A stretch of 63,957 bases of DNA, the filler included, from Intoshia linei (taxonomy: Eukaryota; Animalia; Orthonectida): NCBI GenBank assembly GCA_001642005.1. It is 9 parts of 9 records of this genome, joined end to end, with 100 filler letters (N's around TTAATTAATTAA, not from the genome) between each part and the next. Parts side by side here need not be neighbours in the genome. Positions count along the whole stretch, not along the records: positions 53,928 to 59,055 come from LWCA01001827.1; 8 more parts are not named here. One strand, 5' to 3'. The number at the start of each line of letters is the position of its first letter. The first letter of the stretch is position 1. Shown here in pieces: positions 1 through 63,957 of the stretch. The position numbers and the translations under genes were made by a program. The notes beneath the pieces were generated by a model, which had not been told where the DNA came from, did no database searches, and worked only from the letters and a program-made list of their open reading frames with translations.

Positions 1-489
1 TCTACACATTTCCAATAAAGAAATATGGTTGAAAATCTATATAATTCATTCCTTCGGATTTATATTCATTGCTACGCAATTTTTAAAGTTCAAATTCTCA
101 TTTTCAAAACACTTTGAATAAAATTTAAATAAAAACTACAAAAACGAAACTAAAAGTCATACAACTTTGTTAATATCATTTTTATATTTATTACAATCCT
201 TTGCAATATTGGTAAAATTCGACTGAAATATGTTTATAAAGTGAAGATTCGGTTAATTATTTTATACAAATTGGTATTTTTAAGTATTTATTAAATTGGT
301 ACTGAAAATATATCATCAAATTGAAAATGACAAAATAAGTTTTTATATTTATTGGAAAGTGGCAGCGAAATATTTAAAGGGGCGCTAAGGGGGACGCTGT
401 GAGAATTTTTATAAAATTATAATAAATATGTCTTTATCTAGTATTTCATTTTTCAATAGCTCATAAATAAAGTAGGATTTTTTTTGGTT

Positions 490-926
490 GGACCTATGTT
501 TATTGCACCCACTTTAACTGAAAGAGGACTTAGTGCGGTTGTAACTTTGCTAACTAAAAAGAGAAATCGATTAAAAATTGAAACTTTTTCTTTCTAACAT
601 TGAATTTCCTGATATCGATAAGTTGTCACAGGATCATAAACCTCAGGCTACTAATTATACTAATTAATTTTATACCGATTTATTTATATAATTATTTTAT
701 ATTGTTTATAATACATTTTTCATTTAATTTTCATGAAATCATATGAAACTTTTAGTTATCTGCTAATTCTAGTTCACTGCTTCAGTCGGTATCACAATAC
801 TTAATTTATTATATTGGAAAAGGTTAGGAGATTTAATTTATATTGATTGCATTCAGTTTTAATAGGGCGCTATCATTTGAAAATTTTATAAGGGGCACTG
901 GAAAATAAAAGGTTGGGAAACACTGC
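490..926 (+). mobile_element. Degenerate hAT (Buster/SCAND3-like) transposon right end with dimerisation-domain remnant
   Basis: Frameshifted translation ...TERGLSAVVTLLTKKRNRLKIE...PDIDKLSQDHKPQ resembles the hAT C-terminal ERGFS..LTKKRNRL motif. Ends in the TIR-like ggttgggaaacactg (~911-926). Confidence 0.6.
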
Positions 927-2712
927 CCTAAAGTAACGATTATATTTTAATTAATATTAGTAGCTTTTTTAATTTATACAGTAGAGCAGTGTTTCGAAAC
1001 TTTTTATGTTCGCGGCTCACTATAATCTTTTTTAATAAGATAAAATAATACGTTCAAATACAACATATTCCAAGTATTAAACATGTTATACCGATGTTAG
1101 GAAAATGCCATTGTTTTTTACAGTTTGTAGTTTAAAATAAAAAAAATAATATAATAGAATTAAAAATACCTTTAATTAAACAATGTGGGGACATTAGCAT
1201 ATTTCCATCAATTTTATCGACAAAAATATTTTTGTTCAAATCAAAATCACTTACATCACACATACAAATTTTGGATATGGTTTTAATTTGTAATTCTATA
1301 ATTAAAAATAAGACTACATGTAACTTGTATAAAAATGAAAAACCTGAAACTCCATATTTATACAAGATTTGAGGTAAAATTTTATTTGGCAGCCAAAAAA
1401 TAGTTTTGTGAGTCTAATCAAGAATTTAATTGGATATAAATAAGTTATTTAAAATAACTACTGTTTTACTTGATCAATATTGTAGATATTTTCATTTTTC
1501 ACAATACAATTTGATATATGGTTTACAATGTTTATATTTTTAGAAATAATTATCGGGATTAGCATGGATATTCTGGTGTTTACGTCCTAATATAATATAT
1601 TTAGGTATACTAGGACAGTATTTACCGGGTATAATTACAAGTTAAACCACATTTGTTTAGAGCAGAGTGTCTTAAGGGGGGTGCTAGAAAAATTATTTTT
1701 ATTTTTTACTTTGTCGATAAAATAAATGGATTATTTAAATTTTAAATGAAGTAAATTTAAATCTTATAAAATACAGCTATGTTCATTTTTTTAATCTTTA
1801 CAGGAGCAGTGAAAAACCTACCGTACTCTTAAATCCCTCTTCGGGTACCAAGTTTTTCCAAAAGAAGCATTAACAAAATTTAATTCTTGAATATCATGAA
1901 TATTTTGTTTGTTAAAATTTAAAATGTAAAGTCGAACGCCAATATGACACAACGCATCGTTTTCGAAATAAATTTTTTAAGGGCCTATTTTTCGATAAGG
2001 GTTATATATTAACGATACATTAGTTTCGATGTATTTTTGATATTAAAACCAAACATTACATATTTTATATATATTTCAGTTCTCATACCAAACTTCTGTG
2101 TATTTTTTAAAGTTCTAAAATTACATCAAAAAAAGTAAAATAAATTCTGTTCCAATTTTGTTATCCAAAATATAGTCCCAATTGGTGCACTGCACCTGTA
2201 GTTTCAGTTAGTATTTATAGTAGATAATCATAAGGTTAAAATGTGATCATACTGATACCATTTAATAATAAAATATTATTAATAACGTTAATAATAATTG
2301 CTATAATCAAATAATAAATTACGCCAAAGTCATTTTCTTGATTGACAATTATTGTACATATTTTCTATAAAAGGAATATAATTAAGTAACACACTAGTTA
2401 AATAAGTCACTTTACTAATTAAAATGTCACTAAATATCACAGTAATACCTTGCTATAAGTAACAATTTGTTATAGGAGCATGTCCAAAATTTTATTACAA
2501 AAATATTTCTAGAAAAGCATTATGATGTGAATCGTTTGAAACAAAAATTGGCCCGTTTATAGATGATCCGTATTTATGTATATCAGGGCTCGCTGTCTAT
2601 TATCGATATTTTGATAAGTCGCATATCAAAATATAAAAAACCAACAAATAGTCAAGACTGTACCGGAAACTGTTTAACTTTGGAAAAGCATGTAGCTCCA
2701 GACTGGAGGCTC

Positions 2713-3232
2713 CAGTGATTCCCACCCTGTGGGTATTTACTAGTGTTTCAATTTTACCGACTTTTATATTACCGGTAATTAGTTTTGAAAGAATAGCTTA
2801 AATCATCTTTAAATAGAATAAATTATAATGTTCAATTGAATTACTTTTACGATGAAGAATTAATTAAGAATACATACAATTTTTCATCATAAATACACAA
2901 TAAAAATTTTCAACAATAGATCAGAATCAAAAATAAACATTGATATGAAAAGTGTTTCCAAAAACCAGGTAGTAGGACATTAATTTTTAAGAAATAAAAT
3001 TATAGTTACTGGTTTGGATAACCACAATTATTATGGATATAAATATAAACATAATATAAAAATTCTCATTTAAATACCTAATAATTATCCTATAAATCTG
3101 AATATAATGCTGAAAATCCTATATCTGCCACTGAACCTGACCATCCAATATGCAGTTAAAAAAATATTTTAGGTAATATCAAAATAAGTACTGTAATATG
3201 GGTAATGTATAAAAAAATGTTGGGAATCACTG
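2713..3232. mobile_element. hAT-type MITE with cagtgattccca terminal inverted repeats
   Basis: cagtgattccca at ~2713 and tgggaatcactg ending at ~3232. An internal ~200-nt block (2740-2945) recurs at ~18048-18270. Confidence 0.55.
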
Positions 3233-3336
3233 TATACCTCTATGCCGACACATCGGATGATCAAGGTCAAAAAATCTCGACAAAAACTTAATAAATTAAA
3301 TTTTCTTGAAAGTTTTGTGAAAGATTTATTAATAAT

Positions 3337-5526
3337 TTAATCACTCTTGGTAGAATTACTATCAAATTCATCAGAATTACCATGGTCTTCATTTATATTC
3401 ACGAGACCCTTAGTGAGAATCTGATCGCTAGGATTATTGATAATAATTTTGCGTATAACTCCTTTAGGACACAATTTTTGAACCAAAACTAATAAAGAAA
3501 ATGTCAATACAACACAAATAATAAATAAAACAACAGTGAGTGTAATTGTTTTCCATATTTTTTTAGAATTCTCTCTACCCCAAAGACTTTTTTTAAATTC
3601 ATATAGTGAGATAAATCCACCAAGCTCAATTGAATCACATTTAGTTTGATCAGTAGCTAAATTTTTAAAATTAACTTTGTACTTGTCTTCTTTACAATTT
3701 TCTTCATAGAATAAGGTGCTGTAAAATTTTAAATATCCGTTTGATTTAATTTCATATCTAATGTTTTTATTGCAAGTAATATTACTGGCTGCCACAATAC
3801 TATTGTTGGATAATTTGCACAAATTATCGTCAGTTCGGTCAAAATTAAAATCACAAATATAATCATTATAATGGCATGTAACATTAGTGTTTCGTTGAGG
3901 AATGGCGTCTGTAAAAAAGCAAAGAGTTTTTTTGGTTTGTTTGTAAATCATACGTTCGTCGGTGAGCGGGATAAAATATTCAATATCCTTTTTATCGCAT
4001 TCTTGTATAAGACGACTTAATTTTAAAGTTGTGACACTAGTTCCACTATAATTTATCGAAAAAAAGTGCAAAAATTTATCATCAGTTTCACGTATATGTA
4101 TATGACGATAAATTGACCAGTTTCTTCCATTATCATAATGTACTTTATGCCATGTTTTACCATGCGTAAATGAAAATTTATAATATTCCTTTACCAATGC
4201 AATAAATACATATGATTTTGTAGCAATCACGTGTTGTACATTCAAGAAATTATGCTCTCCAATAGTATTTTCCCAGGTGTGACATCCGTCATAGCTAAAA
4301 TACGTACCACGAGAATAATGATTTGAACCTACAATCACCGTTCCAATTTTATTGTAAAGGTCGATGAATGAAATTGAATTGTAATAGTTTCTACCACTGA
4401 TGAAATGAATCAATTTCCAGTTGTCTCCATTATTAAAAGAAATGTAACACTCACTGTAAAATCGTATAATGTCAACATTGTAATCTTCGGATCCTAGTTG
4501 CACTAAACTCATATACGGCGATTGAGTCTTAATATTATTATTAATTGGCCGAGCTCTATTACCATAAATGTCACTAATGAACACTTCAATGGGAGAATAA
4601 ATGCCGTGAATAAATGGACTTTGGTGTGATGAATTCTTGACATGTCGCATAACAAATATAATTCGATTTCTCAAAGACGCCACTTTGACTAATTCCATTT
4701 TTGACGACGCATATAGTGAACTGTTAAATATTCCACCAACAAAAAAAATTTCATTAAATTGGTCTCCTTGATTATTGGAGCAGAGTTTCAATCCTAATTT
4801 TGTGGTGATAATTAATTTTTGTCCGCATTGTTCAAAAGAATGATATCCCATAAAAATTCGTTTGACGATTCCAGATTTGAAATCAAATTTATACACAGCG
4901 TTTCTGTTGGTTAAAATAAAAATATTTTCAGAATTTACTGTTGATTCAACAGAATGTCTAAAATAATGAGACCATTGAATGGATCTTATTTTACCAGAGT
5001 TTAAATAATAACTCATGTCCAATACATTAAATTTAGTTCTGTCCAGATTATAAATAATTTTTTGTTTACCAAAGCATACCAAAAATGTTATGTCTTTAGG
5101 AGAGTATATGCAATCTAACGATTTTCGAAAAAGACTAATTATAACTTGATCAATTTTACACGGTATATATTTAAAATTATAATCTTCGAGTGAAATAATT
5201 ATATTAAATTTATTTCCGTGTTTGTCACTTTTTCCAACAAAAGCAGTTATATCATATTTTGAATCTTTCAAAGATTTATCAATCGTTGGAATTTGTGCAT
5301 CATAAAATCTAATTTCTTTTATAAATTGAACATGTTTCGGGTCAAATTTAGAAATTTGAATAGTTTTATCTACTAGGTCTATATTTACAAAAATATCGAG
5401 AATTCTATTTGAAGATGTAATCTTGCGTTCCAACAATTTTGTACCAACCACGTTTAATTTTAAAATTTCGTCGGCATTATTAAATTGAAACAGTATAAGA
5501 TACAAAATTTTATACATGTAAATCAT
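3337..5526 (-). CDS. VPS10-domain receptor (sortilin/SorCS/SorLA-like), single exon, type I membrane protein
   Basis: The 731-aa ORF has a hydrophobic N-terminus and Asp-box/BNR repeats (SFNNGDNW, SYDGCHTW, SFTHGKTW). It also has a Cys-rich 10CC-like region (CHYNDYICDFNFDR), a TM helix (TITLTVVLFIICVVLTFSLLVLV) and a short tail with ILT and an acidic cluster. First ATG is at 5526. Confidence 0.85.
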   Translation of the reverse strand: MIYMYKILYLILFQFNNADEILKLNVVGTKLLERKITSSNRILDIFVNIDLVDKTIQISKFDPKHVQFIKEIRFYDAQIPTIDKSLKDSKYDITAFVGKSDKHGNKFNIIISLEDYNFKYIPCKIDQVIISLFRKSLDCIYSPKDITFLVCFGKQKIIYNLDRTKFNVLDMSYYLNSGKIRSIQWSHYFRHSVESTVNSENIFILTNRNAVYKFDFKSGIVKRIFMGYHSFEQCGQKLIITTKLGLKLCSNNQGDQFNEIFFVGGIFNSSLYASSKMELVKVASLRNRIIFVMRHVKNSSHQSPFIHGIYSPIEVFISDIYGNRARPINNNIKTQSPYMSLVQLGSEDYNVDIIRFYSECYISFNNGDNWKLIHFISGRNYYNSISFIDLYNKIGTVIVGSNHYSRGTYFSYDGCHTWENTIGEHNFLNVQHVIATKSYVFIALVKEYYKFSFTHGKTWHKVHYDNGRNWSIYRHIHIRETDDKFLHFFSINYSGTSVTTLKLSRLIQECDKKDIEYFIPLTDERMIYKQTKKTLCFFTDAIPQRNTNVTCHYNDYICDFNFDRTDDNLCKLSNNSIVAASNITCNKNIRYEIKSNGYLKFYSTLFYEENCKEDKYKVNFKNLATDQTKCDSIELGGFISLYEFKKSLWGRENSKKIWKTITLTVVLFIICVVLTFSLLVLVQKLCPKGVIRKIIINNPSDQILTKGLVNINEDHGNSDEFDSNSTKSD

Positions 5527-5709
5527 TTTCAAATTTTAACTTTATTCAAATAATATGTATATTATAAATCTAGTCAAATATTAGAATTAACATCAATTAT
5601 GTACAAAAGTAAAGTTTACACCAGGCAGTATATGCATTTATTCTCAACCCTTTTTCGCTGTGGACCCTATGATGGTATTAAAAAAATGAATCAAAAAGTA
5701 AACACCTTA

Positions 5710-6510
5710 CCCTACATAGAAACCCCTGTTTAATTTCTGTAATCAAATAGTTTGAATTATCAGGTTCAATTGGTGAATTTTTCATTTTTAAATTAATATC
5801 TCCATTATTCATTTTTCCGAAATGTCCTTTTAAATGTATATAGTTTAAAGAAATTTCATCATCGGTAATATAATCGACGTTTGTGAGAATTGGCGATCCG
5901 TTTAAAAATATATATTGTTGAGATTTTTTGAAATAAGCTACCTACAAAGTAAAAAATGTATATTGGAATAAATTCAAAATTACAGCGTGGGTTATAAAAC
6001 AGGAGAGTATATTAAATTTATATTTAATATTTAAATTTTCAATTGTTTCGTTGCAAGCAATTCCAACTACTCTAATGTCTAAAACAAAAAATACATTCAT
6101 ACAAATAATGATCAATAACACTCGGTTAAATCGTTCAAAATTTAATGACCAGTAAATTAGACTAAAACACCCGAAGTTTGGTCAGCAAGTTAACTTTTAT
6201 ACATTCTGTACGATGTTTAAAAGTTTACATTTATGAAATATTTTACCTGAAGGCAGTGTAGATTCAAAAAAATTTAATAGTGAAGGAAAATCTACATTTT
6301 TATAATCATCCATATTAGGATTAATAGAATATGTTGATAAAATGTAGCAATTTTTTTGATCAGACCATAAATCTTTATGAGTTAATAGTAATATAAATTC
6401 ATTTTCCAAATTTTGAATTGTCTATACATTGCATTGTATTGTATATTGAATTATATATTATTCGTAAAAATATTACCGATTTTATATTTTTCGCTACTTT
6501 AATACTCATT
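5710..6510 (-). CDS. Multi-exon gene fragment of unknown product
   Basis: Open exons flanked by short GT-AG introns: MSIKVAKNIKS | TIQNLENEFILL...ESTLPS | ... | VVGIACNET...ITHA | VAYFKKSQ...IKQGFLCR|gtaag. One internal junction could not be put in phase. Confidence 0.4.
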
Positions 6511-7292
6511 TTAATCTGAATAAAACCTAGGAAAATCGTTTTCAAGTGTAATGTAAGTTTATTCATAAAAACACAATTACAATGTACAAATCTTAAATTG
6601 TATAATGTACGCAAATTGTAAACTACAATTTGTAATATAAGGTAATTTTTATTTAACGGACTGTCAATTTTTCTCAAGTAAACAAATTCCGTTAAATTTT
6701 AATTTAAAATGAACTGCATCATAATTAGGACCGTGGAGAGCCAGCAGTAGACCCGTATTTCTACTTTCTACTACCCTAATTTTATTTACATTGTAATTTA
6801 CGTTATAATTGTTAAAAATATAAACTGTAAAATCAAAATCTGTGGAGAGATGGCTAGGGCCTATTTTTGATTTACAATAAGTCTCGCGGTATAGTAACTT
6901 TGGCTCGAGTGGTTACATATTTACATTGTTGTAAACAAATAAATATTAATATTACAAATACTATTTTACTATTACTGTTACCATCTTACTTCTAGTATAT
7001 TTTCTGGGTCTTCCTAATAAATAATATTGGTAGATTAATTGATTGGCATATATTTCGTCCATTTTACATATATCATCCATTTACTATTGTTAAATATAAA
7101 GTAATGAGTTTAATTAATACCATAAATATGGTAAAAGTGTAATTTTAGTAGAAAAAGTGACAACATCCACATAAAAGTGGTCACTTAGAGTTAAAAGTGG
7201 TTAAAAGTTTAAAATTAATTAATGTATTAAATTTTAGTCTAAAACTACAACAAAAATGTATTACAAAGTACAACTTTGTTATCATTTTTTTA

Positions 7293-7490
7293 TCTTACTT
7301 ATATATAGTATGCATTACTATTACATAATATGCTTGGTTTGTCTGTGTGTTATTGTTTATTTCAATAACTACCAGTCTTAGAATTTTGTAAAGTCCACAT
7401 TTCTATTATACATATTATGTATATTATAATAAATATATATTATTTTTATGTATATATAAGTATTATGTAGTATTTTCCGGGGGTGTTAGC
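7293..7490 (+). mobile_element. 5' end of non-autonomous Helitron family
   Basis: A|TCTTACT start, then gtttgtctgtgtgtt and taactaccagtcttagaatttt.taaagtccacatttc. This matches the 5' end of the complete copy at 35101-35517. Confidence 0.55.
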
Positions 7491-7638
7491 AGAGCCGTTT
7501 TAAGGCATGGGCAATATGGGCTGTAGCCCAGGGTCACTGATTAAAAAATGCCCCAAATTAATAAAAGTACTTTACATTTATATTTTAAAAAGAGGCCCCC
7601 AATTTATTAAAAAATACTTCACATTTATATCTTAAGAA

Positions 7639-7738
7639 NNNNNNNNNNNNNNNNNNNNNNNNNNNNNNNNNNNNNNNNNNNNTTAATTAATTAANNNNNN
7701 NNNNNNNNNNNNNNNNNNNNNNNNNNNNNNNNNNNNNN
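7639..7738. other. Artificial gap spacer N-TTAATTAATTAA-N (also 10266-10365, 26131-26230, 28647-28746, 53828-53927, 59056-59155, 60831-60930, 62496-62595)
   Basis: Eight identical 100-nt spacers containing a six-frame stop linker. These are assembly or concatenation artefacts. Confidence 0.97.
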
Positions 7739-8849
7739 GGCAAATATATACCACATCAAAAGCAATAATGTTTCGTTTATTTCGTAGACATGGATTTTAA
7801 ATTAATAAATAAATATTCAAACTTAAAAAACTTCACCTTTTTTAAAGTAAACATTATTTTGAATGATATAATTGGTCAATTTTAGAATTGAAGTGAAACT
7901 TTGTTATATTTTTTTTTAACATNATAAATATATTATATCATTAAAATCAGCGCTAGATTATCCACAAGATGGTATTATTTTTATGCAGATGTATTTTTCA
8001 GTGTTGTCTAGTCTAATTAATAAATTATGTCAATATTACACGTCTAACGAAGACATGAAATGTTAAAGGTTGCATTAAAAGTTGTGGAGCATACATAGAA
8101 CCACATGCTTTTCTTGACTTGTAGATTACATAAAAATAGAAAACAGATATCATTAAATTAATCTAAAATAATAATAATACATTTAATAAATATACTTTTT
8201 AATTATTATCCAATATATTGATTATTACATTAGATATCGATTCTACTGTCAAATTGGTTAATTATATATCATGGAACACAAATTTTTGATAAATAAAATT
8301 ATCTATATATCACAAAAATTGTAAACTTAATTGTCTTCTTTAGTTGAAAATAACTCTGTGGATGCAATATAGACATAAATTCAATAAGAAATACTCTATT
8401 CGTTTACTTGTTACAAATGCCATAATTCAATTTTCATTAACCAAATTTGAATGTATAAAAATCAATAATACTTTATATACATAATTCATGATAATATTTA
8501 GGTTTAAAATAATTGATTAATTACTCTGACTCAGTTTGGCAATTAAGATTATTATCATTGATATATTGTATTTAGTTAATAATTGCATTTCTTTAATAAG
8601 TCTATAGCATCCACAATTTCATTTTTTTGTTTTTGTGTATTTTGTTGTTTCAAATTGGGTATTTTTATTAGCATTCATATGAACCTTAGTCACAAACATA
8701 ACTAAGGCACACAATGAATGTTAATAAAAATATTCATTAATTTTAAACGTTACAGTTTTGACCCTATTTGAATGGACTATTAATTATTAAAAAAAATTTG
8801 TGAGCCTTTAGTTATTTATTAGATATTCTACTTTTACAAGCAAAAATAA

Positions 8850-9485
8850 AAGATGAACATTGTCTAAACCGAAAGAAAAGTGGAAGAAAACGAAAATCTA
8901 TAAACCCCATATCTAGAACAGCGCATTTGTTGAATAGGCGGTATCAATTGTGCTTGCAGGTGGTTAACGATTATACAAACATATTCCAATCTCAACAGCA
9001 AAGAGTTGGAATAGAGGTGACATAGTAGGTGATTTATTCGGACCAGATATATTGTTGGATTTACGATATTTTTTACATGAAAGGCGTATTACTCGAACTA
9101 GAACCACGGCCAGAGATGTTATGTGTTTTTCGGGATAATGACTACTTATCATTCGACGAAAATGATGAAATGGAGTTAAAACGAAACCTGCGAAAAACTC
9201 AGAGATTTCTTAAAAAAAATGGATACAGAAGAGGGAAACGTAAATCTTAACATTTTATATGCCTAACCGTACTTACGTGATAAATTTCTAGTAGATTATA
9301 TGGCCTCTATACGTAAATTATAATAGACATGATGATTCTATATATGATCCGATAGACGATGATTATATCGAACCACGCATCAAATTCAAGAGACAAAGGC
9401 TATGTTTCATTGCTGCAATTATAGACTATGGAGTACATAACAAAGCTGAAATGTTACAGGATACTATCGATATTTTTCTGGGAAA
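8850..9485 (+). pseudogene. Decayed IS630/Tc1-mariner-like DDE transposase
   Basis: Frameshifted pieces: DLRYFLHERRITRTRTTARDVM; LRKTQRFLKKNGYRRGKRK; YNRHDDSIYDPIDDDYIEPRIKFKRQRLCFIAAIIDYG. From recall these match the HxDSLYDP..KGRRYCFIAAI region of IS630-like transposases. Confidence 0.6.
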
Positions 9486-10138
9486 TATCATATATTTACA
9501 TTATATATAATACATGTATATATGAAGTACTTAGATTTTATTATTTCTACCATTAGTTTGTAGTTCTAGTCAATGTGAACAATTAAGTTGACATATACAC
9601 ATGAATATACATAATTTTTAATTATTGTAAAAATAAATTTATTTTTTATGTGGATATTTTGTGGTTGTATTGTATTGTACTTTCGGTTTTTTTAATATTT
9701 CGCCATTAGATGTAGTGAGATCATATGTACTTGATGGTCGCAAAATTTTTCCCTTCTAAAATTGTTCATATAATTAAACATACAATATAGATTGTACTAC
9801 TATACTATTATGTACTTCGTACAAACTGTAGGTAGCTCTGCTCAGGGCGTCTAAATATATCTTTTTACACGTTATTAAATTCAATCAATTCTACATTCTA
9901 TGAACATTAAAAATGAAGGGACTGAATTTTTAGTATATTATATTGAACAGTAATGTGAAAATTGTTGTCTAAACTATGCATAATATACATCCTTTACTTA
10001 AATAAAATTGAATGTTTATGTGACTATTTTTTTAAAAAATCCCAATTTCTAATACTGTTTTTAGCGGATGAAAATGGTCAAAACCACAAATCATCCTTTT
10101 TTTATAAAATGAAAATAGTCCTAGAATTTTATAAAACA

Positions 10139-10265
10139 CTAGCTTGACTGTTATGTACTACGTACAAACAGCACCTAGCTCTGCCGACGGCACATTTTTA
10201 TAAAAAAATAATAAAAAAATAAATTCACGTTGAAAATCTAACTTAAAAATCCTACTATTCACTAT
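10139..10265 (-). mobile_element. Non-autonomous Helitron 3' end
   Basis: Reverse complement of the conserved terminus: hairpin ctgtttgtacgtagtacataacag followed by CTAG|T. Confidence 0.75.
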
Positions 10266-10365
10266 NNNNNNNNNNNNNNNNNNNNNNNNNNNNNNNNNNN
10301 NNNNNNNNNTTAATTAATTAANNNNNNNNNNNNNNNNNNNNNNNNNNNNNNNNNNNNNNNNNNNN

Positions 10366-10789
10366 AAATTTAAAAAAATTATATCTTCAGGGTCAAAACC
10401 ACAAATTACCCTTTTTTTTTAATGGAATCAGCCCTAGAATTTCAAAAAATTTACAGGTGGTACAGTTGTATCCTGTTAACACAACAAAATTCAATCCGAA
10501 TAAGTGACGACTTATCGGTCAAACAATCATTTTAGTATTCATATATTTTTTTCCGAAATATTTTATTAAAACAAAAAATTTGAAATAATTAATGGTGAGA
10601 AAAAAAAGAGTATTCAGATAGAGCTTATTCCAGTTGATATAAATACAAAATTTCAACCCCAGAAATCTACCATTCATGGTAAATAATAATTTTTAATATA
10701 TTATCAACCAATATTTTTTTGGTTTACTAAAAATGTGCCCTCGGCAGACTTAGGTATTGTTTGCACGTAGTACATAACAGTCAACCTAG
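10366..10789 (+). mobile_element. Non-autonomous Helitron, 3' part
   Basis: Ends ...gtagtacataacagtcaacCTAG|T. Internal blocks are shared with 14270-14450 and 31780-32110. Confidence 0.75.
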
Positions 10790-10821
10790 TATTGTTATAA
10801 ATTGTAAAGCAGTTTTCGTAG

Positions 10822-11006
10822 ATTGGAGAAGCACTAGAAAATAATCCAAGCTACATCAAACTAAAAAGGATCATTGCAGCTCAAAATATTGCCACATCTG
10901 TAATCAAGTTAATTCAAAAATTTTTATATATTTTTAGATTTCTCAATCTGCCAACAAAGTGTATATTGATTCCAACAATTTAATGTTAAATGTCAATGAA
11001 AAATAA
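10822..11006 (+). CDS. PHB2: Prohibitin-2, last two exons (10822-10899, 10938-11006); 5' exons not visible
   Basis: IGEALENNPSYIKLKRIIAAQNIATS|ISQSANKVYIDSNNLMLNVNEK* matches the PHB2 C-terminus ([22 protein letters not shown]...SQNRIYL.ADNLVLN). 38-nt GT-AG intron. Confidence 0.88.
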
Positions 11007-11506
11007 ATTTTGCATTTGTATCATTTTAAAATATTAAAAATAAATTTGACCCGTAGGTATGGTAAAAATGTGACAAGATTATCATAAATTTTGTTCATCT
11101 CTATTAGAGCTGAACGTACCGAACACCATCGACCAAATCATAGTATTAAAAATATTATATTTTTGCATATCAACTAATTAACACACGTGGAAAGCTGGCT
11201 AGGTTTGTGTGAAATTACGCATGGAATATAAAAATATTATTTTTAGAGACCTTTGTTTATTGATTTTCTGGTAACATCGTTCGGTTTATCGTTGGCTTTG
11301 ATATTGACTCATTTTTTCAATATTGCACCACTCTTATTGAGACCATGGGTTAAAAAATTCTACATAATAAATTATGATGATCCCAAATCCACCACCCGCG
11401 ATTTCATTAACCCTAGTAGTTTTATAATTATTTTATAGTTTTGCAAAACGAACTTCAATTTTAAAAATAAAATCTATAACGACAACCTTATGAAATAAAT
11501 CAAGAA

Positions 11507-11977
11507 ATGTCACAAATACTAAAACTCGTAAATAGTGTAATTAAAATGTTAAATCAACCATTTAGCTTACCAGTCCATCAAAACCAAGATTTAGATCCAC
11601 ATTTCCCTTTTACAAGAAAAATAATTTTGTAAAATGGAAAATGGCCACCGACGTAAGACGTCGAATTGTGGGTGAAAATAATGCAGTAGAACGTTTCAGA
11701 TTATTACCATTACTAAAAAATAAAACTCTACCATCAGATTTTCGGGTAATTTCAACATAAAACACATCTAATCCACATACAAAACTAAATTTAGAAATTG
11801 CATCTAGAGAAACTGAACAATTTACCAAGGTATGCTCAACCAGGATTATACGTTGCACGCTGTATGCTTACGTCCAGACCACGTGGAATAATTTATCCTT
11901 GGCGATTAAGTAGAATAGTATGGCGTGATATGGCCGACCATGCAAATATTTCTGGAGCTCAAAGAGCAATGTGGTAA
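11507..11977 (+). CDS. MRPS14: Mitochondrial ribosomal protein S14 (exons 11507-11527, 11566-11745, 11795-11977)
   Basis: Spliced product contains ...FVKWKMATDVRRR...LKNKTLP...RCMLTSRPRGIIYPWRLSRIVWRDMADHANISGAQRAMW*, the uS14m signature. Introns of 38 and 49 nt keep the frame. Confidence 0.92.
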
Positions 11978-11989
11978 ATAAAATTTAAT

Positions 11990-14900
11990 TTATAAATTTT
12001 TTTCACATATGGGACAAGGAATTTTATGATATTTGGATGCACATTTTTCGCATATAATATAATGGTTGCATTCTAAAACAATATCTCGGTTATTTTCGTT
12101 ACAGCAAAAACATTTTATGGTTTCAAATTTGGGCTAAATATACATGTATATTAAGTTAATATTATTAACCCTTAATAAAAAAACAGTAAAATAGTTTTCA
12201 AATTGTTTAAAGTCTCACAAAAAGCATTTACAATGACTATTTATTTAAAATTAGCATCGTCTAGTAAGGGTTAAAAGAATGATAAACCTTTGCATTTGAA
12301 CCTCCGAAATTATCATCTGGTAGTTGCTTCTTAAATAAATTTTTGTCCTCCAGGTATAAAAGAATATCATTTGATAAACTAAATCCATTCAAATTGAATT
12401 GTTTTGCCATTTCCATTGTTTTAGCTTTGCACTGAAATTTATAAAACAATATTTCACAATTTTACCAAATCCCTCTCTAGCCTCAAAAAAGAATTTTCAA
12501 TTTTTAAATTTGCAATTAATATATCAGAATTTTCAATTGGTAAATTATCCTATAATATGAATAATAAAAATAATAAATCCTACTGTGCTGTCGTCAAAAA
12601 TGATTTTTTCTTTGTCTAATATTTCATAATACAAAATATGTCAATTTGAATTTACTAAGTTTTGTCGATGAAGTGTCGATAACAGATGTATATAAACTTC
12701 TCAATTCGTGTAATTCCTCTAAATAATTGATTATATAATATTTTGAGTTGGAAAAGTTTGTGTATAAATTAAAGTCATCAATGAAATGATTTTAAAAGAT
12801 ATTTTGTCAATGGTCAAAATCGAAAATTGACAACGCATTTATTTCTGCAGTATGGTACTTAATTTATAATTTGACAAACGAAATACCATCATTGTGAGCA
12901 AAAGCGCAAAAATTTCCTCTAAATAAGTAATAATAAAATTTAAAAATAAAAAAATACCTCGGACAATATCCAGATTGTAACACATCGCAACATTTCGTAG
13001 ATTTATAAATCTAAGAAAATGAAACATTACTGAAATTAAATCTTAATCAACAGTAAACTATTTACTTCTGGGTGAAACTGCTGCTCAGTTCTAGTATGAC
13101 ACAGACTACAATTATCCTTCAATTCACATGTTAAAACAGAGTTCCATTCTTCACCGGGTTTTGCATTAGGACAAGTAGTTGATCTATCATTACATTGTGA
13201 CATAAATAATGAATACATTCGATATACCGATATTTAAATTCTACTGGGTTTCGCCTGCGGTCTCTCTCGTTATGATATGATGGACATGCGTAGCCTTGCT
13301 TACACAATCTTGGTATTAATTCACATAGAGTGGTTTTATAATTCAATATAATATGTTTTGGATCTGAATAAAAAAATTGTCATTAGATTTATTAATATAG
13401 ATTACCCAACCAATCATAATCGTTATTCATAATTTTTCTATCAGACTCCATTTGCTGTTGAGCTTTAGATACGTAAGTATCCAGTATATTTTCAAATTTA
13501 AAGATATTTTGTTGGCTATTATACATACTAGTTTCATTAATTTCATGATCGTCCTGCACAATCGATCGTAATTCTAGGTTTGTATGAGCATACGGACAGT
13601 GTATTCCGTTTTTAGAACAAATGTTTTTATTGTCTAATTGATACACGCACATTGTTGTTTTATAATTACGTAAGTGGTAGCGTCTTTCAGCGTCGCCGGC
13701 TGTTCTGTGCAGATATGGGCATCTAGAGTTTAAATTTAGTATATTTTATAAAATAATATAAATTTATATAAAATAAAAATTGCTAAATGAGTAGACTCTG
13801 CACTCATTTATTTAGGAAACTGACAATTTAAAAACATAAATTCCAATTCAGTTTTGTCAAAAGTAAAAATAATAATAAATATAGACAAATCTGCATCGTC
13901 ATTATCTCAAATCCAAATTATTCTTTTTGAAACATCTGAAAAAAACACAAATTAAAATGGAATTTCATCTATTTTATTATCTGAAATTAACTTGTTTGTT
14001 CGCAATTTGAGCACATTTATTTTTTGTTAATTCCAAAATACGAGGTTGAGTAGAAGAACACAACGTAAATGGTATTCAACGTTTAATTTGCTTCTTTTTT
14101 CATTTTGTATGTCAAAAAAAATAGAAAATCCACATTCACACAAGTACGTTGATACGAAAGGTCACATCTCAGATCTTATGGGTCAAAAATCCCAATTGTC
14201 TTTTTTTTGAAAATCAAACGAGTTGGAAAATTTAAAAAAATATATACGCTGATGCGGATTTTAAAATCATAAATTTAAATTTAAAAAAATTATATCTTCA
14301 GGGCCAAAACCACAAATTACCCTTCTTTTTTTAATGAAAACAGTTAGAATTTAAAAAAATTTTACAGGTGGTAAGTTGTATCTTGTTAACACACATAAAA
14401 AATTTCAATCCGAATAAGTGACGACATCACGGTCAAAAAAGCATTTTAGTATTATATATATTCATTTCATATAATTTTAAATAAAATGATAAAATGTAAA
14501 TAAACACAATTATGTAATACACAATGATGCAAACTTCTTTAAGAGCATCCTCAAAATCTTGCGTAACCTAGTCATTATGCTCTATGAATAGCTCTAGTCA
14601 TCACATTGAAATGACAAAATAGGTTTTTATAATTTTATTTTTTCTGGAATTTATGACAATTTTTAGGATTGGACTGTTTTTACTTTATTTTTAATATTAT
14701 ACACACATTTTGTCTAATAAAATTGGACTGTTTTTACTTTATTTTTAATATTATACACACATTCTGTCTAATAAAATTAAAAAGTTTTAACTTTATTTTT
14801 AATATTATACACACATTCTGTCTAATAAATTAAAAAAATGGGATAATAATTGTTTATTATTTATTCAAATGTTAACAAACAAAAATTTAAGATGGAAGAA

Positions 14901-15599
14901 TTCACTTTAAAGTAAAAAGTAATGTGATATGATAGTTCCACCTGAAACAAATTTGGGACCCACTCTTTTAAAGAATTGATAATAGTGAATACTAGGATTT
15001 TTAAGTTAGATTTTCAACATGAATTTATTTTTTTGGTATAATAAAAATTGCCTTCAGCAGAGCTAGGTGCTGTTTGTACGTAGTACATAACAGTCAAGCT
15101 AGTTTTATATAATACCTTACACTAAACAAACATAAAGAAGGTACACAAACTTAAAAATTCAATTTGAGAGGCAGACAATTAAAGATTATACGGGCATATT
15201 ATTGAGTATATGCCTGAAGTTAAAGTTTAACCGAAATATGTTGACACTGGTAGATACAGTTAATAAAATGTATTTTCATTTACTCGCTATTATTCGGACA
15301 TGCTCCAGTATTTTCATCATATTTTGTACAATATACATTTGCATCGTAATTGAACATGTTTTCTTTTGTTAAAACTGATTTTCTTCTTTTTTGATTTTGA
15401 AAATGCCAATTAAAACATACAAATGGTCTAACAATTATAATTAAATAAAAAATAATGATAAAACCGGTGTTCAGTGCATTTGTGATGTAAAAATGCTACG
15501 CATTGATTTACCCTAAATTGTGTCAAATATCTAAAAAATTTATTTATTAATCTAGTAACAACAATATTATGTAATATACTTTTCTTGAGTATTTATCAT
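11990..15599 (-). CDS. unk: Unkempt CCCH zinc-finger/RING RNA-binding protein, multi-exon
   Basis: Exons encode YLTQFRVNQCVAFLHHKCTEHR, PFVCFNWHFQNQKRR..YCTKYDENTGACP, CPYLHRTAGDAERRYHLRNYKTTMC, NYKTTLC..PRLCKQGYACPSYHNERDRRRNP and CHTRTEQQFHPE. The terminal exon is a RING (CFCC...CNHYIICEKC...CPICEKNL*). The first exon MINTQEK (15580-15599) is tentative. Confidence 0.92.
14150..15102 (+). mobile_element. Non-autonomous Helitron in unkempt intron
   Basis: Ends with the hairpin plus tcaagCTAG|T at 15099-15102 and shares internal blocks with other copies. Confidence 0.7.
14667..14830 (+). repeat. ~53-nt tandem repeat, 3 copies, inside the Helitron
   Basis: actttatttttaatattatacacacatt(t/c)tgtctaataaa repeated three times. 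A single copy occurs in reverse at ~45705-45750. Confidence 0.85.
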
Positions 15600-16929
15600 T
15601 ATTAATGAATCAAGTAAATCAATTGTAATTCATCAAAGAATTCAATTTTTTTCAAGAGCAAATATTAAGCGTTTTTTAAAAACTTTATTTTTTTCATTAG
15701 ACTTTCAAATTGAAACTTTCAATTTATTTAATACAAAGTCGCATATATGTAGTGGATATATATAAAGTGGATGGAAATGTAAAATTTGCGATTTAGATTT
15801 TATAAACAACTTTACGAATGCAATTAGATACCTAGGTCTGATAGGTTCTACATTTTAGTTTAATATTTTGTAGTAGTACAGTATGTCAATTAAATTTTTA
15901 CAGATACATGTTACATATGATATGTACTATAGTTTATTTTAACAGGTGGGACCAAGATATGAAAATTTAAAAAAATATATTCTGCATGATTTCTATGGTC
16001 AGTTTCTCTATTTGGTTAAATTTTATATTGTGTCAGAATTATCTAAAGTACTTTTATTATTTAAAAACTTTTACTCCTAACATTGACGAACATTAAAGAA
16101 ATAGAAATGATGTTGTCAACCATTATGTTTTGATAGCGAACTGTAAAATTAAAAAGACAAGTATCATGTTGATCAGGAAAATTTCAGCTTTTTATTGATA
16201 TGGGTCTCATGCAGATCCTCGAAAAAACTTTCCATTTTGTTGTCTAGTGTAATAATAAAAAAAGTTGATATATTTTATTTAAATCTCACTGACCCCTAGG
16301 GGTCCATGGACCCAATAGGGAACCATTGCCCTATATGGTTTAACGCTCTAAGCACTTTTTTTCAATGAAAAGGAGTTTATCCGTGGCAGATGAACATGAA
16401 AAGAACAACAAAGAACAACAACGTATATTCCAGTGAAAACAGTAAAGACTTTGCTCCATTTAGTTTATAAATATTAACCATGACAAATGATTCTCAATTA
16501 ATTTGATACAAAATTTCAAGTGCACTATTGAGACTAAATTATAATTAGTCGATACAACTGAAATTGTATATACAGAATGTAGTCTAGGTTTTATTTATTC
16601 AAAGTTTTGTAATTTCATTTTATTGAAATTTAATGATAATAACATTAAAATTGCTATAATTACACAAACACAATTGCAAATTCCTTTACATTTTTCTCAA
16701 ATGATGCGCTTATTTGTTTAATCTCAAAAACACGGTAAACATATATTTAACTATAGAAATAGAGTAGTTTTAAAAGTTGTCATATAAAACAAATATGATC
16801 ATAGAAAATGGAAATATTTCAATATTAAATGTAATTTATAACTAATAATGTACACTTTAATTAATAGTAGACAGTTTAGTTAGTGTTAGTTAGCATAAGT
16901 GTAAATATATAAAATTTTCTAGGTTGAAA

Positions 16930-19900
16930 ATGGAGAATTGGACTGAATTGAGTAATATAAACGTTGAAGAAATTGTCAACTTTTATGATAATGTTTTGGA
17001 TAAAGATACCGAATTTAACCCAGAAATATTTTCCAATATTAACCGATATGGATTCAAAATTAACGATGACACACATAAACATGAAAGTGAACAAATTGAA
17101 AACCAAAAGAAACTTGACCAAAGGTTATTTATTAACTTAATTTACATTATTTAGTTGGTTGCATTGATGTTGGAGTATTAATATTTAACTTTAATTATTT
17201 TTAATTATCTTTTTGGGTGCATTTAGAAAACGATAATGTTTTGTAAACGACTAGCTTGAATGTTATGTACTCCGTACAAATAGCAGCTAGCTCTACCGAG
17301 AACCGACTTTTTAATTTATTAAACATAGAGTGCATGATCTTAAAAACAATAATTATTTTATTGCAATAATTTCTCCAATAATTGCATTATTTCATTAATT
17401 TTTTATTTAAAACTTAACCCTTCGACTTATTTACTCAAAATTTTAAATATTTTTAAACAATATTTTGAATGTAAATTTACAGTGCAAATTATGCACTCGT
17501 TTTATTATTTTTAAATTTTTAATTCAAATTTGCATTAATTTTAGCTAAAGGGTGAATAAATAATGACTTTAATAATATTATTATGACAATTATATCAAAA
17601 ATGACATTTATGACCGTTTAAAAATCGATATACCCCATTAAATGTGTTTATTAGAGTTCCCTCTTACATTTCTAACATTTTTTTATTATTAAAAAAAATA
17701 ATTATTTTTATGACATTGTTTGCGCTACTAATTATTTTGTTAATGCTACTCAATTTCAAGCAATTTTTTGAATTGAGAAAATTCGAATTAACGTTCAAAC
17801 TCCATGTCCTAATTAATTATCAATTTCATTCATACTGATTCAATTATACAGTATGCGACGTTTACGTTCATACGTAGGGAATGTTTAATCATTGAATGAA
17901 GCAAATTTCATGTATGAATGTAGCATGTCATAGAAAACTTGTTATACAATATGACGCCATTTGAGCGCCTTTTTATGTTATTTTTTTTAACTAATATAAA
18001 CATAAATGTAGAATAAGGTTGGTAATGTTATACATCAGGGAGGTCCAACTAGTGTTTCAATTTTACCGACATTTTCATTACCGGTAATTATTTTTTTAAG
18101 AATAACTTAAATCATCTTTAAATAGAATAAGGTATAATGAACAATTTAATTACTTTTACGATGAAGAATTAATTAAGAATAGATAAAAACAATATCACAT
18201 ACAATTTTTCATCATAAATACATGATAAAAATTTTCACCCATAGATCAGAATAAAAAGTAAACATTGATGTGACGTCAAAAAATTGTCTCGAATCGTCGA
18301 AATGATATAAACAGGGGTGGGGAACGTGCGGCCTTCATATTGATTTATTTATGTATGTCATATTTATTATTTTTGAATTAATTTACATTTTCAATTTACA
18401 TATTTTAACTATCAATTTAGAGAATAGAGATTTCAAAGTCTCTGACATTTTATTATAATGTTTATAAAGTCGAATCTACCATCTCAAATCTCTAACATGC
18501 ATTTACAAAATCAATTAAAATTAATGACTTCCAATATAGTACCAAATATAAAAGCATTTTCTTTGAGAAAAACGTCAAAAAAACTCATTAAAATATATTT
18601 AATTTCATAATAATTTTTAAGAACATTAAAACTGAAACACATCATGGTTGTCAAAAATTTGAAATATGTGTGTTATGGGATACGGCCATGTCCCTAAAAT
18701 AATCGTACATACCCGAACGGCTATGCCGTACATGTTTGGCCGTAATTTTGCGAGCTAAAACATGTTTTATTTTTAATTAACTTAATTGACCACACTTAAA
18801 GATAAATTCATCTGCCACTATGAATTATATTTAATTAACTATCTAAAAAAGATTCAAATTAATGCCTGTATAATTGCTCATACCCATACCAAGATTTATT
18901 TTATTTTTTTACTTTTTATTTAATTTGAATATAAAATATTTTTAGAAGAAGAACGAAATGGTTGAAAATGCTAAAAAACTGGGAACAATTTGAAGTTTCA
19001 CAAAAACTGAGACAAAGAGTTTTCAAAAGTATACCTTTAGTGTTCAGAACATATATTTGGCCAAAATTATTAAATTCAGATAAACTGGAACAAAAATACC
19101 GCGGACTGTATAATCACATTGTCAGAATAGCAAAAGTTTACGTAAAACCTTCAATAATACAACAAATTCATTTGGATATTCCTAGAGCATTAACAGGTCA
19201 CCCTCAATTTCAAAATTTTAGCAAAATGCACGTTTATTTGTTTAATATAATGCTAGCTTATGCTTTTTTTGATGTTCGTACGAGTTATTGCCAGGGAATG
19301 TGTACACTTGGAGCCATTTTACTTTTACACCTTCCAGAAGAATGTACATTCTGGGCTTTTGTAACGCTAACAATGGGTGATCGTTACCAATTACAAGGAT
19401 ACTATTATGCTGGTTTTCCTAAATTATTCACGATTGGCACTCAAATTGAAAAACAATTATCAAAAATGAACCATAAACTTTTTAAACACATAATAGATGT
19501 AAATGTTAGCATAAAAGACATGTTGCTTGTAAAATGGGCATTTACCTTATTTGAAGGAACGTTTCGTCACACTTTTCTTTTGCGCATATGGGACATTTAC
19601 TTTATGTATGGTGAGCAAGTTATAATTTACGTCGCTACTCTCATTTTTGTTCAAAACAAAGAAAAACTCTTGGCATCAAATTTTGAGGAACTATTAAACT
19701 TTTTTTACAGTTACAAGAATGTTATGTTTGACGAAGAAGAATTTATATTTAAATTGAAAGAATTATTATTATCGCAAAAAATTGAAACAATGAGACTTTC
19801 TTGTGATTTTTGTACTGATGAAGTTTGTTTATTAGTTGAAAGGTTCTTGAAAGAATACCCTACAGCTGCCAGACACAGCCAATCTTGCAAATCAATAAAC

Positions 19901-20146
19901 AAGCCAAAATCTTTCAATCATTCCAAATCTCATAAATTTGATTTGAACAATCGCACAATGGACTACCCACCAACACGAGATATATTTAGTAATCACATTC
20001 AAGTGACACCCTATGAAAATGATAAAAAGAGGTTAACTTCTTGTCAAGAAATTTTTGACCATTCCAGCATGTCCAAAATTTCAGAATCTACCCATGATAA
20101 ATATAAAACTGATACTTACACCACCGATTCTACCAAAAATACTTAG
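16930..20146 (+). CDS. TBC-domain RabGAP, RN-tre/USP6NL-like, copy 1 (exons 16930-17123, 18946-20146)
   Basis: NRYGF motif, then RRRTKWLKMLKNW..RVFKSIP..R..IW, the IHLDIPR arginine finger and the YCQGM glutamine finger. The phase-2 intron joins in frame. Confidence 0.85.
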
Positions 20147-20284
20147 AAAATGTTGTATTGTATTATATTTACCATCCTGTCTATCTATAAAATAAATATA
20201 AGATTTCTTTATTTATATTTGTATAGTATTTATTTATTGAATACGGTTCTATTATTGTATCATATATTGTATAAACGAAAATTC

Positions 20285-23200
20285 ATGACGCCAACCGAAA
20301 TTGTTGAATTTTATAACATTATTGGTCTTTTTCATGAAGGTAAATATACATCTGAAATGATTGAAGAAATTAAACGCAATGGATTCAGTACAAACACATC
20401 CATAGAAAACGTTGAAACTTTGGCTGATAGCAAAATTTCGATTACTAGCCGTAGAGCCAAGAAATGGTTGTCCATGTTAAAAACCTGGTCTACACTTGAT
20501 ACATTTTTAAAGCTCAAATATCGTATATTCAAGGATATTCCTATTTCAATGAGATCGTAATTTTTTTAGTTTATATTGTTTACATTTAGATATTTTATTC
20601 AATTTTAGAATAAACTTGGAACGGTATCTGATATATTTGACATTTTTTTGAGATGTTACTACGCAGAAAAGTTAATTAGTTAATTACCCGAGGCCACTCT
20701 AAAATTAAAAATAGACCCTAAAAAATTTGTTTCGAAAACGATGCGTTGTGTCACATTGCCTCTAGCCACCTCTCTAAGGCTCTCGAGTTGATATTTTATA
20801 TTTTAACAGATAAAATAGTTATGATATTCAAGAATATAAATTTAAGTTTTTTGAGTGTACGCTTTATGTTTATTCTCAGATATTGAAGCCTTAAGGGCCA
20901 AAATCTCAATTATACTTTTTTCAAAATGAAACCAGTCCTAGAATTTGAAAAATATACATTTTGATAAAATTTTTTTAAAATTGCATTGTAAAAAGTATAT
21001 AAATACAAATACGTAATAAATAAACACATTATACGTACGTTTCTTTAATTAATACTTAAAATTTAATAACTAAGAATCGGACAGTTATAAATTTAATCAA
21101 ATTAAACTGTGATTGATAATCTTAACTTACATTTAATATTTTAGAAATATTTGATTCATTTACGTTGTTGATAGTTGTAGTAATTATTATCAATTATTTT
21201 CGTGTTTGAGAAATTAAGTAAACACTCTGTACATAATGTTTTTAAAAAATATTACAATTTTACCCTCTTAATGAAATAACCACTTTAACTAACGGAAAAT
21301 AAAAATTCCCCTTTTACCAATATTTTGCAGACAATTTCAATTTTATCAAACCTTTTGAAACAAAGACACTTTATCCAACCGCAAAGGTAAAAATCCAATT
21401 TTACCAATATATTATAGACAATTCCAATTTTATTAAAATCGAAATATGAAATATAAAACATTTATGAAAAAATTGAAGGTTTTTTCTATTAACATTTGGT
21501 AAAATCGGATTTTTCAAAAAAATATTGGAAAAAGAGGATATTTGCCTTAAGTGTTGTTAAAATTGGATTTTTATTTTGAGGTTGGAATAAGAGGTTTTGC
21601 TGTTAAGATTTGATTAAATTGTGTATTTCAAAAAAATATTGGAAAAATGGTATTTTTATTAAATTTTATTAATTCTGGGATAAAAGTGGGATTTTTGAAA
21701 TAATAATTTACAGGTCGTCTAGACTTTGGGACAAATTCCCAAAATCTGTAATAAATAATAAAAATTTTCCTATTAACTCATATGACATAAAAATTAACAA
21801 AAGTTGATAAAATTATTTAATATTTTATTTAAATCTCACGAACTCCAGGGATCCCAATCGAGAACCACTGATCTAATCCCAAAATAAATCGTTTGAAAAA
21901 AATTTATCCAATATAAAAGTGTCATAGATGAGGTTTATATGATGTAAATTTAGCAAATGACTGAAATAATTAAAAAATGTCAAAACATCATCACATGTCT
22001 TCTTAAATAATCAGAAATCGATGTTAACTTTATAATGAACTATTGATTGTACCTGAATTCAAACCAACTTTAAAATATAAAGTTTAAATCAGTAGCATTC
22101 AACTCTTTATATTCGATGCCAGATAATTTTGTTGTAGAATAGTGACCACGACAAGCCAATAAATTTGAAAAAGAGTAGATTCCTACTACTAATTTGAATT
22201 AAATGGAAAATACTGATATTATGGCATTTCCATCTAACGACTTGTCACATAATCACATAATAGTTTACTGGGCGGAGTGTCATGTACTTCGTACAAACAG
22301 CATCCTGTTAATCTGGATTTTAATCATGAAACTACACTTTTTTGAGGTTCCCATATTATAATGCTTATGATTTTAAAAACTACCCAAAATTTATGTTTTA
22401 TAAAATTTTAGGATGTTTCATTTTTAAAACAAAGGGTAATTTGATGTTTTCACCATGAAGGTTTGTGTTTCTGAGGCTGAGGTTTACGACAATGTTAATG
22501 ATATTAAAATACGTCCCAGAATGTATGTTTTATTAAATTTTTGGGCTAATTTTATTTTTAAAAAAAGGCAAATTGCATTCTTGAACCTGAAGGACTCAAA
22601 TTCGTAAACTGAAAAATTGGAAAAACAGTATTAGAAATTATGTGTTTTTTTTTAAATTTTACGACAGTCAATTTTTAAATAAACGGTAACACCCACACAT
22701 ATTCATTTTTATGTAAGTAAATGATACCAATATAAACTTGTTTCAACCTAATTGATAAGACATTAGACAAATTGAAAGTTTATATAAACGCCACATGTTG
22801 TTGATCTAACCATGAGTGAAAAAGTTTGGTGGTCACTATTGTATAACACAAAGCTAAGTAAAAATAGATATAAAAAAATATTTTTAACTACGCATACTAG
22901 GGATGTGAACGAATTTTTATATTAAAAGTGCATCCTTCCACCATATGAACATTTTGAAAAAAATTCAATTTGCACCCAATCTTACCTCTAAACTGTTAAA
23001 AAAACCTTGGGGCATCGCCTCTAAAGTTTTGAACAATATATTGCGCACAGTAATTTATATATGACGATTTTATATATTCATACACGCATACATTCAATTA
23101 TTTAGATTTGTATGGCAAAAGTCAATTGGATCAGATGAAGTTATGACGAGAAATACTAGAATATATGAAAATATTTTAAAAAAAGCAAAAGAAGAAACAA

Positions 23201-24111
23201 ATGAAACCATAATAAAACAAATTCACTCAGACGTCCCACGTGTACTAACCCAACATCCGTTCTTTGGACTAGCAAGCAAATACCACATATCTCTATTTAA
23301 CATTGTATTAGCCTATGCGCATTTGGACAGCCGAGTAGCATATTGTCAAGGAATGTGTACTGTTGCAGCAATATTACTTCTTCACTTAAAAGAAGAAACA
23401 GCATTTTGGTCATTTGCGTCACTAATGTTAAAAAAAAGATATCAGCTTCAAGGATACTATTATGAAGGTTTTCCAAAAATATCAAGCTTGGCTATAGTCG
23501 TATTAAAAAATGTAAAAATTTTGGACGTTAAACTCCACAATCATTTAATAATATTAAACGAAGGGATACTTGAAATGTTGCTGGTTCGCTTTACATTTAC
23601 ACTTTTCGAGGGTACGTTACCAAACAATATACTACTTAAAGTATGGGACATTTATTTATTTTACGGGGAGATTGCTATAGTTTACGTGTGTACACTTTTA
23701 TTCACGTTTCATAAAGAAAAATTGATGCAATTGAGTTTTGACGGTTTTATACAATTTTTTAACAATATGAAAAATGAAAAAATTGACGTGCAATCCTTTT
23801 TCTATCAACTGAAATCCATGTTTGCGGACAAGAAAAATTTAGTGAAAGAATTGGATTGTAAATTTAAACCAAACAAATTACACACTTTGTGTAACAATTT
23901 TAAAATAAAAAATGGAATTTGTGGGTACAATGAAAAATATTCTTCTTCCAAAATAATCAATGCTAAAAATAAAGACATTTCAAAATCTTATTCAAATACA
24001 GAGAGTGATCTTTTTTCTGATAGTATTTCGGATCCATACATTTCTGTATCTTCCAGTTTGTCAGATAGTAGTGATTATGAAATTGTTTACAACAAAAAAT
24101 CAGATGTGTAG
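20285..24111 (+). CDS. TBC-domain RabGAP, RN-tre/USP6NL-like, tandem copy 2 (exons 20285-20556, 23106-24111)
   Basis: RRAKKWLSMLKTW..RIFKDIPISMRS|FVW, IHSDVPR and YCQGM. Strongly similar to copy 1 (RYQLQGYYY.GFPK, FTLFEGT). Confidence 0.85.
21240..21700. repeat. Foldback-like element of imperfect inverted subrepeats (family members at ~37780-37890, 43330-43500, 49190-49470)
   Basis: The left half repeats ttttaccaatatt/aatccaatttt and the right half repeats the reverse complements aatattggaaaa/aaaatcggatttt. Confidence 0.6.
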
Positions 24112-24164
24112 ATTACACATAATATATAAATCATAATGTATAATACCTAATAAATTTATTTACA

Positions 24165-25860
24165 TCATTTCACATTTGCAATAATTTTCAACATTTTCAA
24201 ATTTTTTTTGAGTATTTCAACTTGTTCATATTGGTTATCTTGTTTTGCGTTGTTAATTTGAATATTTATTTGGTTAATTTGTTCGATAATTATCATATTG
24301 GAAGGCAATAAATTCGATGTGTTTATGTTGCTGTTTGTAGAGGACGATTTATCAGTTGAAAGAACATTTTCCATTTCATTACTACAAGGTGGAGTATAAT
24401 TTGAAGTGAAAGGATTAGTTGATTCTATATTCAATGTAGAATCAGCACTGTTGATTTGGACATTTTCAGATTTCGATTTAGCTAATATATCCTGTTTAAA
24501 ATTTTTTAATTCACTTGATGTCATATTATCCAGAGTATCTACGGAATCCTGAAATTGAGTTTCACAAATACCCGAAAAATCAGTTCCTGTAATGGGAATC
24601 ACTTCTAGTGAGCTATTTAAAGTGTCTTGCTTCAAAAAAGGATTGTTTTGATTGTATATTTCTAAAATATACATTAAAATTTCCATAATTTTGAAATTAC
24701 TTGATTGTAAATCATGTTTATCCTTAAATTCCAACAAAATGCTGGATACGTTCAGAATAAAATTTAGAGAATTTTTTCGAATGTTTGTGCATATTTTACT
24801 AAGTCTTCTGTCTATACTTTCAACGCCATTAGATTTATAAGATTCAATCTGTTTTCTGGAAAGTAAATTATTTTAAAAATAAATGTATATTCATAAAAAA
24901 ACAATATAGTCAACCCCTCTACAATGAACGCCTTCATGATATTGCGTCGTTGGTTTAAAAGTCAACAAACAAATCAAATTTAATATTTTTATTTTTAATA
25001 AATAGTTTTGATATTACTGTTTGAATAAAAACAATCAAATATCTTTATTTAAATTAATTAACGTTTAACATAATTATGCAGGTATACAATTCTATACATA
25101 TGTATAGAATTATAGGAAGTATATAATTTTATATTAGTTAAAAAAATAATTTAATTTAGTCAAAATCGGATAATAAATTATGTTGGTTAATATCAGGGTT
25201 TTTATCAAGAAGGTTGACATATAATATAAAATAATAATCATATACCAAAGTTAATAATCCTTGAATCTAAACCAATATAATATTTATATAGGACAAAGGT
25301 AAAGGTAAAATCACATTAAATAAATAGTCTTGAATAAATTAATTAAAATGGAGTGCATATCATAAATACTTATGACAGATTAGTACTAATATTTAAAATT
25401 TAACACATTGAGTCACCCATTTTGAGTGTTTATAGCCATCAAAATTAAAAAATATAAAACAATACGGTTTAGTGTAGTTTTCTATATATAATATAATTTA
25501 ATAAAATACCCTATCGTTTCTACATTTGAAAGCATTTCATGTGTTTCAGTAGTCAAATAATCCAACTTTCTAGTTTCAAAAATGCTTAAATTGCTAAAAT
25601 GTTATAAAAATAAATAAGGAAGAAAATTTACAAAAAACTGGTATATAAAATTTTTAATTGTTTCAATTTTTCAACAATGAATCCAATCATTTTTTGAATT
25701 AACTAAATAAGATAATTAATAAATAGTATGTTATTTTTACATATTTCATGTTACATTTATTAAACCAACAGTCACAGTATTAATTGTTAAATCCAAATGT
25801 CCTGGTACACGCAAAATTCGTGAGAAAATAAAAAAGTGGTTATTTGCGAATATGCCAAAA
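24165..25860 (-). CDS. Multi-exon gene of unknown product, convergent with TBC copy 2
   Basis: Long open terminal exon (~24165-24848, Ser/Asn-rich) plus short open upstream exons with GT-AG borders (~25509-25593, ~25638-25702, ~25755-25860). No family recognised. Confidence 0.5.
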
Positions 25861-26230
25861 TGACGAATGAAAAAATATTTTTTACATTAATATAGTGTAT
25901 ATTAGGATGTTAACAATGTTAAAAATAGAAAATTAATAGTGTGAAAGCCCAAAAAATGGACATGGTAGGAATGTATCCTGCTGCGAGGTAGTATACAAAG
26001 GTGTATGTGTGAGACAAAACATATTCTACAACAACATGGTGTTTTGTCTCATACATCACGATTTATGAGCCAATGAATACAAAGTCAGCATCTAAATATG
26101 CTACCAAATTGGCCGCCACAGAGTCCAGATNNNNNNNNNNNNNNNNNNNNNNNNNNNNNNNNNNNNNNNNNNNNTTAATTAATTAANNNNNNNNNNNNNN
26201 NNNNNNNNNNNNNNNNNNNNNNNNNNNNNN

Positions 26231-26585
26231 TGACAGGGAGGAGTGGAAATTTGACACGTTATGTGATCTTTTTGAAACGATAACGGTTACACAATGCGTA
26301 GTCTTTTGCAATACAAAAAGAAAGGTAGACTTTTTGGCTGAAAATATGCGTAATAATAATTTCACTGTATCTTCTATGCACGGTGAAATGCCACAGGAAG
26401 AACGAGATACTGTTATGAGGCAGTTTAGGTCTGGTGAAAGGTAATTTTTATGTTTATTTTTATACGTTTATATTTAGTCGAGTTTTAATTACAACTGATA
26501 TTTGGTCAAGAGGTATCGATGTACGACAGGTGAATGTAGTTGTGAGTTACGATTTACCAAATAATCGTGAATTGTATATCCACAG
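26231..26585 (+). CDS. EIF4A3: eIF4A-III DEAD-box helicase, internal fragment (exons 26231-26440, 26478-26585)
   Basis: [33 protein letters not shown]...[22 protein letters not shown]|[41 protein letters not shown] and NNRELYIHR favour eIF4A3 over eIF4A1/2. 37-nt intron. Confidence 0.88.
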
Positions 26586-27244
26586 GTAAATATATTTATA
26601 TTTATCCAGTGTTTCTTAACTGATGCGCGTCAGCCTAAAATTGGAAACGATGTATACCGGTTCACCGAGTCAAACCACATTTTTGTGCACCAAACTAACT
26701 TTTTTCTTAAATTTAAAGTTTCCTTCCAAAATTTTATACTATTGTGTATATCAGGGGTTCTCATTTTTTTTAGAAGGACCACATTTTATCAATATGAAAT
26801 AATTTAGAACCATTGCTGGCTACAATTTCTATTTTATTGCAAAAAAATGTAAATCCAATTACTATATTTTTAATCACTTTATTTATTATTGATTTATTGT
26901 AAAAACGGACACTACCAAAATGGTGCAACTTAAATTATTATAATTACATAGAAATGAAAATACAATTGTATTGTTAGATTAACACAAGTCGAACTTGAGA
27001 TAAAAGTTACGGATTGGGTGCATTATAACTTATAATCCACTTAATCTAAAAAAGTAATAAATTATTACTTTTTTAGTCAACATTGTCGTAGTTAAGATGT
27101 ATTCCTTTTGAGAATGTATTATATCACAATTACAACAATCTAAAATTAATGGTATTGAGCGTGATAACAATTGTGTGGATTCAATTCAAAATGATGTAAA
27201 CTTGAATCAAGCACATCATGGTGGGCAAGTATCAAAACTGTATT

Positions 27245-27420
27245 GTCAGGATATTGCAAAGTATTGTATAAAACCTAATATTAAAGTAAAATAGAAAATT
27301 GTGATATTTCATCAATTCTAGCATTCAGTCGTAGCTATACGTGATCGATAATGTTGAGATCTGGACTATTAGACTGCCATCTCATTAATTGGATTTTATT
27401 CTCATCCATCCATTCAGTGA
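27245..27420 (-). mobile_element. Tc1 transposase C-terminal remnant
   Basis: ITEWMDENKIQLMRWQSNSPDLNIIDHV* corresponds to the WPxxSPDLNPIE motif. Confidence 0.7.
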
Positions 27421-27424
27421 TCTA

Positions 27425-29810
27425 ATAATAACCCACCTTGCTAATGGCGCACTTGGATTTCGGGTTGTGGTTTTCTTACTTGTATATTAGTTATTAATTT
27501 CATGTGCGATGTGATCCAATGCACTCCAGTGTGTATTTTATCAATTTTTATTAGCGTTCCGTCAGGTTATTTTAACACATTAACTTTGTTCAACGTAGTT
27601 ATGAGTTGTCCATCTAGTATCAACACTTTTTCAGTGTCTGGTATATTGTAAATCACTACATTCTTATCTTAAATAGTCAATGTGTTTTTATTTACTATAG
27701 GGAACAATATGTATATTATTTTATACTTGTAATTAGATCTGATAGTTTTTGTAATGGATCGTGGCTGAACGTCTTTTTTTTCTAGCGAAATCAATTTATT
27801 ATATTTCAAGAATGTCACAATGTTTAATGATACAAAATCAGAAAGTGAAATCATTCACTTCTGATACAACTAAACCAGTTACAACACTACATCTCCCATC
27901 AGATCTTCCAACTTCAACTCGACTGGGCTCCAAAGCGCGGCTACCCTCCACGAACTGACTGCAACTTTTTCATATGGGCACCAAGGTGCGGCTACCCATC
28001 TATATTTATGAGTTTTTATAATGGATCTTACATTGTCATGATATGGTAACATCAATGTACCACTCTTGTCAGAGAACATTTCATTTATCAAGTCTTCTGT
28101 CTTTGATCCACAGGTTATATTATTACATACATGATCAATAAAACGATAAGATGTGGAACTGTAACAATAGCATTTGTAAAATATATTGGTAATTGTTACA
28201 TTTTTGTTATGTGTATATAATCGTGAGACAGGCATAAATTCAGAATCTGCTGTTTTCAGAATTTTTAATCCTTTTACAAAGGAATTGATTTAAGTGCCTT
28301 TTTTTGTTTTTCGTTAAGTAGAAGTTTTGCAATGTTAAGAGTATAGGATTTGATCAACGTTTCCGATGGTATGATGCTGATTTTGTTTAGAAAACATGTA
28401 AGCAACATTATATTATGCCGCTACAATTTTTTTACATTGAGAAGAAATGATAAATCAACTGTTCTACCTATATCGAAACGTCTTATTTTTCGAGTGATAA
28501 CTTCAACACTGTCAATGAGGTTTTTCGGTTTCATCTGCATCATTACGACGGGTATTCAGTTATTTCACTGTCTTATAGACACCCTTAAAAATGGTTAAAA
28601 ACTCTATGATAATTTATATATTAAAATACATAATTTGTATACCTTANNNNNNNNNNNNNNNNNNNNNNNNNNNNNNNNNNNNNNNNNNNNTTAATTAATT
28701 AANNNNNNNNNNNNNNNNNNNNNNNNNNNNNNNNNNNNNNNNNNNNTTAAGGGAACCTGGTGTCTCTGAAAAAATATGCGAGAACTTGGAAACCAGATTT
28801 ATGTACGGTTTAGGTACATCAACTTTAGTAGAGTTAGAGTTTAGTTGTTTATTATCAAATACATTATTTATTTTCTGTACTGTCTTTAATTTCGATTAAT
28901 TTCAGTTCTCTCGCAAGGCAGCATTTTATAATATTATCATGATTAGTAATATAAAATTTTGATGAAGCATTAAGTTTATCAAATTTTATCAACACATATC
29001 CTAATATCGAGACTTCATCATTATTATATGAAAATAATTTCTTGTCGGTCTCATGTATGACAATTTTAGGATTTTTTTTTGTGCTTATGATTAATTAAAT
29101 TGACTTTTGCTCTAGTATCAATCATAGACTCAATAAAGATATTATTAATGGTTACCTGTTCATATATCGCCGAACTATATTCTTGAAAAACAGCATTGAT
29201 TTTGTATTTACCATAATCTTCCTGTTTCACCGCTGGTTTAAAATCTACTTTTTTAAATTGTTGTTGGCTGGTATTATAAAGCGATTTTTTAATTAAATAA
29301 TAATTTTCACATTCTTTTATAACGTCTGACAATTTTGTATAATTTTCATTTATTAGGACACTTTGGAGTTTGCGATTATTACAGTTAAATAGTATCATAT
29401 CTCTTACTCTTTCATCTAAGTTATCAAACTTGCATTTAATTCCTTTTTCGTGTAATTTCTCGAGCAATAGTGCAATAGCCATAGTGCAAAAGGCTTATTA
29501 TACCTCTTTTTAAGGCATAAAATTACATTCTTTCAAAGCTAATGTTAACATCATTCCAGCTTTTTATTTCCTTTTTCAGTAGCATCATTGAGTCAGAAGT
29601 TCCACTTCTTTTGAAGCGATTATGCGCTTTTTCACAAAGCAAACTTTCTGTGATTCATTTAATTTGTTTGTCTCAGTTTCATTGATACAAATATAAGCCT
29701 CAACTTTTTCAATCCATCTAATAGGATCTATTGTAAATTTTCCTGTCTTGTCGATTAACTCTCTGGGAGGTACAATCCACGTGTACATGACTTATTAAAA
29801 TGTAGTGATA
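27425..29810 (-). mobile_element. Decayed Ty3/gypsy-like LTR retrotransposon (gag, protease, pol pieces; interrupted by gap)
   Basis: Gag-like PIRWIEKVEAY and ERVRDMILFNC..KLQSVL, aspartic-protease-like SMIDTRAKVNLI, and HIFSETPG at the start of RT. Multiple stops and frameshifts. That the part left of the gap belongs to the same element is assumed. Confidence 0.7.
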
Positions 29811-30149
29811 TCTGAAATAAAGAGGAAGATCAATTGTATTTTAAAATAAAAAATTTATAGAAACAAATTTATTTTAATAATAAGTTTATTGTTCAAGTGT
29901 TTTGATACTATAGCAACGCTACACAAACATCTCCCGATTTTTATTTTGAAAGTATAAACAATAATAATCCTTAGACCCTTTGAAAATATTCATTTGTAAA
30001 TACATCAAATTATTAAACCCAAAAAAACATAATACAAAATACAAATGTCGTTTTTCTAATGATCCTTAAATAATTGTAATCAGTTTAAATATTCATGATT
30101 ATAATCTCTAAATTTTCACGAACCTAAAAATACATACTGTAATTTTGCT

Positions 30150-33100
30150 AAATCTTAAGTGTTCATATATAAAACCCCTGATCCCTTATAAGACTTATAC
30201 AATACAATAATAATGTTCAAACATTTTATAAAATTTTTGTAAACTACAAATAATGTACAATAACTAATTTTAGTTAATTTTGACATATTGGCCGGTAAAA
30301 ACACACATCATGTATTGGTTTATTTATGTAATTATCCATACAAGCACGTTACTTTCTGGTATATTTATATTTAAAAATTATTAATATTTCATACATTATT
30401 TCATACAATTACATACCGTGAAAATTTAGGTATGGTCAAACAGTCTGTAAAGATTCTCCTAATATTCTGTGGGCCATGAGTCCTTCTGCGAATAATTCAT
30501 TTCTGCCAAAAGGTTAATATTTTTAAAAATTAATAATTAAGTCGAAACAGTAGCTAGCCTTAGCGGAAATATTACCTTATATTATTTTAGATACTGGATT
30601 TGATTTGTATAAACAAAATAAAAAATATTTTGTAATTCAATTCCATGAACTGGAAATTAAAAAAAGTAATATAATAAAAGATAATACACAAGTATTATTT
30701 AAATTTAACACAAGTGTTAGACAACCGTGGGGCCAGGCCACACTGGTGAGCATGACGAAATTTTTAGTGGGCCTGGTAAATTTTACAAACTCTATTTGAC
30801 ATCAAAAGAATTATGATGTACTTATGGCTCACCGAAGATGTTTTAAACAACCTATCAACTTTAAATTAATTTTACTATGATGAATTTGTTGCCATTTCCA
30901 TCATCTTATTTAACATCATTTAACAGAATGCTGGTTTAGTGCTGTTTTAAACTTAAAAAACTGGTTTGTAATAACAAAAAAGAGAAATAGACTCCAAATT
31001 TCAAAACGAGAAGATATATGTTAAAATCTTACAGAATTAGTGCATAATATTCAGAAATTCTGTAAGAATCTTTAGATCAATCATCTCATTAATTCTAAAA
31101 AATAATTAATAAAAAAATTATTGTTTTTATCATTATTTTATTATAATTCGCTCGAATTTCGTCAATAATAGCTTTCCATTTATAATATACTAGGGTGAAT
31201 GTTATGTACTACGTACAAACAGCACCTAGCTATGCCGAGGTCACATTTTTATTTTACTTAAAATTAAATTTACGTTGAAAATTTAACTAAAAAGTAAATA
31301 TAAAAATGATAATAACAAAGTTGTATTACTTTTAGTAATTCGTTGTTGTAGTGTTAATTTAAATTTTAAGCTAAATGTTTTGAAAATGAGAATTTGAGAT
31401 TTAAAAATTGCGAAGGAATGAATTATTAAGATTTTCACTCATATTTCTGTATTGGAAATGTGTAGACGTTCAATGCACATTTTTTTTGAAATTGCAGGAT
31501 CAATATTTACATTTTCAATTTATATTTTAATCGAAATATAGATGTTCTCTATTTATATAGTCATGTTTCTATTTGATATAGCCATGTTTGAATTTAATAT
31601 GGTCATATTTGAATTTAATATAGTCATAATTATTATGACTAATAATCAACATAATGACTATATTTAAATAAAATATGACCATATTAAATGCAAACATGAT
31701 TATATAAATAAAGAACATGTATATTTGAAAAATATTTGTTGAAAATATATTAAAAATTATTTTTTATCGGGAATGTGTAGATTTCTCGGGTTTAACTTTT
31801 GCATTTATATCAACTGGAATACGTTTTATCAGAATAATTTTTTTTTTAAATTTTCGGATCGTTAATTATTTCACATTTTTTGTTTTAATAAAATATTTCG
31901 GAAAAAAAATTATATGAATACTAAAATTCGTTTTTGACCATGAAGGTGTCACTTATTCAGATTGAAATTTTTTATGTGTGTTAACAGGATACAACTGTAC
32001 CACCTGTAAATTTATGTTTTCATTAAAAAAAATAAATATCTTGTGGTTTTGGCTTTGAGGATATTTTTCTTTAAATTTATGATTTTAAAATCCGCATCAG
32101 AGTGTATATATTTTTAAATTCTCAACTCGTTTGATTTTCAAAAAAAGTACCATTGGTCTTTTTAACTCATAAGATGTCAGTTTGGGAGGTTGAAATTTAT
32201 TTTGCTAACACCCCGGAAAAACTGTAATTGAAATGTGGACTTTATAAAATTCTAAGACTGTTTTCAGTTTAAAAAAATGATAATCTGAGCTTTTGATTAT
32301 TATAAATTTAATTTAAATTTAAACTTGAGCCTACATAATTACTCTGATAGAAATAACAAATAAAAGTTTAGTATTTTTCCTAATTTATTGTCCCGATGTG
32401 GTTCATAATTTTCCGATGATACTGATTTTTATAATTGAAAAAATTTTTAATAATTATATACATGTATTTTAAAAATTTATTAATTTTTATATTGTTTAGA
32501 TATTAATAACGCTGTGATAATATTTACATTTTGTAGATCAAGGTATTTTGATAAATTAACACACATTAATTATTCACGTTAGACCGAAATTAATACTCAA
32601 AATCTTGTCATTACTTGCTAATAATTTTGAATTGCAACCAAATTCATGTACGTTTTCTACGGTTTATCATAAAAAATTAATTAACAGAGACAAAAAATTG
32701 GTTTATATAAGTTATGATTAGGGCAATTTTTTAAATAACTTATAAAAAAAATAAAATAACCTAACGACTGATTTTTAGTAACTTTTAGCTATTATTAGTA
32801 ACTTTAAAATTTTCTTGTATACAACTCTAATTTAAATCTTCTTAACTTGAATTGATTACTTTTCATTTTTTATCTGTTAATATTTCGTACCATTTGAAAA
32901 TTCTACAGAAAGATTTTACATGTAAAAGTAAAACTTTTAGAATGAAATATAAGTGTTTATTTTTAATTTCAAAAAAATGACTTTATTAACTTTATAAAAT
33001 TTTAATTAGCTAATTAATAAACATAATATTGGTATGATCATGCTTGGAATTGCATGCTAATTAACATATAAAAAATTAACTTTATTAACTTTTACTTGCC

Positions 33101-36100
33101 CTTGTTATGATATGTACTTGAAAAAAACGATGACTATATTATAGGCATTGAAATTTGCAATGCATTTTATTGTAAAATAGATACAATATTAATTTAAGAA
33201 TAAATATATTAATACAATTAAATTTGTAATATTTAAATAATTTTATTTACCATTATAAATTTTTATAAAAATTTACCCGTAAATTATCGGTAGAAATACT
33301 TTACCAATAGATTTCCAACTCTGCTTCAGATCACACTGTTACCTATTGACCACCATCTTATATTACTGAAATATTACTATTGTCAGATTAAACTTGAAAC
33401 AATATAAATTTAGATCCGCAAACGGGCTGCACGTATAAATTAATGAATAATAAAGTTAAAGATAAATTTGTACCAGTACTATTTAGAATTCACGCTCACA
33501 AACATGGTATTTTATTAAATTGTGAATATTTTTTACATGGTACGATATGTACCAACATTCCGAGATCAGTGACCCATTTGAATAAATTTAGTCACCTCAT
33601 ACTAGAATGAGTGATAACACAATTTTATATTTTTTTTATAAAATTTTAAACGTAAAATCATTTCATTTTTTAAAATACATGTTCAATCAACAATGATTAT
33701 TAGAAAAATTATGATGGTCTGATGAAAAACATTGATCAGTGGTTCTCACGGTGGATAAATGTGCTTTTTTGACATAATTTATATAATGTTAATAAAATGT
33801 TTATAACATTTGTAAAATGAAAAAAATTTTAAGGTCTTGCTCGAAGGGTGATGATCTGTACAAAATTGAAATTATAAATCATATGGAAAAATTCTTTTAT
33901 ATAATGGGTCGCTTCAGATAAAAATTTATTCATTTCTGGGTTAATTAATAGTTTAACTAAAATTTTCATCGAAAAGTTTTTTCGAGTTAATCAGTTTTTT
34001 TGATTTATAGTTTAATATAAATACACAATGTAATAGACAATTTTTTTGAATATATGAGATTAATTTTTTTCTAAGCCAAACCTCAATCTGTTGACTATTC
34101 AAAAATAATTATTTTTATAATTCTAATAAACAAAAATCCATTATACTTTTATAACGTCGACACTTCAATGTTGTACAAGTAAATATTTAAAATTTAGCTA
34201 CATCAATTTCTTTATATCTTTATAATGGATCATGGCATCTCATAGGAAAAGATAATCCAAATAAAAATAAGGTATTTAAATTATTAATTAAAACAGCTTG
34301 GATAAAAAGCCTGTTGTTTCATTATATTACTTATATTATAATGTAAATAATTGAATTACTGTATATTTAAAAAATTAAAATTAAAACATTCATCAACATT
34401 TTTTGAGATATCTATCTATGATAATGCTTATGATTTTAAAAGCTATCACAAAATTTATGTTTTAAAAAAAGTTTAATTTAGTTAGGGTTTTGAATATGAA
34501 GATCTAAGTTTCTGATGCTAAGATTTACGCCAATGGTAACGTCTTTAAAACGCGTTACATGATATATACTTTTTTAAATGTTAACGCTGATTTTATTTTT
34601 AAAATAATAAATTTGTTTTTGACCGTGAAAAACTCAATTTCGGAAAATAAAATTTGCAATGATGCATCACTTGGATTTTTAAATAAACGGTAACACACCT
34701 TAAATTTTATATAAGTAATGAATGTAATTTATATATTTTTTTGGTGTCCAAAGCGAAAAAGGGTTGATAATGCATGTTTTAAATACAGACTAAAAAAATT
34801 TAATTTTTAATTTTATTGTGATTATTGGTTTATGTTGAAATTATATAAAACTTATTTATAGTAATTAATATTGTAATGTTGTAAATAGTAATTTAATTTA
34901 ATATTATTCATATTTAACAAAATTTGAAGAAATTTAACAATGTTAAATCTCATCTCGAATTAAAAGAGGGAGATAGAATATATTTACAATGCAGATACAA
35001 TACTATAAATTACACCAAACCAATCAACATAGGGTATATTTTAAATGTATTTATTAAATGTGTTAAATTTCATTTCTGACATTACGAATTTTATAAATTA
35101 CTAGGTTGACTGTTATGTACTACGTACAAACATCACCTAGCTCTACCGAGGACACATTTTTATTATACCAAAAAAATAAATTCACGTTGAAAATCTAACT
35201 TAAAAATTGTCATAAATAGCATTAATTCCGGAAAAAATAAAATTATATAAACCTATTTTGTCATTTTCAATGTGATAATATATACATACATTTCGAATGT
35301 ACTTAAAAAGTATTGGTAAATTAAAAGTAAAGTACAATTGGGCTTTTTGACCCGTAAGATGTGAGTTAAGGGGGTTGAAATTTATTTTGCTAACACCCCC
35401 AGAAAAACTGTAAATGAAATGTGGACTTTATAAAATTCTAAGACTGGTAGTTATTGAAATAAACGATAACACAGACACACAAACAAATATTGCAAAGCAT
35501 ATTATTGAAGTAAAAATACATTTAAAAATTTAACTATTTAAAAAACTATATTTACTGAAAATCTTTACTATAAAATAAGCTTTTGTTAGGAAAAGCAGCA
35601 AATTTAAGAAAAAAAGGTTTTATATACAAAAAACAAAAATTGATAAAAAAATAATATTGTGATATATAAAATGGTAAGAAAAATTATGTATCGTCGCTTT
35701 TTTGATTTTTTTTTTCGTCTGTTTTGTCTTTAAAATCAGTTAAAAATTTCGAAAAATTTTTTCCATCATATTTCTCAACACATTATCTGTGTATCACCCA
35801 ATATTCGATATTTTTCACTAGGGAAAATATTCATGTTAAAATTTAAGCAATTTAGATTCAAATCAACGGACGAAATGTGCAATGGATATATAATATATTA
35901 TTCGAATTATAACAACCAAATTAGTGGCTATATGAAATTTGACATTGACAAGACTTTACCAGAATACTCTGATCATATTTTTGACAGAAAAAATTTTATG
36001 GAAGGTAAATTTGATTAATGTTATTTAATCTCATAAACCATTTTGTACATTTTTAAGATAATTAAACTCCATGATTTTTATTATTTTTATTAATTGTATT

Positions 36101-39100
36101 ATTTATAGTTGAAAAGGTTACATTGGATAAATGGCCATTAGGTAACAATATAGATTTATTGAATAACCCAATAAGTGGTGTGGCAAATGATTTAAAAGAT
36201 AATGTGTACATATTTAACCGAAAAAATTATGACTGGAATTCATCGTATGTAGTTTTTTTATTCTTAGAATAAACAACATTATAAAATTTAATTTTTTATG
36301 AAGATTACATAACACACCCAATAAATTTATCAAATCAGATACAATATACAAATTTGATAAAAATGGACATTTTATTGATTCATATGGAAAAAATATGTAA
36401 TTATTAATTTTACCATACACCAGATGTATATTAAACATATATATCATGAGTATTTAACCATTTTTAGGATAACGGTCCCTATAAAATAATATTTTATGCA
36501 TGGATATATAATACAATTTACTCAACACAATTTAAAAGAGCCATGTATTGCTAGAGTCCATAGACCAGTGTTTCTTAATTTTTTTTGACCTATGCACCCC
36601 CAAATATTGATTTTCATAACTGTGCACCCCTGATTAAAAATTAATTAATTAATGCAATATTAATTATACATTAAGTTTCACTCGTTAATTTAATACACCG
36701 TTTCTAATGACAAAATGTAATGTACAGATTTATCCGATAAAATTTTAGAAGTAAAACTGCTGTGGTCATCTTAATAAATTCATTAATCAAAAATAGACTA
36801 TTATTTTACAATTTTACAGACACAGAAAATAGACATATTAAGTAGAAGCGGAAATATATTACATAACAATTGAATAATAACATATTTATTTACATCAATT
36901 TTAATGCGATCGTTGCTGTTGCTTTGAACTGAGAAACAAGCTAAATCTTAGTATAGTTTTTGATATGCTTACTCGCATATCGGCACAAACATCTAATTTA
37001 TTCCTTTTTTTTGTTTTTAAATTTGTTAGAGTAGAAAATCCAGTTTCACAAAACCATGTTGTAACAAAAGGAATAATCACTTCAAGGGCCTTTTCAGCCA
37101 AAGTTGGATAGATATTAAGCATGCTACACCAAAAATCACCAAGGTCCATGTTTTCAAATTTCATTTTTAATATTTCCTTAGTTTTTAAGTCGCATAGATC
37201 ATCTTTAAAACTATCGTAGTCATCTATATCATCGAAATTAGTGTCAAAAGGTTTTCTTATCCACCTAGAAAGCTTTTGAGCTATTATTAAAATAACCATT
37301 GAAGCTCTTACTTAGCATGTCTAGATGAACAATTATTAGGTTTTCAAGATTTATTGGCAAAATGTCTCCTGCTTCTTTATTTATTATTTGATTTAAATTT
37401 GAAAAATTATAATAAATTTTTCTTTTTACTCGTTCTATCCAAAGTTTTAATTTTAAGATAAATGACTGAGTTTTCTCATTGGCACAAATCAAATCAAATA
37501 TACAAAACTGTGAATCGATAAAATTTTCTGATAAATTAAAATTTTTTGTTGAGAGAAATTCAGCTATCTCGTTTCGCAGTTGAAATACTCTGGCTAATAC
37601 ACGTCTACAAGAAAGCCACCGAACTTCGGTGTGATATAATAAAACATTACTTTCACTCTTCAAATCAATACAGAATTGTTGAAAAAGACGATGGTTCAAT
37701 GCACGCCCTTTTATGAAATTCACGGTTTTAACTATAGAATTTATCATCTCTTAAAATTTGGTTTTTTCTTTTGGAATCAGATAGAGAGATTTCCGATATA
37801 AAATTTTGATAAAATTGGATTTTTCAAAAAAAATATTGGTAAAAGGGGATTATTTCCTTAAGGGTTGGTAAAATTTTGGTTTTTTTACATATTTGACTAA
37901 ATTGAATAAAATATGTTAAAAATTTATCTTTCGCACCCTTATTCACCCCAATCATCTAAAATTTTAGTATTTACCCCCTCATAAAAATATTCACACTTTA
38001 GGGGTGACTAATCACCCCATGAGAAACACTGCTCTAAGGCTTAGAGCTAAATAATCATTGATTTTGTTAATCATAATATTGATTTTTTCACAATATTTTT
38101 GTGGTTTCTTTAATGACAATGACCAATGTCACATGTGTTAATGTAAAATTTTCGATTTAAGGAGGAATGTATAATAAAAAAATATAAATATTACATTAGT
38201 GATGTGTTCAGGATTAGAAGGATTTTTTGTGACAAGTGCTCCATGGGGAGAAAAGTTTGGGAAGTACTGATCTAAGATTTATCGCTCCAACAATACATGG
38301 CTCATTTAATTACATTTTAACATTTTAATTTCCCATCACAAAAAGTTACAATTCTATTCTGTATTTTGAAATATCAATTTTCCTATGTTGTAACTTGACC
38401 AAAACATTTCAATCAACCTAGAACCCACTTGAGAATAACTACAGTATGTAGTATTAAAAGTTTGAAATATCGCATGTTTCCACTAATTTTGTATAACATC
38501 TGTATTTAGATTTATGATGCCTCACGGAATACACGTGGACGCTTTAGATAGAATTTGGACTACAGATGTTAAACTAAATAGGGTTATTACCTTGTCCATA
38601 TTTACTTTCTTAAAATTCAGTTTAATTTTATGTATTTGTAAGTGTTAATTTAATTTTTCATTTTGTTATTTTTGGGAATTACGAATTAAAAACACGATAT
38701 GATTATAATCATTGATTTTATAAAAAAAGATGACTAAATTAAATGTATTAATTGTAGATCGTTTGTTTAAACCCAAATAGCAAACAAATTATACTGATAT
38801 TGGGAAAATCCTTTAAACGTAAAAATGAGCGTTCTCAATTTTGTCAACCGAGCGATGTATTAACGATACACGACGGGAAATATTTATTTGTGGCAGATGG
38901 GTAAAATTGAATATTTATTGTTTTATATACAATGTAATTTGAAATTTTCATTATTTTAAATGTAGTGTATATTTTTGGTAATTTTAGTTATTGCAATTCT
39001 CGCATTGTCATGTTTGATGATTCTGGAAATTACATGAAAGAATTTACAGTAAATGAACAAATGACGGATGGATGTAAGTCAATAATTTAAAAATATCAAA

Positions 39101-40486
39101 TTAAGTTAAAGGAATTTTTTTAACCTAATTTATAAAGGGATTAATTTAAATTTTAAATTGTTCCGATAGATCTTATTCCAGTTGATATAAATACAATATT
39201 TTAACCCCTGAAATCTACGCATTTCCGGTGAAAAATAATTTTTAATATATTATGAACCAATATTTTTCAAATATTTTGATTAAAATAAAAATGTAAATAT
39301 TCATCCTACAACTTCAAAAAAAAGTGGATTGAATTTTTAAGTTAGATTTTCAACGTTAATTTATTTTTTTGGTATTATAAAAATGTGCCCTCGGCAGAGC
39401 TATGTGCTGTGTGTACGTAGTACATAACAGTAAACCTAGTAATCTTATAAATAGCATTGAATTTAAATTATTTTATTTTTAGTAAAAAATGTCATCATTC
39501 ATGGATTATCATTCATACCTGACACGTATTCAATTTGCGCAGTATTGAGGTTAAATGCAAAAATTGTTTGCTTTAATATCATGAATGACAGCATTACTTT
39601 TATGTATCAATTTAAAAGGGACATACAACTTTTTGCTATAGCCTATACAAAAATAGGTAAAATGTCAACATTTATAATGGTGAAGAGATTTTGAGATTTA
39701 AAAAATAAATCATAATTAAGACATTTGTAACTATTAATCAAAGCTATTATATCAGGTTCCACCTATAGAGTGAAAATTTGTTTAATTTTCATTACATCTT
39801 GTTAAAAATTAATTTGAAATTAAGTTTAGAAACCACCAAAATCATGTTGACGGTCACCTAAAAATTTCAAACTTCCACTTAAACGGGTATAAATAAATTT
39901 ACTTTAGAGAACAAATCCGGTTTTTACATGATTGGTATGAATAATGATGATGGCATTGGTTATGGATACAGCTTGAATTTGATAAATAAAGCCATATTTG
40001 CATGGGATGATATTGTATATTTAAAAAAACATGATTTATAAGTACTATTTAGATTCTGAATAATCCACACGATTTAATTATAAGCAATGATAAATGCTTT
40101 TTGTATATAAGTTCAATTGGAGAAATGAAAAATTTACAAAGATTAAAATTATGCAAATTAGGAGACACAGGTTAAATTTTGAATTAAAATTTTATTCCCA
40201 ATTTAATAAATTATAGTCAAATTAATAATTAATTTTAGATACCGATCCAATACTTGCCAATAATTCTGAATATTACGTCAATATTTTAATTAATTTCACC
40301 ATTGTATTTGCAGTATTATTTGTTTTGGCACCCATTACATATATATTCACTTTATGCTTCGACAAGTACAAAAGTAAATGCCAAAATTCCAAAGTAAAGT
40401 CATTATTTAAATCTTGGAGAAAATGTTTACAAGGCAAAGAATACAAAAAAACTGATTCCGACAAATTGACTCTATTAAATAATTAA
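30150..40486 (+). CDS. PAM: Bifunctional peptidylglycine alpha-amidating monooxygenase (PHM + PAL + TM), many short exons; start approximate
   Basis: PHM exons: THHVLVYLC (~30300), NILWAMSP..LPK, KYFVIQFH, FRIHAHKHG (~33490), WHLIGK.NP, GDRIYLQCRY, STDEMCN (35870). PAL/NHL exons: FMMPHGIHVD..IWTTDV, FCQPSDV..FVADG|YCNSRI, IIHGL, NPHDL. A C-terminal TM helix follows, with the stop at 40484-40486. Confidence 0.9.
31190..32275 (-). mobile_element. Long non-autonomous Helitron copy in PAM intron
   Basis: Begins a|ctag..tgttatgtactacgtacaaacagcacctagc on the + strand. Internal blocks are shared with 1-150, 10370-10700, 14160-14450 and 35340-35450. Confidence 0.65.
35101..35517 (-). mobile_element. 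Apparently complete ~0.42-kb non-autonomous Helitron
   Basis: 3' hairpin plus CTAG|T at 35101. The 5' end A|T(T)TTTACT..aatatgc..gtttgtgtgtctgtgtt at ~35517 matches the TC start at 7293. Confidence 0.75.
36566..38031 (-). mobile_element. hAT (Buster/ZBED8/SCAND3-like) transposon, truncated and frameshifted, in PAM intron
   Basis: ORFs 37265-37747 and 36901-37299 contain VKTVNFIKGRALNHRLF, LLYHTEVRWLS and PFVTTWFCETGFSTL..KTKKRNKL. Ends are cagtgtttct / agaaacactg, with nnnTAnnn flanks. Confidence 0.9.
39160..39439 (+). mobile_element. Non-autonomous Helitron 3' part in PAM intron
   Basis: Ends gtacgtagtacataacagtaaacCTAG|T. Confidence 0.75.
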
Positions 40487-40990
40487 ATGTATACGTCAAA
40501 GTCTGAATTCTCTCTTTTAGTTTCCTGTTTTGTCTCTATCGATCTGAAAATATTAGTTGATATTAAAGACCGGTGATGAATGCAAATTGTTTGAAATCAG
40601 GAGTGGCCACTATTTTTTACTATCCGGTCAAATTACAATAAAATTAATTAATATTAAATTTAAAATTAGTGCAGTCTCATGGGTCAGATGAAAATACTCG
40701 ACGGGCCTTCATAGAAAATTAAAGAATGGAAGAGTATTCATTTAACACTCAAAATAATAAAATGTCACAAAAAAAGTTAAAAAATATAGGTTGATAATAT
40801 ATTAAGTTATTTTTAACCGGGTATGCGTAGATTTCTAAGTTGAAATTTTGTGTTTTTATCAAATGGAATAACTTGTATCATAATAATATTTTTTTAATTG
40901 TACCGTTAATTATTCCAAATTTTTTGTTTTATAATATTAAAATAGTTTAGAAAAAATAAATATTACGGTGATTTTTTGACTGTGAAGGCT

Positions 40991-41230
40991 AAGGTGTCAC
41001 ACCCATCAACGAATCAAGGGCAATGTGCATTAAAAGTGTGTATTTTTAAAATAGAAAAACCAATTCGTAATCAAAAACATTTAACACTATCTATTCGAGT
41101 TGCGTTTTCATTTTAAATATCACATTAAAAATATTATGGATAAATTAAAACTGAACTTTATTTAACGGAAATTGGCGTTTAATCTGTTAAACGTGGTATC
41201 GATTTTATAATATTGTTCTCCATGTTTAGT
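40991..41230 (+). repeat. ~240-nt repeat A (second copy 53085-53326)
   Basis: ggtgtcacacccatcaa.gaatcaa.ggcaat...ataatattgttctccatgtttagt is present at both sites. Confidence 0.85.
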
Positions 41231-41348
41231 ACTAGTCTGAACCTCCTTCGAAAATACAAAAAACTCAATAAAAATTGTTTTTATTAATAAAATAATGTCT
41301 ATTTTAAAATATAAGTATTGATACTTCTTAATCCAGAAATAATATTAT

Positions 41349-44907
<3,559 letters not shown>

Positions 44908-45426
44908 TTTCAATATTTAAAAATAACAAGATTCTTGGTTGAGTCAACACGTGTTTCTAATTTTTATTGATTGACTATGTACCGGTTTTTCTTAAATTAT
45001 GGAAAATTCAAATATTTATATGCAAAATGGAAACATTCATTGAAATTTATTACTAGATAATTACCAATTACATAGTTATATACAATTTCTGAGCAGTTTA
45101 TGAGTAGCTTTAGAGCCAGACGGTGCACCGAGTGCACTATGCTTGTATTCAATGAAATTTCGCATTTGTCAACTAATACTAAGGATGGCAATAGTAACAG
45201 AATTGTTCTTTGTGAAAATTTTACACCATCCTGTTTTGTATTCATTCATTTTACAATTTAACATCTCATTTTTAGAATGCATTCGCATTTTGTTTAGAAT
45301 AAAAATTAAATTTTTAACGTGCAATTAATTAGTAACTAATGCATATAATAATTATGTTATATACAAATTACAATCCTTCATTTACATTAATTTACTGAAA
45401 AATTATTCATTAAATTTATACCGTAA

Positions 45427-45840
45427 ATAGGTTAACTCTTATGTATCAAGTACAAACAGTACCTACCTCTGCCGAGAGCATATTTTTATTATATTTAAAA
45501 AATAAATTCACGTTAAAAATCTAATTCAAAAATCCTACTATTTACTATTATCAATCCTTTAAAAGAGTGATTCCCAAACTTGTTTCAGGTGGAACCGTCA
45601 TATCACATTACTTTTTACTTTAAAGTGAATTATTCCACTTAATTTTTTGTTTGTTAACATTTGTGTAAAGGAATTTTAAAAAAAATTGTTATCCCATTTT
45701 TTAATTTATTGGACAGAATGTGTGTAATATTAAAAATAAAGTAAAAACAGTTAAATCCTAAAAATTGTCATAAATAGCATTAATTCAAAAAAAAAAAATT
45801 ATAAACACCTATTTTGTCATTTTCATTGTGATAATATATA
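45427..45840 (-). mobile_element. Non-autonomous Helitron copy
   Basis: Degenerate 3' terminus at 45427, and an internal part that is the reverse complement of 14580-15060. Confidence 0.7.
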
Positions 45841-48800
45841 TTCAGTACCAATTTAATAAATACTTAAAAATACCAATTGTGTATCAATAATTAATCGAAT
45901 CTTCACTGTATAAAGTTTATTAACATATTTAGTTGAATTTTTCCAAAATTGCAAAGGATTGTAATAAATAATGTATTGAACAAACTTTTTATATTTAAAT
46001 TTTAAATGATACGCAAGTGAATTTTGTTTACTCATGGAACCTGTTTCTTGATTAGTGCATTATTTGTACATTAATTTTTAAGGCGCAGATTTTGTGAATT
46101 GTGTTGCAAAATACGTCAAGTGTGTATTTTTAACACGAAAACACACATTTTGCAATCACTGATGTATACGGTAAGTTACCGTCGGTAACACACCACAGAC
46201 ATTCAATTTTACATAAGTCAAAGATACATTGTTATGGAAATAGATTTAAAATTATAAATAAGTTTCATCAAATTAAAATCTAGATGTCTCTTTTGAATAC
46301 AGAATTAAATGTAATTTTTGTTTATAGATAATATACATAATCTCCTGTTTCTGGTGGTCAGTGCTTCATCATTTATAATCTTAAATCTAATATTAATATA
46401 TAATGAAGAGTGTAGTAATTGTCTGCATCAGGGTAACTTGAAAGGAAGAGACGAACCTATCATATTCGAAACCCCTCCTTTGAGCCTAGACGAAATTTTA
46501 TGTAAATTTTTGCTTCATATTATCTAATTTACTATTTTACGTATTATACCTTGGAATGCAAGGGGCGATGTATTTTGAGATGAATTGTATAATTTGCAAT
46601 AGGAATTGTCAAAGTTATTCATGTGAACTTATGGAATGATACATTGTATTGTATGTATGCTTAATCAAAATATTTGCAAATTCACGAAAAATGTATATTT
46701 AATGCATTACAACTTACTACTTTTTCGCCGATTCATGTGATTTATATATGGCAAACTGAGCCACGACGAAAACACCTTGGTAAATTAAGTAAGATTCACT
46801 TGATAAAGATTTTTTTCATTAATTTACACTCTCACAATCTTTATTTTTTTGGTCATCACGATCGACTTGTACAGTTTTAGTATCTCTTTTGTATTACTCT
46901 AGTTTTTATTTTTTTCTTGTAAAACAACATTTAATTATCATTATACTCAATGTTATTTTTTATTTAGGTTTATTTTGGTGAGGAAAATAATGTTGATAAT
47001 ATCGCGATTGCCATTGAAAAGTAATTATTATTTATACATTGTAGTATTTTCCAAGTTTAAAATGTTTTTGCATGAAAAAATTATTTATTTTCATTTATAA
47101 CATTTTTCTTTTAAATAACCTCATAAGGCTTATTAAATAGATATAAATATTTATTATAGGGGCACAATTAAACATGAAAATTGCATGATGCTATAATATT
47201 AATTTATCCATTGTATTGTTTAGGTACTCAAAAAGTGCAAGCATTGAAAGTGAATTGAGAAAATATATCCTCAATTATGTAATTTAAAAGTTTTGTCATT
47301 TTTTAATGAACAGTTCAAATTAATTTTGGACCATTTATTTACAAAACTGATCGTCGCAATATTTTAAAAACAAAAATCTTATTCAGTTTTTTCCGAACAG
47401 AAAATGGTATAAATTTCTCTATCAAAACACCTACATAAATTTACAAAGTAAAGTATGTAGTTTACTTTTTACCTGGAGGAAAACTAAGAGCCTCTGAATT
47501 TAAAAAATACAGATAAAATACATATTTTGTTGAAATTAATTTCTCCATGCCAGTGGTTGTCAAAAAAATTATTAAAATATTCTGGGCCCTCCAATATCAC
47601 AAAAAACAGAAATGATTTATTTATTTTTATAAATTGAGATCTTCATTTTCGAAATGGAGAAATTACAAAAATTATAATTTCCAATATGATAACCATTTTT
47701 CTCGTAAATATACATTTGTCAAATCCAGGCCAGTGAAGGATTGTTTAGGCCGCTAAATATTAATTTTAAAAAATTAAATGAATTGAAACTCAGGGATCCC
47801 TTGAAACTTTGTGTCCTGGTGAACCTAGATTCCATTTAGTAACCACCGATTTATACAAGTATGTGGTGTTATCAGTCCTTCGATGTATATATACAAAATA
47901 TGATTGACTCTTATATACATTATATTTTAGATGAATAAAAATGAATATAAAAATTTTCCTATCAAAAAATTAATGAAACTTTTTGTTTGTTGTATTAAAA
48001 GAAGTAAGTTTATGTAATTTTGTGATATTAACAATTATTCAGTATTTCTCAACTTGGCCACGTGTATATTACATTAAACATACAGATTACGTTACATTTT
48101 GTGTGAAATGGCCATGTGAATATTTTTAAAATTGTTTACAATTTTTTCAGTTTTACCCAGACCCGTGGAGCATCAAAAGTGGACGGTTCCCTAAGATAAA
48201 GGGTATTTGATGACTGTGCATTTAATATTTATGACATGAAAAATCAACTTTTGAACAAATATCGCCTAAAAAGGTGAATTAGTTAGTTTTCGTGGCATTA
48301 TTAATTGTAAATATTATTTCTTGTTAATTAAATATTTAATTAAATATTTAATTAGAATTCACATTACCTAAAAACTGTATAACGATATTAGCAGATATAT
48401 TTTATATTACACCAATACAATATTGTTCCAATTTATTCAATATCATGACTATTCAATTAAAAAATGACGAAATGAAAGAGGTATTTTATATTTGTATTTA
48501 ACATTATTTTCTTTTAGTTATTAGAAAATTCAAAAATTATAATGTTACGAATGTGCAACAGTATGTTTGATTTACTAATACATAGTTCTGCAACGTTAAG
48601 TACCATATTTACCATGTACTCATAGATACATATCCCTAATTTTTTAAAAGATACGCCCATCAATATGAAATGAAAATATCAATTATTAAATTTCGATTTG
48701 ACACCTCTAAAATAATTCACTACTTAACAAAACAGCTCATATTCAATTAACTGATGTATCACAAACTATTTTACATTTAATACATGTCTTTCGTCTGTTG

Positions 48801-51620
48801 TAGAGCTTATTCTCATTAGTGATTGTGATTTCCCGAAAAATTAAAAATTATTTATTCATATATAATATTTTAAAAATTAATAAGCATTAAACATTTTAGA
48901 GACCTTAATTAATTTTAGAAACAAAAAGAAATTTGATTTGATTACTAGATTGAAATTTACAAATTTAATTAGAAAAAAATTTATTTATTTCAGATTGTTG
49001 AAAAAGTGTTTCAAAACACATAATATTGATAGATTCGTCTTTTAAACGCGTTCTACGTTTTGTAACGAAATTAGAAGCAGTATAGAAATTTTTTTTCATT
49101 TTGTGTTGACGTAAGTTGAACGGTCATAAGGGTTTCCTTTAATTTTGAAAATCTTGATGATAGCGTTCCAATTCGTAACAACTCATAATATTTTTCAAAA
49201 TAATATTGGAAAAAGAGGATAATTCCATCAAGCGTTAGTAATTTGTGGTTGGAATAAGAGATTTTTAAAAAAAGTATTGGAAAAAGGATATTTTTCCATT
49301 AAGGGCTGGAAAAGTAGATTTTTTATTTGTGGTTTGATGAAGTGGATTTTTTTATAAGATTTCGTAAAATCGGATTTTTGAAAAGAATATCGGTGTAAGT
49401 CAATTTTTCCATGATGGCTTGAAATGGTATTTTTGATTAAATTATATTAGTGGTGGGATTTTTGAAATGGTAAATTTTAAATATTATAATATAATCATAT
49501 TTTCATAGTAGTAATAAACATAAATTAAATACAAGTATGTCTCAATTTTTTTCGGGAAATCGTAAATATCAATATTCAATGTTCAATATATTTGAATGAA
49601 ATAAATTTTTCTCTAGATTTACTAAAAAGAATTTCAAAGACAATCGATTCAGAATTCAGTTTTAATGTTCAAAAATACTTATCATCTTTGTTTCCTTTGT
49701 CTGAAAAATCCGGTAATACACAAAAATAATGTCATTATGTAAATTTAAATTTAGGCTTAAATCTTCTGAGTGAAATTAATGATTTGGATTTAGACATCGA
49801 TGCAGTATGTTTCATTTGAATTTTAAACCGTTGATTTATTTTCTTTGAATTTTAAATTAGGAATCTGACTGCAAAATAGCGTCTTTGAAAGAAAAGAATG
49901 TTGTTGATGAAACACCATCGTTTATATTTTATTAATGTTAACGTTTTAAATATATCTAGATGTTTAACTTATGAACTTTATCGTTCATTGTGGGTTCTGC
50001 AAGAATATTGTAGAAATCCATTAAATTGTTATATACCAGAAAAATGGAAGCATTTTCAAGGGGTACCAATTTTTTTGTTAAATTAAATTATTGTTTTGAT
50101 TTTATTTAGTCTTTGGTTCAAGTATTGAGATGTTTAAGAAGTCGGAAATTGATCGACAATTTAACAGCACAAGATTCGATTTGTAAAGAAATAACCAAAA
50201 AAAAATTTTTGAGATATTTAACAAATTCAAAGGTATGTTAAAATTATCAATAATTTAAATTTACATCAGTTCAAGAGATGTGTATTTTTTTCTTAAAATT
50301 TAAATTTTAGCTGACTTGCATACAAATTGAAAACAAACATTTTAGAAAATGTTTGCTGATACAATTACATATTTTGGTCAATTTTATTTTAAGTCATGAA
50401 AATATTAAAAGGTATTAACATAATTTTAAAACTTCACCTAGGAAATCTAGTGCCGAACCTACTGTATCTGAGACCCATTTTGTGGGTTCGCGAAAATTTT
50501 TTTGTAAAATTGGGGCCTACTTTTTCTAAATTGACAATAATTATGTAATCTTGAATATCATAACTATATTGTGTTTAATTTAAAATGTCACGTCGAGAGA
50601 CGTGGAGATTTGGCAAGGGCTAATGGCGCTACGTATCGTTTGCAATTTTTTAGGGTCTATTTTTCATTTTCGGGTGACCTCAAATTGGTAGGTTAGGTTC
50701 TGATTGAATCTTTGTTAAATTTAATATTTTTAAATGTAGGACAAATTTATCAATAAACGAAGAAAATATTAAATGGCTGTGCACTATTGAAAAACTTATT
50801 GTAGAGTTAATGTTGATGATACCTCACATTGATAAAACGTTTGTGGCTTCCATAAAAGTAAAAATTATTTAGATACACCACATTTATAAATATTTAGTTT
50901 CAATGTACACATGACAGAATGTGGGAAAATTGGAAAAATGAAGGATGTGCAAAATTTGCCAAAGAGGACATAACTGATGTATTGGAAGGTTTGAAATGTG
51001 AAAAGTTATTTTAGTTTGATGAATATACATTTTATATATATAGAGAAACTAAAGCGTTTACCTTTTCAGATTATATAGATGAATTAGAAGATGAAACAAA
51101 AAGTAATTTTGACATTTCAAACCTCAGTCATCATTGGATTGTTAAGCAAAATTTTAATCAAAAAATTTCGGAAAAACCGTTTGCTTTTTAAAATATTTTT
51201 TCAATTTTATATAGAGTAAATGTTCCAGCTATAACCAATTATTTCGATAAAGCTGCCAAGGAACTTGAAGATGATTCAATTACTAAAAATAGTCGGTATA
51301 TATTTTTTGCTTTATTACAGTCATTTTACTCTGGTCTTGGTTTTTTATTGCGAAAATTTTCAAATTTTTATGGATAATTTAAAGAGATTGTCAAAGTGAC
51401 TTTCAATTGAAAATATCTTTTAGAATGACTCGAAATGAATTTTATAACTGGATTGCTCTTCGAGTAATTTCAACTAGCAAAGTTAGTATGCTTTTGTCAA
51501 ATAATCCAAACGATCAAAAATTATCACTTCAAGAATATGTTGAAGTAATTATTAAAAAAAGTTTCAACTTGAATAATATTGAAAATAATTCTGATAATGT
51601 TGTTAAAAACACCAAAAATA

Positions 51621-52502
<882 letters not shown>

Positions 52503-54820
52503 TTACTATAGAAGGGATAAATTTTGATTAAAACTCGTACATTATCATCGAAATTCATTATTGACGAGTTAGACTGTATTTTTAACTTAAAAAAATAGGT
52601 ATTAAATTAGAGTGTCCAGATTAAGTGCTAAATGAGTATTTTTCGAAATGTCTCAGAAACAAAAAGAACAATAAAATTTTAATTGAAAGTTCTAACAATT
52701 TGAAATTTAAAATATGAAATGTAAATGTTAATTTTATTGGTATTTATCATTGCAAATTATTTTTTTGCATAATTCACTATGATTTTACAAGGGTTTGTAA
52801 AAATCAATAAACTCTCTTTACAATTATAATTTTTTTTGGCATAATTACAAAATAATTAATTTTTATTAATTAATAAATTTGAAGTGATCCAAATTAAACG
52901 ATATAAAGTGTGTTTGTATAAAATATAAATTTATTAAAACTTCACTTTATTAAAAATGTGAAAAATTACAAGTAAAATATTGACTAAAATTATCTATGGT
53001 ATTTATGAGTACTTATTCCGTACTTATTTTTGACATTTAAAAATAAGTACTTTTGTTAATGTTAATGTAAGTACTTATGGACACTAGGGTGTCACACCCA
53101 TCAAAGAATCAATGGCAATTAGCACTAAAAGTGTGTATTTTTAAAATAAAAAAACTAATTTGCAATCAAAAATATTTAACGCTATCTATTCGAGTTGCGT
53201 TTGTCATTTTAAATATCACTGTATAAATATTATAAAAAAATTTAAACTGAACTTTATTTTAACGGAAATCGGCGTTTGAGCTTTTAAACGTGGTACTGCC
53301 TGTATAATATTGTTCTCCATGTTTAGTTATACAGTTTATTTTTTTGGATTTTATTAACGATTTAATTTCTCGAATTCTGGTTATTTACAATATAATAAAT
53401 TCATTCAAATACAAAACATTCACGATCTTGTTAGTCATGTTTGCAAAAATAAAGTCATGTTTGCAATGAATATGGTCAATACAGAGATTCCATAATATAC
53501 CAAAATTTATTACATATTTTTTGTTAAAATAACTTTTAAGTCATTTTTAAGAAGCAATAGTTAAATTAATCTTTCACAATATATTCGGGAATTTTTTTTT
53601 CATAATAAAATTCTTAATTGCACATTTTTTGATAATTATATTTGAATTTTATTCAATGCATATATGAATTGCATATAATTTAGCAGATATAACCATTTAT
53701 AAGAGTAATTTTATGACAGATTTTAAAGGGAAATTTGAATATTATATCTATTATCTATTACATCTATATCTATATATTATATCTGTTACCAAATTATTGT
53801 GAGGGTTGCCAATATAATTTTAATTTANNNNNNNNNNNNNNNNNNNNNNNNNNNNNNNNNNNNNNNNNNNNTTAATTAATTAANNNNNNNNNNNNNNNNN
53901 NNNNNNNNNNNNNNNNNNNNNNNNNNNCAAAATAGAATTTCATCAATTTAAATTGTTTCATGTGTATTCACAAAATTTTTGTGGCCCGCGACATAATTAT
54001 ACGTGTTCAATGCGGCCCGCATATCAATAAGTTTGCCCACCACTGACCTAGACCCCTCTCAACGGTCCTTGGTATGTGAAAATCGAGTTCAAATAAAAAT
54101 ATTGAAAGATGGAAATTTTTAAATTGATAATAAAATAAATTTCATTTTTTGTATCAGTAGTACCGATTCGGTACTGATTGTAAATTATTACTGTCGATCT
54201 TAAGTGATACAGCTTAGTGATTAACTTTTAATCAAAAATAATCACATGATTCATTAATAAATTTCAAATTAATTTCTTTATGACCAATATGTTACACATA
54301 GTAAGGGCCGTGGAGCGACACCATTTGGTCCTAAGCAGATGGAAATTATAGACTCGTATAAAATTTTTTTAAAAAGGGACATATATACATTGTTTAATCG
54401 ACTGTTTATTGTCTAAAAATTAACAATAACAGTGGAAAATTGCATTGATCATTATAAAATTTCCCAAAATTAGGAAATTTTTCAGCATTACCGATTTACC
54501 ATATTATCTACATTAATTATTATAGTAGGCTTCTCATGATTTTAGTCAGGGTCATGTGGTCCCTTAGCACTTCTCTTATAAAAATATTTGAGGTGCCTAT
54601 TTTTCATTTTCGGATGGACTCGAGCATGGTAGATTCGACTATGATGCATCAATTTGATTGTTAGTTTTTTAAAATTAAAAAAATATAAATGAATTATTAT
54701 AAATATTTTGTGCTCATTTGTGGGAAACGCCATAATGGAATATAATCGTTTTGATTCAATATGAAAAATGTTAACAACTAAATAATCGGATATTTATCCT
54801 TCCTTACTTATATAAAGTAA

Positions 54821-55010
54821 CTAGGTTGACTGTTATGTACTACGTACAAACAGGACCTAGCTCTGCCGAGGGCATATTTTTATTATACCAAAAAAATAAA
54901 TTCAAGTTGCAAATCTATCTTAAAAATCCTACTATTCTCTAGTATCAATCCTTTAAAGGAGTAATTCCCAAATTTGTTTCAGGTGGAACTATCATATAAC
55001 ATTACTTTTT
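54821..55010 (-). mobile_element. Non-autonomous Helitron 3' part
   Basis: a|ctaggttgactgttatgtactacgtacaaacag terminus. Confidence 0.75.
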
Positions 55011-55012
55011 GC

Positions 55013-55600
55013 ATGAATTTGAATTTGAAGAGAAAAAGATTTATAGATAAATGATAAAATAAAATTGATTAAACTGTTTGACGAATATTCAAATCGATCT
55101 CAAAAATATTTAGCCACCAAACACTCAATTTCAGTAGGTTTGATAAATAAGTCGTTAAAAAATCGTGAAGAAATCCTTAATTATAATAATTTAAATTTGA
55201 ATCAGAAGAGAATCAAACAGATTATGTAGTAAAAAAAATAATGACAAATTGATTATCATGAAACTTTTAGAATTTGACGATAGTATTGCACCAAAAATTG
55301 ACTTTAGTTTAAAAATTGACAGACAATTCAGGGTAATTAGGTCTTTTAAATATAGTTCCAAGGTTGTTATTCCGTATTCCATGTTAGGTTTCAATCGGAA
55401 AATAAAATAAATGGAGTCAACTAGATGCAGTGTTACACTTTTGTTCAACTTCAAAATCAGATTACATTACTGAAGTGGGAGCATTTGAAAAGATAATTTT
55501 TTGAAATTATAGAAGATTCGAAGATAGAAGAATGGATGATTCTGACAATAAAAAAATGGTTTTTCTCATTGAACAGCTAAAAATCCTGGTTGGGAAACAC
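55013..55600 (+). pseudogene. Transposase remnants: Tigger/pogo CENP-B-type HTH followed by a possible P/THAP9-like fragment and a hAT TIR
   Basis: KRKDL*INDKIKLIKLFD..SQKYLATKHSISVGLINKSLKNREEIL is psq/CENP-B HTH-like. WSQLDAVL and MVFLIEQLKIL follow, and the region ends ggttgggaaacactg. Confidence 0.5.
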
Positions 55601-56605
55601 TGATCTATGATAATGGCTTTTTTCTTTTGTTTCGGATGACATGACAAAAACAAAATGTTTGCGTAGGTTAGGAAATTGTTTCATGAAAGGGTTATTATCA
55701 GTAAAAACTAGTTACCAAAAAGTTTTAAAAACAACAGAAAGAAGAAAAAGAAAATTTAGCAATTGAGTGGTGGTAATTACGATGAAAAAAAATTTTCCAA
55801 TATATATAATCAAGAAAAAAGAATGAAAATTCAACTATTTGATGTTATTTTATTTTTCATTGTTTTTGTATATTTTATTTTGTGAAATGAAATCAAAATT
55901 TATGATAACTATTCATTTAAACTGAAAATATCAAGTTTTTTCCAATTTGATTGATTAATAATCAATCTAATATCCTAAAATTATTTTTTTGTCAAGTCTT
56001 TCACTTGCCTAATAATCTTAGAGACAAAAAAAATCCCGCCTACAATCTTTTTTACTAGAATGTCTCGTATTCTGTCCTGGTTTAAGCTATCCTTGCCCTA
56101 GTATGCATTGTATACTATACAAGCGCTAAGATAATTTTAAAGTCAAAGATTTATTGTATTAAAAACTGCCTATTAAAAAAGTCCAAAGTAGAAATCTCGA
56201 GACTTTGTAAACATCCCACAGTAAATACATACGAATTAAGATCCTATGTTTGCATAATAAATAATTCTAATGTTACCAATGAGACTGCCGTTGTTCAAAA
56301 GAATCTAGGAGATATAATTTGCAGTATAAAAAAGTTGAAAACATTATTTACATTTGAGAGCGTGTTTATATTTGGAAAAGTTTTACAGCAATCATATAAG
56401 GTATTTCTTTAGATTATAAACGGACAACAGTTCAGTCGTATCTAAACCATAATATCCGATAAAATGTTATCGAGATGTATGTTTTAGGGCTGGTATATAA
56501 CGTTGTATTTACCTTTAATGTAAACCAATAATATCAGAGTTTTAGTAAAAATTGCAATAAATTACGTTTTAACCTTGAATTTCTTATATTCATCAAAAAT
56601 CAAAA

Positions 56606-58122
56606 ATGAACCACAGTAACATTGTCACGTCCATCAAGGAAAAGATGAATCAGTTTAGAATATCTAACGCTGCTTTATCCGACGAGATTAGTGCTCTCAA
56701 GCAAACACTTTCAGAAAATTCTATAAAAATCGAAGAAGTTTGTTTTAAAATTATATATAATTTTCAGCGTTCTACCTGCTTTTGAATATACAAGTATTTT
56801 ATTATACATTTACATTCTGAAGGGTATTTAGAACTAGGATTTTAAAGCAATTTGAAATTTTATAATTGTATTTGTCTAATGTAAATGTTTACATTATTTA
56901 GTATGAAAACAAAGTAGCTACGTTGACCCGTAAAGTTGCTCAATTGGAAGATGAAAATGAGAAATTGGAATTAAATTTTGCTAGTCAAACAGAAAAATTA
57001 AACACTAGTATTCAAATGGCTGATGATAGTGAAAGGTTTTTTTAATTACATCCTGCATGATGCATGAACATTTAGATTAAAAGCGGCCTTATCCCAGCAA
57101 TATAATGCTGAACTTGACGTTAAAGATAAAATTTCTTGTAACGTAAAAAGTTTGGAAGATAAATTGACTGAATTTGAGAATAAATATCGTGAGGTTATTA
57201 TGGATCCTTAAATGTTACGAAAATTACCATACATGTGAAAAAAATTTCTACCCTTGGTGTTTAGTATTTTAAACGTAAACATTTTAGAACACGAAAAGTA
57301 CTTGAAAACCGCACAAGTGCTGATGAAGAGCGAATTGAAAAATTGGAAAAAGAACTGCAAACCTACATGGATAAGAGTTCTGACGCCGATAGAAGTTATG
57401 AAGAGGTTAGGTCGTTTAACATTTGTAGAGATTGAAATTATTTAGACTGCACAAAAATTAGCTATCACTGAAACGGATTTAGAAAAGTCTGAAGGTCGAC
57501 TAGAAAATTTAGAACTGTATTTTACTTAGTTATTATAGGTTTATGAGTTTATGCGGTTATCTTAAAATTACTTACACTGTGGGGTTTATTTATTTGTTAT
57601 TATTTATCGTGTATGGTTTTTTCGAGCATTCAATTGCATGTAATAGTATAATAATATTATCTACTAATAGCTTTCTCAACGATCGGTTCTATTGGAAAGC
57701 ACTACCTCAAAATTAGAAGAAGAAAACCAAAATTTGAACGAGTATGCATGATTTTACTAATATTATTAACCCTTTTTATTATTTTACTAATAGAAAAATT
57801 ACTCAGAAAGATTATGAACTTACTCAAATAACACTTCAAATTAAATCCGAACAACACAACTTGGGCCAGGTTTTAATTTTTATAAACTCATAAACTTGGT
57901 CAAACATTTTACATTTTGTTTTAAGCAAAATTACTGGGTTAGAGGAGGAACTTAGTGTTGTAGGCAACAATATGAAATCTTTAGAAATTAGCGAACAAGA
58001 GGTTAATTGCATGATAATATGCATGGTTTTTTCTTTTATTTTTTCTATTCTGCTTTTAGGCTTCTCAGAGAGAAGATGCACATAAGGAATCTATTCGAGA
58101 ATTGTCTGATAAATTTAAAGAA
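56606..58122 (+). CDS. Tpm: Tropomyosin, short (exon-1b type) isoform, 3' exons not visible; canonical path 56606-56737, 56902-57035, 57288-57405, 57446-57516, 57926-58001, 58060-58122
   Basis: ADDSER|TRKVLENRTSADEERIE, KLAITETDLEKSEGR, KITGLEEELSVVGNNMKSLEISEQE|ASQRED. Exon sizes of 132/134/118/71/76/63 nt are the conserved tropomyosin exon sizes. Confidence 0.93.
57076..57869 (+). CDS. Alternative tropomyosin exons 57076-57193 (118 nt), 57671-57741 (71 nt), 57794-57869 (76 nt)
   Basis: Each is open, AG/GT flanked, and has the same length and phase as the neighbouring canonical exon. Translations are coiled-coil-like. Confidence 0.8.
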
Positions 58123-59998
58123 GTATATTTATTTTTTATTTATTTTCGAAACGCGTGTCTAAATTCACGTCATTTGGGACGCAACGTATAATTACATTTA
58201 GTTTATTTTCAATGTCATTTCTGCAATTTTAGATTATACTTTAATTATAATTGACATTATAATTGCTTTTCTATTATTTAATTACTCCATTTGCAGGTTT
58301 TGCAGTTAAAGTTAAGTTTTTTGATTTTTTAGATATATTTATTAATTTGAAGCACATGTACAATGTCACGTTTTTAAAAACGCAGACAATCTGGGAACGA
58401 TAACATGAGCTATAACTAGGTGTAACTTTAATAAATTAAATAAGGTTTCAGATTTAAATTAGTCGATTGCAATGTACAATTAATATTCAACTTCATGACT
58501 GGCCCAATATAAAAATAACTTCATATACGGTATATCAAGGCATTATGGGTTCATCCCGGATTAATATATTCAGAAATAATTTAATTTTGACGCGCATACA
58601 AGAACAAGTCTAGAGATAAACATGAATGATTTATATAATATGGAAGGTGATTTTAAACATATACATTTGGTTTTTACTAAAGGACAATGTATTGTATTTA
58701 CGCGTACGTACGTAACATGTACGTTTAAAAATAAGTTAAAGTTGAAAATTGAAAAATTTATAAGAAAATTTTAATTTTAAGTAATTTACAGTATACATAA
58801 TGTGTATTTGAATAACACTGCCCAACACCAAAAACATGCAAGGATGATGAATACATCATCTTTTTCGTCTCAATGAACTGGTCAACGCTATAACAATATT
58901 ATTTTTCAATCACGTCCAGATTTTTTTTTAATTGACGGTAAAGTTACAAAAATGTCAAAAATAGGGGGTTTTCAAAGCCATCTTAAACACAATTAGAAAC
59001 ACCAACTATGTATTTTATGTAGCATCATACATATATAATATATTAATTAATGTCANNNNNNNNNNNNNNNNNNNNNNNNNNNNNNNNNNNNNNNNNNNNT
59101 TAATTAATTAANNNNNNNNNNNNNNNNNNNNNNNNNNNNNNNNNNNNNNNNNNNNCAAGCAGGTCATTTTAGTTAATTTTAAAAACGACATAGTGAATAT
59201 ATTGCTTAAAAGCAACGAATTTTCACTACGCGCAGTTAAAATTTAGATGTGTGTGGCACCCTAGTGTACATTGTACACATTTTACATTGTACAACTGTAA
59301 AATGTACACATTCCACAGTTATCCAATTATTGACTGATGGGATGGGTGTAGTAATAAGAAGAGTCGTGAGTACTAACTATGGGTCAAATAAAAATTAAAA
59401 AAAATTGGTTACTCTAGCCATAGTTTAACTTTACAAGTGTTATCCTGTTAGATTAAAAAAATATAAAAAATTTTTTCTAACCGCATTTGTTAATTTAGAA
59501 TATTAGGTCCATCATATAATACTATCCCTCCCAGTCAGCGATCTTTGTAATAATGATAAATATTGAACTGTAGTTTTTACATAAGTCTATATTGTATAAT
59601 TTAGCTAACTAACGGATTTGTCGTAGTTCTAAGCACTGATTTTACAATGATTTATGTGTCTGAAACTGTTTCTACATATTTAGGCCAATCTCAGGTTATT
59701 AATACTTTTAATTTCAAAATGTTCCAAATTGTTAACGTTTGACTTGAATTAATGTCCTTTTTATCTAAAATAAAATTATTTAATATTACTTTGATACCTT
59801 TAAATATGCCAAAATTGGAAATAGACCACATCGATTTGATATAAATTGATTTATTGTTAAAAAAATTCATGTCCACAAAATTGTTTTATATCAGTTTGAT
59901 AAAAAATGAATTAATTTTTGTGAGACTCAAACGATACATTTTACTGGCTTAATAAATAGTTATAGTTATGATTTTTTATTAGTATATTGTTTAAATAA

Positions 59999-60830
59999 CA
60001 CGGTACAACACTCCAAAAAATAGATTAATCAAATCTATATAATTATGATCTCATAATGATAATATAATGACTGATAAAATATTAATAGATAATAAGATCT
60101 AGTTTCAGAGATATAGGCCAATTAAAATTAACTAATCAAAATTGAGTTGCTATTTTGATATGAGATGAAATAAGTTTAAATTGAGTAATATGAATTGCAA
60201 CTGTCAATCAAAAAATTCAAATAAATTTTGTTGACTTTGCGGATCTTTTTTATTTAAGACAAAGAAAAAATATTTAATTAATGATACAAACAAATGTGGC
60301 GAATTTTATACAAAATTTTATGGTCGAATACCACATGGAAAATGGATTCCTAAATATATTTGCAATTTTTGTTATGTGAATTTGATAAAAAGTAAAAAAT
60401 ATTTCAATACTCCAAGAATATGGACTATACCAAATTGTAAAGGTGATTGTTATTATTGCTACGTATATGAAAATATTAATTTAAAAAAGGTGAACAACTG
60501 TAAGATTTACCCTACATTGCCATCATCAACAATTCCATATATCAATGAATCTAAAGAGGAGTTGACTACCTCATTATCTTATATCGATACAAGTAATTCT
60601 TCGTATTTATTAAATGATCCCAGCTTTATTAATTATCTCTATATATTATTAAATAAAATAAACTCATCATCCAAATATGAAGGATTTAAACCAAATTGTC
60701 ACTTTGGCAAATATGTCAAAAAATGTGAGTGAAAAAGTTGTTTCGAAGATAAAATCATGGGGTATTACTGACAGTTATGTCAGATCTACGTTACATCGTA
60801 TAAGAGGTGAGGAATACAGAAGTTTTTATG
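59999..60830 (+). mobile_element. Chapaev3-like (CMC) transposon left end with N-terminal zinc-binding region, inactivated
   Basis: TAA|CACGGTACAACA putative TIR. The ORF from 60190 reads MNCNCQSKNSNKFC*LCG...KWIPKYICNFC...FNTPRIWTIP...DCYYC...IYPTLPSS, matching the recalled FCYICG/WAPHxxC/PMIWREP/DCYFC/YPxLPSA pattern, with an in-frame TGA. Confidence 0.65.
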
Positions 60831-61611
60831 NNNNNNNNNNNNNNNNNNNNNNNNNNNNNNNNNNNNNNNNNNNNTTAATTAATTAANNNNNNNNNNNNNN
60901 NNNNNNNNNNNNNNNNNNNNNNNNNNNNNNGTTATCAATATAGCAGATTTTATTTTGGTGGTCTTTTTGTAATTTTTCAATTTTGTTATTACTCAGTTTT
61001 GATTTAATTTTATTATTGTTCAATTTATTCTTTAAATCTTGACACTAAAAGTTAACCATAGAACAGGATAATTTTGTTAAAACAGGAGTAGAGACTATTT
61101 TTGATTTTTTATCATTAAAAACAACATTTATCAAAACATTTTTCAAATATATTAACGCATATTAAAAATTTAAAAGATTTATTTATGTTTATAATTAAAA
61201 TTATTGATTCATGTATCAAAATTTACATTTAAATTAGTAGTACTGTTTTCTAAATTATTGTAAATTAAACCGGTCCGTTACTGATTTTTCGCATGTTTTA
61301 TTTTTCAAAAAAGGCCTCATGGTATGATATAATAAATTTTTAACTAATAAAAATAAAATAAGTAACATTAAATTATAGATTAAAATTTAGTCCCGCGACT
61401 CGCGGTTTTGATGAAAATCTTCTAAGGGTCGAATCTGTCTCGTGAGTGTTATCTGATTGGTTCTTATTTTAAACGATTCAATTTTATAATATAACTATGA
61501 TTACATAGTTAAACAAGGTTTAAAATAACATGTACCGGTTACTAAAGCGGGTCACACCTTCCAAAATATGATTCGCTTAATCTATTCTTAGTATTACTGT
61601 ATATATGTTGC

Positions 61612-62210
61612 ATAGAATGTGTACAACTGTGAAATGTACACATTCCACGGGCTAGTCGTATAGAATGTTTACAACTGTGAAATGTACACATTCCACCGGC
61701 AAGTCGTAGAATGTATTTGACTAAGAATGTGTCTTATACGCCAATTTAAAGTTAGATACATAATTGATGCTTTGCTAACAACGAATTTACCAATTCAGTT
61801 AAATTAACAAGCTCATGTTTATTTTTAAATTTATTTGTATTTGTAAAACTTTCATTTAATTAATATTAAACCATTTAATTACAATTTTTTTGAACCAAAC
61901 TTTCAAGAGGGGTTTTTAAGATTTTTAGAAAACAAAATAATTAATTAGTTATCAATGATTTCTGTGTCAAATATCGTGTTTTCAGTTATAAATATTATAT
62001 TTAATAAATTGAATTAATTATTTTTATCTTAACTATTTCATTATTAACGATTATTTTTAATTTTAATAATATATCCTGCGTTGTTACGTTAATCTGTAGT
62101 ACAGATTAAATTAAATACCGTATACTGTACGACTTATCCATAAAATGTGTACATTCTACGACTTGCCCGTGGAATGTGTACATTTCATAGTTGTACACAT
62201 TCTATACGAC
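61612..62210. mobile_element. MITE-like element with ~46-nt subterminal repeats in inverted orientation
   Basis: tagaatgtgtacaactgtgaaatgtacacattccacgggc is tandem at 61614-61715, with its reverse complement at 62145-62210. A related unit lies at 59265-59315. Confidence 0.65.
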
Positions 62211-63899
62211 ATATATAAAAAAACAGTTTAAACAGTATGAATACAAATTAACCAAATTTAATTAAGTCAAATCGATTAATGGACATGTAATTTTTAATTC
62301 ATTTTTGATATGAGTAAAATTACGTTTAATTTAATTTGGTTTATTTCAATTCCATTTTCTTCTTTTTTTTTACAATTGTAATTATTATTTTGATTAAATT
62401 TATTATTCTCAAATTTCAATTTCTCATTTTCTTTCTTTAATTCAACTATATTGTTGGTTACACTTTCAAATTGTGCATCCCTTTCCTTTATGAACNNNNN
62501 NNNNNNNNNNNNNNNNNNNNNNNNNNNNNNNNNNNNNNNTTAATTAATTAANNNNNNNNNNNNNNNNNNNNNNNNNNNNNNNNNNNNNNNNNNNNACTTC
62601 GTTTGTTAGAGCAACATTCAATGGAGGTATTGAAGAATAATTTTTTTAAGAAACCTAGACAACAATTACATTTTTTTGGTAGATTACATGCTGGTACACC
62701 CCTGACTGGCATTATAAAATTATATTGATGTTTAATAACATCAATATTAAATGACAGTGTTAATCATTTTAAATCGTTGAGTAGTCATATGTTTTTGTAA
62801 TAATATAAAAATCTAAAATCGTAAAGGTTAGTTTTAACTCATTTCTCATACTGTACGACCCTGAATTTTTATTTAGAAAAATGTTAACACCTTACTTTAC
62901 ATATTTATTATAATGTTATATTATTTGATTTTTACATATCCAGCGTTTAAAATCTTTTATTTTTAAATCGGTAAGTCATGATTCATTACTTAACTATAAT
63001 TAAATTTAAACCATTAGATATATACAGTAGATTTCTGCATCAGGTTTCAAAGCACGATTATGCACGATTCGAAAATCATCCAATGTTCACGGACGGATTA
63101 TTTTTATCATAACTTGATATTTATATTTACATGTTAATATTCATAAGTTCGTTTTCTTACTACTGTAGAACTATTACGAAAACAAATTTGAGTAAGTTTT
63201 CGGATCGACTATTTTAGTTGGTAATCCAAACTTTGCATTCAATTTTGAATTTGCATAGATGTAATAAACAGTTAAGGTTTACAATCAGCACCGACAAAGT
63301 AAATGCAATTAATTTTTTTTTATATTTAACCAAGCCGAGACCACACCATAATTCAAATAATAATTTCCCGTTCATAACCGCCAGCGACGTGAGTGTAACA
63401 CGGAGGTAACCCTTACCACTTTGAGGATCTATCTTATACTGTTTGCATGTGAAATGCAACTGTTTGAAAATAAAAATAAAATATTGATATACTATTCTAT
63501 CTAATTTTTTCATCTTTAAACAATGAAGAATTAACATTATAATTTATCACTCACTTTTTATTTTTAACGTAAATTTAGTAATTATTTATTTTCGTATATA
63601 AACCATGTAAAATATGATAAATTTTTCTTAAAAGTTTATAATGTTAATGTGCAAAGGGAATAAAAACATTATTATTTTAATATTCATATTAGGATTAAAA
63701 ACAATGTCATTCAGAAAATTTAATAGAGCTAGATCGACTAAACAAACCAATGAAGATGTTATAACGATTAATGCGAAATGTTTTAACGTTAGTGACCAAT
63801 TAATTTCAAATTCTGAACATTGAATACCTTGTCAATTTAATGCGTCACATTGTGCCTTTATTGTTGTTAAATTATGCAGTTTAATAAAATACAATTGAA

Positions 63900-63957
63900 C
63901 TAGGTTGACTGTTATGTACTACGTACAAACAGCACCTAGCTCTGCCGAGAGCACATT
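63900..63957 (-). mobile_element. Non-autonomous Helitron 3' end, runs off window
   Basis: a|ctaggttgactgttatgtactacgtacaaacagcacctagctctgccga. Confidence 0.75.

What the first reader, a model, noticed from the sequence alone, without database searches (positions are those of the whole stretch)
57076..58001. Three consecutive duplicated exon pairs in tropomyosin encode a hidden, divergent isoform set
Seen: exons 4, 5 and 6 each occur twice with identical size and phase. The pairs are 57076-57193 / 57288-57405 (118 nt), 57446-57516 / 57671-57741 (71 nt) and 57794-57869 / 57926-58001 (76 nt). The order is divergent-canonical, canonical-divergent, divergent-canonical. Divergent exons read LKAALSQQYNAELDVKDKISCNVKSLEDKLTEFENKYRE, LSQRSVLLESTTSKLEEENQNLN and KITQKDYELTQITLQIKSEQHNLGQ, all stop-free. 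Including both members of any one pair shifts the frame. Known: tropomyosins use mutually exclusive exons (vertebrate exons 2 and 6). Inference: a block of three consecutive exclusive pairs gives up to 8 combinations, or two co-ordinated isoforms that swap ~88 central residues of actin/myosin-contact periods. Exact length conservation despite low identity implies selection. The intra-pair spacers are 94, 154 and 56 nt, not shorter than normal introns here, so exclusion is probably not simply steric.
Basis: partly seen in the sequence, partly recalled or inferred. Interest (0 to 1): 0.85.

Follow-up and report, generated by a model that had tools for sequence, protein, structure and literature searches.

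The report
Paired alternative exons in orthonectid tropomyosin
The tropomyosin gene of the tiny parasite Intoshia linei carries exons 4, 5 and 6 in duplicate and splices them as two fixed sets (one conserved, one very divergent); relatives share the layout, so it is real but not a new kind of thing.

Summary
The piece is the 5128-bp Intoshia linei contig that carries tropomyosin (OAF64448.1). Exons 4, 5 and 6 each occur twice at the stated coordinates, with equal length, phase and AG/GT borders.

Spliced contigs from three public runs show only two linkage sets. One is 3-4b-5a-6b (canonical) and the other is 3-4a-5b-6a (divergent).

The divergent set keeps the tropomyosin heptad register. It has lost recognisable tropomyosin sequence and much of its negative charge. 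The deposited gene model is wrong: it strings 4a and 4b together and omits 5b and 6a.

The architecture is not new. Gene models from Hymenolepis and Batillaria (Paragonimus in part) hold the same pairs in the same order (divergent-canonical, canonical-divergent, divergent-canonical). Octopus isoforms use alternative exons 4, 5 and 6, though their genomic order was not seen. This fits the published picture of tandem exon duplication in tropomyosin.

Two mechanistic leads are new and inferred only. First, intron complementarities bracket exactly the skipped exon blocks and are predicted to form alternately. Second, six sense-strand TGCATG (Fox-type) motifs cluster beside 4a, 5b and 6b.

Verdict: a new member of a known kind, of modest interest.

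The parts
55555..56400 (+). Non-coding first exon (5' UTR) of the short-form transcript. The upstream end is only a lower bound taken from contig ends.
   Evidence: Contigs 55555/55874/56043-56398 are joined to 56544-56737 in all three runs. The joint is GT..AG with the cut 2 nt to the right.
56401..56545 (+). 5' UTR intron (145 nt).
   Evidence: Joint 56398>56544 (cut +2) in X1, X2 and X3. GT and AG are read.
56546..56737 (+). Exon 1b type. ATG at 56606, 44 codons, short-form N-terminus.
   Evidence: ORF, translation, joint 56737>56902 in all runs. Weakly similar to the N-termini of short-form Paragonimus tropomyosins.
56902..57035 (+). Constitutive exon 3 (134 nt). It also receives an off-contig upstream exon 2.
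   Evidence: Pfam tropomyosin E 1.4e-4. Joints to 4a and to 4b, plus a loose end before 56902 in all runs. The loose-end sequence is not in the piece.
57036..57075 (+). 40-nt intron upstream of 4a with two TGCATG motifs (57054, 57061).
57076..57193 (+). Exon 4a, divergent copy (118 nt).
   Evidence: 3>4a in X2; 4a>5b in X1 and X2. No Pfam or PDB tropomyosin hit. Heptad register kept.
57194..57287 (+). Spacer B between 4a and 4b. Predicted 5' arm of the long-range pairing with spacer D.
   Evidence: RNAduplex B::D -45.9 kcal/mol, z -4.9 against 300 shuffles. None of 700 natural partners did as well. Core helices have pairing probability 0.94-0.99.
57288..57405 (+). Exon 4b, canonical copy (118 nt).
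   Evidence: Pfam tropomyosin E 1.6e-6. PDB tropomyosin residues 128-164. 60% identical to flatworm tropomyosins. Joints 3>4b and 4b>5a in all runs.
57446..57516 (+). Exon 5a, canonical copy (71 nt).
   Evidence: 59-68% identical to flatworm and Octopus exon 5. Joints 4b>5a and 5a>6b in all runs.
57517..57670 (+). Spacer D between 5a and 5b. It holds the arm for F (57529-57559), the arm for B (57547-57646) and one TGCATG at 57635.
   Evidence: (I1, I4, I8).
57671..57741 (+). Exon 5b, divergent copy (71 nt). Its 5' splice site overlaps a TGCATG at 57745.
   Evidence: (4a>5b, 5b>6a).
57794..57869 (+). Exon 6a, divergent copy (76 nt).
   Evidence: 5b>6a in X1 and X2. Heptad register kept.
57870..57925 (+). 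Spacer F between 6a and 6b. Its arm 57874-57905 pairs with D, including an 18-bp helix with 14 perfect Watson-Crick pairs.
   Evidence: the repeat finder I4. Duplex z -4.1. 14-mer null 0/3000. The helix is present in both the MFE and the centroid of the 5a>6b intron.
57926..58001 (+). Exon 6b, canonical copy (76 nt).
   Evidence: Pfam tropomyosin E 1.3e-5. 84-88% identical to flatworm and Octopus exon 6. Joint 5a>6b in all runs.
58002..58059 (+). Intron between 6b and exon 7 with two TGCATG motifs (58008, 58020).
   Evidence: Joints into exon 7 were dropped by the repeat filter at 58026-58054.
58060..58122 (+). Constitutive exon 7 (63 nt). It continues to an exon 8 that lies off the contig.
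   Evidence: 50-57% identical to flatworm and Octopus exon 7. Loose end behind 58122 in all runs, and that sequence is absent from the piece.

Best explanation
This is the single-contig part of the Intoshia linei (Orthonectida) tropomyosin gene. It keeps the ancestral 134/118/71/76/63-nt exon layout. Exons 4, 5 and 6 are each tandemly duplicated, in the order divergent-canonical, canonical-divergent, divergent-canonical.

Shown: transcripts use the copies in a mutually exclusive way and as two linked sets. The 4b-5a-6b set is conserved and tropomyosin-like. The 4a-5b-6a set has the same length, phase and heptad register, but is unrecognisable by sequence and much less acidic (net charge -3 against -11). 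The two products are therefore equal-length coiled coils that differ in about 88 central residues, that is, in the actin-facing surface of roughly two actin-binding periods.

Shown: the layout puts 4b next to 5a (40-nt intron) and 5b next to 6a (52-nt intron). Only four exon-skipping choices are therefore needed.

Inferred: one regulated choice at exon 4 is passed downstream. If 4a is used, spacer B stays in the pre-mRNA and pairs with spacer D. This loops out 4b-5a and brings the 4a donor close to the 5b acceptor. If 4b is used, B is removed, D pairs with spacer F instead, and 5b-6a is looped out so that 5a joins 6b. Six sense-strand UGCAUG motifs sit upstream of 4a, upstream of 5b, on the 5b donor and downstream of 6b. 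They suggest that a Fox/RBFOX-type factor pushes the gene to the canonical, probably muscle-type, set, with the divergent set as the default.

The three-pair layout itself is inherited from an older lophotrochozoan tropomyosin gene.
For: Identity: exon 4a matches OAF64448.1 / A0A177AR28 of Intoshia linei at 100%, on a contig of 5128 bp.

Exon anatomy and frames.

Use and linkage: GT..AG joints 3>4a, 4a>5b and 5b>6a on one side, and 3>4b, 4b>5a and 5a>6b on the other, with no mixed joints. Contig k-mer depths for the divergent and canonical sets are 482 and 1140 (X1), 1909 and 688 (X2), and 0 and 1099 (X3). The ratio is therefore sample-dependent.

Coiled coil: 17 of 25 core a/d positions are hydrophobic in the tropomyosin register for both sets, the best of seven registers.

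Conservation asymmetry: 4b, 5a and 6b are 60%, 59-68% and 84-88% identical to flatworm and Octopus exons. The divergent exons score near noise.

Shared architecture: collinear blocks run 4D-4C, 5C-5D, 6D-6C in Hymenolepis models P0005 and P0013 and in Batillaria P0053. Paragonimus P0004 shows 5C-6D-6C. Octopus isoforms carry three alternative exon 4s, two exon 5s and two exon 6s.

RNA pairing: of 21 spacer or intron pairs, only B::D (z -4.9) and D::F (z -4.1) stand out, and each brackets an observed skipped block. Natural-sequence nulls: 0/700 for B::D and 0/3000 for the 14-nt perfect D:F match. Conditional folds: with B present, B::D has probability 0.94-0.99 and D::F below 0.01. With B spliced out, D::F has probability 0.87. 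Both stems appear in the MFE and centroid of the respective introns.

Motif: TGCATG occurs 6 times in 494 intron nt. The shuffle mean is 0.08 and the maximum is 3 in 20000 shuffles. The reverse complement occurs 0 times. RBFOX2 represses rat Tpm1 exon 6a in favour of 6b (PMC8419188).
Against: The runs are Logan contigs of unknown library type. Contigs drop rare variants, so low-level mixed isoforms cannot be excluded, and depths are only rough.

Joints into exon 7 were filtered out, so 6a>7 and 6b>7 were not seen directly.

The RNA relay rests on thermodynamic prediction for one species. No relative was available for covariation. Whole-intron MFE z-scores are unremarkable (-1.1 and -1.6). D pairs fairly well with 12% of natural 56-mers by energy alone. 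The two arms in D overlap by only 7 nt. Skipping of 4a and of 6b has no structural support (A::B and F::G are not significant; the hairpin idea was rejected).

Whether I. linei has an RBFOX gene was not tested.

Orthology of the divergent exons with those of other phyla rests on order alone, because the sequence signal is inconclusive. The genomic loci of the other species could not be fetched.
Confidence: 0.75

Rival explanations
1. The three choices are made independently, giving up to eight isoforms. The two linked sets are simply the most abundant ones that the assembler kept.
For: All eight single-choice combinations are in frame. Annotated Octopus isoforms mix exon 4, 5 and 6 variants. 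Logan contigs drop rare variants.
Against: Exons 4b/5a and 5b/6a are separated only by 40- and 52-nt introns, which favours joint use.
Confidence: 0.1
2. Co-ordination follows the published tropomyosin rule. [quoted passage not shown]
For: [quoted passage not shown] This gene has both a 1b exon and an off-contig exon 2 that joins exon 3. In X2 the 1b depth (680) nearly equals the canonical depth (688).
Against: In X3 the canonical set (1099) far exceeds 1b (98.5), so the canonical set is also used with the other 5' end. In X1 and X2 the divergent set (482 and 1909) exceeds 1b (139 and 680), so it is not tied to 1b. At most the divergent set is limited to non-1b transcripts, and the canonical set is used with both 5' ends. 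Depths are rough.
Confidence: 0.2
3. Co-ordination is set only by trans-acting splicing factors that act on each pair (for example a Fox-type protein). The intron complementarities are fortuitous.
For: The TGCATG cluster lies beside 4a, 5b and 6b. There is a precedent in RBFOX2 control of Tpm1 exons 6a/6b. Whole-intron folding energies are not unusual.
Against: The two most significant of 21 segment pairings are exactly those that bracket the two skipped double-exon blocks. The chance of that is about 0.03, on top of their individual p-values.
Confidence: 0.3
4. The divergent cassette is a decaying, functionless splice variant (noise or a non-productive isoform).
For: It has no recognisable tropomyosin sequence. 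It is absent from run X3. A precedent exists in C. elegans lev-11 exon 7c, which is only 17-19% identical to its partners and gives poor actin binding (PMC10512467).
Against: All three exons are stop-free in a genome where about 9% of random codons are stops. Length, phase and splice sites are exactly kept. The heptad core is as good as in the canonical set. In X2 it is the most abundant form.
Confidence: 0.07

Closest known systems
Tandemly duplicated, mutually exclusive exon sets of bilaterian tropomyosin genes (Irimia et al. 2010, Mol Biol Evol 27:1504, as summarised in PMC3342872)
   Same: Internal tropomyosin exons are tandemly duplicated with the same size and phase. They are used in a mutually exclusive way, and the alternative exons are linked along the gene.
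   Different: Here the link to the two promoters is not simple. One set has diverged beyond recognition while its partner stays 60-88% identical to other phyla. The original paper was not held, so its details come from the review and from my own memory.
Tropomyosin genes of Hymenolepis (P0005, P0013, P0016), Paragonimus (P0004), Batillaria (P0053) and Octopus (P0007, P0017-P0025)
   Same: Hymenolepis and Batillaria show the same three pairs in the same genomic order: 4 divergent then canonical, 5 canonical then divergent, 6 divergent then canonical. Paragonimus shows 5C-6D-6C. Octopus isoforms carry alternative exons 4, 5 and 6, but their genomic order was not seen.
   Different: Their second copies are still clearly tropomyosin-like, with BLOSUM scores of mostly 41-76 against Intoshia canonical exons (Octopus 5D and Paragonimus 6D score only 15 and 23), compared with 20-33 for Intoshia's own divergent copies. 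Molluscs have a third exon 4. Annotated Octopus isoforms mix the variants. The evidence is from proteins only, because the loci could not be fetched.
Vertebrate TPM1-3 exons 6a/6b and their control by RBFOX2 and PTBP1
   Same: The 76-nt exon 6 pair has the less conserved copy upstream. (U)GCAUG-binding RBFOX2 favours 6b over 6a in rat Tpm1 (PMC8419188). Intoshia has two TGCATG motifs just downstream of 6b.
   Different: In vertebrates exons 4 and 5 are single. Regulation by a Fox protein in Intoshia is only inferred from motifs.
C. elegans lev-11 tropomyosin, with alternative exons including the very divergent exon 7c
   Same: One tropomyosin gene has two promoters and several mutually exclusive exon sets. 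It includes a 'hidden' exon only 17-19% identical to its partners, which changes actin binding (PMC10512467).
   Different: The nematode exon boundaries differ. E7c is rare (about 1/5000 of junctions) and is predicted to disfavour the coiled coil. The Intoshia divergent set is abundant and keeps the heptad core.
Mutually exclusive splicing by competing intronic RNA pairings (Dscam1, 14-3-3zeta, Mhc, ATE1; review PMC9013439)
   Same: Intronic complementary arms bracket the exons to be skipped, and the alternative pairings are predicted to exclude one another.
   Different: Here a single middle spacer (D) would pair either upstream (B) or downstream (F). It would thereby couple three exon clusters rather than choose within one cluster. 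There is no conservation or mutational evidence.

Membership tests
Tropomyosin (Pfam PF00261) | Sequence match to the family profile | tested here: met
   Exons 3, 4b and 6b hit PF00261 at the cognate profile positions (E 1.4e-4, 1.6e-6 and 1.3e-5). Each is below the whole-protein cut-off because it is a single exon. The deposited protein P0001 carries PF00261. Exon 4b aligns to residues 128-164 of solved tropomyosins.
Tropomyosin (Pfam PF00261) | Unbroken heptad coiled coil in a constant register | tested here: met
   Both cassettes have 17 of 25 a/d positions hydrophobic in the register carried over from 284-residue numbering, the best of seven registers. Only the exon 4-6 region was tested.
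Tropomyosin (Pfam PF00261) | Full length of about 248 or 284 residues with head-to-tail overlap ends | not testable with these tools
   Exons 1a/2 and 8/9 lie off the 5128-bp contig.
Mutually exclusive tandem exon sets of tropomyosin | Copies have equal length and phase, and are adjacent | tested here: met
   118/118, 71/71 and 76/76 nt, with AG/GT borders.
Mutually exclusive tandem exon sets of tropomyosin | Copies are homologous | tested here: met
   In-register BLOSUM scores are 33, 25 and 20, against shuffle means of -16, -6 and -13 (p <= 0.002). The signal is weak, and part of it may reflect the shared heptad pattern.
Mutually exclusive tandem exon sets of tropomyosin | Exactly one copy per transcript | tested here: met
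   Only exclusive joints were assembled in three runs. Double inclusion or skipping of exon 4 or 5 gives stop codons. Rare forms cannot be excluded with contigs.
Mutually exclusive tandem exon sets of tropomyosin | Alternative exons are linked to each other along the gene | tested here: met
   Joints 4a>5b>6a and 4b>5a>6b only.
Mutually exclusive tandem exon sets of tropomyosin | [quoted passage not shown] | tested here: inconclusive
   Depth arithmetic argues against a one-to-one link. Contigs break at exon 3, so no molecule spans both the promoter and the cassette.
Competing-RNA-structure control of exclusive exons | Complementary intron arms flank the skipped exons | tested here: met
   B::D and D::F are the only two of 21 pairs beyond shuffles. 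This holds for two of the four skips only.
Competing-RNA-structure control of exclusive exons | The pairings exclude each other | tested here: inconclusive
   Predicted pairing probabilities switch with the presence of B, but the direct overlap is only 7 nt. This is in silico only.
Competing-RNA-structure control of exclusive exons | Conservation or covariation of the arms, and a mutational effect | not testable with these tools
RBFOX/Fox-1-regulated exons | (U)GCAUG clustered in introns next to the regulated exons, on the sense strand | tested here: met
   6 in 494 nt against 0.08 expected. None of 20000 shuffles had more than 3. The antisense count is 0.
RBFOX/Fox-1-regulated exons | A Fox-family RRM protein is encoded by the organism | not tested

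The most novel reading that the evidence does not exclude
A single middle spacer (D, 57517-57670) acts as a two-way docking site. It pairs upstream with spacer B when exon 4a has been chosen, or downstream with spacer F once B has been spliced out with 4a. The exon-4 decision is thereby relayed structurally to exons 5 and 6. Three mutually exclusive clusters then behave as one switch, biased by a Fox-type factor through six UGCAUG sites. The same D-C / C-D / D-C exon order is kept in cestodes and gastropods, so such a relay could explain why that order is conserved.
Probability: 0.25. Interest if true: 0.65.

Novelty: new member of a known kind. Interest (0 to 1): 0.35.

Why it matters
The finding corrects a wrong public gene model. 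It also shows that one of the most reduced bilaterian genomes (I. linei lacks troponins, PMC6543705) still keeps two tropomyosin cores in one gene. One core is conserved and the other evolves fast, and their ratio differs between samples.

How distant alternative regions of one gene are co-ordinated is a question that papers on Tpm1 still call unclear (PMC8419188). If the predicted structural relay is real, this gene offers a compact test case: about 1 kb, with introns of 40-480 nt. The shared exon order with flatworms and molluscs also bears on whether these duplications are old or recurrent.

Tried and rejected
Exon sizes and intron features in those species remain unchecked.

2. Literature. 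Irimia et al. 2010 is not held. No paper describing flatworm exon pairs was found in the library.

3. Spread of the flatworm divergent 5'-6' block. The search returned only Hymenolepis models.

4. Orthology of Intoshia divergent exons with divergent exons of other phyla. Scores of 1-27 give at most a mild preference for exons 4 and 5 and none for exon 6.

5. First natural-sequence null for the duplex energies. It was flawed because both strands of the same DNA were in the pool, so perfect duplexes arose. I relied instead on the one-real-partner nulls and on the plus-strand-only test.

6. A hairpin in spacer F masking the 6b acceptor. Its pairing probability was 0.00 in every context. Splice-site accessibility changed little, except that the 5a donor rose from 0.25 to 0.49 after the 3>4b splice.

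7. A::B and F::G complementarity, which would loop out 4a or 6b. Neither is significant.

8. Whole-intron folding energies. z = -1.1, -1.6, -0.95 and +0.6, none unusual.

9. Rfam and tRNA scans of the piece found nothing.

10. Exon 8 and exon 2 sequences taken from loose ends are not in the piece.

11. Joined spliced models. All searches were exon by exon, by reference. Exon blocks were joined only in memory inside scripts, to count stop codons and to fold post-splicing intermediates.
Full report
**What is there**

The piece (53928-59055) is AT-rich, at about 27% G+C. It carries one recognisable gene, on the + strand.
- 4a 57076-57193 and 4b 57288-57405, 118 nt each
- 5a 57446-57516 and 5b 57671-57741, 71 nt each
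- 6a 57794-57869 and 6b 57926-58001, 76 nt each

Every copy has AG before it and GT after it, and every copy is open in the frame handed on by the preceding exon. The flanking exons are:
- a 44-codon first coding exon, with ATG at 56606 and its end at 56737
- a 134-nt exon 3, 56902-57035
- a 63-nt exon 7, 58060-58122

The series 134/118/71/76/63 is the classical tropomyosin exon 3-7 layout. That statement rests on my own knowledge of vertebrate TPM genes. Here it is supported by the PDB alignment of exon 4b to residues 128-164.

Pfam tropomyosin matches exons 3, 4b and 6b at the cognate profile positions. It does not match 4a, 5b or 6a. Exon 4a finds no tropomyosin among solved structures either. 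Within each pair, identity is only 18-28%. The in-register score still beats composition shuffles, with p <= 0.002.

**Whose gene it is**

An exhaustive HMMER search with exon 4a against 1.84 billion representative proteins found one true match. It is 100% identical over residues 90-128 of a 275-residue protein. That protein is OAF64448.1 / A0A177AR28, 'hypothetical protein A3Q56_07842' of Intoshia linei, on a contig of 5128 bp. This is exactly the length of the piece. The organism belongs to the Orthonectida, within Lophotrochozoa.

The deposited model is wrong:
- It runs 4a into 4b through an invented seven-residue link.
- It continues with 5a and 6b.
- It reads through part of the 6b-7 intron and into intron 7.
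- It omits 5b and 6a.

**Are the divergent exons used?**

Three public runs from one 2024 study hold the locus. They are kept as Logan contigs, and their library type is not on record. They behave as cDNA. Exon contigs have k-mer depths of hundreds to thousands, against 14-75 for the flanks, and they carry GT..AG joints.

- 3>4a (X2)
- 3>4b (all three runs)
- 4a>5b (X1, X2)
- 4b>5a (all)
- 5a>6b (all)
- 5b>6a (X1, X2)

Joints into exon 7 were dropped by the tool's repeat filter at 58026-58054, so 6a>7 and 6b>7 are inferred, not seen.

Depths for the divergent and canonical sets are 482 and 1140 in X1, 1909 and 688 in X2, and 0 and 1099 in X3. The ratio therefore changes between samples. The sample labels are coded, so I cannot tell the stage or sex.

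Further joints show a 145-nt intron in the 5' UTR (56401-56545). Loose ends show an upstream exon 2 that joins exon 3, and a downstream exon 8. Neither sequence is in the piece. The gene therefore runs over both contig ends and has two 5' ends.

**What the two products look like**

Double inclusion or skipping of exon 4 or exon 5 gives early stop codons. All eight single-choice combinations remain open. Frame alone therefore enforces 'one of each pair' but not the observed linkage.

When each exon is placed in the 284-residue tropomyosin numbering, both sets have 17 of 25 a/d core positions hydrophobic. This is the best of the seven possible registers. The divergent set has as many bulky core residues as the canonical one. 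Its net charge is -3 against -11.

Tropomyosin binds actin largely through charge (established knowledge). An acidic-to-neutral change over about 88 residues should therefore alter actin affinity, position on the filament, or partner binding. I. linei is reported to have smooth-type muscle and no troponins (PMC6543705).

**Comparison with other animals**

The nearest proteins to the deposited model are flatworm and Octopus tropomyosins, at 33-40% overall identity. No other orthonectid was found. Exon by exon, 4b, 5a, 6b and 7 are 60%, 59-68%, 84-88% and 50-57% identical to these proteins. The divergent exons score at noise level.

Several of these gene models are over-long because, like the Intoshia model, they string alternative copies together. 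A gene model is collinear with its genome, so these models reveal the exon order:
- Hymenolepis weldensis P0005 reads exon 3, a divergent 4, the canonical 4, a divergent 5, a divergent 6, then the canonical 6.
- H. microstoma P0013 reads canonical 4, canonical 5, divergent 5, divergent 6, canonical 6.
- Paragonimus P0004 reads canonical 5, divergent 6, canonical 6.
- The gastropod Batillaria P0053 reads divergent 4, two canonical-type 4s, canonical 5, divergent 5, divergent 6, canonical 6.
- Annotated Octopus isoforms use three alternative exon 4s, two exon 5s and two exon 6s, in several combinations. Their genomic order was not seen.

The order divergent-canonical, canonical-divergent, divergent-canonical is thus shared by an orthonectid, cestodes and a gastropod, and a trematode model shows the exon 5-6 part of it. 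By chance alone, each further lineage would match all three orientations with probability 1/8.

The Intoshia divergent exons could not be shown to be orthologous to the divergent copies elsewhere. They are much more derived than those copies. Most of the copies elsewhere still score 41-76 against the Intoshia canonical exons, while Octopus 5D and Paragonimus 6D score 15 and 23.

[quoted passage not shown] The kind of feature is therefore known.

**How the linkage could work**

Shown: the layout puts 4b beside 5a (40-nt intron) and 5b beside 6a (52-nt intron). The gene is effectively [4a][4b-5a][5b-6a][6b], and four skips must be controlled.

Promoter coupling does not explain the data in a simple way. 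In X3 the canonical set far exceeds exon 1b (1099 against 98.5). In X1 and X2 the divergent set exceeds exon 1b. The canonical set is therefore used with both 5' ends. The divergent set is used mostly or only with the non-1b end. These depth figures are rough.

Inferred, lead 1: RNA pairing.
- I computed RNA duplex energies for all 21 pairs of the seven introns and spacers, each with 300 dinucleotide shuffles. Only two pairs stood out: spacer B (4a-4b) with spacer D (5a-5b), -45.9 kcal/mol, z -4.9; and D with spacer F (6a-6b), -22.6 kcal/mol, z -4.1.
- B::D spans nearly the whole of B and about 100 nt of D. It brackets 4b-5a, the block skipped in the 4a>5b splice.
- D::F contains an 18-bp helix with 14 perfect pairs. 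It brackets 5b-6a, the block skipped in the 5a>6b splice.
- Natural-sequence controls agree. None of 700 random genomic partners matched B::D. None of 3000 gave a 14-nt perfect match to D or to F.
- In whole-region folds, the B::D core has pairing probability 0.94-0.99 and D::F below 0.01 as long as B is present. When B is removed, as after a 3>4b splice, D::F rises to 0.87 and enters the MFE.
- Both stems close the respective introns in both the MFE and the centroid. The introns for the other two skips show no such closure.
- This suggests a relay in which the exon-4 choice decides which partner D takes, and thereby which downstream block is looped out.

Inferred, lead 2: a sequence motif.
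- TGCATG occurs six times in the 494 nt of these introns. The shuffle mean is 0.08 and no shuffle in 20000 exceeded 3. It is never present as the reverse complement. It occurs once in the other 4.1 kb of the piece.
- The sites lie upstream of 4a (two), upstream of 5b (one), on the 5b donor (one) and downstream of 6b (two).
- By the usual position rule for Fox/RBFOX proteins, binding upstream represses an exon and binding downstream activates it (my own knowledge). Under that rule, all six sites would favour the canonical set.
- In the rat, RBFOX2 represses Tpm1 exon 6a in favour of 6b (PMC8419188).

**Caveats**

- The structural model rests on one sequence and on thermodynamic prediction.
- Overall intron folding energies are not unusual.
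- The direct overlap of the two arms in D is 7 nt.
- D pairs by energy alone with 12% of natural 56-mers.
- Skipping of 4a and of 6b has no structural support.
- The presence of a Fox gene in I. linei was not tested.
- The reads are contigs, so minor isoforms can be missed.
Exon blocks were joined only inside scripts, for frame counts and for folds of splicing intermediates.

**Verdict**

The feature is a lineage-specific, unusually divergent instance of a known tropomyosin architecture, shared at least with flatworms and molluscs.

Interest is modest at 0.35. The relay hypothesis, if borne out, would deserve more.

Noticed in passing
window 54783-55010: A short stretch has contig k-mer depth up to about 19000, against about 30 for its flanks. 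Dozens of different contigs diverge at 54820 (before) and at 54851, 54870 and 55010 (behind). It looks like a dispersed, high-copy or highly transcribed repeat. It has no Rfam or tRNA match.
   Followed up: partly
window 56606-58191 (deposited model OAF64448.1 = P0001): The public gene model is mis-built. It includes both 4a and 4b through an invented mini-exon, retains part of the 6b-7 intron, reads into intron 7 and omits 5b and 6a. Several flatworm and gastropod tropomyosin models (P0004, P0005, P0012, P0013, P0053) show the same type of error.
   Followed up: yes
window 56902 and 58122 (contig loose ends): Transcripts join exon 3 to an upstream exon 2, and join exon 7 to an exon 8. Both lie outside this 5128-bp contig, so the gene is split over at least two or three contigs of the assembly.
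   Followed up: partly
window 57659-57670 and 57748-57793: The two divergent exons 5b and 6a share an acceptor context ending in ACTAATAG. The 52-nt intron between them holds a 15-nt direct repeat (57748-57762 and 57778-57792) that carries a branch-point-like TACTAAT.
   Followed up: no
window 58008-58025: The two TGCATG copies downstream of 6b can pair with each other as a small hairpin, which is the only element in the centroid fold of the 6a>7 intron. They might therefore act as structure rather than as protein-binding sites.
   Followed up: no
runs X1-X3 over window 57076-58001: Run X3 has no contig for 4a, 5b or 6a, although the canonical set is deep there. Run X2, which is labelled as a different organism but has identical exons and a few intergenic differences, has the divergent set as the major form. 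This hints at stage-, sex- or host-phase-specific use.
   Followed up: partly
window 55555-56400: The short-form transcript seems to have a 5' UTR exon of at least about 850 nt before a 145-nt UTR intron. This is long for such a compact genome, and it may instead reflect overlap with another transcript.
   Followed up: no
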